The notes: generated by a model not told the origin, from the sequence alone. A DNA stretch of 64,000 nucleotides from an uncultured Flavobacterium sp. (GCA_937876455.1 CALFIG010000254.1:351-64350); one strand, 5' to 3'; positions 1-64,000 are shown, counted from the first letter of the stretch. A program made the numbers and translations.

Positions 1-551
1 TCAATAATACAACCCAATAAATAATAATTAGAATTACTATATTCAAATTTGCTTCCCGGTTCAAATAAAGGTTCATAAGAAGCAATACGCGCTAGCATAT
101 CTTTTTTGGTATTTACTTCAAATACTTTTTTTACCATAGTAGAATCTGCATTGATATAATCGAGAATCCCCGTGCGTTGGTATAGTAAATCAGAAATCGT
201 AATTTTTTCTGCGTTTTTAATTTTTGGATAAAAACGATTCAGCTTAGTTTGTAGAGAAAGTTTTTTTTCTTCTATTAATTGTAAGACAATAACCGCGGTA
301 AATGTTTTTGTAACAGAACCAATTTTGTATTTTGTTAAACGAGAGGCTTCTCTATTTTTTGCTACATCTGCAAAACCATACCCTTTATTGAAGAACACAT
401 TATCGCCTTCTCTTATGGTTAAGGCACCCATAAATTTATTATTTTTATTCAAATAGGTAAGTAAGCTATCAATTTTTGCATATCGTGCGTCTTGTTGTCC
501 AATAGCAAGTGAAGAAAGGAATAAGAGTAAAGCACCAATGAAATTTTTCAT
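1..551 (-). CDS. Serine hydrolase, beta-lactamase/PBP-like family (AmpC-type), 3' end runs off the window
   Basis: Not in the ORF track. Hand translation of the minus strand from ATG at 551 gives MKNFIGALLLFLSSLAIGQQDARYAKIDSLL...KYKIGSVTKTFTAVIVLQLIEEKKL: a signal peptide plus the SxxK motif (SVTK). Confidence 0.8.
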   Translation of the reverse strand, partial: MKNFIGALLLFLSSLAIGQQDARYAKIDSLLTYLNKNNKFMGALTIREGDNVFFNKGYGFADVAKNREASRLTKYKIGSVTKTFTAVIVLQLIEEKKLSLQTKLNRFYPKIKNAEKITISDLLYQRTGILDYINADSTMVKKVFEVNTKKDMLARIASYEPLFEPGSKFEYSNSNYYLLGCII

Positions 552-569
552 TCTCTAGTATATAAAAAA

Positions 570-1304
570 TTAATAGTCGTTTTTATCCATAATTTTTTTA
601 TCGTCTTTCCAAGTAATGTACCCTAAAACTGCATTGATAAAGTAAAAACCATATTTAAACACATTAGCCCAATTCATTTGCAATACATTCTGAACAATTT
701 TTGTAATGTTATAAAATTGCCACATGAACCAATTGTCAGGATACATTCTTGCGGTATTAAAAGTACCTCCAAATGTTATTCCTGCAGGAATGGAAATAGC
801 AAAAAATAATTGCCAGTTTATGGGTTTTGAAGAAAGAAAAGTAAACGCAATGTAGTTTAGTATAAAAGAAAGTAAAAATCCTAAAATGATATTTCTGTAA
901 AAAATAAAATCCACAGAACGCAAAACTTGACTTTTTTTCCAAGCTCTAAATACTAAGTAATTACTAATAAAAGAAACGGGGTAAGTTAATATAGCGCCCA
1001 CATTACCTAATAGGTAATCAATAAAACCACTAATAAATGTATTTACTGTGGCAATAAAATTGCCTAAATTATTCTTTTTAGTTACAAGTCTATTTCCAAT
1101 TAATGAAAAACTAACATTTAGTATTGATATAGCGCCTAATGGGAAAAGATAATTAGTGTCATATATTGTAATAGGTACTTCCGTGGTGTGATAACCTAAT
1201 GAAAACGAACCTGCAAGTACTACAATTAGCCCAATGATATCTAAATATTGACTGTTTGTAATTGCTTTGATTTGTTCAATTTTATTTTTTGATAATATTG
1301 ACAT
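570..1304 (-). CDS. PnuC-like (nicotinamide riboside/vitamin) membrane transporter
   Basis: 244-aa polytopic membrane protein with a PnuC-like pattern (GNxxA...Y, C-terminal WxxW...N...Y...N...GY..W). Substrate not determinable. Confidence 0.55.
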   Translation of the reverse strand: MSILSKNKIEQIKAITNSQYLDIIGLIVVLAGSFSLGYHTTEVPITIYDTNYLFPLGAISILNVSFSLIGNRLVTKKNNLGNFIATVNTFISGFIDYLLGNVGAILTYPVSFISNYLVFRAWKKSQVLRSVDFIFYRNIILGFLLSFILNYIAFTFLSSKPINWQLFFAISIPAGITFGGTFNTARMYPDNWFMWQFYNITKIVQNVLQMNWANVFKYGFYFINAVLGYITWKDDKKIMDKNDY

Positions 1305-1326
1305 TATTATGGTTATTTATGGTCGT

Positions 1327-1334
1327 CAAATATA
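1327..1334 (-). promoter_or_regulatory. Bacteroidota -7 promoter element (TATATTTG) for the PnuC-like gene
   Basis: Reverse complement of caaatata matches TAnnTTTG, about 20 nt upstream of the ATG. Confidence 0.5.
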
Positions 1335-1394
1335 TATAAATTATTAAATATATTAGCATTGTTGCATTTTTTTACCCAAAAAGGAAGTTTTTCA

Positions 1395-4253
1395 CTAATG
1401 TGCCTCTAACCAATTTTGTCCCATTCCAATTTCTACTTCAAGCGGCACATTTAATTTAAATGCGTTTTCCATTTCATATTTTATCATTGTTTTTAATTGT
1501 TCTACTTCCGTAATATGTGCGTCAAACACAAGTTCATCATGTACTTGTAATAACATTTTTGATTGCCATTTTTCAGTACTTAATTTTTGATGGATGCGAA
1601 TCATTGCAATTTTAATAATATCTGCCGCACTTCCTTGAATAGGTGCGTTGACTGCATTTCGCTCTGCACCACCTTTTACAATAGCATTAGCCGAATTAAT
1701 ATCTTTTAAATAACGTCTTCTGCCAGAAATAGTTTCTACATAGCCATTTTCTCTAGCAAAATTTACTTGATTAGTCATGTAAGTCTTTAACTTTGGGTAG
1801 GTTTGATAATAGGCCTCAATCAAATCTGCACTTTCTTTACGGGATAAATTAGTTTGATTACTTAAACCAAAAGCGGAAACACCATAAATAATACCAAAAT
1901 TCACTGTTTTTGCATGACTTCTTTGCGCTGTTGTCACGTCTTCTAATGGCACATTAAATACTTTAGCGGCGGTACTTCTGTGAATATCTTCATTGTTTTG
2001 AAATGCTTTTATCATATTTTCTTCGCCTGAAAGCGCTGCAATAATGCGCAATTCAATTTGGGAATAATCGGCAGAAAGCAATACATAATTTTCGTCTCTT
2101 GCAACAAATGCTTTTCTAATCTGTCTTCCTCTTTCTGAACGAATCGGAATGTTTTGCAAATTAGGATTATTAGAACTCAATCGGCCGGTAGCAGCAACAG
2201 CTTGCATATAATCTGTATGCACTCTATTTGTTTTTGGATTAACCTGATTTGGCAAAGCGTCTACATAAGTACTTTTCAGTTTAATTAATTGACGCCATTC
2301 TAAAATATCTTTTACAATTTGGTGTTCGTTAACTAAATAACTTAACACTTCTTCGCCCGTTGCATATTGACCTGTTTTTGTTTTTTTCTGTTTTGTGCCG
2401 CCAATTTTTAATTTGTCAAATAAAATATCTCCAAGCTGTTTTGGCGAGGCCAAATTAAATTTTTCACCCGCTGTTTCGTATATTTTTTGTTCTAAATTTG
2501 AAATTTCAATTTGCATCTCAGTAGATAATGCTTGTAAAAAAGAGACATCGAGTTGAACGCCTTCTTGTTCCATATCTGCCAACACTTGCACTAATGGAAT
2601 TTCAATTTCGTCAAATAATTTTTTTGTCCCCACTTTTTCTAAAATAGGTTGAAAATGTTCCTTTAATTGTAAGGTAACATCTGCATCTTCAGCGGCATAT
2701 TCTTTGATGTCTTCTAGTGACACATCTCGCATTGATTTTTGTCCTTTGCCTTTTTTGCCAATTAATGTCTCTATTGATTTTGGAGAATACTTCAAATAGG
2801 TTTCTGCTAAGACATCCATATTGTGTCGCATGTCTGGATTAATCAAATAATGCGCTATCATCGTGTCAAAAAGAGGACCTTTTACCACGATACCATAGTT
2901 GTGTAACACCTTTAAATCATATTTGATATTTTGTCCAATTTTTTCAATTGATTCACTTTCAAAAAAAGGTTTAAATTTTTGAAGTAAAATCAATGTTTCT
3001 TCTTGATTTTCGGGAAAAGGCACATAATAACCTTTTCCTTTTTCCCAAGAAAAAGACATACCTACTAATGTGGCATTTAGCGCATCTAAACCTGTTGTTT
3101 CTGTGTCAAAACAAACAGATTGTTGTTGCAGTAAATTTTGAACAAATAGTTGAGTAGGCATTTCACCTTGTACAATTTGGTAAAAATGAGCTGTATTTTC
3201 TAAAGTTGCATAGTAGGAATTAGCACTATTTTCATTAGATTCGTCTTCAGAAAAGCCGAACAAATCCATTTGACTTTCATTTGTTTTTTTTGGAGCAACT
3301 TTTTTTATTTTTTCCTCTTCTATATTTGTTGATGTTAGTGCCGAGTTATCAATTTCGTCATATTCTTTCCCCGTACCAAATAATTTATCAAATTGCACTT
3401 TCATTTGACGGAATTCCAATTCTTGAAAAAGAACATCTGTTTTTTCAACATCAGGTTTAGACAATTCATAATCTACTTCGTCAAAGGTTACTGGACAATC
3501 GAGTAATATAGTAGCTAGTTTTTTTGACAAAATACCTTTTTCTTTATTGGCTTCAATTTTTTCTTTAAGCGCTCCTTTTAGTTTGTCTGTATTGGCTAAT
3601 AGATTTTCCATCGAACCAAATTCAGCTAATAATTTTTTTGCAGTTTTTTCACCTACACCTGGTAATCCCGGTATATTATCCACAGCATCACCCATCATGC
3701 CTAAAAAATCAATCACTTGCAGCGGGTGTTCTATCTCAAATTTTGCTTTTACTTCTTCAACACCCCAAATTTCAATATCGTTACCCATTCTTGCAGGGCG
3801 ATACATGAAAATGTTTTCGGACACCAGTTGTCCAAAATCTTTATCGGGCGTTACCATAAAAACTTTGTATCCTTGTTTTTCTGCTTGTTTTGCAAGGGTG
3901 CCAATTAAATCATCAGCTTCAAAACCTGCTTTTTCAATAATGGGAATATGCATTGCTTTAAGCAATTCTTGAATGTAAGGCACTGCAATTTTTATCGCTT
4001 CTGGTGTCTCTTCACGATTTGCTTTATAGTCGGTAAACATTTCTAAACGATAGCTGCTTCCTCCTTTATCAAATGCAACGGCTAAGTGATCTGGTTTTTC
4101 TCTTTTTATGACATCCATTAATGAGTTCATGAACCCCATAATGGCAGAAGTATCCATTCCTTTTGAGTTGATTCTTGGATTTTTTATAAAAGCATAATAG
4201 CCTCTAAAAATTAAGGCATACGCATCGAGTAGAAATAATCTTTTTTGTGACAT
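1395..4253 (-). CDS. polA: DNA polymerase I
   Basis: 5'-3' exonuclease (LFLLDAYALIFR), 3'-5' exonuclease (FDTETTG) and polymerase motifs (DYSQIELR, KTVNFGIIYG, QVHDEL). True start taken as MSQKRLF at 4253, not the 4412 ORF start. Confidence 0.98.
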   Translation of the reverse strand: MSQKRLFLLDAYALIFRGYYAFIKNPRINSKGMDTSAIMGFMNSLMDVIKREKPDHLAVAFDKGGSSYRLEMFTDYKANREETPEAIKIAVPYIQELLKAMHIPIIEKAGFEADDLIGTLAKQAEKQGYKVFMVTPDKDFGQLVSENIFMYRPARMGNDIEIWGVEEVKAKFEIEHPLQVIDFLGMMGDAVDNIPGLPGVGEKTAKKLLAEFGSMENLLANTDKLKGALKEKIEANKEKGILSKKLATILLDCPVTFDEVDYELSKPDVEKTDVLFQELEFRQMKVQFDKLFGTGKEYDEIDNSALTSTNIEEEKIKKVAPKKTNESQMDLFGFSEDESNENSANSYYATLENTAHFYQIVQGEMPTQLFVQNLLQQQSVCFDTETTGLDALNATLVGMSFSWEKGKGYYVPFPENQEETLILLQKFKPFFESESIEKIGQNIKYDLKVLHNYGIVVKGPLFDTMIAHYLINPDMRHNMDVLAETYLKYSPKSIETLIGKKGKGQKSMRDVSLEDIKEYAAEDADVTLQLKEHFQPILEKVGTKKLFDEIEIPLVQVLADMEQEGVQLDVSFLQALSTEMQIEISNLEQKIYETAGEKFNLASPKQLGDILFDKLKIGGTKQKKTKTGQYATGEEVLSYLVNEHQIVKDILEWRQLIKLKSTYVDALPNQVNPKTNRVHTDYMQAVAATGRLSSNNPNLQNIPIRSERGRQIRKAFVARDENYVLLSADYSQIELRIIAALSGEENMIKAFQNNEDIHRSTAAKVFNVPLEDVTTAQRSHAKTVNFGIIYGVSAFGLSNQTNLSRKESADLIEAYYQTYPKLKTYMTNQVNFARENGYVETISGRRRYLKDINSANAIVKGGAERNAVNAPIQGSAADIIKIAMIRIHQKLSTEKWQSKMLLQVHDELVFDAHITEVEQLKTMIKYEMENAFKLNVPLEVEIGMGQNWLEAH

Positions 4254-4374
4254 GTGATTTGAATGTATGAAGATGTAAAAATACAATTCTTTATGTAAAA
4301 AACGGTTGTTAAAATTTAAATAATCTGTGTTGTTTTTGTGAAAGATGTTATTTACTTTGCATAAAATTAAAATT

Positions 4375-5601
4375 ATGCGAGGTATCATTCCCATTATATT
4401 GTTAATCCTCATCGAAATTTATTCTTATCAGGTCGTAAAAACACTGTCTAGAAATAAGTGGGTTATGTTGTTTTATGCCATTATTTCTATTTTATTCATT
4501 TTATATTTACTTTTTGCATTTTCATCATTTGATAGAAGTGTTGGACAAACCAAATTCACTTTGTTTACTATTGGTCTGTTTTTATTGGTTTATATTCCAA
4601 AAATATTGGTTACGTTAATTTTAGTAACAGAAGACGTTTTTAGAGTTTTTGAAGGAGCCGTAAATTATTTTGTTGATGAAAATTCGGGGTCTTTTTTACA
4701 TTCTAGACGAACATTTGTGAGCAAAATAGCTTTAGGAATTGCGGCTATACCTTTTTCTTCCTTGTTGTATGGAATGACTATTGGTAAATATAATTTCAAA
4801 GTAATCAAACAAACCTTATTTTTTGATGATTTGCCAGCAGATTTTGATGGTACAACAATTACTCAGATTTCAGATATTCATAGTGGTAGTTTTGATAATG
4901 CCGAAAAAATAAAGTATGCTATTGATTTAATTAATGCACAACAATCAGATTTGGTTTTGTTTACTGGTGATATAGTAAATACACATGCAAAAGAAATGCA
5001 TCCTTGGATAGCGATTTTCAAGAACATCCATCAGCCTGTTTTAGGAAAGTATTCGGTTTTAGGTAATCATGATTATGGGGAATACATACGATGGAATTCG
5101 CAAGAAGAAAAAGCTAAGAATTTTGAAGAAATTAAAGATTTACATCGTCAAATTGATTTCAAATTGTTAATGAATGAGCATGTAAAAATTAAAAAAGGAA
5201 CGAGTGAATTAGCTTTAGTAGGTGTTGAAAATTGGGGCGTAAAATTTAAAAAAGCGGGAGATTTAAAGAAAGCATCGGCAGGCTTACAACCTTCAGATTT
5301 TAAAATATTAATGAGTCATGATCCTAGTCATTGGGAATATGAAGTAAAAAACGATCTTAATCATTATCACTTGACATTGTCAGGTCATACCCATGGTTTA
5401 CAATTCGGAATTGAGATTCCGGGTATATTTAAGTGGAGTCCGGTTCAATATATTTACAAACAATGGGCAGGATTATATGAAAATACTGGAAAATATATTT
5501 ATGTAAATAGAGGTTTTGGCTTTCATGCTTACCCAGGAAGAGTAGGAATAATGCCAGAAATTACTGTAATTGAGTTAAAAAAATCTAAAAAAACGGTATA
5601 A
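4375..5601 (+). CDS. Membrane-anchored calcineurin-like metallophosphoesterase (YkuE/YaeI-like)
   Basis: Three N-terminal hydrophobic helices, then the motifs DIH, GDIV, GNHD and LSGHTHG. Start placed at the ATG at 4375. Confidence 0.9.
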   Translation: MRGIIPIILLILIEIYSYQVVKTLSRNKWVMLFYAIISILFILYLLFAFSSFDRSVGQTKFTLFTIGLFLLVYIPKILVTLILVTEDVFRVFEGAVNYFVDENSGSFLHSRRTFVSKIALGIAAIPFSSLLYGMTIGKYNFKVIKQTLFFDDLPADFDGTTITQISDIHSGSFDNAEKIKYAIDLINAQQSDLVLFTGDIVNTHAKEMHPWIAIFKNIHQPVLGKYSVLGNHDYGEYIRWNSQEEKAKNFEEIKDLHRQIDFKLLMNEHVKIKKGTSELALVGVENWGVKFKKAGDLKKASAGLQPSDFKILMSHDPSHWEYEVKNDLNHYHLTLSGHTHGLQFGIEIPGIFKWSPVQYIYKQWAGLYENTGKYIYVNRGFGFHAYPGRVGIMPEITVIELKKSKKTV

Positions 5602-5676
5602 ATTAGTAAAAAATATACCTTTGTACTCAAATTATATAAAAATTTATATACATTTGTTCATTAAATACTTCAATTT

Positions 5677-5976
5677 ATGTCAAAATTTGGAGAACTTATC
5701 GATGCTCAAGTACCTGTATTAATTGATTTTTTTACAGAATGGCACGAGCAGTCTATATCAATGAATGAAACAATTCGTCACGTTGCTGCGGCAATGGGAG
5801 ACAAAGCAAGAGTCATTAAAATTGATGTGGACAAGAATAAGGAATTAGCCGAAGCATTAAGAATTAAAGGGTTACCTACTTTTATGATCTATAAAAACGG
5901 TCAAATGGTATGGAGGCAAAGTGGTGAATTTGATGCCAATACTTTAATTACACTTATTCAAGAACAATCTTCTTAA
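5677..5976 (+). CDS. Thioredoxin-fold protein lacking CxxC
   Basis: PVLIDFFTEW...VIKIDVDKN...IKGLPT...G pattern of thioredoxins, but no cysteine anywhere in the protein. Confidence 0.85.
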   Translation: MSKFGELIDAQVPVLIDFFTEWHEQSISMNETIRHVAAAMGDKARVIKIDVDKNKELAEALRIKGLPTFMIYKNGQMVWRQSGEFDANTLITLIQEQSS

Positions 5977-6049
5977 TATAATCGTGTAGATTCAATAAAT
6001 TATGGCTACCACATTGTGTTGTAGTTGAATGTTTTATTGTTTATTTATA

Positions 6050-6083
6050 AAAAAAGAGCTGCTTTATAAAGCAGCTCTTTTTT
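6050..6083. terminator. Bidirectional intrinsic terminator
   Basis: AAAAAAGAGCTGCTTT-a-t-AAAGCAGCTCTTTTTT hairpin between convergent genes, with T-tracts on both strands. Confidence 0.85.
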
Positions 6084-6084
6084 A

Positions 6085-9000
6085 TTATTCATTTTCACGT
6101 TTATAGTTGCCCATCAATTCGTTATAACTATTAAACTTTATGCGCTCTTGATTGTAATATTCAGAATCATTATTTTCTTTAGCTAACATCAACAAAGATC
6201 TGTACAATTCAATTTCTCTGTAAATATCCATTTTATAGAATATTTTTTGTTTTTCGCTTTGCGATTTAAAGAATTTGATTTTTTCTTGACGCTTTTTAAT
6301 CAATTGATTTAGTATATTTCTTGCCTCTGCTGTTTTGCCCATTTTGTAATAGCCTTCAGCAAATGGTTCTACTGTAGTATAGTATTCAAAATAATCAATA
6401 GGCAAATTTTTCATCGCTATATTGATGATGTTTTGCGCTTTGTCAAATTTCTTTTCTTCAATTAATACTTCCATTAATCGAGATAGGTTGCCTCTGTAAG
6501 AAAGTGCATTTTTACGAGTTTCTGGGTCGTGATAAATCTTTGAACTACCCGAATTACCCCATTCCCAACGCATTACATTGTTATACATTTTGTCAGAATC
6601 GATGTAACCTAACTCATAAGGGTTTTCTTCATTAATAGGCGTTTTTATAGGTACCAGTTTATAGACCATGCCATCTAATTGCAGGTATTCTTTCATCCAA
6701 ATATAGTCATCAGCACCAAAACTTCCTGGAGAGAAGTAAATAGGACGTTTCCAGTTATTTTGATTGAAAATGTCTAGCATCATTAATCTGTTTTTATATA
6801 ATGCGCCACCTTTTAATCTCATTTTAATTTCTGGCACAATGTCTTTGTAGTATTTTGAAGAAACAACTTTGTTTTTAATAATTGTGTTCTTGTCAACTTT
6901 TACTTTAATATTGTCACTTGGGTAATAATGTACAAATTGGCCATTATTCATTTCTCTTTTAGATCGATCATCCTTTAAGAAATCTAACATTAAATTTAAA
7001 TCAATAGTATCTTTTGTTTTTTCAATAAATAGTGAATAATTACGTTTGTCTCCTACATAATCACTATGTTCAAAAGAAATAGGTAAAGGTTCAGATGCAT
7101 TTGACTTCATTTTCATTTCATCTATATACCAGTCTGTTGCTAACAAGCTAGTGTTTACTATCCTAACATCTGTTCTATATCCTTCAATTTCTTGTAAATA
7201 CCATAGAGGGAAAGTGTCATTGTCTCCAATTGTAAATAAAATAGCATTTTTATCACAAGAATCGAGATACGCTTTTGCCATAGCTACAGCTGTGTATTTT
7301 CCAGAACGATCATGATCATCCCAATTTTCTGAAGCTAACAAAATTGGGGAAGCAAGAAGTGTTGCGGCTAATACGGCCGGTAGAGCAACTCTTGGCGAAA
7401 TATACTTTAATGCATATTGATAAATGGCATACACGCCTACACCTATCCACATAGCAAATACATAGAATGAGCCTACTAGAGCATAATCTCGTTCTCTTGG
7501 TTCAAAAGGTCTTTCGTTCAAATAAATTTTTAAGGCTAATCCTGTGAATAAGAATAATACGAGCAAAACATAAAACGATTTCCATTCGTGTTTTGCATGA
7601 AAGTACATGCCAATAAGTCCGAGTATAAAAGGCAAGAAGAAGTAAGCGTTTCTTCCTTTGTTGTTTTTCATATCACTTGTGAGTTCACTTTGATTGTCAA
7701 GTAACCAATTATCTACAAAAGGAATACCACTAAGCCAATTTCCCTCTAAACTTTCATAGTTGCCTTGTAAATCGTTTTGTCTTCCTACAAAATTCCACAT
7801 TAAATAACGGAAATACATGTAACCAAATTGATATTCAAACATAAACTGAAGATTATCTGAAATTGTCGGTTTTTCTACAATCAAATAATCACCATACGTT
7901 TTTAAAAACTCTAGATAGCCGTCTAAGTCAACCTTTTTTTCACTATAAGCTTTTCTAAAATCAGATGCAATTTCGGTCATTTGCCCCATTTGTTCTTCAT
8001 TCATTTCTCCTGTTTCTTCATCAACAAAAGCTTCTGGGTCAATTCTAAACTCAAGAGGTTTAGTAAATATCATATAATTTTTAGCATGCTCTTCACTCCA
8101 CATTCTTGGTAAAATGGTGTTGTGTGCTCCGTCATAATTTTGTTTAGCATTCTTAAAATTATTCGTAATAATATATTTACCTGTTTTGGAATCTCTTTCA
8201 TAATTAGGCTTGTCGTCTTGATATGGATTTTCTTTGTCTAATCCAGAAAACATAACCGAATATTGAGAACCATAAAATAGTTTTTGTTCGCCATATTGTT
8301 CTCTGTTGTAGTAGGCTAATACTTCAGCAGCATCACTTGGTTTGTTTTCATTAATATTGATATTCGAATTTGCTCTAATAGGCAGCATAATCCAAGTTGA
8401 AAATCCTATAAGTACAAATAAAGTACAAAGCAATAAGGTGTTGTAGGAAGCGTGTCCTTTTTTCTTAGTATAATTTAAGCCAAAATAGAAAAAACCAATA
8501 ATTAGTAAAAAAGCAAAAATAGTTCCCGAATTAAAAGGTAATCCAATTGTGTTTACCATGAAAATCTCTGTTTTTGCAAAAAAGGCTAATGTATAAGGTA
8601 ATAATAATTTAAAAATGAATAATAGTATTGCAACAATTACAGCGTTTGCAATAATAAAACCCTTTACGGTAATGTTTTTGTATTTTTTAAAGTAGTATAA
8701 CAGCCCAATCGACGGAATAGTTAAAAGAGCCATGAAATGAACCCCAAATGAAAGGCCAATGACTAGTGAAATTAAAATTAACCACTTATTGCCCCGTTCA
8801 TTTTCTATGTTTTCTTCCCATTTTAAGCCTAGCCAAAATAAAATAGCAATGAATAAAGAGGCCATAGCATATACCTCGGCTTCAGAAGCGTTGTACCAAA
8901 AACTATCTGTAAAGGTATAAGAAAGAGCAGCTATTAAGGATGCACCTAAAGTTATTTTACCTATATTATCATTCCATTCTGTTTTATGTGTAGCAATTTT

Positions 9001-9312
9001 TTTGATGATTTTTGTTAATGACCAATACATAAATAAAATAGTAAAGGCACTCGAAAATACAGAAGTCATGTTAACCATCAGTGCAATATGCTCTTTACTA
9101 GCGGCAAACATTGCAAAAAAAGCGCCTATCATTTGAAATAATGGTGCGCCAGGAGGGTGACCTACTTCAAGTTTGGCAGCAGTGGCTATATATTCTCCGC
9201 AATCCCAAAAACTCATTGTAGGTTCTACGGTTAAAGTATAGGTAATTAATGCAACGGCAAATGCTGTCCAACCTAATATTGTATTCCACTTATTGTAATT
9301 AAATGACATCAT
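6085..9312 (-). CDS. DUF2723 / TMEM260-like GT-C-fold membrane glycosyltransferase
   Basis: N-terminal TVEPTMSFWDCGEYIATAAKLEVGHPPGAP signature, many TM helices, and the GDNDTFPLW motif typical of Bacteroidota DUF2723 proteins. Confidence 0.9.
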   Translation of the reverse strand: MMSFNYNKWNTILGWTAFAVALITYTLTVEPTMSFWDCGEYIATAAKLEVGHPPGAPLFQMIGAFFAMFAASKEHIALMVNMTSVFSSAFTILFMYWSLTKIIKKIATHKTEWNDNIGKITLGASLIAALSYTFTDSFWYNASEAEVYAMASLFIAILFWLGLKWEENIENERGNKWLILISLVIGLSFGVHFMALLTIPSIGLLYYFKKYKNITVKGFIIANAVIVAILLFIFKLLLPYTLAFFAKTEIFMVNTIGLPFNSGTIFAFLLIIGFFYFGLNYTKKKGHASYNTLLLCTLFVLIGFSTWIMLPIRANSNININENKPSDAAEVLAYYNREQYGEQKLFYGSQYSVMFSGLDKENPYQDDKPNYERDSKTGKYIITNNFKNAKQNYDGAHNTILPRMWSEEHAKNYMIFTKPLEFRIDPEAFVDEETGEMNEEQMGQMTEIASDFRKAYSEKKVDLDGYLEFLKTYGDYLIVEKPTISDNLQFMFEYQFGYMYFRYLMWNFVGRQNDLQGNYESLEGNWLSGIPFVDNWLLDNQSELTSDMKNNKGRNAYFFLPFILGLIGMYFHAKHEWKSFYVLLVLFLFTGLALKIYLNERPFEPRERDYALVGSFYVFAMWIGVGVYAIYQYALKYISPRVALPAVLAATLLASPILLASENWDDHDRSGKYTAVAMAKAYLDSCDKNAILFTIGDNDTFPLWYLQEIEGYRTDVRIVNTSLLATDWYIDEMKMKSNASEPLPISFEHSDYVGDKRNYSLFIEKTKDTIDLNLMLDFLKDDRSKREMNNGQFVHYYPSDNIKVKVDKNTIIKNKVVSSKYYKDIVPEIKMRLKGGALYKNRLMMLDIFNQNNWKRPIYFSPGSFGADDYIWMKEYLQLDGMVYKLVPIKTPINEENPYELGYIDSDKMYNNVMRWEWGNSGSSKIYHDPETRKNALSYRGNLSRLMEVLIEEKKFDKAQNIINIAMKNLPIDYFEYYTTVEPFAEGYYKMGKTAEARNILNQLIKKRQEKIKFFKSQSEKQKIFYKMDIYREIELYRSLLMLAKENNDSEYYNQERIKFNSYNELMGNYKRENE

Positions 9313-9399
9313 AATAAACTGTGTTTTAACACTACAAAGAAACTATTTATTGTACAGAATACCAATTAATTTTTTCTTAAAAAAATTTTTAAATAAAAA

Positions 9400-9430
9400 T
9401 TTGCAGGAAATAAAATATGTGTTACATTTG
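9400..9430 (+). promoter_or_regulatory. Bacteroidota sigma-A promoter of tRNA-Gln
   Basis: TTTG at 9400-9403, 19-bp spacer, TACATTTG at 9423-9430. Confidence 0.75.
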
Positions 9431-9451
9431 CACTCGCAATTACAAAATAAT

Positions 9452-9522
9452 TGGTCCATGGTGTAATGGTAACACTCCGGTTTTTGGTACCGTCATTCAA
9501 GGTTCGAGTCCTTGTGGACCAA
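9452..9522 (+). tRNA. tRNA-Gln (anticodon TTG), CCA not encoded
   Basis: Acceptor stem TGGTCCA/TGGACCA, D arm GTGT/ACAC, anticodon loop TT-TTG-GT, T arm CAAGG-TTCGAGT-CCTTG. The U1-A72 pair is typical of Gln. Confidence 0.95.
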
Positions 9523-9523
9523 C

Positions 9524-9552
9524 AAAAAATCCCGCTTTTGGCGGGATTTTTT
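9524..9552. terminator. Bidirectional intrinsic terminator (tRNA / usp)
   Basis: AAAAAATCCCGC-ttttg-GCGGGATTTTTT. Confidence 0.85.
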
Positions 9553-9569
9553 AGTTTATAATTTCCAGA

Positions 9570-10394
9570 TTATATTTTGAATGTAATAACAGGTCTTTTA
9601 GAGTGGTTTACTAAATCCTCAGAGATGCTTCCGTTGAAAAAATGCGCTAATCCTTTTCTTCCATGTGTGCACATACCTATTATATCAGAATTCGAATCTT
9701 TGGCAAAATGTAAAATTCCTTTTTCTACATTTAAATCATTATAAATGTGTGTAGAATAGTTTTGAAAATCAAATTCGGCCATAAATTCTTGCATTCTTTT
9801 TTCTGCAATTCTTGAAGGTGAAAAATTATTTGGCGTTGAAATGTTAACCAATTTAATATGTGAGTTAAAACTCTTCGCAAATTCAATAACTTTTGCAAAA
9901 GGTTTTTTAATTTCATCGGAAAAATCAGAGGCAAATACTAAGCTATCTGCTTTGAATGTTTCTTCTTCTTTTTTGATTACGAGTGTAGGTATTGTTGAAT
10001 TTCGAACTACTTTTTCAGCATTAGATCCAATAAACATTTCTTGGAAACCACTTGCGCCATGCGATCCCATAACGATTAAATCTACATTGTGCTTTTCTGC
10101 ATTTTCAATAATGCCTGTAAAAGCCATGTGAAATTGTACTATACTTGAAACTTCAATGCCGTTTAAATAGGTAGATTCTTGTAATTCTTCTAATTTATTA
10201 ACAGCTGCATTTTTAAAAAACATTAATTCAGGTATGTCATGTGCAGTTGATATTGCATCGTTTCCAGATGTTGATAATTCTAACATGTGTAAGATGATAA
10301 TTTTCCCGTTATTTTTTTTTGCGATTTGAGCAGCTACTTTTAAAGCATATTCGGCATGTTTTGAAAAATCTGTAGGGACTAAAATAGTTTTCAT
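9570..10394 (-). CDS. Universal stress protein (tandem UspA domains)
   Basis: MKTILVPTDFS...DLIVMGSHG...GSNAEKVVR and a second domain ending in TH GRKG...GSISEDLV. Confidence 0.93.
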   Translation of the reverse strand: MKTILVPTDFSKHAEYALKVAAQIAKKNNGKIIILHMLELSTSGNDAISTAHDIPELMFFKNAAVNKLEELQESTYLNGIEVSSIVQFHMAFTGIIENAEKHNVDLIVMGSHGASGFQEMFIGSNAEKVVRNSTIPTLVIKKEEETFKADSLVFASDFSDEIKKPFAKVIEFAKSFNSHIKLVNISTPNNFSPSRIAEKRMQEFMAEFDFQNYSTHIYNDLNVEKGILHFAKDSNSDIIGMCTHGRKGLAHFFNGSISEDLVNHSKRPVITFKI

Positions 10395-10483
10395 TGGTAC
10401 TTAATTTTGATTTGTAAATTTCTATACCATAAAATTACAAAATTTATTTTTAACAACTGTTTAAAAATCTTAAAAAATGATAA

Positions 10484-10517
10484 TTTGTTCCATTTTTAAA
10501 AAAAATGTTTATATTTG
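10484..10517 (+). promoter_or_regulatory. Promoter of the rimP-nusA-infB operon
   Basis: TTTG at 10484-10487 and TATATTTG at 10510-10517. Confidence 0.7.
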
Positions 10518-10546
10518 CACAGTTATTTAGTAATCAAACAAATAAT

Positions 10547-10572
10547 GAGGCACGCAATGCGTGCCTCTTTTT
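10547..10572 (+). terminator. Leader terminator/attenuator upstream of rimP
   Basis: Perfect 9-bp stem GAGGCACGC-aat-GCGTGCCTC followed by TTTTT, lying between the promoter and rimP. Confidence 0.7.
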
Positions 10573-10578
10573 ATAGAA

Positions 10579-11046
10579 ATTACATTGAAAGACAAAGTAA
10601 AAAACATATTAGACGCTGTGCTTGCAGATTATGAACAGTTATTTTTAATTGAACTATCTGTTTCTGAGAATAATAGAATCATTATTACGCTTGATGGAGA
10701 TAGGGGTGTTAATCTTCAAGATTGCATTACAATCAGTAGAGCGGTTGAACAAGAATTAGATAAAGAAGAATTGGATTTTTCTTTAGAAGTAGCTTCAGCG
10801 GGAGTGTCTAGTCCATTAAAATTTGTAAGACAATATAAAAAGAATATAGGAAGAAAGTTAAAGGTTAAAACAATTTCAAATGAAGAAATTGAAGCGCTTT
10901 TAACAGATGCAGATGACCAAGCGGCTACTTTTTCTTGGAAAGCAAGAGAGCCAAAAAAAAATGGTAAAGGAAAAGAAACAGTTGAGAAAACAGTACGTTT
11001 ACCATACGGAGAAATAAAAGAATCAATAGTACTAATATCATTTTAA
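10579..11046 (+). CDS. rimP: Ribosome maturation factor RimP (start codon uncertain: ATT 10579 or TTG 10585)
   Basis: LDGDRGV..DC..ISR, LEVASAG, P...RQYKKNIGR motifs and position before nusA. The ORF-track GTG at 10561 lies inside the terminator stem. Confidence 0.9.
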   Translation: MTLKDKVKNILDAVLADYEQLFLIELSVSENNRIIITLDGDRGVNLQDCITISRAVEQELDKEELDFSLEVASAGVSSPLKFVRQYKKNIGRKLKVKTISNEEIEALLTDADDQAATFSWKAREPKKNGKGKETVEKTVRLPYGEIKESIVLISF

Positions 11047-11057
11047 TATAGCGTATC

Positions 11058-12299
11058 ATGGAGAATATTGCATTAATTGAATCATTTTCAGAGTTTAAAG
11101 ACGATAAACTTATAGATAGAGTTACCCTTATGGCAATTCTAGAAGATGTGTTTAGAAATGCTTTGAAGAAAAAATATGGTTCAGATGAAAATTTTGACAT
11201 TATCATAAACCCTGATAAAGGAGATATGGAAATTTGGAGAAATAGAGTCGTTGTTGCAGACGGAGAAGTTGAAGACGAAAATTCTGAAATTTCATTGTCA
11301 GAAGCAAGAAAAATTGAACCAGATTTTGAAGTAGGTGAAGATGTTTCAGAAGAAGTGAAATTAATTGACTTAGGTAGAAGAGCTATTTTAGCTTTACGCC
11401 AAAATTTAATTTCAAAAATTCATGAGCATGATAATACAAATCTTTATAAACAATTTAAAGATTTAATAGGAGATATTTATACTGCTGAGGTACATCATGT
11501 GCGACCAAAAATGGTAGTATTAATGGACGACGATGGAAATGAAATTGTTTTACCAAAAGACAAACAAATTCCAAATGATTTCTTTAAAAAAGGTGAAAAT
11601 GTTCGTGGAATTATTGAAAGTGTAGAATTAAAAGGAAATAAGCCTCAAATAATTATGTCAAGAACTGCTCCAGATTTCTTAGAAAAATTATTTGAACAAG
11701 AAATTCCAGAAGTTTTCGACGGATTAATCACAGTGAAAAAAGTAGTTAGAATTCCAGGTGAAAAAGCAAAAGTAGCCGTAGATTCTTATGACGATAGAAT
11801 TGACCCTGTAGGTGCTTGTGTGGGTATGAAAGGCTCACGTATTCACGGTATAGTTCGCGAATTAGGAAATGAAAATATCGACGTAATTAATTATACAAAC
11901 AACACACAATTATACATAACAAGAGCATTAAGTCCTGCAAAAGTTTCCTCTGTAAAAATTGATGAAGAAAACAAAAAAGCAGAAGTGTTCTTGAAAATTG
12001 AAGAAGTTTCAAAAGCAATCGGGCGTAATGGTCAAAACATTAAATTAGCGAGTCAGTTAACAGGTTATGAATTAGATGTTATTCGCGAAGGAATTGTAGA
12101 AGAGGAGGATGATGTAGAATTAAGAGAATTTACAGACGAAATTGAAGAGTGGATTATTGAAGAATTTGAAAAAATTGGTTTAGATACTGCAAGAAGTATT
12201 TTAGATCAAGATGTAGATGATTTGGTAAGAAGAACAGATCTTGAAGAAGAAACAATTTTGGATGTAATTAGAGTGTTAAAGGAAGAGCTTGAAGGCTAA
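11058..12299 (+). CDS. nusA: Transcription termination/antitermination factor NusA
   Basis: S1 and KH domains: RIPGEKAKVAV, DPVGACVGMKGSRI, AIGRNGQNIKLAS. Confidence 0.98.
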   Translation: MENIALIESFSEFKDDKLIDRVTLMAILEDVFRNALKKKYGSDENFDIIINPDKGDMEIWRNRVVVADGEVEDENSEISLSEARKIEPDFEVGEDVSEEVKLIDLGRRAILALRQNLISKIHEHDNTNLYKQFKDLIGDIYTAEVHHVRPKMVVLMDDDGNEIVLPKDKQIPNDFFKKGENVRGIIESVELKGNKPQIIMSRTAPDFLEKLFEQEIPEVFDGLITVKKVVRIPGEKAKVAVDSYDDRIDPVGACVGMKGSRIHGIVRELGNENIDVINYTNNTQLYITRALSPAKVSSVKIDEENKKAEVFLKIEEVSKAIGRNGQNIKLASQLTGYELDVIREGIVEEEDDVELREFTDEIEEWIIEEFEKIGLDTARSILDQDVDDLVRRTDLEEETILDVIRVLKEELEG

Positions 12300-12380
12300 A
12301 TTCTTAAAAAAACAGAATAAATAATTACCTTTGAGGAAATAAAGACAACACAACAACTAAATTTTAGCAAAATACAATAT

Positions 12381-15185
12381 ATGTCTGAAGAAAGAGCAAT
12401 ACGAATTAATAAAGTCTTAAAAGAATTTAATATTTCATTGGATAGAGCAGTGGAAACACTTAAGGACAAGGGGCACACAATTGAGCACAGTCCTAATGCA
12501 AAAATATCTCAATTGGAGTATGACGTTTTATGTAGTACTTTTTCGGCTGATAAGGGGAACAAAGTAGCCTCTAAAGAAGTAGGTGAGGAAAAGAAAAAAG
12601 AGAAAGAAGCTCTTAAACGTGAAATCGAAAAAGACCTCGAAGAAAAACGTCGCGCTGAAGATGAAAGACAGAAACAAGAAATTATTAAAGCAAAAGCCAC
12701 TGTAACAGGTCCAAAAACACTTGGAAAAATTGAGCTAAATCCAATAAAAGGAGAAGTTGCTGAACAAAAAAATGTTTCGGAAAAACCTGTAGCTAAAATT
12801 GTTGAAAATGCGGTTATAAAAGAAGAAGTAAAATCCGAAAAATCTTCTGAAGCATCAAAATCAGAAACAGAAAAGAAAAAAGTTGCGGAACCAGTTTCAG
12901 TAGTTAAGAAAAAAGAAACCACAACTAATGCACAAGAAAGTGATGATGCATCAATTGATGAAACTATAAAAACCCAATATCAAAAACTTTCAGGTGCTAC
13001 TTTTACAGGACAAACCATTGATTTATCTCAATTTAATAAGCCTAAAAAGAAAAAAGAAGAACCTAAAAAAGATGGTAATCCTGCTGGTACAGGTAATACA
13101 AATCAAGCTGGAGCGAATAACAACAAAAATAAACGCAAAAGAATTACAAAGCCTGCAGGGCCAAATACTGGAGGTGCTGCTAATAATACGCAACAAGGAG
13201 GACAAAGAAAACCATTTGCAGCAGGAAATGATAGATTCAAAAAAGGAGGGCCAAAACCAGCTGTGGCTAAAGTTGAGCCTACAGAAGAAGAAGTTAAAAA
13301 TCAAATCAAAGAGACGCTAGAAAGATTACAAGGAAAAGGTAATAAATCTAAAGCGGCCAAATATAGAAGAGACAAAAGAGATACGCATCGTCAACGTTCA
13401 GAAGACGAACAATTACAACAAGAATTAGAAAGCAAAATCTTAAAAGTAACTGAATTTGTTACAGTTGGAGAAATTGCTACTATGATGGATGTGCCTATTA
13501 CAAAAGTAATTGGAACATGTATGTCTCTAGGCATAATGGTTACCATGAATCAGCGTTTAGATGCAGAAACATTAACTATTGTTGCAGATGAATTTGGGTA
13601 TGAAGTACAATTTATTACAACAGATATTGAAGAAAATATCGAAGTAATAGAAGATAATCCAGAAGATTTAACACATCGTGCGCCAATCGTAACCGTTATG
13701 GGACACGTAGATCACGGAAAGACATCTTTATTAGATTACATTAGAAAAGCAAATGTAATTGCTGGAGAATCAGGAGGAATTACACAACATATTGGCGCGT
13801 ATAGTGTAACTTTAGAAACAGGTCAAAAAATTACATTTTTAGATACACCAGGTCACGAAGCCTTTACAGCTATGCGTGCACGTGGTGCTCAAGTTACAGA
13901 TATCGCTATTATTGTAATTGCTGCAGATGATGATATCATGCCTCAAACAAAAGAAGCAATCAGTCATGCACAAGCAGCGGGAGTTCCTATGATATTTGCT
14001 ATAAATAAAGTAGATAAACAAACTGCAAATCCTGATAAAATCAAAGAAAAATTAGCTTCAATGAACCTTTTAGTGGAAGAATGGGGTGGAAAATACCAAT
14101 CTCATGACATCTCTGCTAAAATGGGAATGGGAGTTACAGAACTTTTAGAAAAAGTATTATTAGAGGCCGAAATATTAGAATTAAAAGCAAATCCAAATAA
14201 ACCGGCACAAGGAACAGTTGTAGAAGCTCAGCTAGATAAAGGACGTGGATATGTTTCTACTATCTTGGTACAAGCAGGGACACTTAAAATTGGCGATTAC
14301 CTTTTAGCTGGTAAAAACCATGGTAAAATCCGTGCCATGTTTGATGAAAGAGGACATACTGTAAAAGAAGCAGGTCCTTCAACACCAGTATCTATCCTTG
14401 GACTAGATGGTGCGCCAACAGCAGGAGATAAGTTTAATGTATATGAAGATGAAAGAGAAGCAAAACAAATTGCTGCAAAACGTACACAATTAATGCGTGA
14501 ACAATCGGTTCGTACACAAAAACATATTACCCTTTCAGAAATTGGGCGCCGTATCGCTTTAGGTCAGTTTAAAGAATTAAACATCATTCTTAAAGGAGAT
14601 GTGGACGGTTCAGTAGAAGCATTATCTGATTCATTCTCTAAATTATCAACGGAAGAAATTCAAATTAATATTATACATAAAGGAGTTGGAGCAATTACAG
14701 AATCTGACGTATTATTAGCGTCTGCTTCAGATGCTATTATTATTGGATTTAATGTTCGTCCTGCTGGAAATGCAAAAGCATTAGCTGAAAAAGAAGAAAT
14801 TGATATCCGAAATTATTCTATTATTTATGCAGCTATTGATGATTTAAAAGATGCAATGGAAGGCATGCTTTCTCCAGAATTAAAAGAAGAAATTACAGGT
14901 ACTGCCGAAATTAGAGAATTGTTTAAAGTTTCTAAAGTAGGAACAATTGCTGGATGTATGGTTACAGATGGTAAAGTAATTCGCAGTAACAGAATCCGAT
15001 TAATTAGAGAAGGGGTTGTTATTTTTACAGGAGAATTGGTTGCTTTAAAACGTTTCAAAGACGATGTAAAAGAAGTATCTAAAGGATACGATTGTGGTAT
15101 GCAAATTAAAGGATACAATGATATTAAGGAATACGATATTATTGAAAGTTTCCACGAAGTCGAAGTAAAGAAAAAATTAAAATAA
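12381..15185 (+). CDS. infB: Translation initiation factor IF-2
   Basis: [13 protein letters not shown] and NKVD G motifs, long charged N-terminus, C-terminal VSKGYDCG. Confidence 0.99.
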
Positions 15186-15190
15186 AACGT

Positions 15191-15222
15191 AATCCCGAGT
15201 TTAATTCTCGGGATTTTTTTTT
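15191..15222 (+). terminator. Intrinsic terminator of the rimP-nusA-infB operon
   Basis: AATCCCGAG-tttaatt-CTCGGGATT followed by a long T run. Confidence 0.9.
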
Positions 15223-15308
15223 GCTATAAACCTAACAGACTTTCAAAAATTTTAATAAAAACGAAATAAAATCCGCGATTAAATTAGTTTCTTATCCTTT
15301 TTTTCTCT

Positions 15309-15316
15309 TATTTTTG
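15309..15316 (+). promoter_or_regulatory. -7 promoter element (TATTTTTG) for the aromatic catabolic operon
   Basis: TAnnTTTG match 22 nt upstream of the first gene's ATG. Confidence 0.55.
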
Positions 15317-15338
15317 AGAGGATTATAATAAAATAAAC

Positions 15339-15941
15339 ATGCAATTCGACATTCAAAACACCGAATCTTCGGCTTTATATAAATTATTGACAGGAACTGT
15401 CATTCCAAGACCTATCGCTTGGGTAGCCACTATTGATGAAAATGGAATTGATAATTTGGCTCCGTTTTCCTTTTTTAATGTCGTTAGTGAGGACCCGCCT
15501 CACATTATGTTTTCAACTGTTCGAACGGGAAATAAAAATAAAGACACGTTAAATAATATTCTCGCCAATCAGCAATTTGTAGTCAATTTAGTTACGGAAG
15601 ATGTTGTAGAACAAATGAATACTACTGCACAATCCGTTGCGGCTGATGTCAATGAATTTGAATTAGCAAACGTAACACCAATAGAATCCATTTACATCAA
15701 ACCAAAACGAGTAAAAGAAAGTTTGGTGCAATTTGAATGCGAAATGGTACATCATTATTTTATCGAAAAGCATCAAAAGGGAGGCGCTTGTATTATCATT
15801 GGAAAAATTATTACCATGCATATTGACGATTCAATTTTGATGGAAAATCATAAAATCAATTTAGAAAAATACAAACCTGTTGCGCGTTTAGCAGGTTCAA
15901 ATTATAGTAAATTAGGAGAAATATTCTCCATTAAAAGATAA
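15339..15941 (+). CDS. Flavin reductase-like FMN-binding protein
   Basis: PRPIAWVAT...NLAPFSFFN...KDTLNNI...FVVNLV and C-terminal ARLAGSNY pattern. Confidence 0.9.
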   Translation: MQFDIQNTESSALYKLLTGTVIPRPIAWVATIDENGIDNLAPFSFFNVVSEDPPHIMFSTVRTGNKNKDTLNNILANQQFVVNLVTEDVVEQMNTTAQSVAADVNEFELANVTPIESIYIKPKRVKESLVQFECEMVHHYFIEKHQKGGACIIIGKIITMHIDDSILMENHKINLEKYKPVARLAGSNYSKLGEIFSIKR

Positions 15942-15981
15942 TTTAATTATCAATTATCCATTGTTAGTTATCCATTAAAAT

Positions 15982-18360
15982 ATGAAAATAACAGTTATAG
16001 GTGGTGGTCCAGGCGGACTTTACTTTTCGATATTAACCAAAAAAGCAATGCCACATTGCCAAATCGATATATACGAAAGAAACAAACCCGATGATAGTTT
16101 TGGATTTGGGGTAGTGTTTTCAGATGAAACCTTAGGCGAATTTTTAAAACGCGATATGCAATCGTATGAGTTAATCCGAAGTAAATTTGCGTATTGGGAC
16201 GATATTGTAGTAGCTCGAGATGGTGAAGAAGTAAGTATTGCTGGAAATGGTTTTTGTGGCTGTTCTCGTAAAACGCTCCTCCAATTGCTACAACAACGTT
16301 GTGTAGAAGAAGGTGTAAATTTGCATTTTGAACAAAATGTAGAGGATTTATCGCAATTCGAGGATTCAGATATAATTTTAGCTTCTGATGGAATTGCAAG
16401 TGCTATTCGTACAAAATACCAACAAGAATTCGGAACGAAAATTGAAGTAAAGAAAAACCGATTCGTTTGGTTAGGCTCAACAAAACCGCTTGACGCATTT
16501 ACCTATTTTTTTAGAAGTACACCGCATGGAACGATTGTTGCTCATACCTATCAATACGAAGAAGGCATGAGTACTTGGATTTTTGAATGTAGTGACGAAA
16601 CATGGCAAAAACATGGTTTTGAAGTAACAAATGAAGCAGATACGATGGCAAAAATCGCTGAAATTTTCAAAGAGGAATTAGACGGTCATCCGTTAATTTC
16701 CAATAAATCGCATTGGCGTCAATTTCCGCATGTTACAAATGAAAAGTGGCATCATAACAACATCGTTTTATTAGGCGATGCCAAAGCCACAGCTCATTAT
16801 TCTATTGGTTCAGGAACAAAATTAGCCATGGATTGTGCCATTGGTTTATCGGATGCCGTAATAGCCAATCCAACTAATGTGCAAGCTGCTTTTGAACACT
16901 ACGAAAAAACCCGAAGAAATACGGTAGAAATGATTCAATATGCTGCAGTCGTTTCTTTAGATTGGTTTGAAAATATGGATCGTCATATGCAACATTCGTT
17001 TCAGCAATTTGCATTTGGTTGCATGACGCGTTCTAAAAAAGTAACGTATGAAAATTTACGCTTAAGAGATAGTTCTTTTACTGATAAGGTTTTAGCAGAA
17101 TTTTTATCTTCGAGAACCTCAGATAATAATTTTAGCAAAAGTGTGTTGCCAGAGGCACTCGAAGCCAACAGTTCAAATCAAAAAGCGTTGCCAGAGGCTC
17201 TCGAAAGCAAAAGTGCTGCGTTTTCAAAATTTAAACTAAGAAATATAGAATTACAAAATCGTATCGTAATGTCGTCAATGGGGCAATATTTGGCCGAAAA
17301 CGGATTGGTGAACGATTGGCATTTTCAGCATTACACATCTAGAGCTGTGGGTGGTTTAGGATTAATTCTTGCCGAAATGACAGCTGTTTCTGACACAGGA
17401 AGAATTACAGAAGGTTGCGCAGGAATTTATACCGAAAATCAAGTAAACGCTTGGAAACGAATTACTGATTTTATTCACAAATATACCCAAACTAAAATCG
17501 GAATTCAAATAGGGCATTCAGGAAGAAAAGGTTGTTCAAAAATTCCTTGGGAAGACAAATTTCAGAGTAAAAAATGGGAGTTACTTTCGGCTTCTGCTAT
17601 TCCGTTTAATGAAAATCTAAATCCCGAAACTTCGGGGCCGAAAGAGATGACTTTAGCAGATATGCAATTGGTTAAAAGTCAATTCGTTCAAGCAGCTAAA
17701 AATGCAGACGAAGCTGGTTTTGATATGATTGAATTACAAGCGCATCATGGCTTTTTATTGGCATCTTTTTTGTCGCCATTGACTAATATTCGTACCGATG
17801 AATTTGGAGGAAGTGTTCAAAATCGATTAAAATATCCATTAGAGGTTTTTACCGCCATTCGGGAAGTATTTCCAAAAGAAAAACCAATTTCAGTTCGAAT
17901 TTCAGCAACCGATTGGGCAGAAAACGGAATTTCAGAACAAGATGTTTTGGTAATTTCTAAAGCGTTTAAACAGGCAGGTGCCGATATAATTAATGTTTCT
18001 ACAGGAAATACCGTGGCGCACCAAAAACCAATTACAGGAAGAATGTGGCAAACGCCTTTTTCAGATACGGTTCGAAATACCGTTAATATTCCAACAATTA
18101 CCGCAGGAACAATTCAAGATATCGACCAAATTAACACCATTCTTTTAAACGGAAGAGCCGATTTAGTAGCGCTAGGTCGACCTTTATTGTTAGATACTAA
18201 TTTTGTGAGAAATGCGCAAGCGTATGAACAATTTCAAGCAAATGATATTCCAAATCCATACAAAATGGGTGTTTCGCATTTGTATCCACTAAAAGCTTCA
18301 GAACGAAAACAAGCAGAAGGTATGAAAAAAGCATTGAAACCGAAAAGCAATAAATTATAA
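15982..18360 (+). CDS. Bifunctional salicylyl-CoA 5-hydroxylase / anthraniloyl-CoA monooxygenase-like protein (FAD monooxygenase fused to an OYE-like domain)
   Basis: GGGPGGLY, FGFGVVFSD and LLGDAKATAHYSIGSGTKLA in the N-domain. The C-domain is an old-yellow-enzyme TIM barrel (NIRTDEFGGS..NRLK, GRADLVALGR). Confidence 0.9.
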   Translation: MKITVIGGGPGGLYFSILTKKAMPHCQIDIYERNKPDDSFGFGVVFSDETLGEFLKRDMQSYELIRSKFAYWDDIVVARDGEEVSIAGNGFCGCSRKTLLQLLQQRCVEEGVNLHFEQNVEDLSQFEDSDIILASDGIASAIRTKYQQEFGTKIEVKKNRFVWLGSTKPLDAFTYFFRSTPHGTIVAHTYQYEEGMSTWIFECSDETWQKHGFEVTNEADTMAKIAEIFKEELDGHPLISNKSHWRQFPHVTNEKWHHNNIVLLGDAKATAHYSIGSGTKLAMDCAIGLSDAVIANPTNVQAAFEHYEKTRRNTVEMIQYAAVVSLDWFENMDRHMQHSFQQFAFGCMTRSKKVTYENLRLRDSSFTDKVLAEFLSSRTSDNNFSKSVLPEALEANSSNQKALPEALESKSAAFSKFKLRNIELQNRIVMSSMGQYLAENGLVNDWHFQHYTSRAVGGLGLILAEMTAVSDTGRITEGCAGIYTENQVNAWKRITDFIHKYTQTKIGIQIGHSGRKGCSKIPWEDKFQSKKWELLSASAIPFNENLNPETSGPKEMTLADMQLVKSQFVQAAKNADEAGFDMIELQAHHGFLLASFLSPLTNIRTDEFGGSVQNRLKYPLEVFTAIREVFPKEKPISVRISATDWAENGISEQDVLVISKAFKQAGADIINVSTGNTVAHQKPITGRMWQTPFSDTVRNTVNIPTITAGTIQDIDQINTILLNGRADLVALGRPLLLDTNFVRNAQAYEQFQANDIPNPYKMGVSHLYPLKASERKQAEGMKKALKPKSNKL
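17106..17210. repeat. Three copies of a REP-like hairpin (loop wGAGGcwCTCGAA) inside the hydroxylase coding sequence
   Basis: ATCT-TCGAGAACCTC-AGAT (17106-17124, reverse orientation), TGTTGCC-AGAGGCACTCGAA-GCCAACA (17144-17170), TTGC-CAGAGGCTCTCGAAA-GCAA (17188-17210). Confidence 0.75.
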
Positions 18361-18362
18361 AT

Positions 18363-18387
18363 AATTACGAATTAGAAATTACGAATT
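18363..18387 (+). repeat. Tandem AATTACGAATT repeats (left arm around the 18388 ORF)
   Basis: Exact copies at 18363-18373 and 18377-18387. The reverse complement AATTCGTAATT lies at 18757-18767. Confidence 0.85.
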
Positions 18388-18756
18388 ATGAAAAAAAATA
18401 AAATTTTTTACATCTCAATAATATTAGTTTTTGTTTGTTTTTGCATTTATTATTTTGAACCAATGCATAAGCCTGTTGAAACGTTAGATGAATTGATAGG
18501 TAAAAATTTGGATTTTGTAAATAATAAATATTTTAAATCTGAAGCAGATGAGACAATTAAAATCAACATAAATAATAACTTGAATGAATTTCAAGGAGGA
18601 ATATTAAATAAAAAATCAATATTAACAGATAGTATAGTCTATCAATATACCTGGAAATTTTTCACACACAAAAAAACAATTTGGGTTGGAAAAACAATTG
18701 AAAATAAATACCAAATAATTGATGCAATTAGATATAAAAACAATGTGAAATTTTAA
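18388..18756 (+). CDS. Hypothetical protein with N-terminal membrane anchor/signal
   Basis: 122-aa ORF beginning MKKNKIFYISIILVFVCFCIYYF. No family recognised. Confidence 0.7.
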   Translation: MKKNKIFYISIILVFVCFCIYYFEPMHKPVETLDELIGKNLDFVNNKYFKSEADETIKININNNLNEFQGGILNKKSILTDSIVYQYTWKFFTHKKTIWVGKTIENKYQIIDAIRYKNNVKF

Positions 18757-18771
18757 AATTCGTAATTAACT

Positions 18772-20352
18772 ATGAAAGATAATTTCGCTCATAAAAGTTT
18801 ACCAGCTCTGGAATTACAACCCAAATACACCTTTTTGGATTTACCACAATTCCAACAACCTGAACTATTGAATTGTGTCGATAAATTACTAGATAATCAC
18901 ATCAAAGAAGGTCGAGGAAATACCATTTGTATTCGAACCTTTGAAGAAACCTGGACATATCAGGATTTGTTTGAAAAAGCCAATCAAATGGCACATGTTT
19001 TAGTCGAAGATTTAGGGCTAGAATCAGGAAATCGCGTATTGCTGCGTTCGGCGAATAACCCAATGATGGTAGCGTGTTGGTTTGCCGTTTTAAAAGCTGG
19101 CGGAATTGTAGTAGCTACTATGCCTTTGCTTCGTTCTAAAGAATTGACTACAATTATTGATTGTGCTGAAATTTCACATGTATTGTGCGATAAGGAATTG
19201 GAAGAAGAAATACATTTAGTAAAATCGGATTTTTTTAAACAAACCTGTTTTTATGGAAATAGTCAATTGGAAAAATTAATGGCTACAAAATCAAAAGTAT
19301 TTGAAAATTATCCTTCAAAATCTGAGGATGTGGCTCTTATTGGATTTACTTCAGGCACTACAGGTTTGCCAAAAATGACAGCACATTATCACAAAGATAT
19401 TTTGAATATTTGTGAAGCATTTCCAAACTATTCGTTGCAACCTACTTCAAATGATATTTTTACAGGAAGTCCGCCCATTGGTTTTACTTTTGGTTTAGGA
19501 GGTTTGGTGTTGTTCCCCATGTATTTCGGAGCTTCCACTTTTTTAATCGAAAAACCAAGTCCAGATGTGTTGTTGAAAGCCATTCAAGAGTATAAAATCA
19601 CGATTTGTTTTACCGCTCCAACCGCTTGGCGAATGATTACCACTAAAATTCAAGAGTACGATATTTCGAGTTTACGAAAATGTGTATCTGCAGGTGAAAC
19701 ATTACCGTTAAAAGTTTGGCAAGATTGGTATGATGCCACAGGACTAAAAATTATTGATGGAATTGGCGCTACCGAAATGCTACATATTTTTATTTCGTCT
19801 AATGAAGAAAACATGAAACCCGGCGCTACAGGTAAAGCCATCACAGGTTATGAAGCTAAAATTATTGACCAACAAGGTAATGAAGTACCAAAAAATGAAG
19901 CTGGAAGACTAGCCGTTCGAGGAATTACAGGTTGTAAATACCTAAACCGAGAGGAAAAACAACGCGAATATGTCGAAAATGGATGGAATATTACAGGCGA
20001 TATTTTCCGTCAAGATGACGAAGGGTATTTTCATTTTGTTGCTCGTGGCGATGATATGATTATTTCTTCTGGTTATAATATTGCGGCAATTGAAGTAGAA
20101 TCCGTACTTTTAACTCATGAAAATATTTTAGAATGTGCCGTTGTGGGTTTACCCGATGAAGAAAGAGGCATGTTGGTTTGTGCATATATTGTTTTAAAAG
20201 AACAAGCAACGGCAGATGAAGCCTTAAAAATTCAGATTCAAAATTGGTTTAAAAACTCGGCAGCACCTTATAAATATCCAAGAGTAATTCATTTTGTGGA
20301 TTGTTTGCCAAAAACAGAAACGGGTAAAATACAACGATTTAAGCTGAAGTGA
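18772..20352 (+). CDS. Aromatic acid-CoA ligase (2-aminobenzoate/benzoate-CoA ligase family)
   Basis: AMP-binding motifs FTSGTTGLPK, SAGETLP, DGIGATEMLHIF, ITGDIF, PKTETGKIQRF. Confidence 0.9.
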   Translation: MKDNFAHKSLPALELQPKYTFLDLPQFQQPELLNCVDKLLDNHIKEGRGNTICIRTFEETWTYQDLFEKANQMAHVLVEDLGLESGNRVLLRSANNPMMVACWFAVLKAGGIVVATMPLLRSKELTTIIDCAEISHVLCDKELEEEIHLVKSDFFKQTCFYGNSQLEKLMATKSKVFENYPSKSEDVALIGFTSGTTGLPKMTAHYHKDILNICEAFPNYSLQPTSNDIFTGSPPIGFTFGLGGLVLFPMYFGASTFLIEKPSPDVLLKAIQEYKITICFTAPTAWRMITTKIQEYDISSLRKCVSAGETLPLKVWQDWYDATGLKIIDGIGATEMLHIFISSNEENMKPGATGKAITGYEAKIIDQQGNEVPKNEAGRLAVRGITGCKYLNREEKQREYVENGWNITGDIFRQDDEGYFHFVARGDDMIISSGYNIAAIEVESVLLTHENILECAVVGLPDEERGMLVCAYIVLKEQATADEALKIQIQNWFKNSAAPYKYPRVIHFVDCLPKTETGKIQRFKLK

Positions 20353-20385
20353 TTCGTAAATAGTAATTAGAATAAAACATAATCT

Positions 20386-20413
20386 TGTCATTCCGACGTA
20401 AGGAGGAATCACA
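20386..20413 (+). repeat. REP-like palindrome TGTCATTCC-gacgtaagga-GGAATCACA
   Basis: Imperfect 9-bp stem resembling the GTCATTCCGAC..AGGAGGAAT intergenic repeat I recall from Flavobacteriaceae. Confidence 0.65.
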
Positions 20414-20433
20414 TAATTTAGAAAACAAACAAA

Positions 20434-20853
20434 ATGAGTGAATTTATAAAACAAGAAAAAGTACGTTTCCAACATGTAGATTACGCCGGAATCGTTTTTT
20501 ATCCACGATTTTTAGAAATGCTAAATTGTTTAGTAGAAGATTGGTTTGAAGAAGCGTTAGACCGACCTTTTTCAAAAATGCACGAAACTAATGGAATCCC
20601 AACAGTTGATTTAAAAATTCAATTCAAAAATGCTGCACGCTTGGGCGAAATCTTAACCAAAAAGCTATGGGTAAAAGAACTAAAAAACTCCTCTATTATT
20701 TGTGGATTTGAGTTTGAAAACGAAAGTAATAATTTAGTTTTAGAAGGCGAAGTTACCTTAGTAAATGTAGCTTTCAACCCAGAAAGAAACGGCATCAAAG
20801 CCGAACCTTTTAATGAGGAAATGAAGAATAAAATAAAAAATTATAAATATTAA
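20434..20853 (+). CDS. Acyl-CoA thioesterase (4-hydroxybenzoyl-CoA thioesterase-like hotdog fold)
   Basis: VRFQHVDYAGIVFYPRF motif. Confidence 0.9.
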   Translation: MSEFIKQEKVRFQHVDYAGIVFYPRFLEMLNCLVEDWFEEALDRPFSKMHETNGIPTVDLKIQFKNAARLGEILTKKLWVKELKNSSIICGFEFENESNNLVLEGEVTLVNVAFNPERNGIKAEPFNEEMKNKIKNYKY

Positions 20854-20863
20854 ATTACTAAAT

Positions 20864-21226
20864 ATGAAAAGTATAGGGTTTACATTAATGTTGTTTTTTG
20901 CAATAAACTGTTTTGCTCAAAATTCAACATCACATTACAAAAAAGTATATCAATTTGATGTTCATCATCAAGATTGGGCAAAAGTTAAAACAGTGGCTAA
21001 TACATATGGGTTTATTGATAAATCTGGAAAAGAAGTTGTGCAAGCCATCTATTATAAAATTTATGATTTTGAAATTCAAAAAGACGGTAAAAAATACGCA
21101 ATGATTGAAAATGTTGCAGGAGCTTTTGGTTATATCGATGAAAACGGAAAAGAAATTGTTGAAGGGATTTATTGGAAGAAAGAAGAAGCGAATCAAAAAT
21201 TAAATTATTATTTCACTTCAAAGTAA
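20864..21226 (+). CDS. Exported WG-repeat-containing protein
   Basis: Signal peptide and two repeats, YGFIDKSGKEVV and FGYIDENGKEIV. Confidence 0.75.
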   Translation: MKSIGFTLMLFFAINCFAQNSTSHYKKVYQFDVHHQDWAKVKTVANTYGFIDKSGKEVVQAIYYKIYDFEIQKDGKKYAMIENVAGAFGYIDENGKEIVEGIYWKKEEANQKLNYYFTSK

Positions 21227-21257
21227 ATTCATAATTCATAATTTTCAATTCGTAATT
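21226..21257 (+). repeat. AATTCRTAATT heptamer-type repeats
   Basis: AATTCATAATT at 21226 and 21233, AATTCGTAATT at 21247-21257. Confidence 0.75.
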
Positions 21258-21265
21258 AAATAATT

Positions 21266-22249
21266 ATGACATTCAAAAAATTCAAAGCCGCTACTGTTCA
21301 AACCTCACCTGTATTTCTAAATGTAGAAAAAACAGTAGATAAAGCCATTTCTTTCATTAAAGAAGCAGCAAACAATCAGGTAAAATTAATTGCTTTTCCT
21401 GAAGTATTTATTTCTGGATATCCCTATTGGAATTGGATCATGACACCCGTTCAAGGCAGTAAATGGTATGAAACATTATATAAAAATTCGGTTGATGTAA
21501 CAGGACCTGAAATCAAGAAATTATGTTTGGCTGCTAAAGAAAACGATATTCATATTGTTATAGGAATCAATGAAAGAGGTTCTAGCTATGGCGAAATTTA
21601 CAATACCAATTTAATAATTGATAACAAAGGCGTTATCATCGGAAAACACAGAAAGTTAGTGCCTACTTGGGCCGAAAAACTGACGTGGACTTCTGGTGAT
21701 GGTTCTTCGTTAAAAGTATATGATACCGAAATAGGGCCTATTGGAACCTTAGCGTGTGGCGAAAACACCAATACATTAGCACGGTTTACGTTACTTTCTC
21801 AGGGCGAATTGATTCATATTGCGAATTACATTTCACTTCCGGTTGCACCACCAGATTATGATATGGCTGAAGCGATTAAAATTCGTGCGGCTGCACATTC
21901 TTTTGAAGGAAAATTATTTACGATTGTGTCGTGTTCCACGGTTTCTCAAGAAATCAAAGATGCTTTACGTGCAGATGTGCCAAATGTAGATGAATTATTA
22001 GACAGAAAAAGTTCAGCTTTCTCAAGTTTTATTGGTCCAAATGGCGCTGTCATCGGGCAACCTTTAATTGATGAAGAAGGAATAGTATATGCCGAAATTG
22101 ATTTAGAAAAATGCATCCAACCGAAACAAATGCACGATATTTTAGGGCATTATAACCGATTTGATATTTTCGATTTGAGAGTAAACACCGCTCCCACACG
22201 TAAAATCACGTTTATAGACAATCACGAAGAATTTAATAAAGATAAATAA
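21266..22249 (+). CDS. Nitrilase-superfamily carbon-nitrogen hydrolase
   Basis: Catalytic triad context FPEVF (Glu), HRKLVPT (Lys), LACGEN (Cys). Confidence 0.9.
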   Translation: MTFKKFKAATVQTSPVFLNVEKTVDKAISFIKEAANNQVKLIAFPEVFISGYPYWNWIMTPVQGSKWYETLYKNSVDVTGPEIKKLCLAAKENDIHIVIGINERGSSYGEIYNTNLIIDNKGVIIGKHRKLVPTWAEKLTWTSGDGSSLKVYDTEIGPIGTLACGENTNTLARFTLLSQGELIHIANYISLPVAPPDYDMAEAIKIRAAAHSFEGKLFTIVSCSTVSQEIKDALRADVPNVDELLDRKSSAFSSFIGPNGAVIGQPLIDEEGIVYAEIDLEKCIQPKQMHDILGHYNRFDIFDLRVNTAPTRKITFIDNHEEFNKDK

Positions 22250-22280
22250 TTGTTGACTGAGGCATTCGAAGTCAACAATT
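22248..22280 (+). repeat. REP-like hairpin of the same family as the copies inside the hydroxylase
   Basis: Perfect 10-bp stem AATTGTTGAC/GTCAACAATT around the loop TGAGGCATTCGAA. Confidence 0.8.
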
Positions 22281-22293
22281 TAAAATAAAAAGT

Positions 22294-23406
22294 ATGGAAA
22301 CAAATAATTTTTCAGACGACCAATATGGAAGAGCACGAGTTCAAGATTCCGAAGAATTAAAAGCCTATTATAAAGAATTGGAAACGCTTGGTGCGGGTGC
22401 TTTATGGACTGTCGCTAATGATATTGAACCTTGGGAACCTCGTTCTTCATCGATTCCTATGTTGTGGAAATACGATGATTTACGCGAATTAGTACTAAAA
22501 TCATCCGAATTAGTAACGCCCGAACAAGCAGGTCGAAGAGTTGTTTATTTAGTAAACGACAAACGTAAAGATGTTTCGGCAGCAGTGGGTTGGTTGTACA
22601 CCGGAATTCAAGTTACACGTCCGGGAGAGTTTACTTCGGCACACAGACATCGTGCTTCAGCCTTGCGTTTTATTATGGAAGGCGAAAAAGGCTATACCGT
22701 TGTAGATGGAAATAAAATTATACTTGAAGTGAACGATTTTGTCATTACTCCAAATTCTACTTGGCATGAACATGGTGTAGAAGAAGGTGGAAAAACCTGT
22801 ATTTGGCAAGATGGTTTAGATATTCCATTGGTAAATGCTTTGGAAGCGAATGATTATGCGGTTTATGATGGCAAACAAGAATTGGTAAAACCATTAAATT
22901 TTTCACCTATTACCTATGGCTGCGCAGGATTAATCCCAGCAGATAATACGTGGGATAAACCGTATTCTCCGCTATTCAAATATTCTTGGAAAAATGTTTA
23001 TCCAGCGTTATTAGAAGCTCAAAAAGTAAATGAAGTCAATCCGTATGACGGGATTTTCATGCAATATTCGAATCCGTTAACAGGCGGACATGTGATGCAA
23101 ACGATGGGAGCTGCGATGCAATTGTTACCGGCTGGTTTCAAAGGGAAAGCTCACAAACATACAGGTTCGTTTGTGTACCAATGTGCGAAAGGAAAAGGAT
23201 TTTCTATCATCAACGGACAACGTTTCGATTGGAAGGAAAGAGATATTTTCTGTGTTCCGAGTTGGGCTTGGCACGAACACCACAATTTATCCGAAACCGA
23301 AGATGCTTGTCTTTTTCAATTCAACGATTTACCAGTAATTGAGAGTTTAGGGCTTTTTCAATCAAGAGAATTAACAGAAAACAACGGACATCAGCCAATT
23401 CAATAA
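22294..23406 (+). CDS. Gentisate 1,2-dioxygenase-like bicupin ring-cleavage dioxygenase
   Basis: AHRHRASALRF and TPNSTWHEH Fe(II)-binding cupin motifs, WQDGLDIP, and a second cupin (AHKHTGS, VPSWAWHEH). Confidence 0.88.
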   Translation: METNNFSDDQYGRARVQDSEELKAYYKELETLGAGALWTVANDIEPWEPRSSSIPMLWKYDDLRELVLKSSELVTPEQAGRRVVYLVNDKRKDVSAAVGWLYTGIQVTRPGEFTSAHRHRASALRFIMEGEKGYTVVDGNKIILEVNDFVITPNSTWHEHGVEEGGKTCIWQDGLDIPLVNALEANDYAVYDGKQELVKPLNFSPITYGCAGLIPADNTWDKPYSPLFKYSWKNVYPALLEAQKVNEVNPYDGIFMQYSNPLTGGHVMQTMGAAMQLLPAGFKGKAHKHTGSFVYQCAKGKGFSIINGQRFDWKERDIFCVPSWAWHEHHNLSETEDACLFQFNDLPVIESLGLFQSRELTENNGHQPIQ

Positions 23407-23469
23407 CAATATAAAATTCAATAAAAAACGTTGCTACTTTGTAACTTAGCAACTTTGAAACATAATAAC

Positions 23470-24378
23470 ATGAAACTACTTACTTACAAAACAAAAGATA
23501 CCGAGCCACGTTTAGGCTTCATTCATAATAATCAAGTCATTGATATGGAAGATTTTGGCGATATTTCTAATTTCCCACTACCAAACGACATGTTGGAATT
23601 AATTGATATGGGCTTTGAAATTATTCCAGAAATTTCAGAACTAATTGCGGAAACGCCAGAAAATTTCTTTGAAGAAATCGCTTATGAAATGAACGAGGTT
23701 ACGATTTTAGCCCCAATCGAAAAACCAAGAAAAAACATCATTGGTATTGGGTTAAATTACACCGAACATGTTGCCGAAAGTGCTCGCACATTGGATACAA
23801 CTGGAAAGTTGCCAACAAAACCAATTATCTTTTCAAAACCACCCACAACGGTTACTGCTACCAATACCGAAATCATTAAAAACACGAAGTTGACTTCACA
23901 ATTGGATTGGGAATGTGAATTGGCGGTTGTTATTTCTAAAAAAGCAAAATATGTTGCCAAAGAAAACGCGATGGATTATGTGTTTGGTTACACCGTAATT
24001 AATGATATTTCTGCTCGCGATTGTCGTCGTGAAGGACAATGGATTGTGTCTAAAGGACAAGATACTTTTGCACCAATGGGACCTTATTTGGTTACAAAAG
24101 ACGAAATCGAAAACCCACACAATTTGAATCTATCGTTAAAAGTAAACGGAGTTGAAAAACAAAATTCCAATACAAAATTCATGTTGTTTAACATCAATGA
24201 TTTGATAGAAGATTTAAGCATCGTTTTTACTTTAGAAGCAGGAGACATTATTGCAACAGGCACGCCGGCAGGTGTTGGCGCAGGAAGGAATCCACAAGAA
24301 TGGATGCATAATGGTGATGTGGTAGAAGCTACAGTGGAAGGAATTGGAACTATAACGAATACAGTTAAAGAGATATAA
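23470..24378 (+). CDS. Fumarylacetoacetate hydrolase family protein (acylpyruvate hydrolase-like)
   Basis: IGLNYTEH, IFSKPPT, LDWECELAVVI, GYTVINDISARD, GDIIATGTPAGVG. Start placed at the ATG at 23470. Confidence 0.92.
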   Translation: MKLLTYKTKDTEPRLGFIHNNQVIDMEDFGDISNFPLPNDMLELIDMGFEIIPEISELIAETPENFFEEIAYEMNEVTILAPIEKPRKNIIGIGLNYTEHVAESARTLDTTGKLPTKPIIFSKPPTTVTATNTEIIKNTKLTSQLDWECELAVVISKKAKYVAKENAMDYVFGYTVINDISARDCRREGQWIVSKGQDTFAPMGPYLVTKDEIENPHNLNLSLKVNGVEKQNSNTKFMLFNINDLIEDLSIVFTLEAGDIIATGTPAGVGAGRNPQEWMHNGDVVEATVEGIGTITNTVKEI

Positions 24379-24381
24379 ATA

Positions 24382-24438
24382 AGTATTCAGTCGCAGTTTT
24401 CAGTGTTCATACTGCTGACTGGGACTGGACTGTAAACT
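24382..24438. repeat. Composite inverted repeat built of CAGT / ACTG units
   Basis: AGTATTCAGTCGCAGTTTTCAGT-gttcat-ACTGCTGACTGGGACTGGACTGTAAACT. Confidence 0.7.
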
Positions 24439-24445
24439 AATTAAT

Positions 24446-25192
24446 ATGAAATACAAAATAGGCCAAATAGTTCCATCAAGTAACGTTACGATGGAAACCG
24501 AAATACCAGCCATTTTTCGTTCACGTGAAACCATTTTACCAGAACGCTTTACCTTTCATAGCAGTAGAATGCGCATGAAAAAAGTAACCAAAGAAGAATT
24601 GGAAGCAATGGATGCAATGAGCTTAAAATGCGCACAAGAACTATCAGACGCACACGTTGATGTGATGGGTTATGCCTGTTTGGTAGCGATTATGAGTATG
24701 GGACGCGGGTATCATTGTGTGTCGGAAGTAAATTTACACCAAGAAACAGTGGCTAATGATTTTCCAACGCCAATTGTTACTTCTGCAGGCGCATTAATTA
24801 ACGGATTAAAGGTTTTGGGAGCGAAACAAATTTCGATTATTACGCCGTATATGCGACCATTAACCGATATGGTAGTGGATTATATTGAAAATCAAGGCAT
24901 CAAAGTAAAACAAAGTATCGCTTTAGAAATTCCAGATAATTTGGAAGTAGCGGCACAAAATCCAATGAATTTATTGGAAATCTACAAGCAATTGGATTTA
25001 ACAGATGTTGATGTTTTAGTCGCTTCAGCTTGTGTGCAAATGCCATCGTTGGAAGCTATTGATTTAATTCAAGCAGAATGTGGTATTCCGGTAACTTCAG
25101 CCGCAGTTTGTACCACCTATGAAATGATGAAAAAATTAGGCATTGAACCCAAATCGGCTATTGGAGGCGAATTATTAAGCGGGAAATATTAA
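24446..25192 (+). CDS. Maleate cis-trans isomerase (Asp/Glu racemase superfamily)
   Basis: IGQIVPSSNVTMETE N-terminus and the catalytic cysteine pair YACLV and SACVQMP. Confidence 0.9.
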   Translation: MKYKIGQIVPSSNVTMETEIPAIFRSRETILPERFTFHSSRMRMKKVTKEELEAMDAMSLKCAQELSDAHVDVMGYACLVAIMSMGRGYHCVSEVNLHQETVANDFPTPIVTSAGALINGLKVLGAKQISIITPYMRPLTDMVVDYIENQGIKVKQSIALEIPDNLEVAAQNPMNLLEIYKQLDLTDVDVLVASACVQMPSLEAIDLIQAECGIPVTSAAVCTTYEMMKKLGIEPKSAIGGELLSGKY

Positions 25193-25210
25193 TTCAATCA
25201 ACATTATAAA

Positions 25211-25244
25211 AAAATGCGTTCTGATTATTTTCAGAACGCATTTT
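25211..25244. terminator. Bidirectional intrinsic terminator
   Basis: AAAATGCGTTCTGA-ttattt-TCAGAACGCATTTT, a perfect 14-bp stem between convergent genes. Confidence 0.9.
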
Positions 25245-25263
25245 GCATTTTATATAGAATAGT

Positions 25264-27459
25264 TTAAAAACTATATTTTGCTCCGCCATATATGTTTCTT
25301 CCTGGTGCATTAATCCCTGAAGCGAATGTGCGGTATTGTGTGTCTAAAATATTTTCTATACCTGTATAAAATTTAAAGCCATACATGTCTTTTGACGACG
25401 CTTTTATGTTGTAGGTTTCCCAAGCCGGCATACCTGTTGCAGGCGCATATTGTGGGTTGTCTTCTCCGCTTGTGCTGTAATCTGCAATGTCTTTTTTACC
25501 ATTAAATAGGAGATAGGCTTCTACCATTCCCCATTCGCGAGAATAATTTAAACCAATTCGGCCAAAATAAGGCGGAATATGATCCAAAGGTCTATTTGTT
25601 GTTTCTATTACTCTTCCTAACGTATACGAATAACTACCGTCAAATGTTAACGATGAAGTTAAAGTTGATTTAAATGCTAAGTTAAATCCTGTAACATATG
25701 CTCTCCCTTTATTTTGATTTGCATATACTTCGCTTAATGTTCCATTATACATTAGTGTACTTGCGCCACCATAAGTAAATTTATCAGTTATGATGGCATC
25801 ATACATGTTTGTGTAAAAATAAGTTCCTTCAAAAAAATGTTGATTCGATTCTGTTTTTAGTACAAATCCTAAATCAGTTGTAACTGTTTTTTCAGGGGCT
25901 AGGTTATTATTTGGTACAATTATCTTTCCACCTCCAGATTCAAATATTTTTGCTAAATCATCAATGTTTGGCACTCTAAATCCAGAACTTAAATTTGTTT
26001 TTAAAATGATATTTTTAGATGCATTATGTACAAGTCCTACATTTCCGCTATAGGTAATATTGTTTTGTTTTATTTCCCAAAAAGGTAAGGGGAAAAAAGT
26101 ATTATCTGAAATTGTACTTTTTAAACTTGTATAACCTAGACGCGCTCCGGCACTCCAGTTGGTTTTTTGGTATCTTTTTGATGTATAAGAAAAATAGATA
26201 TCTGAACGCATCATATGGTTTTTTCCATTGGGATATCTGGTGTCTAAAGAGGTTTCAGTTCCTGTGTTAATATTGTTTTTAAAGGCCGTTGATTTTAAAT
26301 TGTCATAATAAGTTTCTAGACCATAATATAAATTTCCGTTTTTTAATTTAGTTTCAAAATTTGTGGCTAAAGAAAATACAGCTACTTTTTCAATTCTGTT
26401 TTGCAAGTTATAGTTTCCAAAATTTCTGTTTACTCTGCTTTCTCTCACATTTTGATAACTCAAATCAATTTTAACATCCGTATTTGTAAATACGTTTTCT
26501 TTTTCAATACTATAAATTCCAAGTACTCTTTTTTGAGGCCCATAATACCATTCGGCACTTTTTAGAACAGTAGAAGAGGAGGGATCAGTTAGCCTGTCAT
26601 ATCTTGGAATGTTTGAACTAGTTGAATATTGAAAATTTAAGGTATGCAAAAATCCAGTAGTTGTTTTATAATTCAATTTTTGCATGAAATTATATTGTTT
26701 ATAGCCAGAATTTACTTGAATATATTTGTTGTCATTTGTAATGATTGCATCGACTCCATTAATTGTTGAGACATATAATGGTCTTTCGCCAAAAAAATCG
26801 CCATGATGGTTTTTCTTTTTACCCATTTTTATGTCGCCAAAATCATTGAATGAAAAAGCAGTAAATGAAGTCCAGTTTTTTCCGCCATATCCTAAGTCAA
26901 AATAAGATGATTTTTCTGTATTTGCAGAAGAAAATCTCGAACTAATTGAACCTGATAGATTAGTATTGAAAAGTGTGTTTTTTGTCAACATATTTACAGA
27001 ACCACCTAAGGCATCGCTACCATATAAAGTTGAGGTTGGGCCGTATTGAATAAGTATATTTTCAAGAAAATTTTCGTCAACAGTAATGACATTTTGTAAA
27101 TGACCTGCTCTAAAAATAAGATTGTTCATTCTAACACCATCTACAAGCAATAAAACTCTACTCGATTCAAATCCTCTAATTACAGGACTTCCACCACCTT
27201 GTTGTGATTTTTGAATAAATAGCGCCCCTGAATTTCCTAATGCGTCCGCTGTAGTTTGAAAATTTTGAAATTCAATTTTAGCTTTAGAAATAACTTCGAT
27301 TTGCGATGGATGTTGCTGTTTGTTAATGCTAATTTTTGTAGAGTTGATTTTTATCTCTTCAATGTTTTGAATTTTAATACTGTCTTTAGATTTTTGAGAA
27401 AAAGAGAATTGTAAACAAAAAAAGGTAAGCAAAATGGGTAAAAAATAATTTTTAGTCAT
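25264..27459 (-). CDS. TonB-dependent outer-membrane receptor (substrate unknown; resembles heme/siderophore-type receptors)
   Basis: Signal peptide, plug motif QKSQQGGGSPVIRGF..SRVLLLVDGVRMN, NLAPEK, C-terminal APGRNIYGGAKYSF. Confidence 0.9.
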   Translation of the reverse strand: MTKNYFLPILLTFFCLQFSFSQKSKDSIKIQNIEEIKINSTKISINKQQHPSQIEVISKAKIEFQNFQTTADALGNSGALFIQKSQQGGGSPVIRGFESSRVLLLVDGVRMNNLIFRAGHLQNVITVDENFLENILIQYGPTSTLYGSDALGGSVNMLTKNTLFNTNLSGSISSRFSSANTEKSSYFDLGYGGKNWTSFTAFSFNDFGDIKMGKKKNHHGDFFGERPLYVSTINGVDAIITNDNKYIQVNSGYKQYNFMQKLNYKTTTGFLHTLNFQYSTSSNIPRYDRLTDPSSSTVLKSAEWYYGPQKRVLGIYSIEKENVFTNTDVKIDLSYQNVRESRVNRNFGNYNLQNRIEKVAVFSLATNFETKLKNGNLYYGLETYYDNLKSTAFKNNINTGTETSLDTRYPNGKNHMMRSDIYFSYTSKRYQKTNWSAGARLGYTSLKSTISDNTFFPLPFWEIKQNNITYSGNVGLVHNASKNIILKTNLSSGFRVPNIDDLAKIFESGGGKIIVPNNNLAPEKTVTTDLGFVLKTESNQHFFEGTYFYTNMYDAIITDKFTYGGASTLMYNGTLSEVYANQNKGRAYVTGFNLAFKSTLTSSLTFDGSYSYTLGRVIETTNRPLDHIPPYFGRIGLNYSREWGMVEAYLLFNGKKDIADYSTSGEDNPQYAPATGMPAWETYNIKASSKDMYGFKFYTGIENILDTQYRTFASGINAPGRNIYGGAKYSF

Positions 27460-27490
27460 AGTGTAAAATTTACGTGAAGTAAAATAGGAA

Positions 27491-27883
27491 TTACTTTTTA
27501 TTTGGGTTAATTAATAAGGCGGTAGGAAATTTCTTTTTTATGCCAATTAACGCTTTTTCCGCCTCTATTTTTGATTTATAACTTCCCACCCAAACTTTAT
27601 AAGAGGGATTGCTAAAAACAATAGTACCATCCGTGTTTTTAAACTCCTTTTTGAATTGTGTTAGATTTTTTTTAGAGTCTTCAATAGAACCAAAGAAAAT
27701 TTGAATTTTATATTTATCATTTATCGTTATTGCAGCATTTGCTTTTCGTTTTTCGGCTAATAATTGTTCTACTTTTGGGTCTTGCTGAAACGAAAATACA
27801 CGCTTCATAGAAAAAATATTTTGCCAAATTAGTATAGTTGCTAAAACGAGTAAAAAACGAACTTTATTTTTTAATGTCTTCAT
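27491..27883 (-). CDS. SPOR-domain protein
   Basis: YKIQIF...F..P.YKVWVG.Y.SKIEAEKAL...F SPOR pattern. Confidence 0.8.
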   Translation of the reverse strand: MKTLKNKVRFLLVLATILIWQNIFSMKRVFSFQQDPKVEQLLAEKRKANAAITINDKYKIQIFFGSIEDSKKNLTQFKKEFKNTDGTIVFSNPSYKVWVGSYKSKIEAEKALIGIKKKFPTALLINPNKK

Positions 27884-27901
27884 AATGAATGCTATTTGCT
27901 A

Positions 27902-28014
27902 CAAAAATATAATTAAGTTTTAAAATAAATGATTTATTCTTATTTAGAATTAAAATAAATTACATTTTAAGATAAATTTAAGGTTTTGATAATTATTCTA
28001 ATGTTGTATTTTTG
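27902..28014. promoter_or_regulatory. Divergent promoters for SPOR-TBDR (minus) and the act-cox operon (plus)
   Basis: TATTTTTG on the minus strand at 27902-27909. On the plus strand, TTTG at 27985-27988 and TATTTTTG at 28007-28014. Confidence 0.65.
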
Positions 28015-28101
28015 TCCGAGTTTTAATAAAAGTGTGATTAAATAAATGCAGTCGTTTGAATTGCTAAAATCATACCAAATTAGTTAGTAATCAATTTTAA
28101 T

Positions 28102-29439
28102 ATGAAAAAGGTGGGTAACCCTAAATCGTTTTCAAAAACTTTCTTCTCGTTAGCGTTAACATTTGTGTTCGCTTTTGCTGTAAGTGCACAAGAACCAGCA
28201 GTTGCTCCGGCAGCAGCTCCAGATGCAGCAGCAGCTCCAGCAGCTGGAGCCGGAGATCCTGCAAAAGGAAAAGAATTGTTTAATACCAATTGTGCGGCTT
28301 GTCACAAGTTAGATCAAAAAATGACTGGCCCTGCTTTGCGAGGTGTTGGTGATAAGTATGACAAAGAATGGTTGTACAAATGGATCAAGAACAGTGCTGA
28401 TTTAATTAAATCGGGAGACGCAAAAGCGGTTAAGGTTTATGAAGAGTTCAATAAAGTAGCGATGACTGCTTTTCCTCAATTATCAAATGCGGATATTGAT
28501 AACATTATCGCTTACACCATGCAACCTAAGGAAGAACCTAAAGCGTCGACTGGAGGTACGGTTGAAAATAAAGATGGTGGAGATCAAAGCGGTTTGTCAA
28601 ATACGATAATCTTAGGTGCTTTAATTCTAGTTCTTGCTGTTTTGGTATTTATGTTATTTACAGTAAATAAACTGTTAAAAAATGTAATTGCAGCAAAAGG
28701 AATTGAGTTTGAAGAGAAACCAAAATCATTGCCTTTATGGAAAGCATTTGCTCAAAATCAATTCTTGGTTTTAGTATCTGCTATTTTATTCCTATTGATT
28801 TCTGCTTACTATATGTATGGTTATTTCATGCAAATAGGAGTAGACCAAGGCTATGAGCCAATTCAGCCAATTCATTATTCACATAAAATTCATGCTGGAG
28901 ATAACGGTATCGATTGTAAGTACTGTCACTCTTCTGCAAGAGTTTCTAAAAACGCAGGTATTCCTTCGTTAAATGTGTGTATGAATTGTCATAAAAATAT
29001 TTCTGAATTCCAAGGAGATAAAGATTCGACTTATGTTGATTATTCTAAAGAATTCTATACTGGCGAAATCAAAAAATTATATGACGCTGTAGGTTGGGAT
29101 CCAGCTACACAAAAATATACAGGAAAAACTAAACCAGTAAAATGGGTTAGAATTCATAATTTACCAGACTTTGTTTATTTCAATCACTCACAACACGTAA
29201 CAGTTGGTGGTATTGAATGTCAAAAATGTCACGGTAAAGTAGAAACTTTCGAAATCATGAAACAAGATCAACCGTTAACTATGGGTTGGTGTATTAACTG
29301 TCACAGAGAAACAAATGTGAAAGTTGAAGAAAATGGTTATTACGAAAAAATCCACGCAGAATTGTCTAAAAAATATGGCAAATCTAAGTTAACTGCTGCT
29401 GACATGGGCGGTTTAGAATGTGGTAAATGTCACTATTAA
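28102..29439 (+). CDS. actA: Alternative complex III multiheme cytochrome c ActA (mono-heme plus penta-heme domains)
   Basis: Six CxxCH motifs: CAACH, then CKYCH, CMNCH, CQKCH, CINCH, CGKCH. Confidence 0.93.
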   Translation: MKKVGNPKSFSKTFFSLALTFVFAFAVSAQEPAVAPAAAPDAAAAPAAGAGDPAKGKELFNTNCAACHKLDQKMTGPALRGVGDKYDKEWLYKWIKNSADLIKSGDAKAVKVYEEFNKVAMTAFPQLSNADIDNIIAYTMQPKEEPKASTGGTVENKDGGDQSGLSNTIILGALILVLAVLVFMLFTVNKLLKNVIAAKGIEFEEKPKSLPLWKAFAQNQFLVLVSAILFLLISAYYMYGYFMQIGVDQGYEPIQPIHYSHKIHAGDNGIDCKYCHSSARVSKNAGIPSLNVCMNCHKNISEFQGDKDSTYVDYSKEFYTGEIKKLYDAVGWDPATQKYTGKTKPVKWVRIHNLPDFVYFNHSQHVTVGGIECQKCHGKVETFEIMKQDQPLTMGWCINCHRETNVKVEENGYYEKIHAELSKKYGKSKLTAADMGGLECGKCHY

Positions 29440-29470
29440 TATTAATTTAAGAAGCTAATATCTATATACA

Positions 29471-32400
29471 ATGGCATCAAACAAAAAATACTGGAAAAGT
29501 GTTGAAGAACTAAATGAAAATAGTTCTATTGTTGAGACGCTAAAAAACAACGAATTTGTTGAACAAATTCCAGTTGATGAATTTTTAGGTGATAAAGAGA
29601 ATCTAACAAATTCATCTACTTCACGTCGTGACTTTTTAAAATATGTAGGTTTCAGTACAGCTGCTGCTTCGTTAGCTGCTTGTGAAGGACCTGTAATTAA
29701 ATCAATTCCTTATGTGGTTCAACCAGAAGAAATTATTCCTGGTGTGGCAGATTATTATGCTACAACTATTGCTGATGGTTTTGATTTTGCTAATATTTTA
29801 ATCAAAACGCGTGAGGGTCGTCCAATAAAAGTAGAAAATAATAAATTACAAGGTGCGGTTTCTGGAGCGAACGCGAGAGTGCATGCTTCGGTACTTTCTT
29901 TATATGACAATTTAAGACTTAAAGGTCCAAAAGTTGAAGGAAAAGAGTCGTCTTGGAATGAAGTTCATGCTAAAGTAAAAGCAAGTTTATCTGAAGCAAA
30001 AGCGAATGGCGGAGCTGTTGTGGTTTTAACCAATACGATGTCAAGTCCTTCAACTGATAAATTAATTGGTGATTTAACGGCAAAATATACAAATGTAAAG
30101 CATGTAGTGTATGATGCGGTTTCTGAAACAAATGCTTTAGATGCCTTTCAAACAGTATATGGTTTCAGAGCATTAGCTAATTATGATTTCTCAAAAGCTG
30201 ATACGATTGTATCTGTAGGTGCAGATTTCTTAGGAGATTGGCAAGGAGGAGGTTTTGATGCAGGCTATGCAAAAGGACGTATTCCTAAAAACGGAAAAAT
30301 GTCTAAGCATATCCAAATTGAGGCAAATATGTCTTTAGCGGGTGCAAGCGCTGATAAAAGAATTCCATTAACTATTGCAGACCAAAAGAAAGCTTTAGTA
30401 AAATTATACAATGCGGTTACAGGTTCAAATGTAACTGTTGGAAAGTTAGCAAAATATGATGCTGATGTTGAAAAAGCAGCACAACAACTAAAAGCTTCTG
30501 CTTCTAAAGGAGTTGTAGTAACAGGCTTAGATGATTTAGATGCTCAATTATTGGTTTTAGCCATTAACAATGCATTACAATCACAAGCATTTAATCCAAC
30601 AGATGCTAAATTAGTTAGAAAAGGAGATGCAAAAGCTGTGAATCAGTTAGTAGCAGACATGAATGCTGGTAAAGTTCATACATTAATTATGAGTGGTGTA
30701 AATCCAGTATATACTTTGCCAAATGCAAAAGAGTTTGTTGCAGGATTAGGTAAAGTAAAAGTATCAGTTGCGTTTTCTACTAAAGAGGACGAAACAGCTA
30801 AAATTTCAACAATAGCTGCAGCTGCTACACATTATTTAGAATCTTGGGGCGATGTTATGATAACACGTTCTAATTATAGTTTGATGCAACCAACCATCAG
30901 ACCTTTATTTGATACAAAACAATTCCAAGAAGCATTATTAACTTGGACAGATAATCCAACAACGTATTATGATTTCTTAAAAGGATTTGCTCCCGCTTTA
31001 TTAGGAGGAAAATCATGGAATCAAGCAGTACATGATGGTTTCACTGTTCTTGGTGCAGGTTCAGTAACTGCACAAGGGGCAAATTATGCTGCTTCAGCTA
31101 CTAAATTAGCAAATGCAAAAGCAACAGGTTTAGATTTAGTATTGTATACCAAAGTAGGCATGGGTGATGGACAACAAGCTAATAATCCTTGGTTACAAGA
31201 GTTTCCAGATCCTATTACAAGAGTATCTTGGGATAACTATGTTACTGTTTCTAAGGCAGATGCTGAAAAATTAGGTTTAAAAAACTGGAATGTTGCAAAC
31301 GGAGGACTAAACGGAAGTTATACTTCAATAAAAGTAGGAAACGCTACGTTGGAAAAAGTGCCAGTAGTTATTCAACCAGGTCAAGCTGTAGGGACTATCG
31401 GTTTATCTTTAGGATATGGTAAAAAAGAAGCATTAAAAGAAGAAATGCAAGTAGGTGTTAATGCTTACACAGTATATGCTAATTTTAATGCAAATCAATC
31501 TGCAACAGTTACTTTGGCAGATGGAGAACACGAATTTGCTTGTGTTCAATTACAAAAAACATTAATGGGTAGAGGAGATATCATCAAGGATACTACTTTA
31601 TCTGTATTCAATAAAGCAAATGACTCAGGTGAGGTTGAATTATATAACCCAAAACCAGTTGTTTCATTAGATCATAAAGAAACGCCTGCATCTAAGGTTG
31701 ATTTATGGACTTCTTTTGATCGATCAACAGGACACCATTTTAATTTATCAATAGATTTAAATGCTTGTACAGGATGTGGGGCGTGTGTAATTGCATGTCA
31801 TGCTGAAAATAATGTACCAGTTGTTGGTAAATCTGAAGTGAGAAGAAGCCGTGATATGCATTGGTTACGTATCGATAGATATTATTCTTCAGAGGAAACT
31901 TTTGCAGGTGATATTGATAAAAAAGAATCAGCAGACGGATTAATGAGCTCTATTTCTACTTTCACAAGTATGGAAGATCCTTCAGAAAATCCACAAGTTG
32001 CTTTCCAACCGGTAATGTGTCAACATTGTAATCATGCACCATGTGAAACAGTTTGTCCAGTAGCAGCTACATCACACTCTCGTCAAGGTCAAAATCACAT
32101 GGCTTACAACAGATGTGTTGGAACACGTTATTGTGCTAACAACTGTCCATATAAAGTACGTCGTTTTAACTGGTTCTTATACAATAAGAATGATGAGTTT
32201 AATTACCACATGAATGACGATTTAGGTCGTATGGTGTTAAATCCAGATGTGAATGTACGTTCTCGTGGGGTAATGGAAAAATGTTCTATGTGTATTCAAA
32301 TGACTCAAGCAACCATCTTGAAAGCTAAAAAAGAAGGTAGAGCAGTTGAAACTAATGAATTTGCAACAGCATGTTCTGCAGCATGTACATCAGGAGCTAT

Positions 32401-32542
32401 GATTTTTGGGGACGTTAATGATGCTACTTCTGATGTGGCAAAATTAGCCGAATCTGATAGATCATATCATTTGTTAGAGCATATTGGAACAAAACCAAAT
32501 GTGTTCTACCACGTGAAAGTAAGAAACGATAAAGAAATTTAA
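29471..32542 (+). CDS. actB: Alternative complex III subunit ActB (molybdopterin oxidoreductase-like plus Fe-S domain, Tat lipoprotein)
   Basis: YWKS...SRRDFLK...LAAC leader and Fe-S motifs CTGCGACVIAC, CQHCNHAPCETVCP, CVGTRYCANNCP. Confidence 0.95.
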   Translation: MASNKKYWKSVEELNENSSIVETLKNNEFVEQIPVDEFLGDKENLTNSSTSRRDFLKYVGFSTAAASLAACEGPVIKSIPYVVQPEEIIPGVADYYATTIADGFDFANILIKTREGRPIKVENNKLQGAVSGANARVHASVLSLYDNLRLKGPKVEGKESSWNEVHAKVKASLSEAKANGGAVVVLTNTMSSPSTDKLIGDLTAKYTNVKHVVYDAVSETNALDAFQTVYGFRALANYDFSKADTIVSVGADFLGDWQGGGFDAGYAKGRIPKNGKMSKHIQIEANMSLAGASADKRIPLTIADQKKALVKLYNAVTGSNVTVGKLAKYDADVEKAAQQLKASASKGVVVTGLDDLDAQLLVLAINNALQSQAFNPTDAKLVRKGDAKAVNQLVADMNAGKVHTLIMSGVNPVYTLPNAKEFVAGLGKVKVSVAFSTKEDETAKISTIAAAATHYLESWGDVMITRSNYSLMQPTIRPLFDTKQFQEALLTWTDNPTTYYDFLKGFAPALLGGKSWNQAVHDGFTVLGAGSVTAQGANYAASATKLANAKATGLDLVLYTKVGMGDGQQANNPWLQEFPDPITRVSWDNYVTVSKADAEKLGLKNWNVANGGLNGSYTSIKVGNATLEKVPVVIQPGQAVGTIGLSLGYGKKEALKEEMQVGVNAYTVYANFNANQSATVTLADGEHEFACVQLQKTLMGRGDIIKDTTLSVFNKANDSGEVELYNPKPVVSLDHKETPASKVDLWTSFDRSTGHHFNLSIDLNACTGCGACVIACHAENNVPVVGKSEVRRSRDMHWLRIDRYYSSEETFAGDIDKKESADGLMSSISTFTSMEDPSENPQVAFQPVMCQHCNHAPCETVCPVAATSHSRQGQNHMAYNRCVGTRYCANNCPYKVRRFNWFLYNKNDEFNYHMNDDLGRMVLNPDVNVRSRGVMEKCSMCIQMTQATILKAKKEGRAVETNEFATACSAACTSGAMIFGDVNDATSDVAKLAESDRSYHLLEHIGTKPNVFYHVKVRNDKEI

Positions 32543-32567
32543 TAACAGAAATACAATATAAAGGATT

Positions 32568-33971
32568 ATGTCTCATTACGAAGCACCCATTAGAAAGCCT
32601 CTTGTTATTGGTGATAAAAGTTATCACGATATAACAGTTGATGTTGCTAGACCTGTAGAAGGAAGAGCTAATAAACTATGGTGGACAGTATTTACTATTG
32701 CATTAGCTGCATTCCTTTGGGGATTAGGATGTATGGTTTATACCATTTCTACCGGAATTGGAACATGGGGATTAAATAAAACAATTGGTTGGGCTTGGGA
32801 TATTACTAACTTCGTTTGGTGGGTTGGTATTGGTCACGCCGGAACACTTATCTCAGCGGTATTATTATTATTCCGTCAAAAATGGAGAATGGCTATTAAC
32901 CGTTCTGCTGAAGCCATGACAATTTTCTCAGTAGTTCAAGCGGGTTTATTCCCAATTATTCACATGGGACGTCCATGGTTAGGCTATTGGGTATTGCCAA
33001 TTCCAAATCAATTTGGATCATTATGGGTAAACTTTAACTCCCCATTATTATGGGACGTATTTGCAATTTCTACCTATTTATCTGTTTCATTGGTTTTCTG
33101 GTGGACAGGTTTATTACCAGATTTTGCAATGTTAAGAGATAGAGCCGTTACCCCATTTACTAAAAGAGTATATTCTATCCTTTCTTTTGGATGGAGTGGT
33201 AGAGCTAAAGACTGGCAACGTTTTGAAGAAGTTTCATTAGTATTAGCAGGTTTAGCAACACCACTTGTACTTTCAGTACATACAATTGTATCATTTGACT
33301 TCGCAACTTCAGTTATACCGGGTTGGCATACTACAATTTTGCCTCCATATTTCGTAGCTGGAGCTATTTTCTCAGGATTTGCAATGGTAAACACCTTGTT
33401 AATCATCATGAGAAAAGTATCTAATTTAGAAGATTATATTACGGTTCAACATATCGAATTAATGAATATTGTAATTATGATTACAGGTTCAATTGTAGGT
33501 TGTGCATATATTACTGAGTTATTTGTAGCTTGGTATTCAGGAGTAGAGTATGAACAATATGCTTTCCTGAATAGAGCTACAGGACCTTACTGGTGGTCAT
33601 ATTGGTTAATGATGACTTGTAACGTATTCTCACCTCAGTTCATGTGGTCTAAAAAATTAAGAACAAGTATTGCATTTTCATTCATTATTTCTATTGTGGT
33701 AAACATAGGAATGTGGTTTGAACGATTTGTAATCATTGTTACCTCTTTACATAGAGATTATTTACCATCTTCTTGGACGATGTTCCAACCAACGTTTGTT
33801 GATGCTGGAATCTACATTGGAACAATTGGATTCTTCTTTGTATTATTCTTATTGTATTCTAGAAGTTTCCCTGTAATTGCTCAAGCAGAAGTAAAAACAA
33901 TCTTAAAGTCTTCTGGAGATAATTTCAAAAGAGAAAGAGGAGATAGTAAACCAGGTCACGATCATCATTAA
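32568..33971 (+). CDS. actC: Alternative complex III subunit ActC (NrfD/PsrC family)
   Basis: WDITNFVWWVGIGHAGTLIS, RSAEAMT, SPLLWDVFAISTY. Confidence 0.95.
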   Translation: MSHYEAPIRKPLVIGDKSYHDITVDVARPVEGRANKLWWTVFTIALAAFLWGLGCMVYTISTGIGTWGLNKTIGWAWDITNFVWWVGIGHAGTLISAVLLLFRQKWRMAINRSAEAMTIFSVVQAGLFPIIHMGRPWLGYWVLPIPNQFGSLWVNFNSPLLWDVFAISTYLSVSLVFWWTGLLPDFAMLRDRAVTPFTKRVYSILSFGWSGRAKDWQRFEEVSLVLAGLATPLVLSVHTIVSFDFATSVIPGWHTTILPPYFVAGAIFSGFAMVNTLLIIMRKVSNLEDYITVQHIELMNIVIMITGSIVGCAYITELFVAWYSGVEYEQYAFLNRATGPYWWSYWLMMTCNVFSPQFMWSKKLRTSIAFSFIISIVVNIGMWFERFVIIVTSLHRDYLPSSWTMFQPTFVDAGIYIGTIGFFFVLFLLYSRSFPVIAQAEVKTILKSSGDNFKRERGDSKPGHDHH

Positions 33972-33982
33972 TATTTAAGATT

Positions 33983-34504
33983 ATGAGTAATAAAGTTATA
34001 CACGCGATATATAATGACGATGATGTTTTGTTAGATGCAGTTAAGAAAACGAAAGCAGCTCATCATCACATTGAAGAAGTATATACACCATTTCCAGTAC
34101 ATGGACTAGACAAAGCAATGGGTTTAGCTTCTACTAGATTAGCAATATGTGCCTTTTTATATGGAATAACAGGTTTAATTATTTATGCAAATTTATTAAA
34201 CTATGTAATGATTTTAGATTGGCCACAGGATATTGGAGGAAAACCAAGTTTTGCATTTTACCAAAACATGCCTGCTTTTGTTCCAGTAATGTTTGAAGGT
34301 ACAGTGTTTTTTGCAGCCCATTTAATGGTAATTACATTTTACATGAGAAGTAAATTATGGCCATTCAAAAAAGCAGAGAATCCAGATGTAAGAACAACTG
34401 ATGATCATTTTTTAATGGAAGTTGGTGTACAAGGTAATGAAGAAGAATTAGTTTCTTTTTTCCAAAATACAGGAGCTATCGAAGTAAAAGTAATTGAAAA
34501 ATAG
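33983..34504 (+). CDS. actD: Alternative complex III subunit ActD (DUF3341)
   Basis: EVYTPFPVHGLD, DWPQDIGGKP, operon position. Confidence 0.9.
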   Translation: MSNKVIHAIYNDDDVLLDAVKKTKAAHHHIEEVYTPFPVHGLDKAMGLASTRLAICAFLYGITGLIIYANLLNYVMILDWPQDIGGKPSFAFYQNMPAFVPVMFEGTVFFAAHLMVITFYMRSKLWPFKKAENPDVRTTDDHFLMEVGVQGNEEELVSFFQNTGAIEVKVIEK

Positions 34505-34511
34505 AGGAGTG

Positions 34512-35060
34512 ATGAGAAAAGTTTTAAATAGTATTGTATTAGCTGGTGTAGCTTTATTAAGCACATCATGTTTTGACAAATCAAAACCAAACTACCAGTT
34601 CTTCCCTAATATGTATGAGCCGGTTTCTTATGAAACGTATTCAGAACATGCTATTTTTCCGGGAGGCAAAGAAGGTTTAATTCCAGCAGAAGGAACAATT
34701 AAAAGAGGTTTTACACCTTATGAAATTCCTAATACTCCAGAAGGATATGCTTTAGCAAAAGCTTCATTAAAATCGCCATTAACAGCGGAACAAAAAAATG
34801 AAGAAAAAGGAAAAGAATTATTCAATATTTACTGTGCTATTTGTCACGGTGAAGCAGGTGATGGTAAAGGAAATTTAGCAAAAAGAGAAAAATTTGCTGG
34901 AGTTCCTAATTATAAAGATAGAGAAATTACTGAAGGAAGTATCTTTCATGTAGTTACATACGGAATCAATTCTATGGGTTCGCATGCTAATCAATTATCA
35001 AAAGAAGAAAGATGGCAAGTTGCAGACTATGTGTTGAAACTTAAAGCAGAATTAAAATAG
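34512..35060 (+). CDS. actE: Alternative complex III mono-heme lipoprotein ActE
   Basis: Lipobox LSTSC, CAICH heme motif, MGSH axial Met. Start placed at the ATG at 34512. Confidence 0.9.
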   Translation: MRKVLNSIVLAGVALLSTSCFDKSKPNYQFFPNMYEPVSYETYSEHAIFPGGKEGLIPAEGTIKRGFTPYEIPNTPEGYALAKASLKSPLTAEQKNEEKGKELFNIYCAICHGEAGDGKGNLAKREKFAGVPNYKDREITEGSIFHVVTYGINSMGSHANQLSKEERWQVADYVLKLKAELK

Positions 35061-35085
35061 TAATACATTTTTGAAAATAATAGAT

Positions 35086-36591
35086 ATGTACCAGTTTTCA
35101 AGTAGATTAAAAACTTTTTCATTTATCCTGATGGTTGTAGGTATTTTAGGAATCGGTTATGGTTTCTTTACTACACCTAAAACAGATGAAGATATTGAAA
35201 ATATATTAAAAGAGCAAGAAGCACACCACGGTGGTGCACATCATGAATCTCATGCTACGGCATCTGCTTCTCATTCAGAAGAACATGCTGCGACACATGA
35301 AGCAACAGCTCATGAAGACAAAGATTCAATGCATCATGAAATGGCTCAAGTAGCTGATTCTACAGAAGTTTCTCATGATTCTACAGCTGTTGCAGTAGTT
35401 CCAGTTGCAAATCATCATGATAGCGACGTGGTAGTTACTAAAGCAAAAGAAATTGAAGTAGATCATGTAGCAGAACACAAAGAACATGTTGCACATGTAA
35501 AACATCAATTGCAAAACAAGCCTTGGTCAGCGTTATATGTAGCTTGTATCTTCTTTATGTTGATTGCTGTTGGTGCTTTAGCTTTTTATGCTATTCAATG
35601 GGCAGCTCAAGCAGGGTGGTCTCCAATAGTATTTAGAGTAATGGAAGGTGTTTCTAGTTATTTATTACCAGGTTCAATTATTTTTATTATTTTATTGGTA
35701 TTAGCTTCACTGCATTTTGGTCACAATCATATGTTTGTATGGATGGACGCAGATGTTGTTAAAGCAGATCATTTAATTCAAGGAAAATCAGGGTTTTTAA
35801 ATGTTCCGTTCTTTTTAATTAGAGCAGTAATCTTTTTAGTTGGATGGAATTTATATCGTTATATATCAAGAAAAAATTCAATTGCTTTAGATCAAACTAA
35901 AGATTTAAGCTTCTTTAAAAAGAATTATAAAGCTGCAGCAGCATTTTTAGTATTCTTTATAGTTTCGGAATCTATAATGTCTTGGGATTGGATTATGTCT
36001 GTTGATCCACACTGGTATAGTACATTGTTTGGATGGTACGTATTTGCTAGCTTCTTTGTAAGTGGTATTACGGTAATTACATTAATTACGTTATATCTTA
36101 AATCAAAAGGTTTATTAGAGCAAGTAAATAAGAGTCACATACATGATTTAGCTAAATTTATGTTTGGAATTAGTATTTTCTGGACCTATTTATGGTTCTC
36201 ACAATTTATGTTGATTTGGTATTCAGATATACCAGAGGAAGTTACTTATTTCATCACAAGAATTGAACATTATAACTTGCCTTTCTTCGGAATGGTAGCT
36301 ATGAATTTCTTATTCCCATTATTAATTTTAATGAATGCTGATTTCAAGCGATTAACTTGGGTTATTGTTATGGCTGGGGTTGTAATTTTAGCAGGTCACT
36401 ATTTAGATTTCTATAACATGATTATGCCAGCAACAGTTGGAGATCAATGGTTTATTGGCGTTTCTGAAATTAGCTCCGTATTATTCTTCTTAGGGTTGTT
36501 TATTTTTGTTGTATTTACTGCACTTACTAAAGCACCTCTTGTTTCAGAAGGAAATCCGTATATCGAGGAAAGCAAACATTTTCATTATTAA
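35086..36591 (+). CDS. actF: Alternative complex III subunit ActF, with a long His-rich loop
   Basis: WDWIMSVDPHWYSTLFGWY, HDLAKFMF, YLWFSQFMLIWY. Start placed at the ATG at 35086. Confidence 0.92.
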   Translation: MYQFSSRLKTFSFILMVVGILGIGYGFFTTPKTDEDIENILKEQEAHHGGAHHESHATASASHSEEHAATHEATAHEDKDSMHHEMAQVADSTEVSHDSTAVAVVPVANHHDSDVVVTKAKEIEVDHVAEHKEHVAHVKHQLQNKPWSALYVACIFFMLIAVGALAFYAIQWAAQAGWSPIVFRVMEGVSSYLLPGSIIFIILLVLASLHFGHNHMFVWMDADVVKADHLIQGKSGFLNVPFFLIRAVIFLVGWNLYRYISRKNSIALDQTKDLSFFKKNYKAAAAFLVFFIVSESIMSWDWIMSVDPHWYSTLFGWYVFASFFVSGITVITLITLYLKSKGLLEQVNKSHIHDLAKFMFGISIFWTYLWFSQFMLIWYSDIPEEVTYFITRIEHYNLPFFGMVAMNFLFPLLILMNADFKRLTWVIVMAGVVILAGHYLDFYNMIMPATVGDQWFIGVSEISSVLFFLGLFIFVVFTALTKAPLVSEGNPYIEESKHFHY

Positions 36592-36611
36592 TATTTTAAA
36601 GTAATAAACAA

Positions 36612-37760
36612 ATGAACAGTTTATTGATACTTATAATTGTAGTTTTATTAGGAGTTGCGATTTGGCAATTATCTAAAATATTTAGTCTAACACAAGAAAA
36701 AGCAGCTGCTGAAAATTCAGAAGTAGCAACAGACAAAGACAATAATATTAATGGATATTTAATGTTTGCATTTGTTGGTTTTATCTACATTTTTACAATT
36801 TATTCTCTGGTTAAGTGGGGAAGCTTTGTCTTAGGAACACCAGCATCAGAGCACGGTACTGATTATGATAATTTGATGTATATATCAATGGTTATTATTT
36901 TTATTGTACAAACATTTACGCAATTTTTATTACATTATTTTGCATTTAAATATAGAGGAAAAGAAGGTCAAAAAGCATTGTACTTTGCCGATAATAGTAA
37001 GTTAGAAGCTATTTGGACTATTATTCCAGTAATTGTTTTGGCAGGTTTAATTCTTTATGGATTGTATACTTGGAATAATATTATGAATGTTGAAGAAGGC
37101 GAAGAGGTAATCAATGTTGAATTGTATGCTAAACAATTCTCTTGGGAAGCTCGTTATGCTGGAGAGGATAATACATTAGGAAAAGCAAACGTAAGATATA
37201 TTAAAGACGTAAATACATTAGGTGTTGATATGGCAGATGCTGCTGCTCAAGACGATAAAGTTGTTACTGAATTACATTTACCTGTGGGTAAGAAAGTGCA
37301 TTTTAAAATGCGTTCACAAGACGTGTTACACTCTGCTTATATGCCTCACTTCAGAGCACAAATGAATTGTGTTCCAGGAATGGTTACTGAATTTGCTTTC
37401 ACACCAACGGTTACTACTGAAGAAATGAGAAACGATCCAAAGATTGTTGAAAAAGTAGCAGGAATCAATAAAATTAGAACTAAAAAAAGCGCAGAACTTG
37501 TTGCAAAAGGATTACCCGCTTTAGAACCATACTCATTTGATTACTTATTGTTATGTAATAAAATTTGTGGGGCTTCACACTACAATATGCAAATTAAAAT
37601 CATTGTAGAGTCTGAAGCAGATTACAAAAAATGGTTAAAGGAACAAAAAACAATCGCTACAGCTGTTAAAGAAGCATCTGCTCCTAAAGTAGATCCTGCA
37701 GCACCAGCAACGGGAGTAGTAGTAGATACTACTAAAACAATGGCTCAAGTTATTAAATAA
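36612..37760 (+). CDS. coxB: Cytochrome c oxidase subunit II (CuA)
   Basis: LEAIWTIIP, SQDVLHS, CuA motif CNKICGASHYNM. Confidence 0.95.
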   Translation: MNSLLILIIVVLLGVAIWQLSKIFSLTQEKAAAENSEVATDKDNNINGYLMFAFVGFIYIFTIYSLVKWGSFVLGTPASEHGTDYDNLMYISMVIIFIVQTFTQFLLHYFAFKYRGKEGQKALYFADNSKLEAIWTIIPVIVLAGLILYGLYTWNNIMNVEEGEEVINVELYAKQFSWEARYAGEDNTLGKANVRYIKDVNTLGVDMADAAAQDDKVVTELHLPVGKKVHFKMRSQDVLHSAYMPHFRAQMNCVPGMVTEFAFTPTVTTEEMRNDPKIVEKVAGINKIRTKKSAELVAKGLPALEPYSFDYLLLCNKICGASHYNMQIKIIVESEADYKKWLKEQKTIATAVKEASAPKVDPAAPATGVVVDTTKTMAQVIK

Positions 37761-37791
37761 TAAAATTTAGATTTAAATAAATATAAATAGT

Positions 37792-39558
37792 ATGTCACAC
37801 GATCACGGTCATCATAAAGAAACATTCATTACTAAATATATTTTTAGTATTGACCACAAAATGATTGCTAAGCAATACCTAATCTCTGGTTTGTTAATGG
37901 GGATAGTAGGGATAGTTTTATCGTTATTCTTCCGTATGCAAATTGCATGGCCAGAGGAATCATTTGAGGTATTTAAAATATTTTTAGGTGAAAAATTAGC
38001 ACCAGGAGGTGTAATGCGTAATGATATTTATTTAGCATTAGTTACGATTCATGGTACCATAATGGTATTCTTTGTATTAACTGCAGGATTATCAGGTACA
38101 TTTAGTAACTTGTTAATTCCATTGCAAGTAGGTGCAAGAGACATGGCATCAGGATTCATGAATATGTTATCTTACTGGATGTTCTTTGTATCTTGTGTAA
38201 TCATGATTGTTTCATTATTTGTAGAATCAGGACCTGCCTCTGCAGGTTGGACAATTTATCCACCATTATCTGCTTTACCCGAAGCTATTCCAGGTTCAGG
38301 TTTAGGTATGACATTATGGTTAGTATCTATGGCTATATTTATTGCTTCTTCATTAATGGGATCTTTAAATTATATTGTTACAGTTATTAACTTAAGAACA
38401 AAAGGAATGACTATGACAAGATTGCCATTAACAGTTTGGGCATTCTTCGTTACAGCTATTATTGGAGTTATTTCATTTCCAGTATTATTATCAGCAGCTT
38501 TATTATTGATTTTTGATAGAAGTTTTGGAACATCATTCTATTTATCAGATATCTTTATTAAAGGTGAAGTTTTACATTATCAAGGAGGATCACCAGTATT
38601 ATTTGAACATTTATTCTGGTTTTTAGGTCACCCAGAAGTTTATATTGTATTATTACCTGCATTAGGTATTACTTCAGAAATTATTGCTACAAATGCAAGA
38701 AAACCAATCTTTGGTTATAGAGCCATGGTAACTTCTATCATTGCTATTGCATTCTTATCAACAATTGTATGGGGTCACCACATGTTCGTTTCAGGTATGA
38801 ATCCATTTTTAGGTTCTGTATTTACTTTCACAACCTTATTAATTGCAATTCCTTCTGCTGTAAAAGCATTTAACTATATCACCACCTTATGGAAAGGTAA
38901 CTTACAATTAAATCCAGCTATGTTGTTTTCAATTGGTTTAGTTTCTACTTTCATTACGGGAGGATTAACAGGAATTATTTTAGGAGACAGTACACTTGAT
39001 ATTAATGTACACGATACGTACTTTGTGGTTGCTCACTTCCACTTAGTAATGGGTATTTCTGCATTATATGGTTTCTTTGCTGGAGTGTACCATTGGTTCC
39101 CAAGAATGTTTGGTAGAATGATGAACAAAACGCAAGGTTATATCCATTTTTGGGTAACGGCTGTTTGTGCGTATGGTGTTTTCTTCCCAATGCATTTTAT
39201 AGGAATGGCTGGTTTACCAAGAAGATATTATACAAATTCTGCCTTCCCATTATTTGATGAATTAGCAGACGTTAACGTATTAATCACAGGTTTTGCTTTA
39301 GTAGGCTCTGCATTCCAATTGGTGTTTTTCTGGAATTTCTTTTATAGCATTTTTAAAGGTAAAAAAGCGGAGCAAAATCCATGGAAATCTAATACACTTG
39401 AATGGACTGCTCCTGTAGAACACATGCACGGAAACTGGCCAGGCGAATTACCTGAAGTACACCGTTGGGCATATGACTATAGCAAACCAGGTCATGATGA
39501 TGATTTTGTTCCTCAAAATGTTCCAATGAAAGACGGAGAAGAAGAATTACATCACTAA
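37792..39558 (+). CDS. coxA: Cytochrome c oxidase subunit I (type A heme-copper oxidase, aa3-like)
   Basis: DHKMI, HGTIMVF, GWTIYPPL, FWFLGHPEVY, WGHHMF, VAHFH. Confidence 0.97.
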   Translation: MSHDHGHHKETFITKYIFSIDHKMIAKQYLISGLLMGIVGIVLSLFFRMQIAWPEESFEVFKIFLGEKLAPGGVMRNDIYLALVTIHGTIMVFFVLTAGLSGTFSNLLIPLQVGARDMASGFMNMLSYWMFFVSCVIMIVSLFVESGPASAGWTIYPPLSALPEAIPGSGLGMTLWLVSMAIFIASSLMGSLNYIVTVINLRTKGMTMTRLPLTVWAFFVTAIIGVISFPVLLSAALLLIFDRSFGTSFYLSDIFIKGEVLHYQGGSPVLFEHLFWFLGHPEVYIVLLPALGITSEIIATNARKPIFGYRAMVTSIIAIAFLSTIVWGHHMFVSGMNPFLGSVFTFTTLLIAIPSAVKAFNYITTLWKGNLQLNPAMLFSIGLVSTFITGGLTGIILGDSTLDINVHDTYFVVAHFHLVMGISALYGFFAGVYHWFPRMFGRMMNKTQGYIHFWVTAVCAYGVFFPMHFIGMAGLPRRYYTNSAFPLFDELADVNVLITGFALVGSAFQLVFFWNFFYSIFKGKKAEQNPWKSNTLEWTAPVEHMHGNWPGELPEVHRWAYDYSKPGHDDDFVPQNVPMKDGEEELHH

Positions 39559-39581
39559 GATATTAATTTCATTCACTATAT

Positions 39582-39610
39582 AAAGACCTTGCTTGCAAGG
39601 TCTTTTTTTT
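39582..39610 (+). terminator. Intrinsic terminator of the act-cox operon
   Basis: AAAGACCTTGC-tt-GCAAGGTCTTT followed by a T run. Confidence 0.85.
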
Positions 39611-39767
39611 GTGTATATACTAAAAAAGGTACAGTAGTTTTAGATACCAGTCCTTCAAGGTCTAAAATAGAATAATATACTCATATAAAAATACGCTCCT
39701 TGTTGTAAAGCGTACTAACTATAATCTATCAAAACAATTCCACGGGTTATAACTTCTATACGTGGAG

Positions 39768-39848
39768 TATAGCCGCGATTGAAGTGGTATCTTTATTGCT
39801 TTGGGATGGATAAAGCCGCAATAAAATAAAGCGGAAAGCGCGACTATA
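39768..39848 (+). ncRNA. Probable Flavo-1 RNA motif copy
   Basis: TAGCCGCGATTGAAGTGGTATCTTT...[TTTATTGC/GCAATAAA hairpin]...ATAAAGCGGAAAGCGCGACTATA. This fits the Flavo-1 pattern as I remember it (TAGCCnnnATkGAAGCGGyATCyTT...ATAnAGCGGAmAGnnn) with GCG/CGC pairing. Not verified by covariance search. Confidence 0.6.
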
Positions 39849-39876
39849 AGTCGAATGTACACTAACTAAGTGCTTC

Positions 39877-41229
39877 TTAAAATCCTAAAATGGCTTTAGC
39901 AATAGTGAAGTAAATTAAAATTCCTAAAATGTCATTGCTAGTAGTAATAAATGGTCCTGTTGCCAAAGCTGGATCAACACCATATTTGTCTAAAATAATA
40001 GGAATAAACGTGCCAATTAACGATGCAAAAATAATTACGGTTAATAAGGCGATAGAAACGGTAATGCCTATCATTAATTCGAAGCCTAATAAATAATGAC
40101 TTCCTAAAATCAATATCAAGGACAATAAAGACCCGTTTAATAAGCTTAAGGAAAATTCTTTTAACAAACGATTCCAAAGACTGCCTGTTAACGAATTATT
40201 AGCCAAACCTTGAACTACGATAGCACTTGATTGCACACCTACATTACCCGCCATAGCGGCAATAAGAGGTGTAAAGAAAAACAAGTTTCTATGCCCTTCC
40301 ATAGCAGGTTCAAATAAACCTAGCACGTGTACCGATACAAATCCGCCAAGAAGTGCCAAAACAAGCCAAGGCAAACGCGCTTTTGTAAGTTCAAGCACAC
40401 TATCATCAGCTTCTACGTCTTGTGAGATACCCGCAGCCAACTGGTAATCTTTGTCGGCTTCGTCTTTGATGACATCAATAATATCGTCAATGGTAACGCG
40501 CCCTACTAATCTGCCCAATTCATCTACAACCGGAATGGCTTCCAAGTCATACTTTTGCATAATACGCGCCACTTCTACATCTTTAGTATCTACTTTTACA
40601 TAATCTACTTTTTTGATATATACTTGGCTAATAGGTGTTTTTGTAGAGGTTGTGAGTAAGTCTTTTAACGATAATCTTCCTTTTAATCGGTCTTCATCAT
40701 CAACTACATAAATAGAGTGTACGCGAGTAACATTTTCGGCTTGCTGACGCATTTCTTTTACACACGTAAGCACATTCCAGTTTTCGTTTACTTTTACGAG
40801 CTCTTTAGCCATGATACCTCCGGCTGTATTTTCGTCATAACGTAAAAGGTCTACAATATCTTTAGCGTGTTCTACGTCTTCTAGTTCAGAGATTACTTCG
40901 GCTTTTTTAGACTGAGGCAATTCCGCAATAATATCTGCTGCATCATCTGTGTCTAATTCGTCAAGCTCTTCGGCAATTTCTTTTGCAGATAAATTGCGTA
41001 GAATTTTTTCACGTACTTCTTCGTCTAACTCAAGAAGTATTTCGGCTGTTTTTTCAGAATCTAATAAGTTAAAAATATAAATGGCATTGTCTTCTTCAAG
41101 CTCATTCATAATTTCGGCTATATCAGCAAAGTGAACATCATGCAAGAGTTGTTCTAACTCATGAGATTGATTTTCATGAATTAAATTTTCAATTTGCTCG
41201 ATAAGTTCTTTACTGATTTTAAATTCCAT
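39877..41229 (-). CDS. mgtE: Magnesium transporter MgtE
   Basis: N-domain, tandem CBS domains, [10 protein letters not shown] and [17 protein letters not shown] motifs. Confidence 0.96.
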
Positions 41230-41995
41230 CGGCAGCTATTTTTTTGGTTAATTGAATAAAATCTTCAACAGCTAATTGCTCTGGTCGCAGTGCAAAGATA
41301 CTATCTTCTTGCAACTTTTCCGATAAGTTTAAACTTTTTAAGCTATTTCTTAATGTTTTTCTGCGTTGATTGAAGGCTGTTTTGACTACAGTGAATAATA
41401 ATTTTTCATTACAGTCAAGCTTAAAGTCTTTTTTTCTAATCATGCGCATCACACCCGAATCTACTTTTGGTGGCGGGTTAAACACGCTTGGCGGAACGGT
41501 AAACAGGTACTCACAATCATAAAAAGCTTGTGCTAATACTGACAAAATACCATATACTTTACTTCCTTTTTTTGAACAAATACGCTCGGCAACTTCTTTT
41601 TGAAACATACCCGAAAATTCTGGAATTTGCGTACGCATTTCAAGAGTTTTAAACACAATTTGTGTTGAAATGTTGTAGGGAAAGTTGCCAATGATAGCAA
41701 AAGGTTCGTTTCCAAAAACCTTTGTGAGGTCGTATTTTAAAAAATCTTCAGAAATAATTCGGTCTGCTAGATTCAAATAATGCGTTTGTAAATAGGCCAC
41801 AGATTCTTTGTCAATTTCAATGACATAAGTCTTGGTGGGTTTTTCTAATATATATTTTGTCAATACACCCATTCCTGGGCCAATTTCTAATACTTGGTCA
41901 TAACCAGAAAGCGTAAGGCTATCGGCAATGTTTTTTGCAATGCTTTCATCTTTCAAAAAGTGTTGACCTAAGTGTTTTTTTGCTTTTACAGACAT
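41219..41995 (-). CDS. rsmA: 16S rRNA m6,2A1518/1519 dimethyltransferase RsmA (KsgA)
   Basis: [47 protein letters not shown]. Confidence 0.97.
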
Positions 41996-42022
41996 ATATA
42001 TATTTTAAATTCTTAAAATCCC

Positions 42023-42050
42023 AATTCGTAACTCGTAACTCTTAAATTAA
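42023..42050. repeat. Heptamer repeats AATTCGT-AACTCGT-AACTCTT
   Basis: Same family as the AATTCGTAATT repeats in the catabolic operon, lying between the DUF4286 stop and the rsmA start. Confidence 0.6.
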
Positions 42051-42377
42051 TTAGTTTTCATTACTAAAAAACTCATCTAACACTTCAAGTTCTGTTCTAA
42101 AGGCTAGCATTTTATCACCAAACAAACGCGCACCTTCCTCGCGAAGTTTAGGCGCATGGTAGGTGTAGTAATCGTTTAGTTTTTCTGCAGTATCTGTAAA
42201 ATATTGAACCGAATAAGTGGTGCCACCAAGTTCTTCTTCTACCAATACTTTTATGAGTTTTGCTTTATGAAACAAACCTGTAGCAAGCACTTCGTTAATG
42301 TGTTTGGTTTTCATCCAGTGAAGCCATTGGTCATGAATGCTATCGTCTATGTTTAGGGTAACGTTATATATAAGCAT
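42051..42377 (-). CDS. DUF4286 family protein
   Basis: MLIYNVTLNID...WLHWMK..HI..VLATG...GGTTYSVQY, in its usual position upstream of rsmA. Confidence 0.85.
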   Translation of the reverse strand: MLIYNVTLNIDDSIHDQWLHWMKTKHINEVLATGLFHKAKLIKVLVEEELGGTTYSVQYFTDTAEKLNDYYTYHAPKLREEGARLFGDKMLAFRTELEVLDEFFSNEN

Positions 42378-42393
42378 GTTTTTCTTTTTTTGG

Positions 42394-42401
42394 CAAAGAT
42401 A
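42394..42401 (-). promoter_or_regulatory. -7 element (TATCTTTG) for DUF4286-rsmA-mgtE
   Basis: Reverse complement of caaagata, 16 nt upstream of the ATG. Confidence 0.6.
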
Positions 42402-42530
42402 CGCTATTTTACATTGTGAAAGGAGTTGCTCGTTTTATGAAAAAACAGTAGGTGATTTTAAACTTTTAGTTATATTTGTTTAGGAATGAAATTTGATTAT
42501 GTAGTAGGAATACGGAAATGGTTTGTATTA

Positions 42531-42561
42531 CTCTGCAAAGTCAGGAAACTTTTCTGAGTTG
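42531..42561 (+). repeat. 31-bp imperfect direct repeat, copy 1 (hairpin-forming)
   Basis: CTCTGCAAAGTCAGGAAACTTTTCTGAGTTG; 25/31 identical to 43020-43050. Confidence 0.75.
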
Positions 42562-42597
42562 GGCAATATCCATCATTTAGTAATAAAACACCATAAT

Positions 42598-43008
42598 ATG
42601 AAATATTTAATTATCTGTTTCTTCTTTTTTTCATGTAGTGATTGGGATACAAGATTAATTCTAATAAATAAGACACATAATACCATAAGGCAGTATTACC
42701 AAATAATGAATTTGAACGATTCTATTCCAGATTTGACTTCTTGTGATAAAATAACTCTCTATGACGTTCGTCCAAATAGTGAAGAGATACTCAGAACTCA
42801 AAATAAATGGAATATATACTTAAAGGGAAATCACGATAAAATATTACGAATATTTATTATAAATGAGGATTCATTGTCAAAATATGGAACTTGTAAACTA
42901 TTTAAAGAACAAATTTTTATTAAACGTTTTGATTTAACTTATAAGGATTTAGAGAGATTAAAATGGAGAATCACCTTCGACTCCAGCTCTGCAAAGAGTT
43001 CTAATTAA
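42598..43008 (+). CDS. Hypothetical lipoprotein
   Basis: MKYLIICFFFFSC-SDWD lipobox-like N-terminus. Start placed at the ATG at 42598, because the ORF-track start runs through repeat copy 1. Confidence 0.7.
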   Translation: MKYLIICFFFFSCSDWDTRLILINKTHNTIRQYYQIMNLNDSIPDLTSCDKITLYDVRPNSEEILRTQNKWNIYLKGNHDKILRIFIINEDSLSKYGTCKLFKEQIFIKRFDLTYKDLERLKWRITFDSSSAKSSN

Positions 43009-43019
43009 ACTAAACCCCG

Positions 43020-43050
43020 CTCTTCAAAGTCAGGAGATTTTGCGAAGTTG
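43020..43050 (+). repeat. 31-bp imperfect direct repeat, copy 2
   Basis: CTCTTCAAAGTCAGGAGATTTTGCGAAGTTG. Confidence 0.75.
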
Positions 43051-43079
43051 TAACAGGTATTAAAAATAAATATAAAGGC

Positions 43080-43250
43080 ATGAATATTTTAAAAGCAATA
43101 AGCTTAATTGTAGTGGGTGTTTTTTTTACTTACTACACTTATAAACACCCAAATAAAACTTTTCTAACAAAAGATATTGGTGGTTATATAGGAGGTATAA
43201 CTTTTATTGTTTTAGGTATATTAGTGCTATTTGGTAAAATCAAGCTATAA
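43080..43250 (+). CDS. Small two-helix membrane protein (56 aa), not in the ORF track
   Basis: MNILKAISLIVVGVFFTYYTYKHPNKTFLTKDIGGYIGGITFIVLGILVLFGKIKL*, with two hydrophobic segments. Confidence 0.6.
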   Translation: MNILKAISLIVVGVFFTYYTYKHPNKTFLTKDIGGYIGGITFIVLGILVLFGKIKL

Positions 43251-43251
43251 C

Positions 43252-43360
43252 CCGTTGACGCGGATATGTCCTCTAACGGATAGTCCCGCTCCCGCGCGAA
43301 ACGAAGTTCAGCGTAGCTAATCTTTCGCGTGGTAGTTAAACCCTAATTAACCAAAACCAC
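43252..43360. other. GC-rich multi-hairpin intergenic element
   Basis: CCGTT/AACGG, CGCGAAA/TTTCGCG and GTGGT/ACCAC stems in a locally GC-rich stretch. Confidence 0.45.
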
Positions 43361-43420
43361 CAACGCTAAAAACTTGCGGGTTTATTTTCATAAAACGCAG
43401 TAGGTTTTTAAACTTCTACT

Positions 43421-43428
43421 TATCTTTG
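43421..43428 (+). promoter_or_regulatory. -7 element (TATCTTTG) directly before ruvB
   Basis: TAnnTTTG match only 5 nt before the ATG at 43434. Confidence 0.6.
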
Positions 43429-43433
43429 TGTTT

Positions 43434-44456
43434 ATGAATGAACATTTAGACCCAACTCAGGACAATTTTTCTCCGCAAGATTTAGATATTGAGCGCGCTT
43501 TGCGTCCGCTTAGTTTTGATGACTTTGCAGGACAAGAACACATTCTTGAAAACTTAAAAATTTTTGTAAAAGCCGCTAATCTCAGAGGTGAAGCTCTAGA
43601 TCATGCGCTTTTTCATGGTCCACCTGGGTTAGGAAAAACAACACTTGCCACTATCTTAGCTGGTGAGTTAGGTGTAGGGATAAAAATTACATCGGGGCCG
43701 GTACTCGATAAACCAGGCGATTTGGCGGGTTTGTTAACAAATTTAGAACCTCGAGATGTTTTGTTTATAGACGAAATTCATCGATTGTCTCCCGTAGTAG
43801 AAGAATATTTGTACTCCGCTATGGAAGATTATAAAATTGACATCATGATAGAAAGTGGACCTAATGCACGTACGGTCCAAATCAATTTGAATCCGTTTAC
43901 ACTTGTAGGAGCTACCACGCGTTCAGGGTTATTAACAGCACCAATGCGAGCGCGTTTTGGAATCCAAAGCAGGCTGCAATATTACAACAAAGAACTCTTA
44001 GCCACAATTGTAGAACGAAGCGCTTCCATTTTAAATGTGCCTATTGACCTTGATGCGGCTATTGAAATTGCAGGCCGAAGCAGAGGTACGCCACGTATTG
44101 CAAATGCTTTACTTAGACGCGTACGTGATTTTGCACAAATAAAAGGCAACGGGTCTATTGATACCGAAATTGCACGCTATGCGCTCAAGGCACTTCACGT
44201 AGATGCACACGGTCTTGATGAAATGGATAATAAAATTTTAACTACAATCATTGACAAATTTAAAGGAGGCCCTGTCGGACTTACGACACTGGCAACTGCT
44301 GTAGGCGAAAATGGCGAAACATTAGAAGAAGTGTACGAACCTTTTTTAATTCAAGAAGGGTTCTTAATGCGCACTCCACGAGGCAGAGAAGTAACCGAAA
44401 AAGCATACAAGCATTTAGGGAAAATAAATACCAATATTCAAGGCGGATTGTTTTAA
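43434..44456 (+). CDS. ruvB: Holliday junction branch-migration helicase RuvB
   Basis: [51 protein letters not shown]. Confidence 0.98.
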
Positions 44457-44565
44457 GTGTGACAAACTGTTTAATTTAAATTTGAAAGGTTTACTTTTTT
44501 TTACCTTTATTCTTTTGAATTAATGAATAAAACGTTGGCTTTTAAGGCAAAATTAAACTAAGATT

Positions 44566-44628
44566 TATCAAGCATCAAACACCCAACACCCAACATCAAG
44601 CACCCAACATCAAACATCAAACATCAAA
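44566..44628 (+). repeat. Nine-unit 7-bp tandem array (CATCAAA / CACCCAA / CATCAAG)
   Basis: TATCAAG CATCAAA CACCCAA CACCCAA CATCAAG CACCCAA CATCAAA CATCAAA CATCAAA. Confidence 0.9.
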
Positions 44629-44631
44629 ATT

Positions 44632-45561
44632 CTGATTTCTAAATCCACATATACAAATTCAATAAAAGAAAAGGCTTTATCACTTGGCTTTTTGTCTTGT
44701 GGCATTTCTCGTGCCGAATTTTTAGAGCAAGAAGCACCGCGTTTAGAAAAATGGCTCAATGAAAACCGTCATGGACAAATGAGCTATATGGAAAATCATT
44801 TTGACAAACGGTTAGATCCCAGATTGCTTGTTGATGGTGCAAAAAGCGTTATTTCGTTGCTGTTAAATTACTATCCAACGGAGCAACAAAATCCTAATAG
44901 TTACAAAATTTCAAAATATGCATATGGCGAAGATTACCATTTTGTTATTAAGGAAAAATTAAACGCTTTATTGCAGTTTATTCAGCAAGAAATAGGCGAA
45001 GTAAACGGGAGAGTTTTTGTAGATTCTGCTCCTGTATTAGATAAGGCCTGGGCAGCAAAAAGCGGACTTGGCTGGGTGGGTAAAAACAGCAATTTAATTA
45101 CACAAAAAGTAGGGTCGTTTTATTTTATTGCCGAATTAATTGTAGATCTTGAATTAGCCTATGACACACCCACAACAGACCATTGTGGTACCTGCACGGC
45201 TTGTATAGATGCTTGTCCAACGGAGGCTATTGTAGCGCCTTATGTCGTTGACGGCAGTAAATGCATTTCTTATTTTACAATAGAATTAAAAGAGAATTTG
45301 CCCGAAGACATGAAAGGCAAGTTTAACGATTGGATGTTTGGATGTGATGTGTGTCAAGATGTATGTCCATGGAATAAATTTGCTACACCACATCAAGAAC
45401 CTTTATTTCATCCCAAACCCGAATTGCTTGATTTCACAAAAAGAGATTGGGAAGAACTTACCCAAGAAACGTTTCATAAAGTATTTAAAAATTCGGCAGT
45501 AAAGCGCACTAAATTTGAGGGCTTGACGCGAAATATTAGTTTTTTAAACAAGGCTAAGTAG
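44632..45561 (+). CDS. queG: tRNA epoxyqueuosine(34) reductase QueG (start uncertain: CTG 44632 or TTG 44692)
   Basis: [59 protein letters not shown]. Confidence 0.95.
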
Positions 45562-46570
45562 ATTCTCGTTCAATAATCGTCGTGTCTAGTTCAATTGTTT
45601 TTGGCGAAAAAGTAATGCCTTTTTTCTTTGCATTAATTTCTTCTAACAAAACATTGAATGCCTGTTTGCCCATTTCAAAACTAGGTTGGTCAACGGTGCT
45701 TAATTTTGGCGAAACTACTTGCGACATAAACCAATTACTAAATCCTATAAGTTTTATGTCTTCGGGTACTCGAATTTTGTGATCGTTAAAGTAGGCTAAT
45801 ACACCCACAGCAACTAAATCGGTAATGGCAAAAATACCATCGACATCGGGATGACTCGCAATGATTTGTTCGGCAAAAGTTTTACCTTCTTCAAAAGTAA
45901 CATCTGTGCAGGTATAAACTAATTTAGGGTCAAAAGAAATGTTATGATCTTCTAATGCTTTTTTATAGCCTAAAAAACGGTCAATTGCATTTTGCGGGTT
46001 TACGGGTCCACGAATATGAGCAATTTTTTTGCAGCCTTTTGCAATTAAATGAGATACGGCATGATAAGCAGCCTTTTGGTCATTAATAATCACTTTAGAA
46101 CTAGGAATGAGTTTAGATATTTTATCAAATTGTACTAGCGGAATCTCTTTTGTAATAATTTGTGATAAATAGGTTTCGTTATTTGACTCATTAGACAGTG
46201 AAATAATAATTCCATCGACACGTTTTTGCACCAAGAGTTCTATTTGTTTTTTTTCAGACGCTACCGATTCACTACTTTGTAGGATGATAACTAAATAACC
46301 GTTTTTTTCGGCTTCTTCAATAATCCCTCTAATTACGTTTGAAAAAAAATGGTGCACCACTTCAGGAATCACTAAGCCAATGGTTTTTGATTCTTGTGTG
46401 CGAAGATTTACGGCAAAACTATTGGGCATATATTGAAGACGTTCAGCCAATTCTAAAACCGACTTTCTTGTGTTTTCATTCACATCGGTATATCCTTTTA
46501 AGGCTTTTGAAACCGTAGTTATGGATATGCCTAATGTTTCCGCAATTTGTTTTAGCGTTATGTTTTTCAT
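45554..46570 (-). CDS. LacI-family transcriptional regulator
   Basis: [37 protein letters not shown] hinge, periplasmic-binding-like effector domain. Start at the ATG at 46570. Confidence 0.96.
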
Positions 46571-46603
46571 TTTACAAATATGCAAAAAAAATAAATACGT
46601 AAT

Positions 46604-46639
46604 CGAAAACGTTTTCGGTAATTTCGAAAACGTTTTCGA
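46604..46639. promoter_or_regulatory. Tandem LacI-type operators CGAAAACGTTTTCG
   Basis: Two perfect 14-bp palindromes with a central CG at 46604-46617 and 46625-46638, centres 21 bp apart, between the divergent lacI and TBDR genes. Confidence 0.85.
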
Positions 46640-46724
46640 TAAATTATTCGCATTTTTTTACTACAATAAATTTTAATTTCGAATTTAATTATAACTAAAA
46701 TTATTAACCAATTAATTTTAAAAA

Positions 46725-49364
46725 ATGAAAAAAATTACTAATTTTTTGAAGAAAACGTTTTTTATTGTAGCAATATTATTGCTTAATCAAGCGTTTGCTC
46801 AAAATGGTTCGTTATCAGGAAAAGTAACGGATACGAATGGTTTTCCAATCAGTGGAGCAAGTGTTTCTGTTGGTTCAAAAGCGACTTCCACTTCATCAAA
46901 TGGAGATTTTACACTTACTGATTTGTCAAATGGTTCGGTTACCGTAAAAGTTTCGATGATGGGCTATGCTACTTTACAACAAAAAGTAGTTATTAATGGC
47001 GCTACTACTGCCACTTTCAAATTAGCTGACAAATCAGCTTCAATTGATGAAGTAGTAGTAACGGGAGTTATTGGAGCTAAAACAAAATTAAACTCAAGTG
47101 TTTCTGTAAGTTCTATCAGCGGCGCGCAAATAGAACAAGCAGCTCCAAGATCTACAGCTGAAATTTTTAGATCTACTCCTGGTATCAAATCAGAATCTAC
47201 AGGAGGTGAAGGTAATGCAAATATTACCGTTCGTGGTATTCCAATTGCTTCAGGAGGAGCAAAATTTTTACAAATTCATGAAGATGGTTTACCTGTAATG
47301 CAGTTTGGTGACGTAGCATTTGGTAACGCAGATATCTTCGTAAGAGCAGATCAAACATTACAAAGAGTTGAAGCCATCAGAGGAGGTTCTGCATCTACTG
47401 TAGCATCAAACTCTCCAGCGGGTATCATCAACTTTATTAGTAAAGATGGTAAAAAAGAAGGAGGTTCATTAATGCAATCTATTGGTTTAGATTACGGAAA
47501 TAACAGAACAGATTTTGAATACGGTTCGCCATTATCTTCTAGCTTGCGTTTTCACGTAGGTGGTTTTTACAGACAAGGTGAAGGACCAAGAAATGCGGGT
47601 TATACAGCAAACTTAGGAGGTCAGTTTAAAGCAAATTTAACAAAAGACTTTGAAAATGGTTATGTAAAATTGTATTTCAAATACCTAAATGATAAATCAA
47701 TAGGTTATTTACCTATGCCAGTTCAAGTATCAGGAACAAATGCTAATCCAACATGGAGTTCATTACCAAATTTCAACATTTTACATGACACGCCTCATAG
47801 TGCTTATTTCCAAGATAATTTAACAATAGGTGCTGATGGTGAGCGTAGAAGAAGTTCAATTTCGGATGGTATGCGTCCTATTGCTACTTCATTTGGAGCA
47901 GAAATGGCTTTTGATTTAGGAAATGACTGGAAAATTGAAGATAAATTCAGACAAAATTTCCAAAAAGGAAGATTTGTTTCTTTATTCCCTGCAGAAGTAG
48001 CAACAGGTGGTGCTTTAGCATCTAGCTTTAGCGTGCCAAATTTAACTTATGCAAACGGTCCACAAGCAGGCCAAAACTTTAGCAATAGTGCGTTAGCAAT
48101 GAGAATTCATACATTTGATACTGAAATTAATAATTTCAACAACTTTACAAATGATATGAAATTAACTAAGAAATTTAACAATTTCGATTTAACATTAGGA
48201 TACTATAAAGCATTCCAAAACATTTCAATGTCTTGGTTATGGAATTCTTATTTAATGGAAGTTAAGGGAGATAACGCAGCATTATTAAATGCAGGCGCAA
48301 ATTCTGTAAACGGATTATATGCATATGGTGTGCCAGCATGGGGTAACTGTTGTACAAGAAACTATAATGCTACTTATGATATAACTGCACCATATGTTGC
48401 AGGACAATTAAAAGCAAATGACAAATTAAGCATTGATGTAAGTATGCGTTTTGATTCTGGAAAAGCACGTGGAACTTATGCAGGTGCTACACAATCTACA
48501 AATTTAGATGTGGATAATAATGGAACTATACAAGGACCAGAAGCTAGTGTTTCTGTAGTTGATAATGCAAATAGAAAACCAATCAATTATGATTTTAAAT
48601 ATGTATCATACTCTTTTGGTGCAAATTATTTATTATCTGATTCACAATCTGTTTTTGGACGTTTCAGTAGAGGAGGTAGAGCAAATGCTGACCGTTTATT
48701 ATTTGGTGCTAACATCTTAAATTCAGGTGCAGCAGTTCCAGGTTTAAGTGCAGATATGGTAAATCAAGCAGAATTTGGATTTAAACAAAAAGGTGAAAGA
48801 TCGGCTATTTATGCTACAGCATTCTTTGCAGGTGTTTCTGAGCAAAATTGGGATTTCGGTGGAGGTTCAAGTGGAATCAGACAAATTCAAAGAAAATATA
48901 ATTCATATGGTTTAGAATTAGAAGGAAATTATAGAGTGAATAATTTCTCTATAAACGGTAGTGTTACCTATACAAAAGCAAAAATTGCTAACGATGTAAT
49001 TACACCATCATTAAATGGAAATAAACCAAGAAGACAAGCTGATTTTATCTTTAATGTTGTGCCAATGTATAAATTTGGTAAAAACAAACAAAATAACTTT
49101 GGTTTCTCAGTAATTGGAACAACAAAATCATATGCACAAGACGATAATAAGTTAGTTATGCCAGGTTATGCATATGTAAATCCATTCTTGAGTTTTGAAT
49201 TAACAAAAGGACTTTCTGCTACACTTAATATCAATAACGTATTTGATACGATGGGTATTACAGAAGTGGAAGAAGGAAGTATTACTGAAAATACTAACAA
49301 TATTGTTAGAGCAAGATCTATTAACGGTAGAACAACATCATTGTCTATCGCATATAGATTCTAA
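46725..49364 (+). CDS. TonB-dependent receptor, probably for sucrose or a related sugar (no SusD partner)
   Basis: Signal peptide, carboxypeptidase-regulatory-like N-domain, TonB box DEVVVTG, plug (EAIRGGSAS), C-terminal GRTTSLSIAYRF, and locus context. Confidence 0.9.
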   Translation: MKKITNFLKKTFFIVAILLLNQAFAQNGSLSGKVTDTNGFPISGASVSVGSKATSTSSNGDFTLTDLSNGSVTVKVSMMGYATLQQKVVINGATTATFKLADKSASIDEVVVTGVIGAKTKLNSSVSVSSISGAQIEQAAPRSTAEIFRSTPGIKSESTGGEGNANITVRGIPIASGGAKFLQIHEDGLPVMQFGDVAFGNADIFVRADQTLQRVEAIRGGSASTVASNSPAGIINFISKDGKKEGGSLMQSIGLDYGNNRTDFEYGSPLSSSLRFHVGGFYRQGEGPRNAGYTANLGGQFKANLTKDFENGYVKLYFKYLNDKSIGYLPMPVQVSGTNANPTWSSLPNFNILHDTPHSAYFQDNLTIGADGERRRSSISDGMRPIATSFGAEMAFDLGNDWKIEDKFRQNFQKGRFVSLFPAEVATGGALASSFSVPNLTYANGPQAGQNFSNSALAMRIHTFDTEINNFNNFTNDMKLTKKFNNFDLTLGYYKAFQNISMSWLWNSYLMEVKGDNAALLNAGANSVNGLYAYGVPAWGNCCTRNYNATYDITAPYVAGQLKANDKLSIDVSMRFDSGKARGTYAGATQSTNLDVDNNGTIQGPEASVSVVDNANRKPINYDFKYVSYSFGANYLLSDSQSVFGRFSRGGRANADRLLFGANILNSGAAVPGLSADMVNQAEFGFKQKGERSAIYATAFFAGVSEQNWDFGGGSSGIRQIQRKYNSYGLELEGNYRVNNFSINGSVTYTKAKIANDVITPSLNGNKPRRQADFIFNVVPMYKFGKNKQNNFGFSVIGTTKSYAQDDNKLVMPGYAYVNPFLSFELTKGLSATLNINNVFDTMGITEVEEGSITENTNNIVRARSINGRTTSLSIAYRF
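46751..46761. promoter_or_regulatory. Possible auxiliary operator inside the TBDR coding start
   Basis: GAAAACGTTTT matches the operator core, with its centre 125 bp from operator 2. Confidence 0.45.
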
Positions 49365-49391
49365 CAAAGATTTTTCATACTTAAATTTATG

Positions 49392-49431
49392 CAATTCCTG
49401 TATCTCTTTTTTGGGTACAGGAATTGTTTTT
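49392..49431 (+). terminator. Intra-operon hairpin/terminator after the TBDR
   Basis: CAATTCCTGTA...TACAGGAATTG 11-bp stem followed by TTTTT. Confidence 0.65.
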
Positions 49432-49446
49432 CAAATGTCAGTCAAG

Positions 49447-49809
49447 ATGAGTGTAAAAAAAATAATTTGCATCCTATTATTTTTTATTGGACTACCTGTT
49501 GTTTCTGCACAAGAAAAGACAAAGCAAAAAGAGCCTAAATCAACAGTATTAATTGTATATGGTAGCGATTCTTGTCACCATTGTATAGACACAAAATTAT
49601 TTTTAAAGAATAATTCAATTAATTTTGTGTTTTATGATATTGATAAAGATCCTGTTGCCTTAAAAGAAATGTTGGCTAAATTAAAAGAAGCAAATATAAG
49701 TACGGCTAATTTAGGGATTCCAGTAGTAGATAAACAAGGACAATTTATTATAAATAACGGTAATTTTGAAGACTTTTTAAACAAACTCAAAGATGATACT
49801 AAAAAGTAA
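49447..49809 (+). CDS. Exported glutaredoxin-like protein (CHHC)
   Basis: Signal peptide MSVKKIICILLFFIGLPVVSAQ, then VYGSDSCHHCIDTK...YDIDKD...GIPVV, an NrdH/glutaredoxin-like pattern. Start placed at the ATG at 49447. Confidence 0.8.
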   Translation: MSVKKIICILLFFIGLPVVSAQEKTKQKEPKSTVLIVYGSDSCHHCIDTKLFLKNNSINFVFYDIDKDPVALKEMLAKLKEANISTANLGIPVVDKQGQFIINNGNFEDFLNKLKDDTKK

Positions 49810-51118
49810 ATTGAGCTTTTGGCAAATAATAAATATGAATGTTGGGTTTTTTGGCATTCAATACAGCTTTGGCTTACAGCAGAGTGCGGTAAATCCTATT
49901 TATGATTTCTTAGGCGCTAGCCCAGATGAATTACCCTTATTAAATTTGGCAGGACCTTTGACGGGGTTACTTATTCAACCTATTATTGGTGCTTTAAGTG
50001 ATAAAACATGGTTACCAAAATGGGGAGGAAGAAGAAAACCCTATTTTTTTATTGGGGCATTAATCTGTAGTATCGCCTTATTTTTATTTCCATTTAGTAG
50101 CTCTTTATGGATGGCTGCCGGATTGTTATGGATTTTAGATGCCGGAAACAATACCGCAATGGAACCTTATAGAGCATTCATTGCAGATAAATTAGATGAA
50201 GAACAACAGCCTACAGGCTTTCAAGCACAAAGTTTTTTTACAGGTTTAGGCCAAACATTAGCTAACGTGTCGTTATTTATTTTTCCTATACTTTTTGTAG
50301 GAACAACAGGTAAATTACCCACATGGGTTTTTGCTTCTTTTTTCTTGGGCGCTGTGTGTTCTATTGCCTCTGTTTGGTGGAGTGCACACACTACAAAAGA
50401 AATTCCTCCTACCGATGAAGAAGTGCTTCAAATGCAAGCGGAAAAAGGAAGTCTTTTAACCCCTTTTATTGATATAGTTAAAGCTATCGTTGAGATGCCA
50501 AAAGTAATGTGGCAATTAGCATTAGTGTATTTATTTCAGTGGTATGCCTTATTTTGTTATTGGCAAAATTCCTCAAAAAGTATTGCCTTATCTGTTTGGA
50601 ACACAACGCCGCAACAAAACAGTAAGTTATATGAACAAGCGGTGAGTTGGACGGGTTTGGTAAATGGTTGGTACAATATTGTTACCTTTTTAACCGCCTT
50701 TGGATTGGCTTATTTAGCCAAAAAATATTCAGCTAGATATGTGCATTTTATATGTTTACTACTTGCAGCAATTGGGTTTTTAATTTTTCCATACATAACG
50801 AATAAATACCTTTTATTTCCCGCCATAACTGGTTTTGGAATTGGTTGGGCAAGCATGATGGGAATTCCTTATTTAATGGTAGTTTCAAACATACCTAAAG
50901 AACGCTACGGGGTTTACATGGGAATTATTAATATGATGATTGTTATTCCTATGTTTATTCAAACCTTGAGTTTTGGATACATTTTAAAACATTTTTTACA
51001 TAATGATCCCCGACAAGCTATTGTATTTGCGGGTGTTTTATTAGCAATTGCAGCCATTTTAACTTTGTTTATCAAATCAAAAAAATCTCAAGTACGTGCA
51101 GACAATAACCTATCATAA
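49793..51118 (+). CDS. MFS sugar transporter (SLC45/SUC/MalY-like sucrose-maltose symporter)
   Basis: LSFWQIINMNVGFFGIQYSFGLQ, QPIIGALSD.TW...GRRKPY, MEPYRAFIAD, GVYMGIINM. Confidence 0.9.
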   Translation: MILKSKLSFWQIINMNVGFFGIQYSFGLQQSAVNPIYDFLGASPDELPLLNLAGPLTGLLIQPIIGALSDKTWLPKWGGRRKPYFFIGALICSIALFLFPFSSSLWMAAGLLWILDAGNNTAMEPYRAFIADKLDEEQQPTGFQAQSFFTGLGQTLANVSLFIFPILFVGTTGKLPTWVFASFFLGAVCSIASVWWSAHTTKEIPPTDEEVLQMQAEKGSLLTPFIDIVKAIVEMPKVMWQLALVYLFQWYALFCYWQNSSKSIALSVWNTTPQQNSKLYEQAVSWTGLVNGWYNIVTFLTAFGLAYLAKKYSARYVHFICLLLAAIGFLIFPYITNKYLLFPAITGFGIGWASMMGIPYLMVVSNIPKERYGVYMGIINMMIVIPMFIQTLSFGYILKHFLHNDPRQAIVFAGVLLAIAAILTLFIKSKKSQVRADNNLS

Positions 51119-52271
51119 AGCAGTTGATTTATTAAAAAGAGTAAGTACTCCACATGGTTTTTTAGCTAGTGCAGAAGCAACGTCTAATTATCAACGTGTT
51201 TGGGCTAGAGACGGTGTAATTTGTGGTTTAGCTGCATTGGCCTCTGGCGACAAAGCACTTATTGCCACATTTGAATCCACGTTAGAAACCTTGGCTACAT
51301 ACCAGCATGAAATAGGCACTATTCCTTCTAATGTATGGATTAAAGAAAATAAAGTCGAAATAAGTTATGGCGGATTAGCAGGTCGTGTAGATGCGGTTTC
51401 TTGGTTTGTTATAGGCGTATGTCAATTAGCCATTTATAAAAACGATATAAAGATTATTGAAAAACACCAAGTACATATTGAAAAATGTTTGCAGTTACTC
51501 AATGCTTGGGAATACAATAATAAAGATTTAGTATATGTGCCTTTGTCTGGAAATTGGGCTGATGAATACATAACAGATGGCTATGTGTTGTATGATCAAT
51601 TACTTCGTTTATGGGCATTAAGAAGTTATACTTTTTTTCAAAAAAAAGAATCTTTAGTAGAAAAAATTGTACGTGTTACGCAGCAAATACAAGCTAATTT
51701 TTTACCTCATTCCAATGAAGAAAAATTTCACGAGCGGGCGTATGCTAATGTGAAATTTGAAGCGTATCTCCCTTGTTCATTTTCGCCTTCAGGCTATAAG
51801 ACACAATATGACGCATTTGCTAATGCCCTTTTTGTATTGTTAGAGATTGGGAATGAAAGCACAACTGAAGCCATTTGTAACCACGCTATTAACGTCGCTG
51901 CAGATACAGAATTGAAGTTGGTTCCTGCGTTTTGGCCACCTATTTTTGAACAAGATACGTACTGGAATTTGTTAAAAGATAATTGTAAATATGAATTTAG
52001 AAATTATCCTTACGAGTTTCATAACGGTGGGTCTTGGCCAATGGTAAATGGATTTGTGGGATTATCGTTGCTGAAACAAAATAAAACATTAGCTACTTCA
52101 TTACTGACTCATATAAATGAGGCCAATGCTAAAGTAGATTTTTCGTTTTATGAAAATTTCAATACACAAACACAAGAACCAAACGGTGTCGCTTTTTGTG
52201 CCTGGAGTGCCGCCGCAACAATAATTTTAGAACAGGCAATACAGGAAAAATTCAACTTATTTTTTAATTAG
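51096..52271 (+). CDS. Glycoside hydrolase, GH100-like (alkaline/neutral invertase), cytoplasmic
   Basis: NYQRVWARDG and PYEFHNGGSWP motifs of (alpha/alpha)6-barrel GH100-type enzymes. No signal peptide. Confidence 0.75.
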   Translation: MQTITYHKAVDLLKRVSTPHGFLASAEATSNYQRVWARDGVICGLAALASGDKALIATFESTLETLATYQHEIGTIPSNVWIKENKVEISYGGLAGRVDAVSWFVIGVCQLAIYKNDIKIIEKHQVHIEKCLQLLNAWEYNNKDLVYVPLSGNWADEYITDGYVLYDQLLRLWALRSYTFFQKKESLVEKIVRVTQQIQANFLPHSNEEKFHERAYANVKFEAYLPCSFSPSGYKTQYDAFANALFVLLEIGNESTTEAICNHAINVAADTELKLVPAFWPPIFEQDTYWNLLKDNCKYEFRNYPYEFHNGGSWPMVNGFVGLSLLKQNKTLATSLLTHINEANAKVDFSFYENFNTQTQEPNGVAFCAWSAAATIILEQAIQEKFNLFFN

Positions 52272-52284
52272 AAGACTTATAAAA

Positions 52285-53211
52285 TTGAAAACAATAGATA
52301 TTATTTGTATTGGAGAAGTGCTCATCGACTGTATTGGTCATAAAGTGGATACATCCATTTGTCAAACAAAAAACTACCATAGATTTTTGGGAGGTTCGCC
52401 CACGAATGTGGCTGTGAATGCATCAAAACTTGGCTTGAACTCCTTGCTTGTAGCTACTTGTGGCAAAGATGGTTTCGGAGACTACATTGTTGAAAAATTA
52501 CAAAAAAATGGAGTAGATTGTTCCTCTTTACGACAAGACGAAACACATCCAACATCTGTAATTTTTGTTTCCAAATCTACAACGACACCAGACTTTGTTG
52601 CTTATAGACAAGCTGATGCCCAAATTTTGGAGTCGCAAGTGGCAGAGGAAAAACTTAAGCAGGCTAAAATTTTTCATACGACCTGTTTTGCGCTGAGTAA
52701 AAATCCAGCGCAACAAACAATATTAACATTGGCTAAAAAAGCGCAATCATTGGGTTTACAAACAAGTATTGATATTAATTATGCTGAAAAAATATGGCCC
52801 AATAAGGAAGAAGCTAAAGCAGTAATTGCATCCTATTTGCAAACAAACCCAATCGTAAAATTAAGCGAAGATGATTGTTTAAGATGGTTTGGGGAAGAAA
52901 AAACAGACGCCTTTATATTTAATTATTTTCATAGTTTAGGCGCACAATTAATTTGCTTCACAAAAGGCAAAAAGGGAGTGGTGGTTTCAGAGGAAGGAAA
53001 GCAACCTTATGTGCAACCTGCACTAGCTATTGATGAAATTAAAGATGCAACAGGCGCAGGAGATGCGTTTTGGACAGGATTTTTATATAGCCAAATTTTT
53101 AAAAAATCTTTAGACGAAAGCGTTGCGCTTGCTCAAAAATTAGCTGCAATTAAACTCCAAAGTGTTGGTAAGCTGCCTGAAGATTTTACGATAGAAGATT
53201 TGGTATTTTAA
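52285..53211 (+). CDS. PfkB-family carbohydrate kinase (fructokinase-like)
   Basis: GGSPTNVA, GKDGFG, DATGAGDAF. Confidence 0.9.
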   Translation: MKTIDIICIGEVLIDCIGHKVDTSICQTKNYHRFLGGSPTNVAVNASKLGLNSLLVATCGKDGFGDYIVEKLQKNGVDCSSLRQDETHPTSVIFVSKSTTTPDFVAYRQADAQILESQVAEEKLKQAKIFHTTCFALSKNPAQQTILTLAKKAQSLGLQTSIDINYAEKIWPNKEEAKAVIASYLQTNPIVKLSEDDCLRWFGEEKTDAFIFNYFHSLGAQLICFTKGKKGVVVSEEGKQPYVQPALAIDEIKDATGAGDAFWTGFLYSQIFKKSLDESVALAQKLAAIKLQSVGKLPEDFTIEDLVF

Positions 53212-53261
53212 GTAGAGTCAAAAGTATTTCATTAATTCTTTTCTTATTTCATTGCTTCTTT

Positions 53262-53269
53262 TATCTTTG
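53262..53269 (+). promoter_or_regulatory. -7 element (TATCTTTG) for maeB-ruvA-sprA
   Basis: TAnnTTTG match 23 nt upstream of the maeB ATG. Confidence 0.6.
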
Positions 53270-53292
53270 TAAGTTGATAGAATTGTAAGTAT

Positions 53293-55581
53293 ATGCAAAA
53301 TAACAATAAGAGAAGAGAAGCACTTTTATATCACGCAAAGCCTACACCGGGTAAAATTCAGGTAGTGCCAACAAAAAAGTATGCTACACAAAGGGATTTG
53401 TCATTAGCTTATTCACCAGGTGTGGCAGAGCCTTGTTTAGAAATTGCAAAAGACGTAAATAATGTATATAAATATACAGCAAAAGGTAATTTAGTAGCTG
53501 TTATCACAAACGGAACGGCGGTTTTAGGTTTAGGAGACATTGGTCCAGAAGCTTCAAAACCCGTAATGGAAGGAAAAGGGTTATTGTTTAAAATCTTTTC
53601 TGATATTGATGTTTTTGACATTGAAGTAGGAACAAAAGATATTGAAGAATTCATTGCAACAGTAAAAAATATTGCGCCCACTTTTGGAGGCATTAATTTA
53701 GAAGATATTAAAGCTCCCGAATCTTTTGAAATAGAAAGAAGACTCGTTGAAGAATTGGATATTCCTATCATGCACGATGATCAACACGGAACAGCGATTA
53801 TCTCTTCGGCGGCATTATTAAATGCATTAGAATTAGCACAAAAAGACATTTCTAAAGTTAAAGTGGTTATTTCGGGCGCAGGTTCGGCAGCATTGGCATG
53901 TGCTAATTTATACGCACTTTTAGGTGTCAAAGAAGAAAACGTGTACATGTTTGATGTAAATGGTTTGCTTACCACTTGCAGAGAAGACATTTCAGACTTA
54001 CAAAAACACTATGCAAAATCATGCGATCCTGCTCCATTAAGCGAAATGATTAAAGGTGCAGATGTGTTTTTAGGGCTTTCTGTAGGGAACATTTTAACCC
54101 CAGAAATGTTGTTAACCATGGCAAATGACCCTATTGTTTTTGCAATGGCTAATCCAGTCCCAGAAATAGATTATAATGTTGCTATAAACACGCGCGAGGA
54201 TATTATTATGGCTACAGGCCGTTCAGATTACCCTAATCAGGTTAATAATGTATTAGGATTCCCTTATATTTTTAGAGGCGCATTAGACGTTAGAGCAAAG
54301 AAAATTAACGAAGCTATGAAAATGGCTGCGGTTCATGCTTTAGCCGAGCTAGCTAAAACGCCAGTTCCAGAGCAAGTAAATATTGCTTATGGAGAGAAAA
54401 AATTAATTTTTGGTAGGGATTATATCATTCCTAAGCCATTTGATCCAAGGTTAATTTCAACTATTTCTCCTGCGGTCGCTAAAGCGGCTATTGCATCAGG
54501 GGTAGCACAATATGAAATTCAAGATTGGGATAAATATGCCGATGAATTATTAGAACGTTTAGGGGCAGATAATAAAATTGTAAAATTGCTTACAAATCGA
54601 GCTAAAACAGATCCTAAACGCATAGTTTTTGCAGAGGCAGATCATTTAGATGTGTTAAAAGCGGCTCAAATTGTTCAGGAGGAAGGTATTGGTTTCCCAA
54701 TATTACTCGGAAATCTTGAAATCATACAAGAATTAAAAGAAGAAATTGGTTTTGATGCTGATGTCCCAATTATCGACCCAAAATCAAAAGAAGAGGACAA
54801 ACGCAGAGAAAAATATGCGCAATATTTTTGGAAAACAAGACAACGAAGAGGAATATCTTTATTAGATGCTCAAAAATGGATGCGTGAACGTAATTATTTT
54901 GCCTCAATGATGGTAAATACGGGTGATGCAGATGCTTTAGTTACGGGTTATTCTAGAAGTTATCCAAATGTGGTTAAACCTGTAATGCAATTAATAGATA
55001 AGCAACAAGGTGTAGGCAGAATTGCCACAACAAACATCATGAATACGAAGCGTGGACCTTTGTTTTTATCAGATACGGCTATTAATCCTAATCCAAGCGC
55101 TGAAGATTTGGCCAAGATTGCATTAATGACAGCAAAAACAGTTAGAATGTTTGGAATTGAACCTGTTATTGCGATGATTTCGTTTTCAAATTTTGGTTCT
55201 TCGTCAGACGATAGTCCAATTAAAGTGAGACAAGCAGTTAAATACTTACATGATAATCATCCAGAGTTAATTGTTGATGGAGAAATTCAAACCGATTTTG
55301 CTTTAAATCCTGATATGCTTAAAAGTAAGTTTCCATTTTCAAAATTAGCGAATAAAAAAGTAAACACGCTGATTTTTCCTAATCTAGATGCGGCTAATAT
55401 TACCTATAAAATGCTTAAAGAATTAGACAAAGTCGTTTCTATTGGGCCAATTATGCTAGGATTAGAAAAACCAGTTCATATTTTTCAATTAGGAGCAAGT
55501 GTAGAAGAAATGGTAAACATGGCTGCAGTTGCTGTAGTTGATGCACAAGAAAAAAATAAAAAACAACATCAAAAAGCTTAA
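53293..55581 (+). CDS. maeB: NADP-dependent malic enzyme with C-terminal phosphotransacetylase-like domain
   Basis: LSLAYSPGVA, NGTAVLGLG, INLEDI, HDDQHGT, GAGSAA, TGRSDYPNQVNN, and a PTA-like C-domain (VDGEIQTD, IFPNLDAANI). Confidence 0.96.
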   Translation: MQNNNKRREALLYHAKPTPGKIQVVPTKKYATQRDLSLAYSPGVAEPCLEIAKDVNNVYKYTAKGNLVAVITNGTAVLGLGDIGPEASKPVMEGKGLLFKIFSDIDVFDIEVGTKDIEEFIATVKNIAPTFGGINLEDIKAPESFEIERRLVEELDIPIMHDDQHGTAIISSAALLNALELAQKDISKVKVVISGAGSAALACANLYALLGVKEENVYMFDVNGLLTTCREDISDLQKHYAKSCDPAPLSEMIKGADVFLGLSVGNILTPEMLLTMANDPIVFAMANPVPEIDYNVAINTREDIIMATGRSDYPNQVNNVLGFPYIFRGALDVRAKKINEAMKMAAVHALAELAKTPVPEQVNIAYGEKKLIFGRDYIIPKPFDPRLISTISPAVAKAAIASGVAQYEIQDWDKYADELLERLGADNKIVKLLTNRAKTDPKRIVFAEADHLDVLKAAQIVQEEGIGFPILLGNLEIIQELKEEIGFDADVPIIDPKSKEEDKRREKYAQYFWKTRQRRGISLLDAQKWMRERNYFASMMVNTGDADALVTGYSRSYPNVVKPVMQLIDKQQGVGRIATTNIMNTKRGPLFLSDTAINPNPSAEDLAKIALMTAKTVRMFGIEPVIAMISFSNFGSSSDDSPIKVRQAVKYLHDNHPELIVDGEIQTDFALNPDMLKSKFPFSKLANKKVNTLIFPNLDAANITYKMLKELDKVVSIGPIMLGLEKPVHIFQLGASVEEMVNMAAVAVVDAQEKNKKQHQKA

Positions 55582-55586
55582 TTCTG

Positions 55587-56168
55587 ATGATTGCACACAT
55601 ACAAGGAAGATTAGTTGAAAAAACACCTACGCACGTAGTGATTGATTGTGGAGGAGTAGGGTATCATATTAATATTTCTTTACATACCTATTCGCAGCTA
55701 GGAGACGCTGAAAATTGTAAATTGTTTACTTTTTTACAAATTAAGGAAGACGCTCATTCTTTATACGGTTTTGCAGAAAAAAAAGAACGAGAATTGTTTA
55801 AATTATTGCTTTCTGTATCGGGAGTAGGAGCAAGCACTGCGCGTACTATGTTGTCTTCTTTAGCGCCAGAGCATATCATTCAGTCTATTGCTTCTAATGA
55901 TGTTGGGACGATTCAATCTATAAAAGGAATTGGAGCAAAAACCGCTCAAAGGGTAATCTTAGATTTGAAAGATAAAGTAATAAAATTGTATCAAATTGAA
56001 GAAATTTCAGACACTTCATACAATACAAATAGAGAAGAAGCGTTATCTGCATTAGAAGTTTTAGGTTATGTGAGAAAAAATGCCGAGAAAGTAATAGAAA
56101 AAATTTGTATTGAACAGCCTGATGCATCAGTTGAAGAATTAATAAAACAAGCTTTAAAAGCCTTATAA
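55587..56168 (+). CDS. ruvA: Holliday junction DNA-binding protein RuvA
   Basis: VVIDCGGVGY, LYGF, VSGVGAS, IKGIGAKTAQR, EALSALEVLGY. Confidence 0.97.
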   Translation: MIAHIQGRLVEKTPTHVVIDCGGVGYHINISLHTYSQLGDAENCKLFTFLQIKEDAHSLYGFAEKKERELFKLLLSVSGVGASTARTMLSSLAPEHIIQSIASNDVGTIQSIKGIGAKTAQRVILDLKDKVIKLYQIEEISDTSYNTNREEALSALEVLGYVRKNAEKVIEKICIEQPDASVEELIKQALKAL

Positions 56169-56170
56169 AT

Positions 56171-59100
56171 TTGAAAGAAAGAATTTCATATAGATTAAAA
56201 TTAGTAAGTTTAATTGCTTTATTGTTTAGTGGCTTTGTTGTTTCTGCGCAAAATATTCCCACTACTCCTAAAGATACCATTAAAACAGGTTCGTCTGTAG
56301 GGCAACTTAGTTTGCCTAATCCTAAGAGTATTTTAGAAGGATATACCTATGATCCTGTATCAGACAGATATATTTATACTCAATCTGTGGATGGATTTTC
56401 AATAAATTACCCTTTAATTTTAACTCCAGCTGAATACGAGAAATTAGCTTTAAAAGAATCGGTTAGAAAATATTTCCAACAAAAAACATCTGCATTAGAT
56501 GGTAAAAAAGAAGGAACAGCCGAAGCTAAGCGAAATTTATTGCCTAAATATTATGTGAATTCTAAATTTTTCGAAGCCATTTTTGGTGGCAATTCTATAG
56601 ATATTAAACCCACAGGTACCGTTGAGGTAGACTTAGGTGTGCGTTATACCAAACAAGATAATCCTTCTTTTTCACCTCGAAATAGAAGAAACATAGCTTT
56701 TGATTTTAATCAACGCATTTCCATGGGATTACAAGGAAAAGTAGGAACACGAATGAATGTTAATATTAATTATGATACGCAGTCTACTTTTGCTTTCCAA
56801 AATTTGTTAAAATTAGATTATGCTCCTACCGAAGATGATATTTTACAAAAAATAGAAGTTGGAAATGTAAGTTTTCCATTGTCAAATTCATTAATACGAG
56901 GTGCGCAAAGTTTATTTGGTGTAAAAGCACAATTTAAGTTTGGTAAAACTACGGTAACAGGAGTCTTCTCAGAACAGAAATCACAAACAAAATCTATAAC
57001 TTCACAAGGTGGAGGAACGATTCAAGAATTTGATTTTTTTGCATTAGATTATGATGCAGATAAACACTACTTCTTGTCACAATATTTTAGAAATAATTAT
57101 GATAAAGCATTAAGAAATTATCCAATTATTGATTCTCGTGTACAAATTACACGTTTAGAAGTTTGGATAACAAATAGACAAAATCGTGTTTCACAAACAG
57201 ACAACAATTTAAGAAACATAATTGCCTTACAAGATTTAGGTGAAGCCCAACTCATAGGGATGCCAGATAGTGAAGTTATTGGTGTAGATTTAGGTGCATT
57301 TCCAACATTTGTAAACGTTCCTCCAAATTCATATGCAGACAATAAAAACAATAAGTTTGATCCCGGTCAAATAGGTTCCAACTTTTTAAATGCAAATATT
57401 AGAGAAATTGCGACAGCAAGTACCGGATTTACTATTTCGGGCATGAATGAAGGACAAGACTACTCTAAACTAGAAAACGCTCGAAAATTAGCGACTACCG
57501 AATATACATTTCATCCACAATTAGGATATTTATCTTTAAATCAAAGATTACAAAATGATGAGGTATTGGCGGTAGCCTATCAATATACCGTTGGAGGTGA
57601 AGTATATCAAGTGGGTGAATTTGCAAATGATGGCGTAGAATCTACACAAGTAGATCCTGCAGGAGTACCTACTACCCAAGCTTTGATTTTAAAAATGTTA
57701 AAAGGGAATCTAGTAGCTGTAAATGAACCAGTTTGGGATTTGATGATGAAAAATATTTATCAAATACCAGGCGGAAATCAATTACAACAACAAGATTTTA
57801 AATTTAATATTCTCTATCAAGATCCATCACCGCTTAATTACATTTCGCAATCAGGAATAGATCCATTACCTGCAGATGTAGAAAATACGCCATTATTACG
57901 TGTGCTCAATGTTGATAGATTAAATTATACGAATGATCCACAACCACATGGCGATGGTTTTTTTGACTTTTATCAAGGAATAACAGTAGACGCACAACAT
58001 GGTAGAATTATTTTCACAACAGTTGAGCCATTTGGTAAACATTTGTTTAACAAATTAGATTTAACCACTTTAGCAGAGGATTATGACAACCCTTTGACCT
58101 ATAATTCTAACCAAGAAAAGTATGTTTTTAGAACACTATATAAATCTACTCAAGCAGCGGCATTACAAGAAAGTGCAAAAAATAAATTTAAATTTAAAGG
58201 GAGTTTTAAATCAACTGGTGGAGACGGAATACCTTTGGGCGCATTTAATGTACCACAAGGTAGTGTTGTGGTAACAGCAGGCGGAAGAACTTTAGTAGAA
58301 GGTGTTGATTATACCGTAAATTATCAGGCGGGAAGAGTCAATATTTTAGATCCCGCATTATTAGCTTCTAATACTCCTATACAAGTGTCGTTAGAAAATA
58401 ATTCTGTTTTTGGTCAGCAAACAAAAAGATTTTATGGAATTAATGTAGAGCATAAATTTAATGATAAATTCTTACTAGCAGGGACATTCTTGAAAATGAG
58501 TGAAAGACCATTTACACAAAAAGCGGATTATAATCAAGAATCAGTTAATAATACTATTATTGGATTTAATACAAACTTTTTTACAGAATTACCTTTCTTA
58601 ACACGTTTGGCCAATAAGTTGCCAAACGTAGAAACGGAAGTGCCTTCAAATTTATCCTTTAGAGGCGAATTTGCTTATTTATTTCCAAATGCACCTAAAG
58701 CAGCTAGTTTTAATGGCGAACCCACTACTTATATTGATGATTTTGAAGGTTCACAATCAAATATTGATTTAAAATCGCCTTTGTCATGGACTTTAGCAAG
58801 TGTCCCAGTAGGTTTTGGAGGAGAATTTCCAGAAGGAATGCTAGATTATGGGTATAAAAGAGCTAAATTATCTTGGTATGCAATTGACCCTGTATTTTAT
58901 ACACAAGCTCCAGCAGGTATAGATAATAATGATTTGTCTTCCAATAAAACGCGACGCATTTTTAGCCAAGAACTTTTTCCAAATGTTAATATAGCTCAAG
59001 GACAAACAAATGTTATCAGCACATTAGATTTAACCTATTACCCAAGAGAAAGAGGGCCTTACAATTACAATCCAACTGTTGCACCAAATGGTCAGTTTTC

Positions 59101-62100
59101 ACCTACTGCTGCCCCAACTAATTGGGGAGGAATCATGCGCGCTATAAATACGACAAATTTTGAACAAGCAAATGTAGAGTATGTGCAATTTTGGATGTTA
59201 GACCCTTATGTAGGTAATCCAGGAGATACAGAAACACCAACTAACACAGGAACACTAACCTTGAATTTAGGTGAAATAAGTGAAGATGTATTAAAAGACG
59301 GAAGAAAATTATACGAAAACGGATTGCCAGAAAGCGGAGGCATTCAACCAACAATTGCATCAAACTGGGGAAAAGTTCCAGCGTCTCAATCATTGATTTA
59401 TGCCTTTGATACTAATGAAGCAAACAGACAAGTACAAGACGTGGGCCTTAATGGTTTAAATGATGGAGAAGAACGTATAAAATATCCTGATTTTGCAGGT
59501 AATCCAGACCCTTCTGCAGATAATTATGAGTATTATTTAAACACAACTGGAGATGTATTGCAACGCTATAAAAACTATAATGGTGTAGAAAATAATTCCC
59601 CTACAAATGTTACAGATACAAATAGAGGAAATACAACATTGCCAGACGTTGAAGACATTAATAGGGACAATACAATGAACACTATTAATGCCTATTATAA
59701 GTTTAACGTACCTATTGCGCCAAATCCACAAATTGGTCAAAATTATGTAGCAGATATTAGGGAAACGACGCAAACAATGGCGAATGGTCAAACTACAACG
59801 GCCAGATGGATACAATATAAAATCCCAATTTTAGAAGCAACGGCAGCAAATATTGAAGGACCTATAACTGATTTTAGAACCATTCGTTTTATGAGAATGT
59901 TTTTAACTGGGTTTAACGAAGATATTACGCTTCGTTTTGGGACACTTGATTTAGTAAGAGGTGAATGGCGAAGATACACAAACACTATGGATGTCACAGA
60001 CCCTACAATCGTAGATGACAATACAGGCTTTGACGTAGTGGCAGTTAATATTCAAGAAAACGGAAACAGAGCACCAATAAATTATGTAACACCACCTGGA
60101 GTGGTTAGAGAACAATTATATAATAACAATACGGTTATTAATCAAAATGAGCAATCATTATCATTAAGAGTATATAAAAAAGATCCCAATTCACCCGATT
60201 TAGGAGGGTTAGAAAAAGGAGATGCGCGTTCTGTATTTAAAAATGTAAGTGTAGATATGCGTCAGTATAAAAAATTAAGAATGTTTTTGCATGCTGAGGC
60301 TTTGCAACCACCCACAGAGACACAACCGTTACAAGATGACCAAATGGTTGCCTTTATTCGTTTAGGAAATGATTTCACAGATAATTTTTACCAAATAGAG
60401 ATGCCATTAAAGCTCAGTCCTTTTGGAGATAATTCACCAAATGCTGTTTGGCCAGCCGAAAATGAAATTGAAGTACCTCTTTCATTATTAACCCAATTAA
60501 AAAGTTTGAAACTAGCAGGAGATCCGTCCATTGTACCTGATGTAAATGGCATTGGATTTTTAAATGAAAGCGTACTAGGATCTGCTAATGATAGAATGAA
60601 TATAGGTATAAAAGGAAATCCAAATTTCGGCTTAGTACGTACATTAATGGTTGGAGTAAAAAATCCAAATTCAAATGACCCAATTCGTGGTGAAGTTTGG
60701 TTTAATGAACTTCGTATGTCTGATATGGATAACAAAGGTGGATATGCAGCGGTAGCAAATTTAGATTCAAATATTGCCGATTTAGCTACTGTTTCTGCAA
60801 CAGGTAAAATGAGTACCATTGGATTTGGTTCAATTGAACAAGGTCCAAATGAAAGAAGTAGAGAAAATTTGAAACAATATGATTTGGTGACTAATTTAAA
60901 TATTGGAAAATTATTACCTAAAAAATGGAAAATAACCTTGCCTTTTAACTATGCGGTCGGAGAGCAATTTATTACCCCAAAATATGATCCATTGTATCAA
61001 GATATTGAACTAAACCAAATTTTAGCTGCGGCACCTACAGAAGCTAGAAGAAGTGAAATTACAAATAGAGCAATCGATTACACAAAACGCTCAAGCATTA
61101 ATTTTATAGGTGTAAAGAAAGAAAAAGGAGAAGGAAAAAAACAACATTTTTACGATATAGAAAACCTTACTTTTTCGTATTCATTTAATGAAATGAAACA
61201 CCATGATTTTCAAATTGAGAGTCTTGTAGACCAACAACAAAAAACAGCTGTTGATTATGCTTATGCATTTAAACCACTTGCTTTTGAACCGTTTAAGAAA
61301 AGTAAATTCTTCAAAAAAAGTGGGTATTATAAAATGCTTGCAGATTTGAATTTTAACTTATTACCAAGCACACTTTCTTTTAGTTCAAATATTATTAGAC
61401 AGTTTAATAGACAACAATTTAGACTAGTTGATGTTCAGGGAATTGGCTTAGATCCGTTGTATAGAAGAAACTATTTCTTTAATTACCAATATGGGTTTAA
61501 TTTTCCAATCACAAAAGCATTAAAAGTAAATTATACCGCTGCTAATTCAAATATCGTTCGAAATTATTTTGACGCTACGAATACACCTATTGATAATTTA
61601 GATATTTGGCATGACTACTGGAATATTGGAACACCAAATACACATAATCAGCAAATTACGGTAAATTATGATTTGCCTATAAATAAAATTCCAGCTTTGT
61701 CATTTGTTAAGTCTTCCTATATTTATACCGGAGATTTTAGTTGGCAACGTTCTTCTGATGCTTTTGCAACATTTCAAACGGTAGACGGAACGGTTTATCA
61801 ATTAGGAAATACGATACAAAACGCAGGTTCACATAAATTAAATGCTACGTTAAATATGGATGCATTTTATAAATATATTGGACTCACAGCGAAGAAGCAA
61901 CAGAAAGCCACCCCTCCTAAAAAAACACCACCAAAACCAGGTGAAAAATTAGCACCTGCACCTGCCAAATTAGCTCCGTCAGATGATAGAAATGTATTTT
62001 CTAAGTTTGTTATAGGACTAGTAACAAGTGTAAAAAACATTCAAGCTAATTATACTGAAAATGGTGGAACAATGTTGCCAGGTTATTTGCCAGGACTTGG

Positions 62101-63328
62101 ATTTTTCGGCACATCTAAACCTACATTAGGCTTTGTTTTTGGAGACCAAGCAGATGTTAGGTATGAAGCAGCTAAATATGGCTATTTGACAAATTATCCT
62201 GAGTTTAATCAAAATTATACCCAAGTTAAAACCAAAAAATTAGATTACACGGCACAACTGGAACCGCTTACCGATTTAAAAATTGATATTAATGCAGAGC
62301 GTAATTATTCTACTAATTATTCTGAACAATTTGATGTGGTAAATGGAGTATATAATTCCCGCTCGCCATATAGCACGGGTAATTTTAATATTTCCACTAT
62401 ATTAATTAAAACTGCTTTTAGTTCAAGTGATGCAAATCAATCACAAGTTTTTGATCAATTCAGAGAAAATAGATTTGCTATTGCAACAAGATTAGCGGAA
62501 CAGCACTATGGCTCTACTTCATATCCTGTGGATACAGAAGGATATCCTGTAGGTTTTGGTAAAAACAGTCAAAGAGTATTGTTGCCAGCTTTTGTTGCCG
62601 CATATTCTGGTATGAATACATCTAAAGTTAGTACAGGCTTATTTTATAATTTTCCCTTACCAAACTGGACTTTAAAATATACTGGATTGATGAAGTTGGA
62701 ATGGTTTAAAGATAAATTCAAGCGATTTTCTATTCAACATGGATACCGCTCGAGTTATAGCGTAAATGCATTTAGAACAAATTTAAATCCAAACCCTATT
62801 GATAGTAACGGAAACTTTTATCCTGAAATACTTACTTCAAATGTAAATTTGACCGAACAATTCAATCCTTTAATGCGAATTGATTTTGAATTAAAAAGTT
62901 CCTTAAAAATTTTAGCAGAAGTTAAAAAAGATAGAACCTTAAATATGAGTTTTGATAATAATTTGCTTACCGAAGTGCAAGGTAACGATTATACAGTAGG
63001 TATAGGTTATCGTATAAAAGACGTGAGCATCAATTCAAAACTAGCAGATAATGCTTCGGGTCTAATAAAGAGCGATATTAATATTAAAGCAGATTTTACA
63101 TTAAGAAAAAATATGACTATTGTACGTTATTTAGACTATAACAATAATCAATTAGGCGGAGGTCAAAATATTTGGACATTTAAATTGACTGCAGATTATT
63201 CGTTCAGCAGAAATTTAACTGCAATTTTCTTTTATGACCATCAGTTTTCTAAAGCAGTTATTTCCACAGCCTTTCCAATTACAAATGTACGTTCTGGATT
63301 AACCATTAGATATAATTTCGGAAATTAA
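56171..63328 (+). CDS. sprA: Type IX secretion system translocon SprA (Sov)
   Basis: 2385-aa outer-membrane protein with SprA motifs (FQNLLKLDY.P.EDDILQKIEVGNV, YIDDFEGSQ, GEVWFNELR), a C-terminal Y.FGN, and ruvA-sprA-gcvH synteny. Confidence 0.97.
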   Translation: MKERISYRLKLVSLIALLFSGFVVSAQNIPTTPKDTIKTGSSVGQLSLPNPKSILEGYTYDPVSDRYIYTQSVDGFSINYPLILTPAEYEKLALKESVRKYFQQKTSALDGKKEGTAEAKRNLLPKYYVNSKFFEAIFGGNSIDIKPTGTVEVDLGVRYTKQDNPSFSPRNRRNIAFDFNQRISMGLQGKVGTRMNVNINYDTQSTFAFQNLLKLDYAPTEDDILQKIEVGNVSFPLSNSLIRGAQSLFGVKAQFKFGKTTVTGVFSEQKSQTKSITSQGGGTIQEFDFFALDYDADKHYFLSQYFRNNYDKALRNYPIIDSRVQITRLEVWITNRQNRVSQTDNNLRNIIALQDLGEAQLIGMPDSEVIGVDLGAFPTFVNVPPNSYADNKNNKFDPGQIGSNFLNANIREIATASTGFTISGMNEGQDYSKLENARKLATTEYTFHPQLGYLSLNQRLQNDEVLAVAYQYTVGGEVYQVGEFANDGVESTQVDPAGVPTTQALILKMLKGNLVAVNEPVWDLMMKNIYQIPGGNQLQQQDFKFNILYQDPSPLNYISQSGIDPLPADVENTPLLRVLNVDRLNYTNDPQPHGDGFFDFYQGITVDAQHGRIIFTTVEPFGKHLFNKLDLTTLAEDYDNPLTYNSNQEKYVFRTLYKSTQAAALQESAKNKFKFKGSFKSTGGDGIPLGAFNVPQGSVVVTAGGRTLVEGVDYTVNYQAGRVNILDPALLASNTPIQVSLENNSVFGQQTKRFYGINVEHKFNDKFLLAGTFLKMSERPFTQKADYNQESVNNTIIGFNTNFFTELPFLTRLANKLPNVETEVPSNLSFRGEFAYLFPNAPKAASFNGEPTTYIDDFEGSQSNIDLKSPLSWTLASVPVGFGGEFPEGMLDYGYKRAKLSWYAIDPVFYTQAPAGIDNNDLSSNKTRRIFSQELFPNVNIAQGQTNVISTLDLTYYPRERGPYNYNPTVAPNGQFSPTAAPTNWGGIMRAINTTNFEQANVEYVQFWMLDPYVGNPGDTETPTNTGTLTLNLGEISEDVLKDGRKLYENGLPESGGIQPTIASNWGKVPASQSLIYAFDTNEANRQVQDVGLNGLNDGEERIKYPDFAGNPDPSADNYEYYLNTTGDVLQRYKNYNGVENNSPTNVTDTNRGNTTLPDVEDINRDNTMNTINAYYKFNVPIAPNPQIGQNYVADIRETTQTMANGQTTTARWIQYKIPILEATAANIEGPITDFRTIRFMRMFLTGFNEDITLRFGTLDLVRGEWRRYTNTMDVTDPTIVDDNTGFDVVAVNIQENGNRAPINYVTPPGVVREQLYNNNTVINQNEQSLSLRVYKKDPNSPDLGGLEKGDARSVFKNVSVDMRQYKKLRMFLHAEALQPPTETQPLQDDQMVAFIRLGNDFTDNFYQIEMPLKLSPFGDNSPNAVWPAENEIEVPLSLLTQLKSLKLAGDPSIVPDVNGIGFLNESVLGSANDRMNIGIKGNPNFGLVRTLMVGVKNPNSNDPIRGEVWFNELRMSDMDNKGGYAAVANLDSNIADLATVSATGKMSTIGFGSIEQGPNERSRENLKQYDLVTNLNIGKLLPKKWKITLPFNYAVGEQFITPKYDPLYQDIELNQILAAAPTEARRSEITNRAIDYTKRSSINFIGVKKEKGEGKKQHFYDIENLTFSYSFNEMKHHDFQIESLVDQQQKTAVDYAYAFKPLAFEPFKKSKFFKKSGYYKMLADLNFNLLPSTLSFSSNIIRQFNRQQFRLVDVQGIGLDPLYRRNYFFNYQYGFNFPITKALKVNYTAANSNIVRNYFDATNTPIDNLDIWHDYWNIGTPNTHNQQITVNYDLPINKIPALSFVKSSYIYTGDFSWQRSSDAFATFQTVDGTVYQLGNTIQNAGSHKLNATLNMDAFYKYIGLTAKKQQKATPPKKTPPKPGEKLAPAPAKLAPSDDRNVFSKFVIGLVTSVKNIQANYTENGGTMLPGYLPGLGFFGTSKPTLGFVFGDQADVRYEAAKYGYLTNYPEFNQNYTQVKTKKLDYTAQLEPLTDLKIDINAERNYSTNYSEQFDVVNGVYNSRSPYSTGNFNISTILIKTAFSSSDANQSQVFDQFRENRFAIATRLAEQHYGSTSYPVDTEGYPVGFGKNSQRVLLPAFVAAYSGMNTSKVSTGLFYNFPLPNWTLKYTGLMKLEWFKDKFKRFSIQHGYRSSYSVNAFRTNLNPNPIDSNGNFYPEILTSNVNLTEQFNPLMRIDFELKSSLKILAEVKKDRTLNMSFDNNLLTEVQGNDYTVGIGYRIKDVSINSKLADNASGLIKSDINIKADFTLRKNMTIVRYLDYNNNQLGGGQNIWTFKLTADYSFSRNLTAIFFYDHQFSKAVISTAFPITNVRSGLTIRYNFGN

Positions 63329-63351
63329 AAAAGTAAGAAAAAAGCTATATA

Positions 63352-63383
63352 TTTGTATATCACAAACATTATTGATAAATTTG
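63352..63383 (+). promoter_or_regulatory. Promoter of gcvH
   Basis: TTTG at 63352-63355, 20-bp spacer, TAAATTTG at 63376-63383. Confidence 0.65.
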
Positions 63384-63430
63384 CATAGTATTTACTATTA
63401 ATGATTTCAATAAATAATATTTTCAACACT

Positions 63431-63811
63431 ATGAACATACCTGCAAATTTAAAGTACACAAAAGATCATGAATGGGTTTCTTTGGAAGGAAATGTTGCAA
63501 CAGTAGGAATTACTGATTTTGCACAGAGAGAATTAGGTGATATTGTATATGTAGAAGTAGAAACGTTAGATCAAACATTAGAAAAAGACGAAGTTTTTGG
63601 TACTGTAGAAGCAGTTAAAACCGTATCTGATTTGTTTTTACCATTATCTGGTGAAATCATTGAGTTTAATGAAGACTTAGAATCTAATCCTGAAACTGTA
63701 AATTCTGATCCTTATGGAGCAGGTTGGATGGTTAAAGTTAAAGTTTCTAACTCGGCAGAATGGGATTTATTATTGTCAAGTGAGGACTATAAAACACTTA
63801 TCGGCGCGTAA
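63431..63811 (+). CDS. gcvH: Glycine cleavage system H protein
   Basis: [26 protein letters not shown], lipoyl-Lys in [15 protein letters not shown]. Start at the ATG at 63431. Confidence 0.97.
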
Positions 63812-63977
63812 TTTTTATTTAGTAGTTGCTATTGGTTGGACAGCTTTAATTTTTTATTTATGTCTAACAGAATCTTCCAATTTACCAAAAATTAAAATTC
63901 CTTTTAAGGATAAAATTTTTGATTTTTGCATTGACAAAGGAACTTTTGATGGAATTTTATGTTCAAAAGATTCTTAG
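63801..63977 (+). pseudogene. VanZ-family gene fragment, truncated or chimeric
   Basis: [38 protein letters not shown] resembles the VanZ-like protein that usually follows gcvH in Flavobacterium. The DKxxH motif is lost, there is no standard start codon, and the frame stops at 63977. Confidence 0.5.
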
Positions 63978-64000
63978 GATAAAATTTCATAAATTTCTTA

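Follow-up and report, generated by a model that had tools for sequence, protein, structure and literature searches.

Dedicated periplasmic oxidoreductases can be encoded beside the client that they serve, as DsbL/DsbI are with arylsulfate sulfotransferase and SrgA is with the PefA fimbrin. According to the account of Eser et al. (2009) given in PMC12453122, glutaredoxin 3 that has been artificially exported to the Escherichia coli periplasm can catalyze disulfide formation without DsbB. In the levan SusD protein Bt1762, a vicinal disulfide between C298 and C299 packs on the fructose of the bound ligand (PMC7782687). The sux system of Xanthomonas comprises the LacI repressor SuxR, the TonB-dependent receptor SuxA, the MFS symporter SuxC, and the sucrose hydrolase SuxB (PMC1790865, PMC12798719); the 2026 sux paper mentions neither cysteines nor disulfides. 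Non-SusC/SusD TonB-dependent sugar receptors are poorly understood and are without a close solved structure; in our literature searches, no paper connected TonB-dependent sugar receptors with a glutaredoxin.

The stretch of 64,000 nucleotides analyzed here (the window), from an uncultured Flavobacterium sp., contains what is, judging by its gene content, a sux-like operon for sucrose uptake and catabolism that encodes LacI, a TonB-dependent receptor, a glutaredoxin-like protein, an MFS transporter, a GH100-like enzyme, and a fructokinase. The repressor gene (45554..46585, minus strand; Pfam LacI and Peripla_BP_1/3/4) diverges from the remaining genes, all of which lie on the plus strand: the 879-residue TonB-dependent receptor (46725..49364; Pfam Plug, TonB_dep_Rec_b-barrel, and CarbopepD_reg_2); a 120-residue exported glutaredoxin-fold CxxC protein, hereafter the redoxin (49447..49809; identified by Pfam, homolog alignment, AlphaFold model, and Foldseek); an inner-membrane MFS transporter of the GPH/sucrose-symporter type (49793..51118; Pfam MFS_1); a GH100-like (alkaline/neutral invertase-like) cytoplasmic glycosidase (51096..52271; Pfam Glyco_hydro_100); and a PfkB-family sugar kinase that is a fructokinase candidate (52285..53211; Pfam PfkB, 9.4e-48). 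As in the Xanthomonas system, a divergent LacI repressor, a TonB-dependent receptor, an MFS sucrose-type symporter, and a cytoplasmic sucrose-cleaving enzyme are thus all found in one locus. The gene order LacI(-)/TBDR/Grx/MFS/(GH100)/PfkB was observed in all 80 redoxin-bearing genome loci that were retrieved, the sux-type arrangement is kept in all related loci examined that had enough flanking sequence, and in every one of these the position and orientation of the LacI gene are kept as well. In contrast to Xanthomonas, a GH100-like enzyme takes the place of the amylosucrase-type GH13 hydrolase, a fructokinase is added, the receptor bears an N-terminal CarboxypepD_reg domain, and the exported redoxin is encoded between the receptor and the MFS transporter, a gene that appears in neither sux paper (PMC1790865, PMC12798719).

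The substrate is probably sucrose: the matches to GPH_sucrose, GH100, and fructokinase, though weak, point that way, as do the GH13 and GH68 neighbors of related receptors. The MFS transporter scored 3.7e-24 against NCBIfam GPH_sucrose, which is under the family cut-off; the Glyco_hydro_100 match of the glycosidase (35.8 bits; cut-off 23.6) is limited to its C-terminal part; and the kinase scored 2.7e-38 against NCBIfam fructokinase PRK09434, also under the cut-off. Marine orthologous loci carry a GH13 enzyme in place of the GH100-like enzyme. Freshwater and marine Flavobacteriaceae, a group that consumes much of the sugar made by algae and plants, commonly carry the locus.

The receptor consists of a signal peptide, an N-terminal CarboxypepD_reg-like domain, a plug, and a barrel of 22 strands (as counted from the model), and its C-terminus reads ...YRF. 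The Plug and barrel Pfam matches, the 22 strands, and the C-terminal aromatic residue identify it as a TonB-dependent receptor. A Foldseek search with the receptor model returned FoxA, FhuA, and PiuA (E 1e-26 to 1e-23), and no close solved structure was found. The receptor falls outside SusC/RagA: TIGR04056 gave 72 bits, through the N-terminal domain only, versus a cut-off of 368, and a SusD-like ORF is absent downstream, where the redoxin and then the MFS transporter are encoded instead.

Translation of the receptor ORF gave exactly two cysteines, the adjacent residues C542 and C543 in the context YGVPAWGNCCTRNY, encoded by TGTTGT at 48348..48353 on the plus strand; this is as described in an earlier note on this DNA, which had reported the receptor's sole two cysteines to be neighbors (PAWGNCCTRNY). 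Were two residues placed at random in this receptor, the chance of their being neighbors would be ~2/879 (0.2%). No full-length receptor ortholog found beside the redoxin departs from the pair, and the mature receptor has no further cysteines. Among distant cluster representatives (50% clusters), the corresponding column is CC in ~60 of 150, and the neighborhoods of distant CC-bearing relatives, taken from a metagenome scan, contain an MFS transporter together with GH68 or GH13 sucrose enzymes. The cysteine pair appears from these comparisons to be old and widespread, and to mark a family of sugar receptors whose loci include sucrose-type ones with GH68 and GH13 enzymes and a proteobacterial-type architecture, most of which are without the redoxin. 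W/F-G-x-C-C may accordingly be used as a sequence marker for a sucrose-type receptor family across loci of several architectures, and the pair gives a concrete handle on the binding site.

The gene that follows the receptor had been described in the earlier note as encoding a signal-peptide-bearing, glutaredoxin-like CHHC protein whose stop overlaps the MFS start, and the ORF, the Pfam search, and the structural model agree with that description. The ORF mechanically opens at TTG 49243, and alignment with 19 homologs favors a start at ATG 49447 (49435 is possible), which places the signal peptide, MSVKKIICILLFFIGLPVVSAQ, at approximately 49447..49512. The CHHC active site is encoded at 49573..49584 and a candidate cis-proline, P92, at 49720..49722; C43, C46, and P92 are invariant in the 19-homolog alignment. 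The redoxin belongs to Pfam Glutaredoxin PF00462 (34.5 bits; cut-off 22.9), the core of its AlphaFold model has a pLDDT >90, and Foldseek matched that model best to glutaredoxins, NrdH, and T4 Grx. Its secondary structure elements in the model (E35-39, H44-55, E60-64, H69-81, E90-96, E99-103, and H107-118) follow the β-α-β-α-β-β-α order, with the CxxC opening helix 1 and the cis-Pro loop conserved. The family shares the motif YGSxxC-H-[Y/H/F]-C-x-D-T-K. Across 104 orthologs, the active site is CHYC in 49, CHHC in 44, CHFC in 7, CHSC in 2, and CHNC in 1; in the remaining ortholog, L120, the aligned site reads CHYC (the CFFC in its printout is a regex artefact). Each of the 104 carries a signal peptide at its N-terminus, and most are without any surface-export feature. 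Naturally exported glutaredoxin-fold proteins have barely been described.

Two established classes were considered for the redoxin and rejected. Classical glutathione-dependent Grx1/Grx3 and NrdH/YruB do not fit, given scores below the equivalog cut-offs (TIGR02181, 25.8 versus 90; YruB, 34.2 versus 88.6; NrdH, 21.1 versus 85.8), the signal peptides, and an alignment in which canonical glutathione-binding motifs were not evident on inspection (GIPVV replaces TVP, and GG-x-DD is absent). The DsbA family does not fit either, as there is no PF01323 or PF13462 match and the ~95 mature residues leave no space for the helical insert. Like DsbL/DsbI and SrgA, the redoxin is an exported thioredoxin-superfamily CxxC protein encoded in the operon of its putative client, apparently a single one. 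Unlike them, it has a minimal glutaredoxin fold of ~95 mature residues that is without the DsbA helical insert, no DsbB- or DsbI-like partner was found here, the client would be an outer-membrane β-barrel, and the bond would join adjacent residues. It also resembles the exported E. coli glutaredoxin 3, as that protein is summarized in PMC12453122, in being a glutaredoxin-fold protein in the periplasm; glutaredoxin 3 was engineered for export and, by that summary, depends on glutathione disulfide, whereas the redoxin is naturally exported and has no evident glutathione-binding motifs.

The redoxin and the cysteine pair co-vary. The redoxin lies beside a CC (WGNCC) receptor in ~109 of ~109 loci with a readable receptor, a set made up of 75 redoxin-centered, 24 unbiased receptor-centered, and 9 metagenome loci plus the window. 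The redoxin family is essentially confined to Flavobacteriaceae and was found only within the sucrose operon, and the host genome has one CC receptor and one such redoxin. In the unbiased receptor-centered sample, 24 loci have both CC and the redoxin, 9 have CC without the redoxin, 7 have neither, and none has the redoxin without CC. No redoxin was found elsewhere in the nine genomes whose CC receptor is without one, other than two weak, paralog-level matches (~1e-10). A further ~60 CC-receptor loci of proteobacterial-type architecture are also without the redoxin, and a search beside those receptors for another exported CxxC protein returned spurious ORFs only. Because 9 of 33 unbiased CC receptors and ~60 proteobacterial-type loci have none, the redoxin is accessory rather than required; CC receptors without it are common, and the cysteine pair therefore functions in its absence. 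The co-occurrence check named in the earlier note thus gave a strong but one-directional result, with the redoxin found only in the sucrose operon beside CC receptors. The note's proposal of a dedicated periplasmic oxidoreductase for the pair is borne out to the extent that the redoxin occurs only beside CC and in 0 of 12 Cys-less loci, and is weakened by the many CC receptors that do without it.

We estimate the probability at roughly 0.55 that the redoxin is a locus-dedicated periplasmic thiol-disulfide oxidoreductase that acts on the receptor's cysteine pair in transit, most likely in the oxidizing direction. The co-variation could instead reflect inheritance and exchange of the genes as a cassette, in which the redoxin would be unrelated to the receptor cysteines and would serve a different client, for instance the MFS transporter or some envelope protein encoded elsewhere, or would act outside redox chemistry, for instance as a periplasmic accessory. 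The receptor, redoxin, and MFS genes do appear to travel together: in a same-genus genome with the same flanking genes, the receptor is only 49% identical, versus 72% for LacI. In addition, the redoxin stop (TAA, 49807..49809) lies 17 nt within the MFS ORF (ATG 49793) in the window, an overlap that is not conserved, most orthologous loci having a gap of a few nt; and a sign test on independent pairs, given below, is not significant. We nevertheless judge this explanation improbable. The CxxC and cis-Pro are (nearly) invariant in >100 orthologs, which argues for redox chemistry, and the only cysteines of the mature receptor are the pair itself. The MFS transporter was rejected as the client, its cysteines being variable, in a hydrophobic context on inspection, and present equally with and without the redoxin, which moreover accompanies two MFS types. 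By our own reading of their sequences, the remaining operon products seem to have no signal peptide, and the operon would offer no other plausible client. That the redoxin has neither a paralog nor a further locus in the host genome also speaks against a cassette with an unrelated client, as do the redoxin losses described next.

Twelve orthologous receptors are Cys-less, with WGN-L instead of WGNCC, and the redoxin is absent from all 12 loci. These receptors have converged on WGN-L[A/H/N/Q]RNY, in which a single leucine stands for CC and the sequence is one residue shorter. The receptor tree requires at least four independent changes of CC, or seven when metagenome rows are included, six of these being forced by well-supported branches; the hypothesis that the Cys-less forms arose only once was rejected by an AU test (delta lnL 370, p 1e-6). 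At each CC change the redoxin is absent, giving 4-5 independent concordant pairs and 0 opposite, for which a conservative sign test yields p = 0.06-0.125, with the Cys-less group having been defined after the data were seen. The redoxin was lost ~10 times on this tree and was never retained with a Cys-less receptor. Local gene conversion was considered as the source of the shared WGN-L and rejected: a tree built from 140 flanking columns, free of the motif, still needs four changes, two of them forced by well-supported branches. Following redoxin loss, it appears that a receptor either retains CC or swaps it for a single leucine, and the repeated replacement constitutes a natural experiment. 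Convergence on leucine fits expectation if the functional CC is a compact, hydrophobic disulfide.

C542-C543 lies at the C-terminal end of predicted loop L5 (residues 513-544), two residues ahead of strand β10. This topology was derived from DSSP analysis of the receptor model together with strand parity, in a region where the local pLDDT is <50, and it places the pair in what we infer to be an extracellular loop; the model is weak, with a pLDDT of 25-35 in the plug and <50 at residues 537-542. C542 and C543 are most likely joined by a vicinal disulfide, whose eight-membered ring, compact and hydrophobic, would face the substrate and serve within the sugar-contacting surface of the receptor. 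As in Bt1762, Cys-Cys is found here in a Bacteroidota outer-membrane apparatus for uptake of fructan- or sucrose-type sugars, and the disulfide of Bt1762 provides a non-polar surface that contacts fructose. The pair of Bt1762 is in a SusD lid lipoprotein, however, and that of the present receptor is in the barrel protein, where it may contact the sugar. If this is correct, the vicinal disulfide is in effect a hydrophobic residue made by redox chemistry in a sugar site.

With the cysteine pair in an extracellular loop, a periplasmic protein would reach it only before insertion. The redoxin, secreted to the periplasm and with the receptor's cysteine pair as its client, would meet the unfolded receptor during periplasmic transit, prior to BAM insertion, and would most probably donate its CxxC disulfide such that the vicinal disulfide is made cleanly. 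It would improve this process without being essential to it.

Some proteins use vicinal disulfides as redox or conformational switches. The earlier note had proposed that the redoxin forms or maintains the vicinal disulfide and so couples redox state to sugar uptake; as a switch, the pair of the mature receptor would toggle between dithiol and disulfide by way of the redoxin so that sucrose uptake tracks the redox state of the envelope. This general precedent and the co-variation of pair and redoxin are in keeping with a switch, which we nonetheless consider very improbable. The pair is extracellular by strand parity and the redoxin has a plain signal peptide, so the outer membrane would separate the two once the receptor has folded; a pair that, in predicted loop L5, would be beyond periplasmic reach after insertion argues against a reversible coupling of redox state to sugar uptake, which is not supported. 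Moreover, a non-switchable leucine has been tolerated repeatedly, and many CC receptors are without the redoxin.

The direction of the reaction is a separate matter from the identity of the client. In the host genome (96% complete), no match to DsbA, Thioredoxin_4, DsbB, or VKOR was found, and no re-oxidizing partner for the redoxin was identified; the genome does have DsbD, a supplier of reductant. Among 41 locus-carrying genomes, DsbB was found in none and VKOR in 6, and DsbA-like families are scattered regardless of CC or redoxin state; with no correlation over these 41 genomes, the idea that the redoxin stands in for a missing Dsb system was rejected. Flavobacteriaceae genomes with a CC receptor and no redoxin mostly gave no DsbA-like, DsbB, or VKOR matches either.

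The same client could be served by the reverse chemistry, with a DsbD-reduced redoxin acting as a reductase or isomerase. In transit it would shield the highly reactive, adjacent CC thiols against sulfenylation, metal capture, and the formation of mixed disulfides, or would undo incorrect disulfides between molecules, and the final state of CC would be decided at the cell surface, not before the receptor has been inserted. DsbD is present, and there is no DsbB or VKOR to re-oxidize a CxxC protein. CC receptors cope without the redoxin even where no oxidase is detectable, so oxidation may be spontaneous and the help that is needed may be protection; the co-variation fits this possibility and an oxidase equally well. 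Protection is in our view unlikely, because the independent arrivals at one leucine in place of CC point to a hydrophobic disulfide and hence to oxidation. The C-H-[Y/H/F]-C active site also resembles more oxidizing motifs, an aromatic residue or histidine ahead of the second cysteine being common to those of DsbA, DsbC, and PDI, a resemblance that is not decisive.

For an oxidizing redoxin, we infer which way the reaction runs as well as where the oxidant comes from. We hold tentatively, at somewhat less than even odds, that the redoxin constitutes a client-specific, minimal oxidative folding pathway in Flavobacteriaceae without DsbA, DsbB, or VKOR, in which it would solely install a vicinal disulfide that was swapped repeatedly for leucine after loss of the redoxin. 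A single-client redoxin, if true, would illustrate how bacteria with a near-Cys-free envelope and no recognizable Dsb system manage a rare disulfide that they need.

Downstream of the receptor stop and ahead of the redoxin start lies a strong stem-loop followed by a U-run (49391..49432, plus strand; RNA fold), which was missing from the output of a simple terminator scan. With 15 predicted pairs, a folding energy of -20.1 kcal/mol, and a z-score of -4.3 (0 of 200 shuffles fold equally well), the predicted structure looks like an intrinsic terminator or attenuator.

The only two cysteines of the 879-residue TonB-dependent receptor (TBDR; 46725-49364, + strand; CarboxypepD_reg-like, plug and barrel domains by Pfam) are adjacent, as the earlier note had read them: residues 542 and 543, encoded at 48348-48353 in the context WGNCCTRNY. 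Its reading of the next gene also held, namely a glutaredoxin-like protein with a signal peptide followed by a glutaredoxin domain that contains the active site CHHC (49573-49584, + strand), whose stop codon lies 17 nt within the downstream MFS gene. Homolog alignment places the start of this 120-residue redoxin at ATG 49447 (49435 is possible); a mechanical ORF listing begins at TTG 49243. The surrounding operon comprises a LacI repressor (45554-46585, - strand; Pfam) and, on the + strand, a GPH/sucrose-type MFS transporter (49793-51118; Pfam and NCBIfam), a GH100-like glycosidase (51096-52271; Pfam) and a PfkB kinase (52285-53211; Pfam and NCBIfam). The organism is a Flavobacterium-like member of the Flavobacteriaceae, with a GC content of 33%, and the nearest loci are from Flavobacterium. 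The operon is similar in parts and logic to the sux sucrose locus of Xanthomonas, but differs in its hydrolase and has a kinase and the redoxin as additions (PMC1790865, PMC12798719).

Receptor-centred sampling of the phylum (401 genomes) and of the family (another sample of 401) yielded 40 orthologous loci besides the window. The receptor carries the vicinal cysteines (CC) and the redoxin is present in 24 (two look frameshifted), CC occurs without the redoxin in nine, and both are absent in seven; no locus combines a cysteine-less receptor with the redoxin. None of the nine genomes with a CC receptor and no adjoining redoxin carries a redoxin ortholog elsewhere. When all data sets were pooled, all of the ~109 redoxin loci had CC receptors and none of the 12 cysteine-less orthologs had the redoxin, so that cysteine loss was found solely where the redoxin is absent. 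Judged by this distribution, the redoxin depends on the cysteine pair, without which it is never kept, and the pair is not strictly dependent on the redoxin. The cysteine-less receptors belong to the same operon, with only ~95-150 nt between receptor and MFS genes in most. On the maximum-likelihood receptor tree, CC state changed at least four times, or seven times with the metagenome rows added, six of these being forced by well-supported branches; a constrained tree uniting the cysteine-less receptors, a group defined post hoc, was rejected (delta lnL 370, p-AU 1e-6). In an independent-pair analysis the redoxin changed in the same direction in 4-5 pairs and in the opposite direction in none (p 0.06-0.125), too few pairs for significance. 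This comparative evidence supports a pairing of redoxin and receptor beyond what the earlier note had put forward. Neither the necessity of the redoxin, which nine CC loci lack, nor the direction of the reaction is supported. Literature searches found no description of an exported redoxin paired with a CC receptor.

Individual loci illustrate these states. In a same-genus genome (L089; G147:C7:502000-519000, compared with window 43428-56168) the operon has the neighbors that it has in the window, with ruvB and a QueG-like gene at one end and malic enzyme and ruvA at the other; identities are 72% for LacI, 61% for GH100, 62% for PfkB, 49% for the receptor and 53% for MFS; the redoxin is absent and Leu stands in place of CC. 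From these identities, the receptor-(redoxin)-MFS segment looks as if it had been replaced as a cassette. In L093 (G219:C1, gap 10000-10440) the redoxin gene is broken by a frameshift and stops, and in L099 (G753:C4) it has a frameshift at an A-run where a sequencing error is possible; both neighboring receptors keep CC, and the two loci may be snapshots of redoxin loss ahead of cysteine loss.

Every cysteine-less ortholog reads WGN-L-[A/H/N/Q]-RNY, versus WGNCC-[T/Q]-RNY in the others; a single leucine stands where the two cysteines would be, which shortens the loop by one residue. The cysteine-less sequences still fell apart on a tree of 140 flanking columns with the motif removed, making convergence likelier than a single converted segment. 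If the disulfide is the functional form, replacement by one bulky aliphatic residue would be expected, since vicinal disulfides make compact, non-polar rings. In the levan-binding SusD-like protein Bt1762, just such a disulfide presents a non-polar face to a fructose unit (PMC7782687). The AlphaFold model of the receptor (mean pLDDT 69; barrel mostly 70-90; plug unmodelled) has 22 strands joined by ten short turns (2-5 residues) and eleven longer loops. Counting parity from strand 1, residues 513-544 would form extracellular loop L5, and the model places the cysteine pair two residues ahead of strand 10, both with low local confidence. Foldseek confirms the TBDR fold, with siderophore receptors as the nearest solved structures (~15% identity).

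The redoxin scores above the PF00462 cut-off, its AlphaFold core is predicted with pLDDT >90, and the best Foldseek matches of the model are glutaredoxins, NrdH and T4 Grx. It falls below the cut-off of every NCBIfam glutaredoxin equivalog, and its alignment shows no evident classical motifs for glutathione binding. A protein search returned ~100 cluster representatives, all short and positive for the Pfam glutaredoxin domain; those with a named source are almost all from Flavobacteriaceae, one being labelled Aquirufa. A scan limited to a single genome for each species found 123 relatives, and all 80 of the loci kept share the order LacI(-)/TBDR/Grx/MFS/(GH100)/PfkB; the host genome holds exactly one copy. 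As far as gene neighborhoods indicate, the family is restricted to this operon. The 104 orthologs compared share the active site C-H-[Y/H/F]-C and all carry an N-terminal signal peptide, with a possible lipobox in a few; in a 20-sequence alignment, C43, H44, C46, P92 and a D-T-K after the motif are invariant. Rare variants in metagenome loci, CDVC (L155) and CYYC (L189, L190), show that the residue following the first active-site cysteine is not strictly His. In a few marine orthologs (L072, L117) the signal peptide has L-S-C at its end, and these may be lipoproteins instead of soluble periplasmic proteins. One complete Flavobacterium-type receptor/redoxin/MFS/GH100 set lies on a 5.1-kb contig (L039; CALRKC020000215.1) of a MAG labelled Erythrobacter sanguineus, and is probably mis-binned.

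The cysteine pair extends well beyond the redoxin. Among cluster representatives at 50% identity, we inspected the best 150 receptor matches: in ~60, which reach down to ~30% identity, the aligned position reads [W/F]-G-x-C-C. The mature protein usually has no further cysteines in these, and many are missing the N-terminal domain; the rest have no cysteine at the aligned position. A metagenome scan seeded with distant CC forms gave 80 loci, 69 with a CC receptor and only nine with the redoxin, all nine being Flavobacteria-type operons. The remaining loci are sugar loci of other kinds, which have LacI and, depending on the locus, an MFS or PfkB-like kinases, and no exported CxxC protein neighbors the CC receptors of the non-Flavobacteria-type loci in this set. 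Downstream enzymes were examined in three loci only: two of these metagenome loci, of proteobacterial-type architecture, have a GH68 levansucrase/invertase (L187:5227-6309 and L188:8563-9687), and a genome locus from another class (G280; L092:11889-13811) encodes an amylosucrase-like GH13 enzyme together with an SSF transporter. The vicinal cysteines are therefore the mark of a broad family of sugar receptors, apparently of sucrose type. Their distribution indicates that the pair predates the redoxin and ranges far beyond it, and that most CC receptors function without this enzyme; the co-occurrence that the earlier note had named as a check holds from redoxin to CC receptor and only in part in the other direction. 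The sucrose-cleaving enzyme is interchangeable between loci, GH100-like in Flavobacterium and GH13 or GH68 elsewhere; at least one locus without GH100 encodes a 578-residue GH13-type protein (L090:12067-13803; Pfam), and L093 has an ORF of similar 578-residue size. Two MFS types, with ~74-89% and ~50-55% identity to the window transporter, occur in otherwise orthologous loci (L002-L128), mixed regardless of receptor clade or redoxin presence.

The simplest account is that the cysteine pair would be the redoxin's sole client, and that the redoxin would act while the receptor transits the periplasm, improving the making of a strained vicinal disulfide; after redoxin loss, the site would be left to form unaided or Leu would replace CC. 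Oxidase chemistry is plausible, since an engineered exported glutaredoxin can be a DsbB-independent oxidase in E. coli, according to work cited in a passage of PMC12453122. The opposite direction, in which the redoxin is a DsbD-fed reductase or a protector of two reactive thiols, is a serious rival that fits the co-variation equally well. The host genome (G000; 96% complete) encodes a DsbD-type reductant transporter (C155:3263-3901; L209) and has no match to DsbA, Thioredoxin_4, DsbB or VKOR. Its other TBDRs have 0-6 cysteines each, none with the CC motif; together with the absent Dsb matches, this is consistent with an envelope in which disulfides are mostly avoided. Among the 41 genomes carrying the locus, DsbB was found in none, VKOR in six and DsbA-like domains in a scattered minority, with no relation to receptor CC or redoxin; compensation for an absent Dsb system therefore does not by itself explain the redoxin. 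Where the redoxin is lacking, CC receptors must be oxidized spontaneously or by other means, or work reduced. The coupling of redox state to sugar uptake that the earlier note had put forward is not supported: a switch operating reversibly on the receptor once mature is unlikely, since enzyme and client would by then be separated by the outer membrane.

Between the TBDR stop and the redoxin start, a strong stem-loop (49391-49432, + strand) of 15 predicted pairs followed by UUUUU folds at -20.1 kcal/mol (z -4.3). It is absent from a simple terminator scan of the window, and could be a partial terminator or an mRNA-stabilizing element that raises the ratio of receptor to downstream expression.
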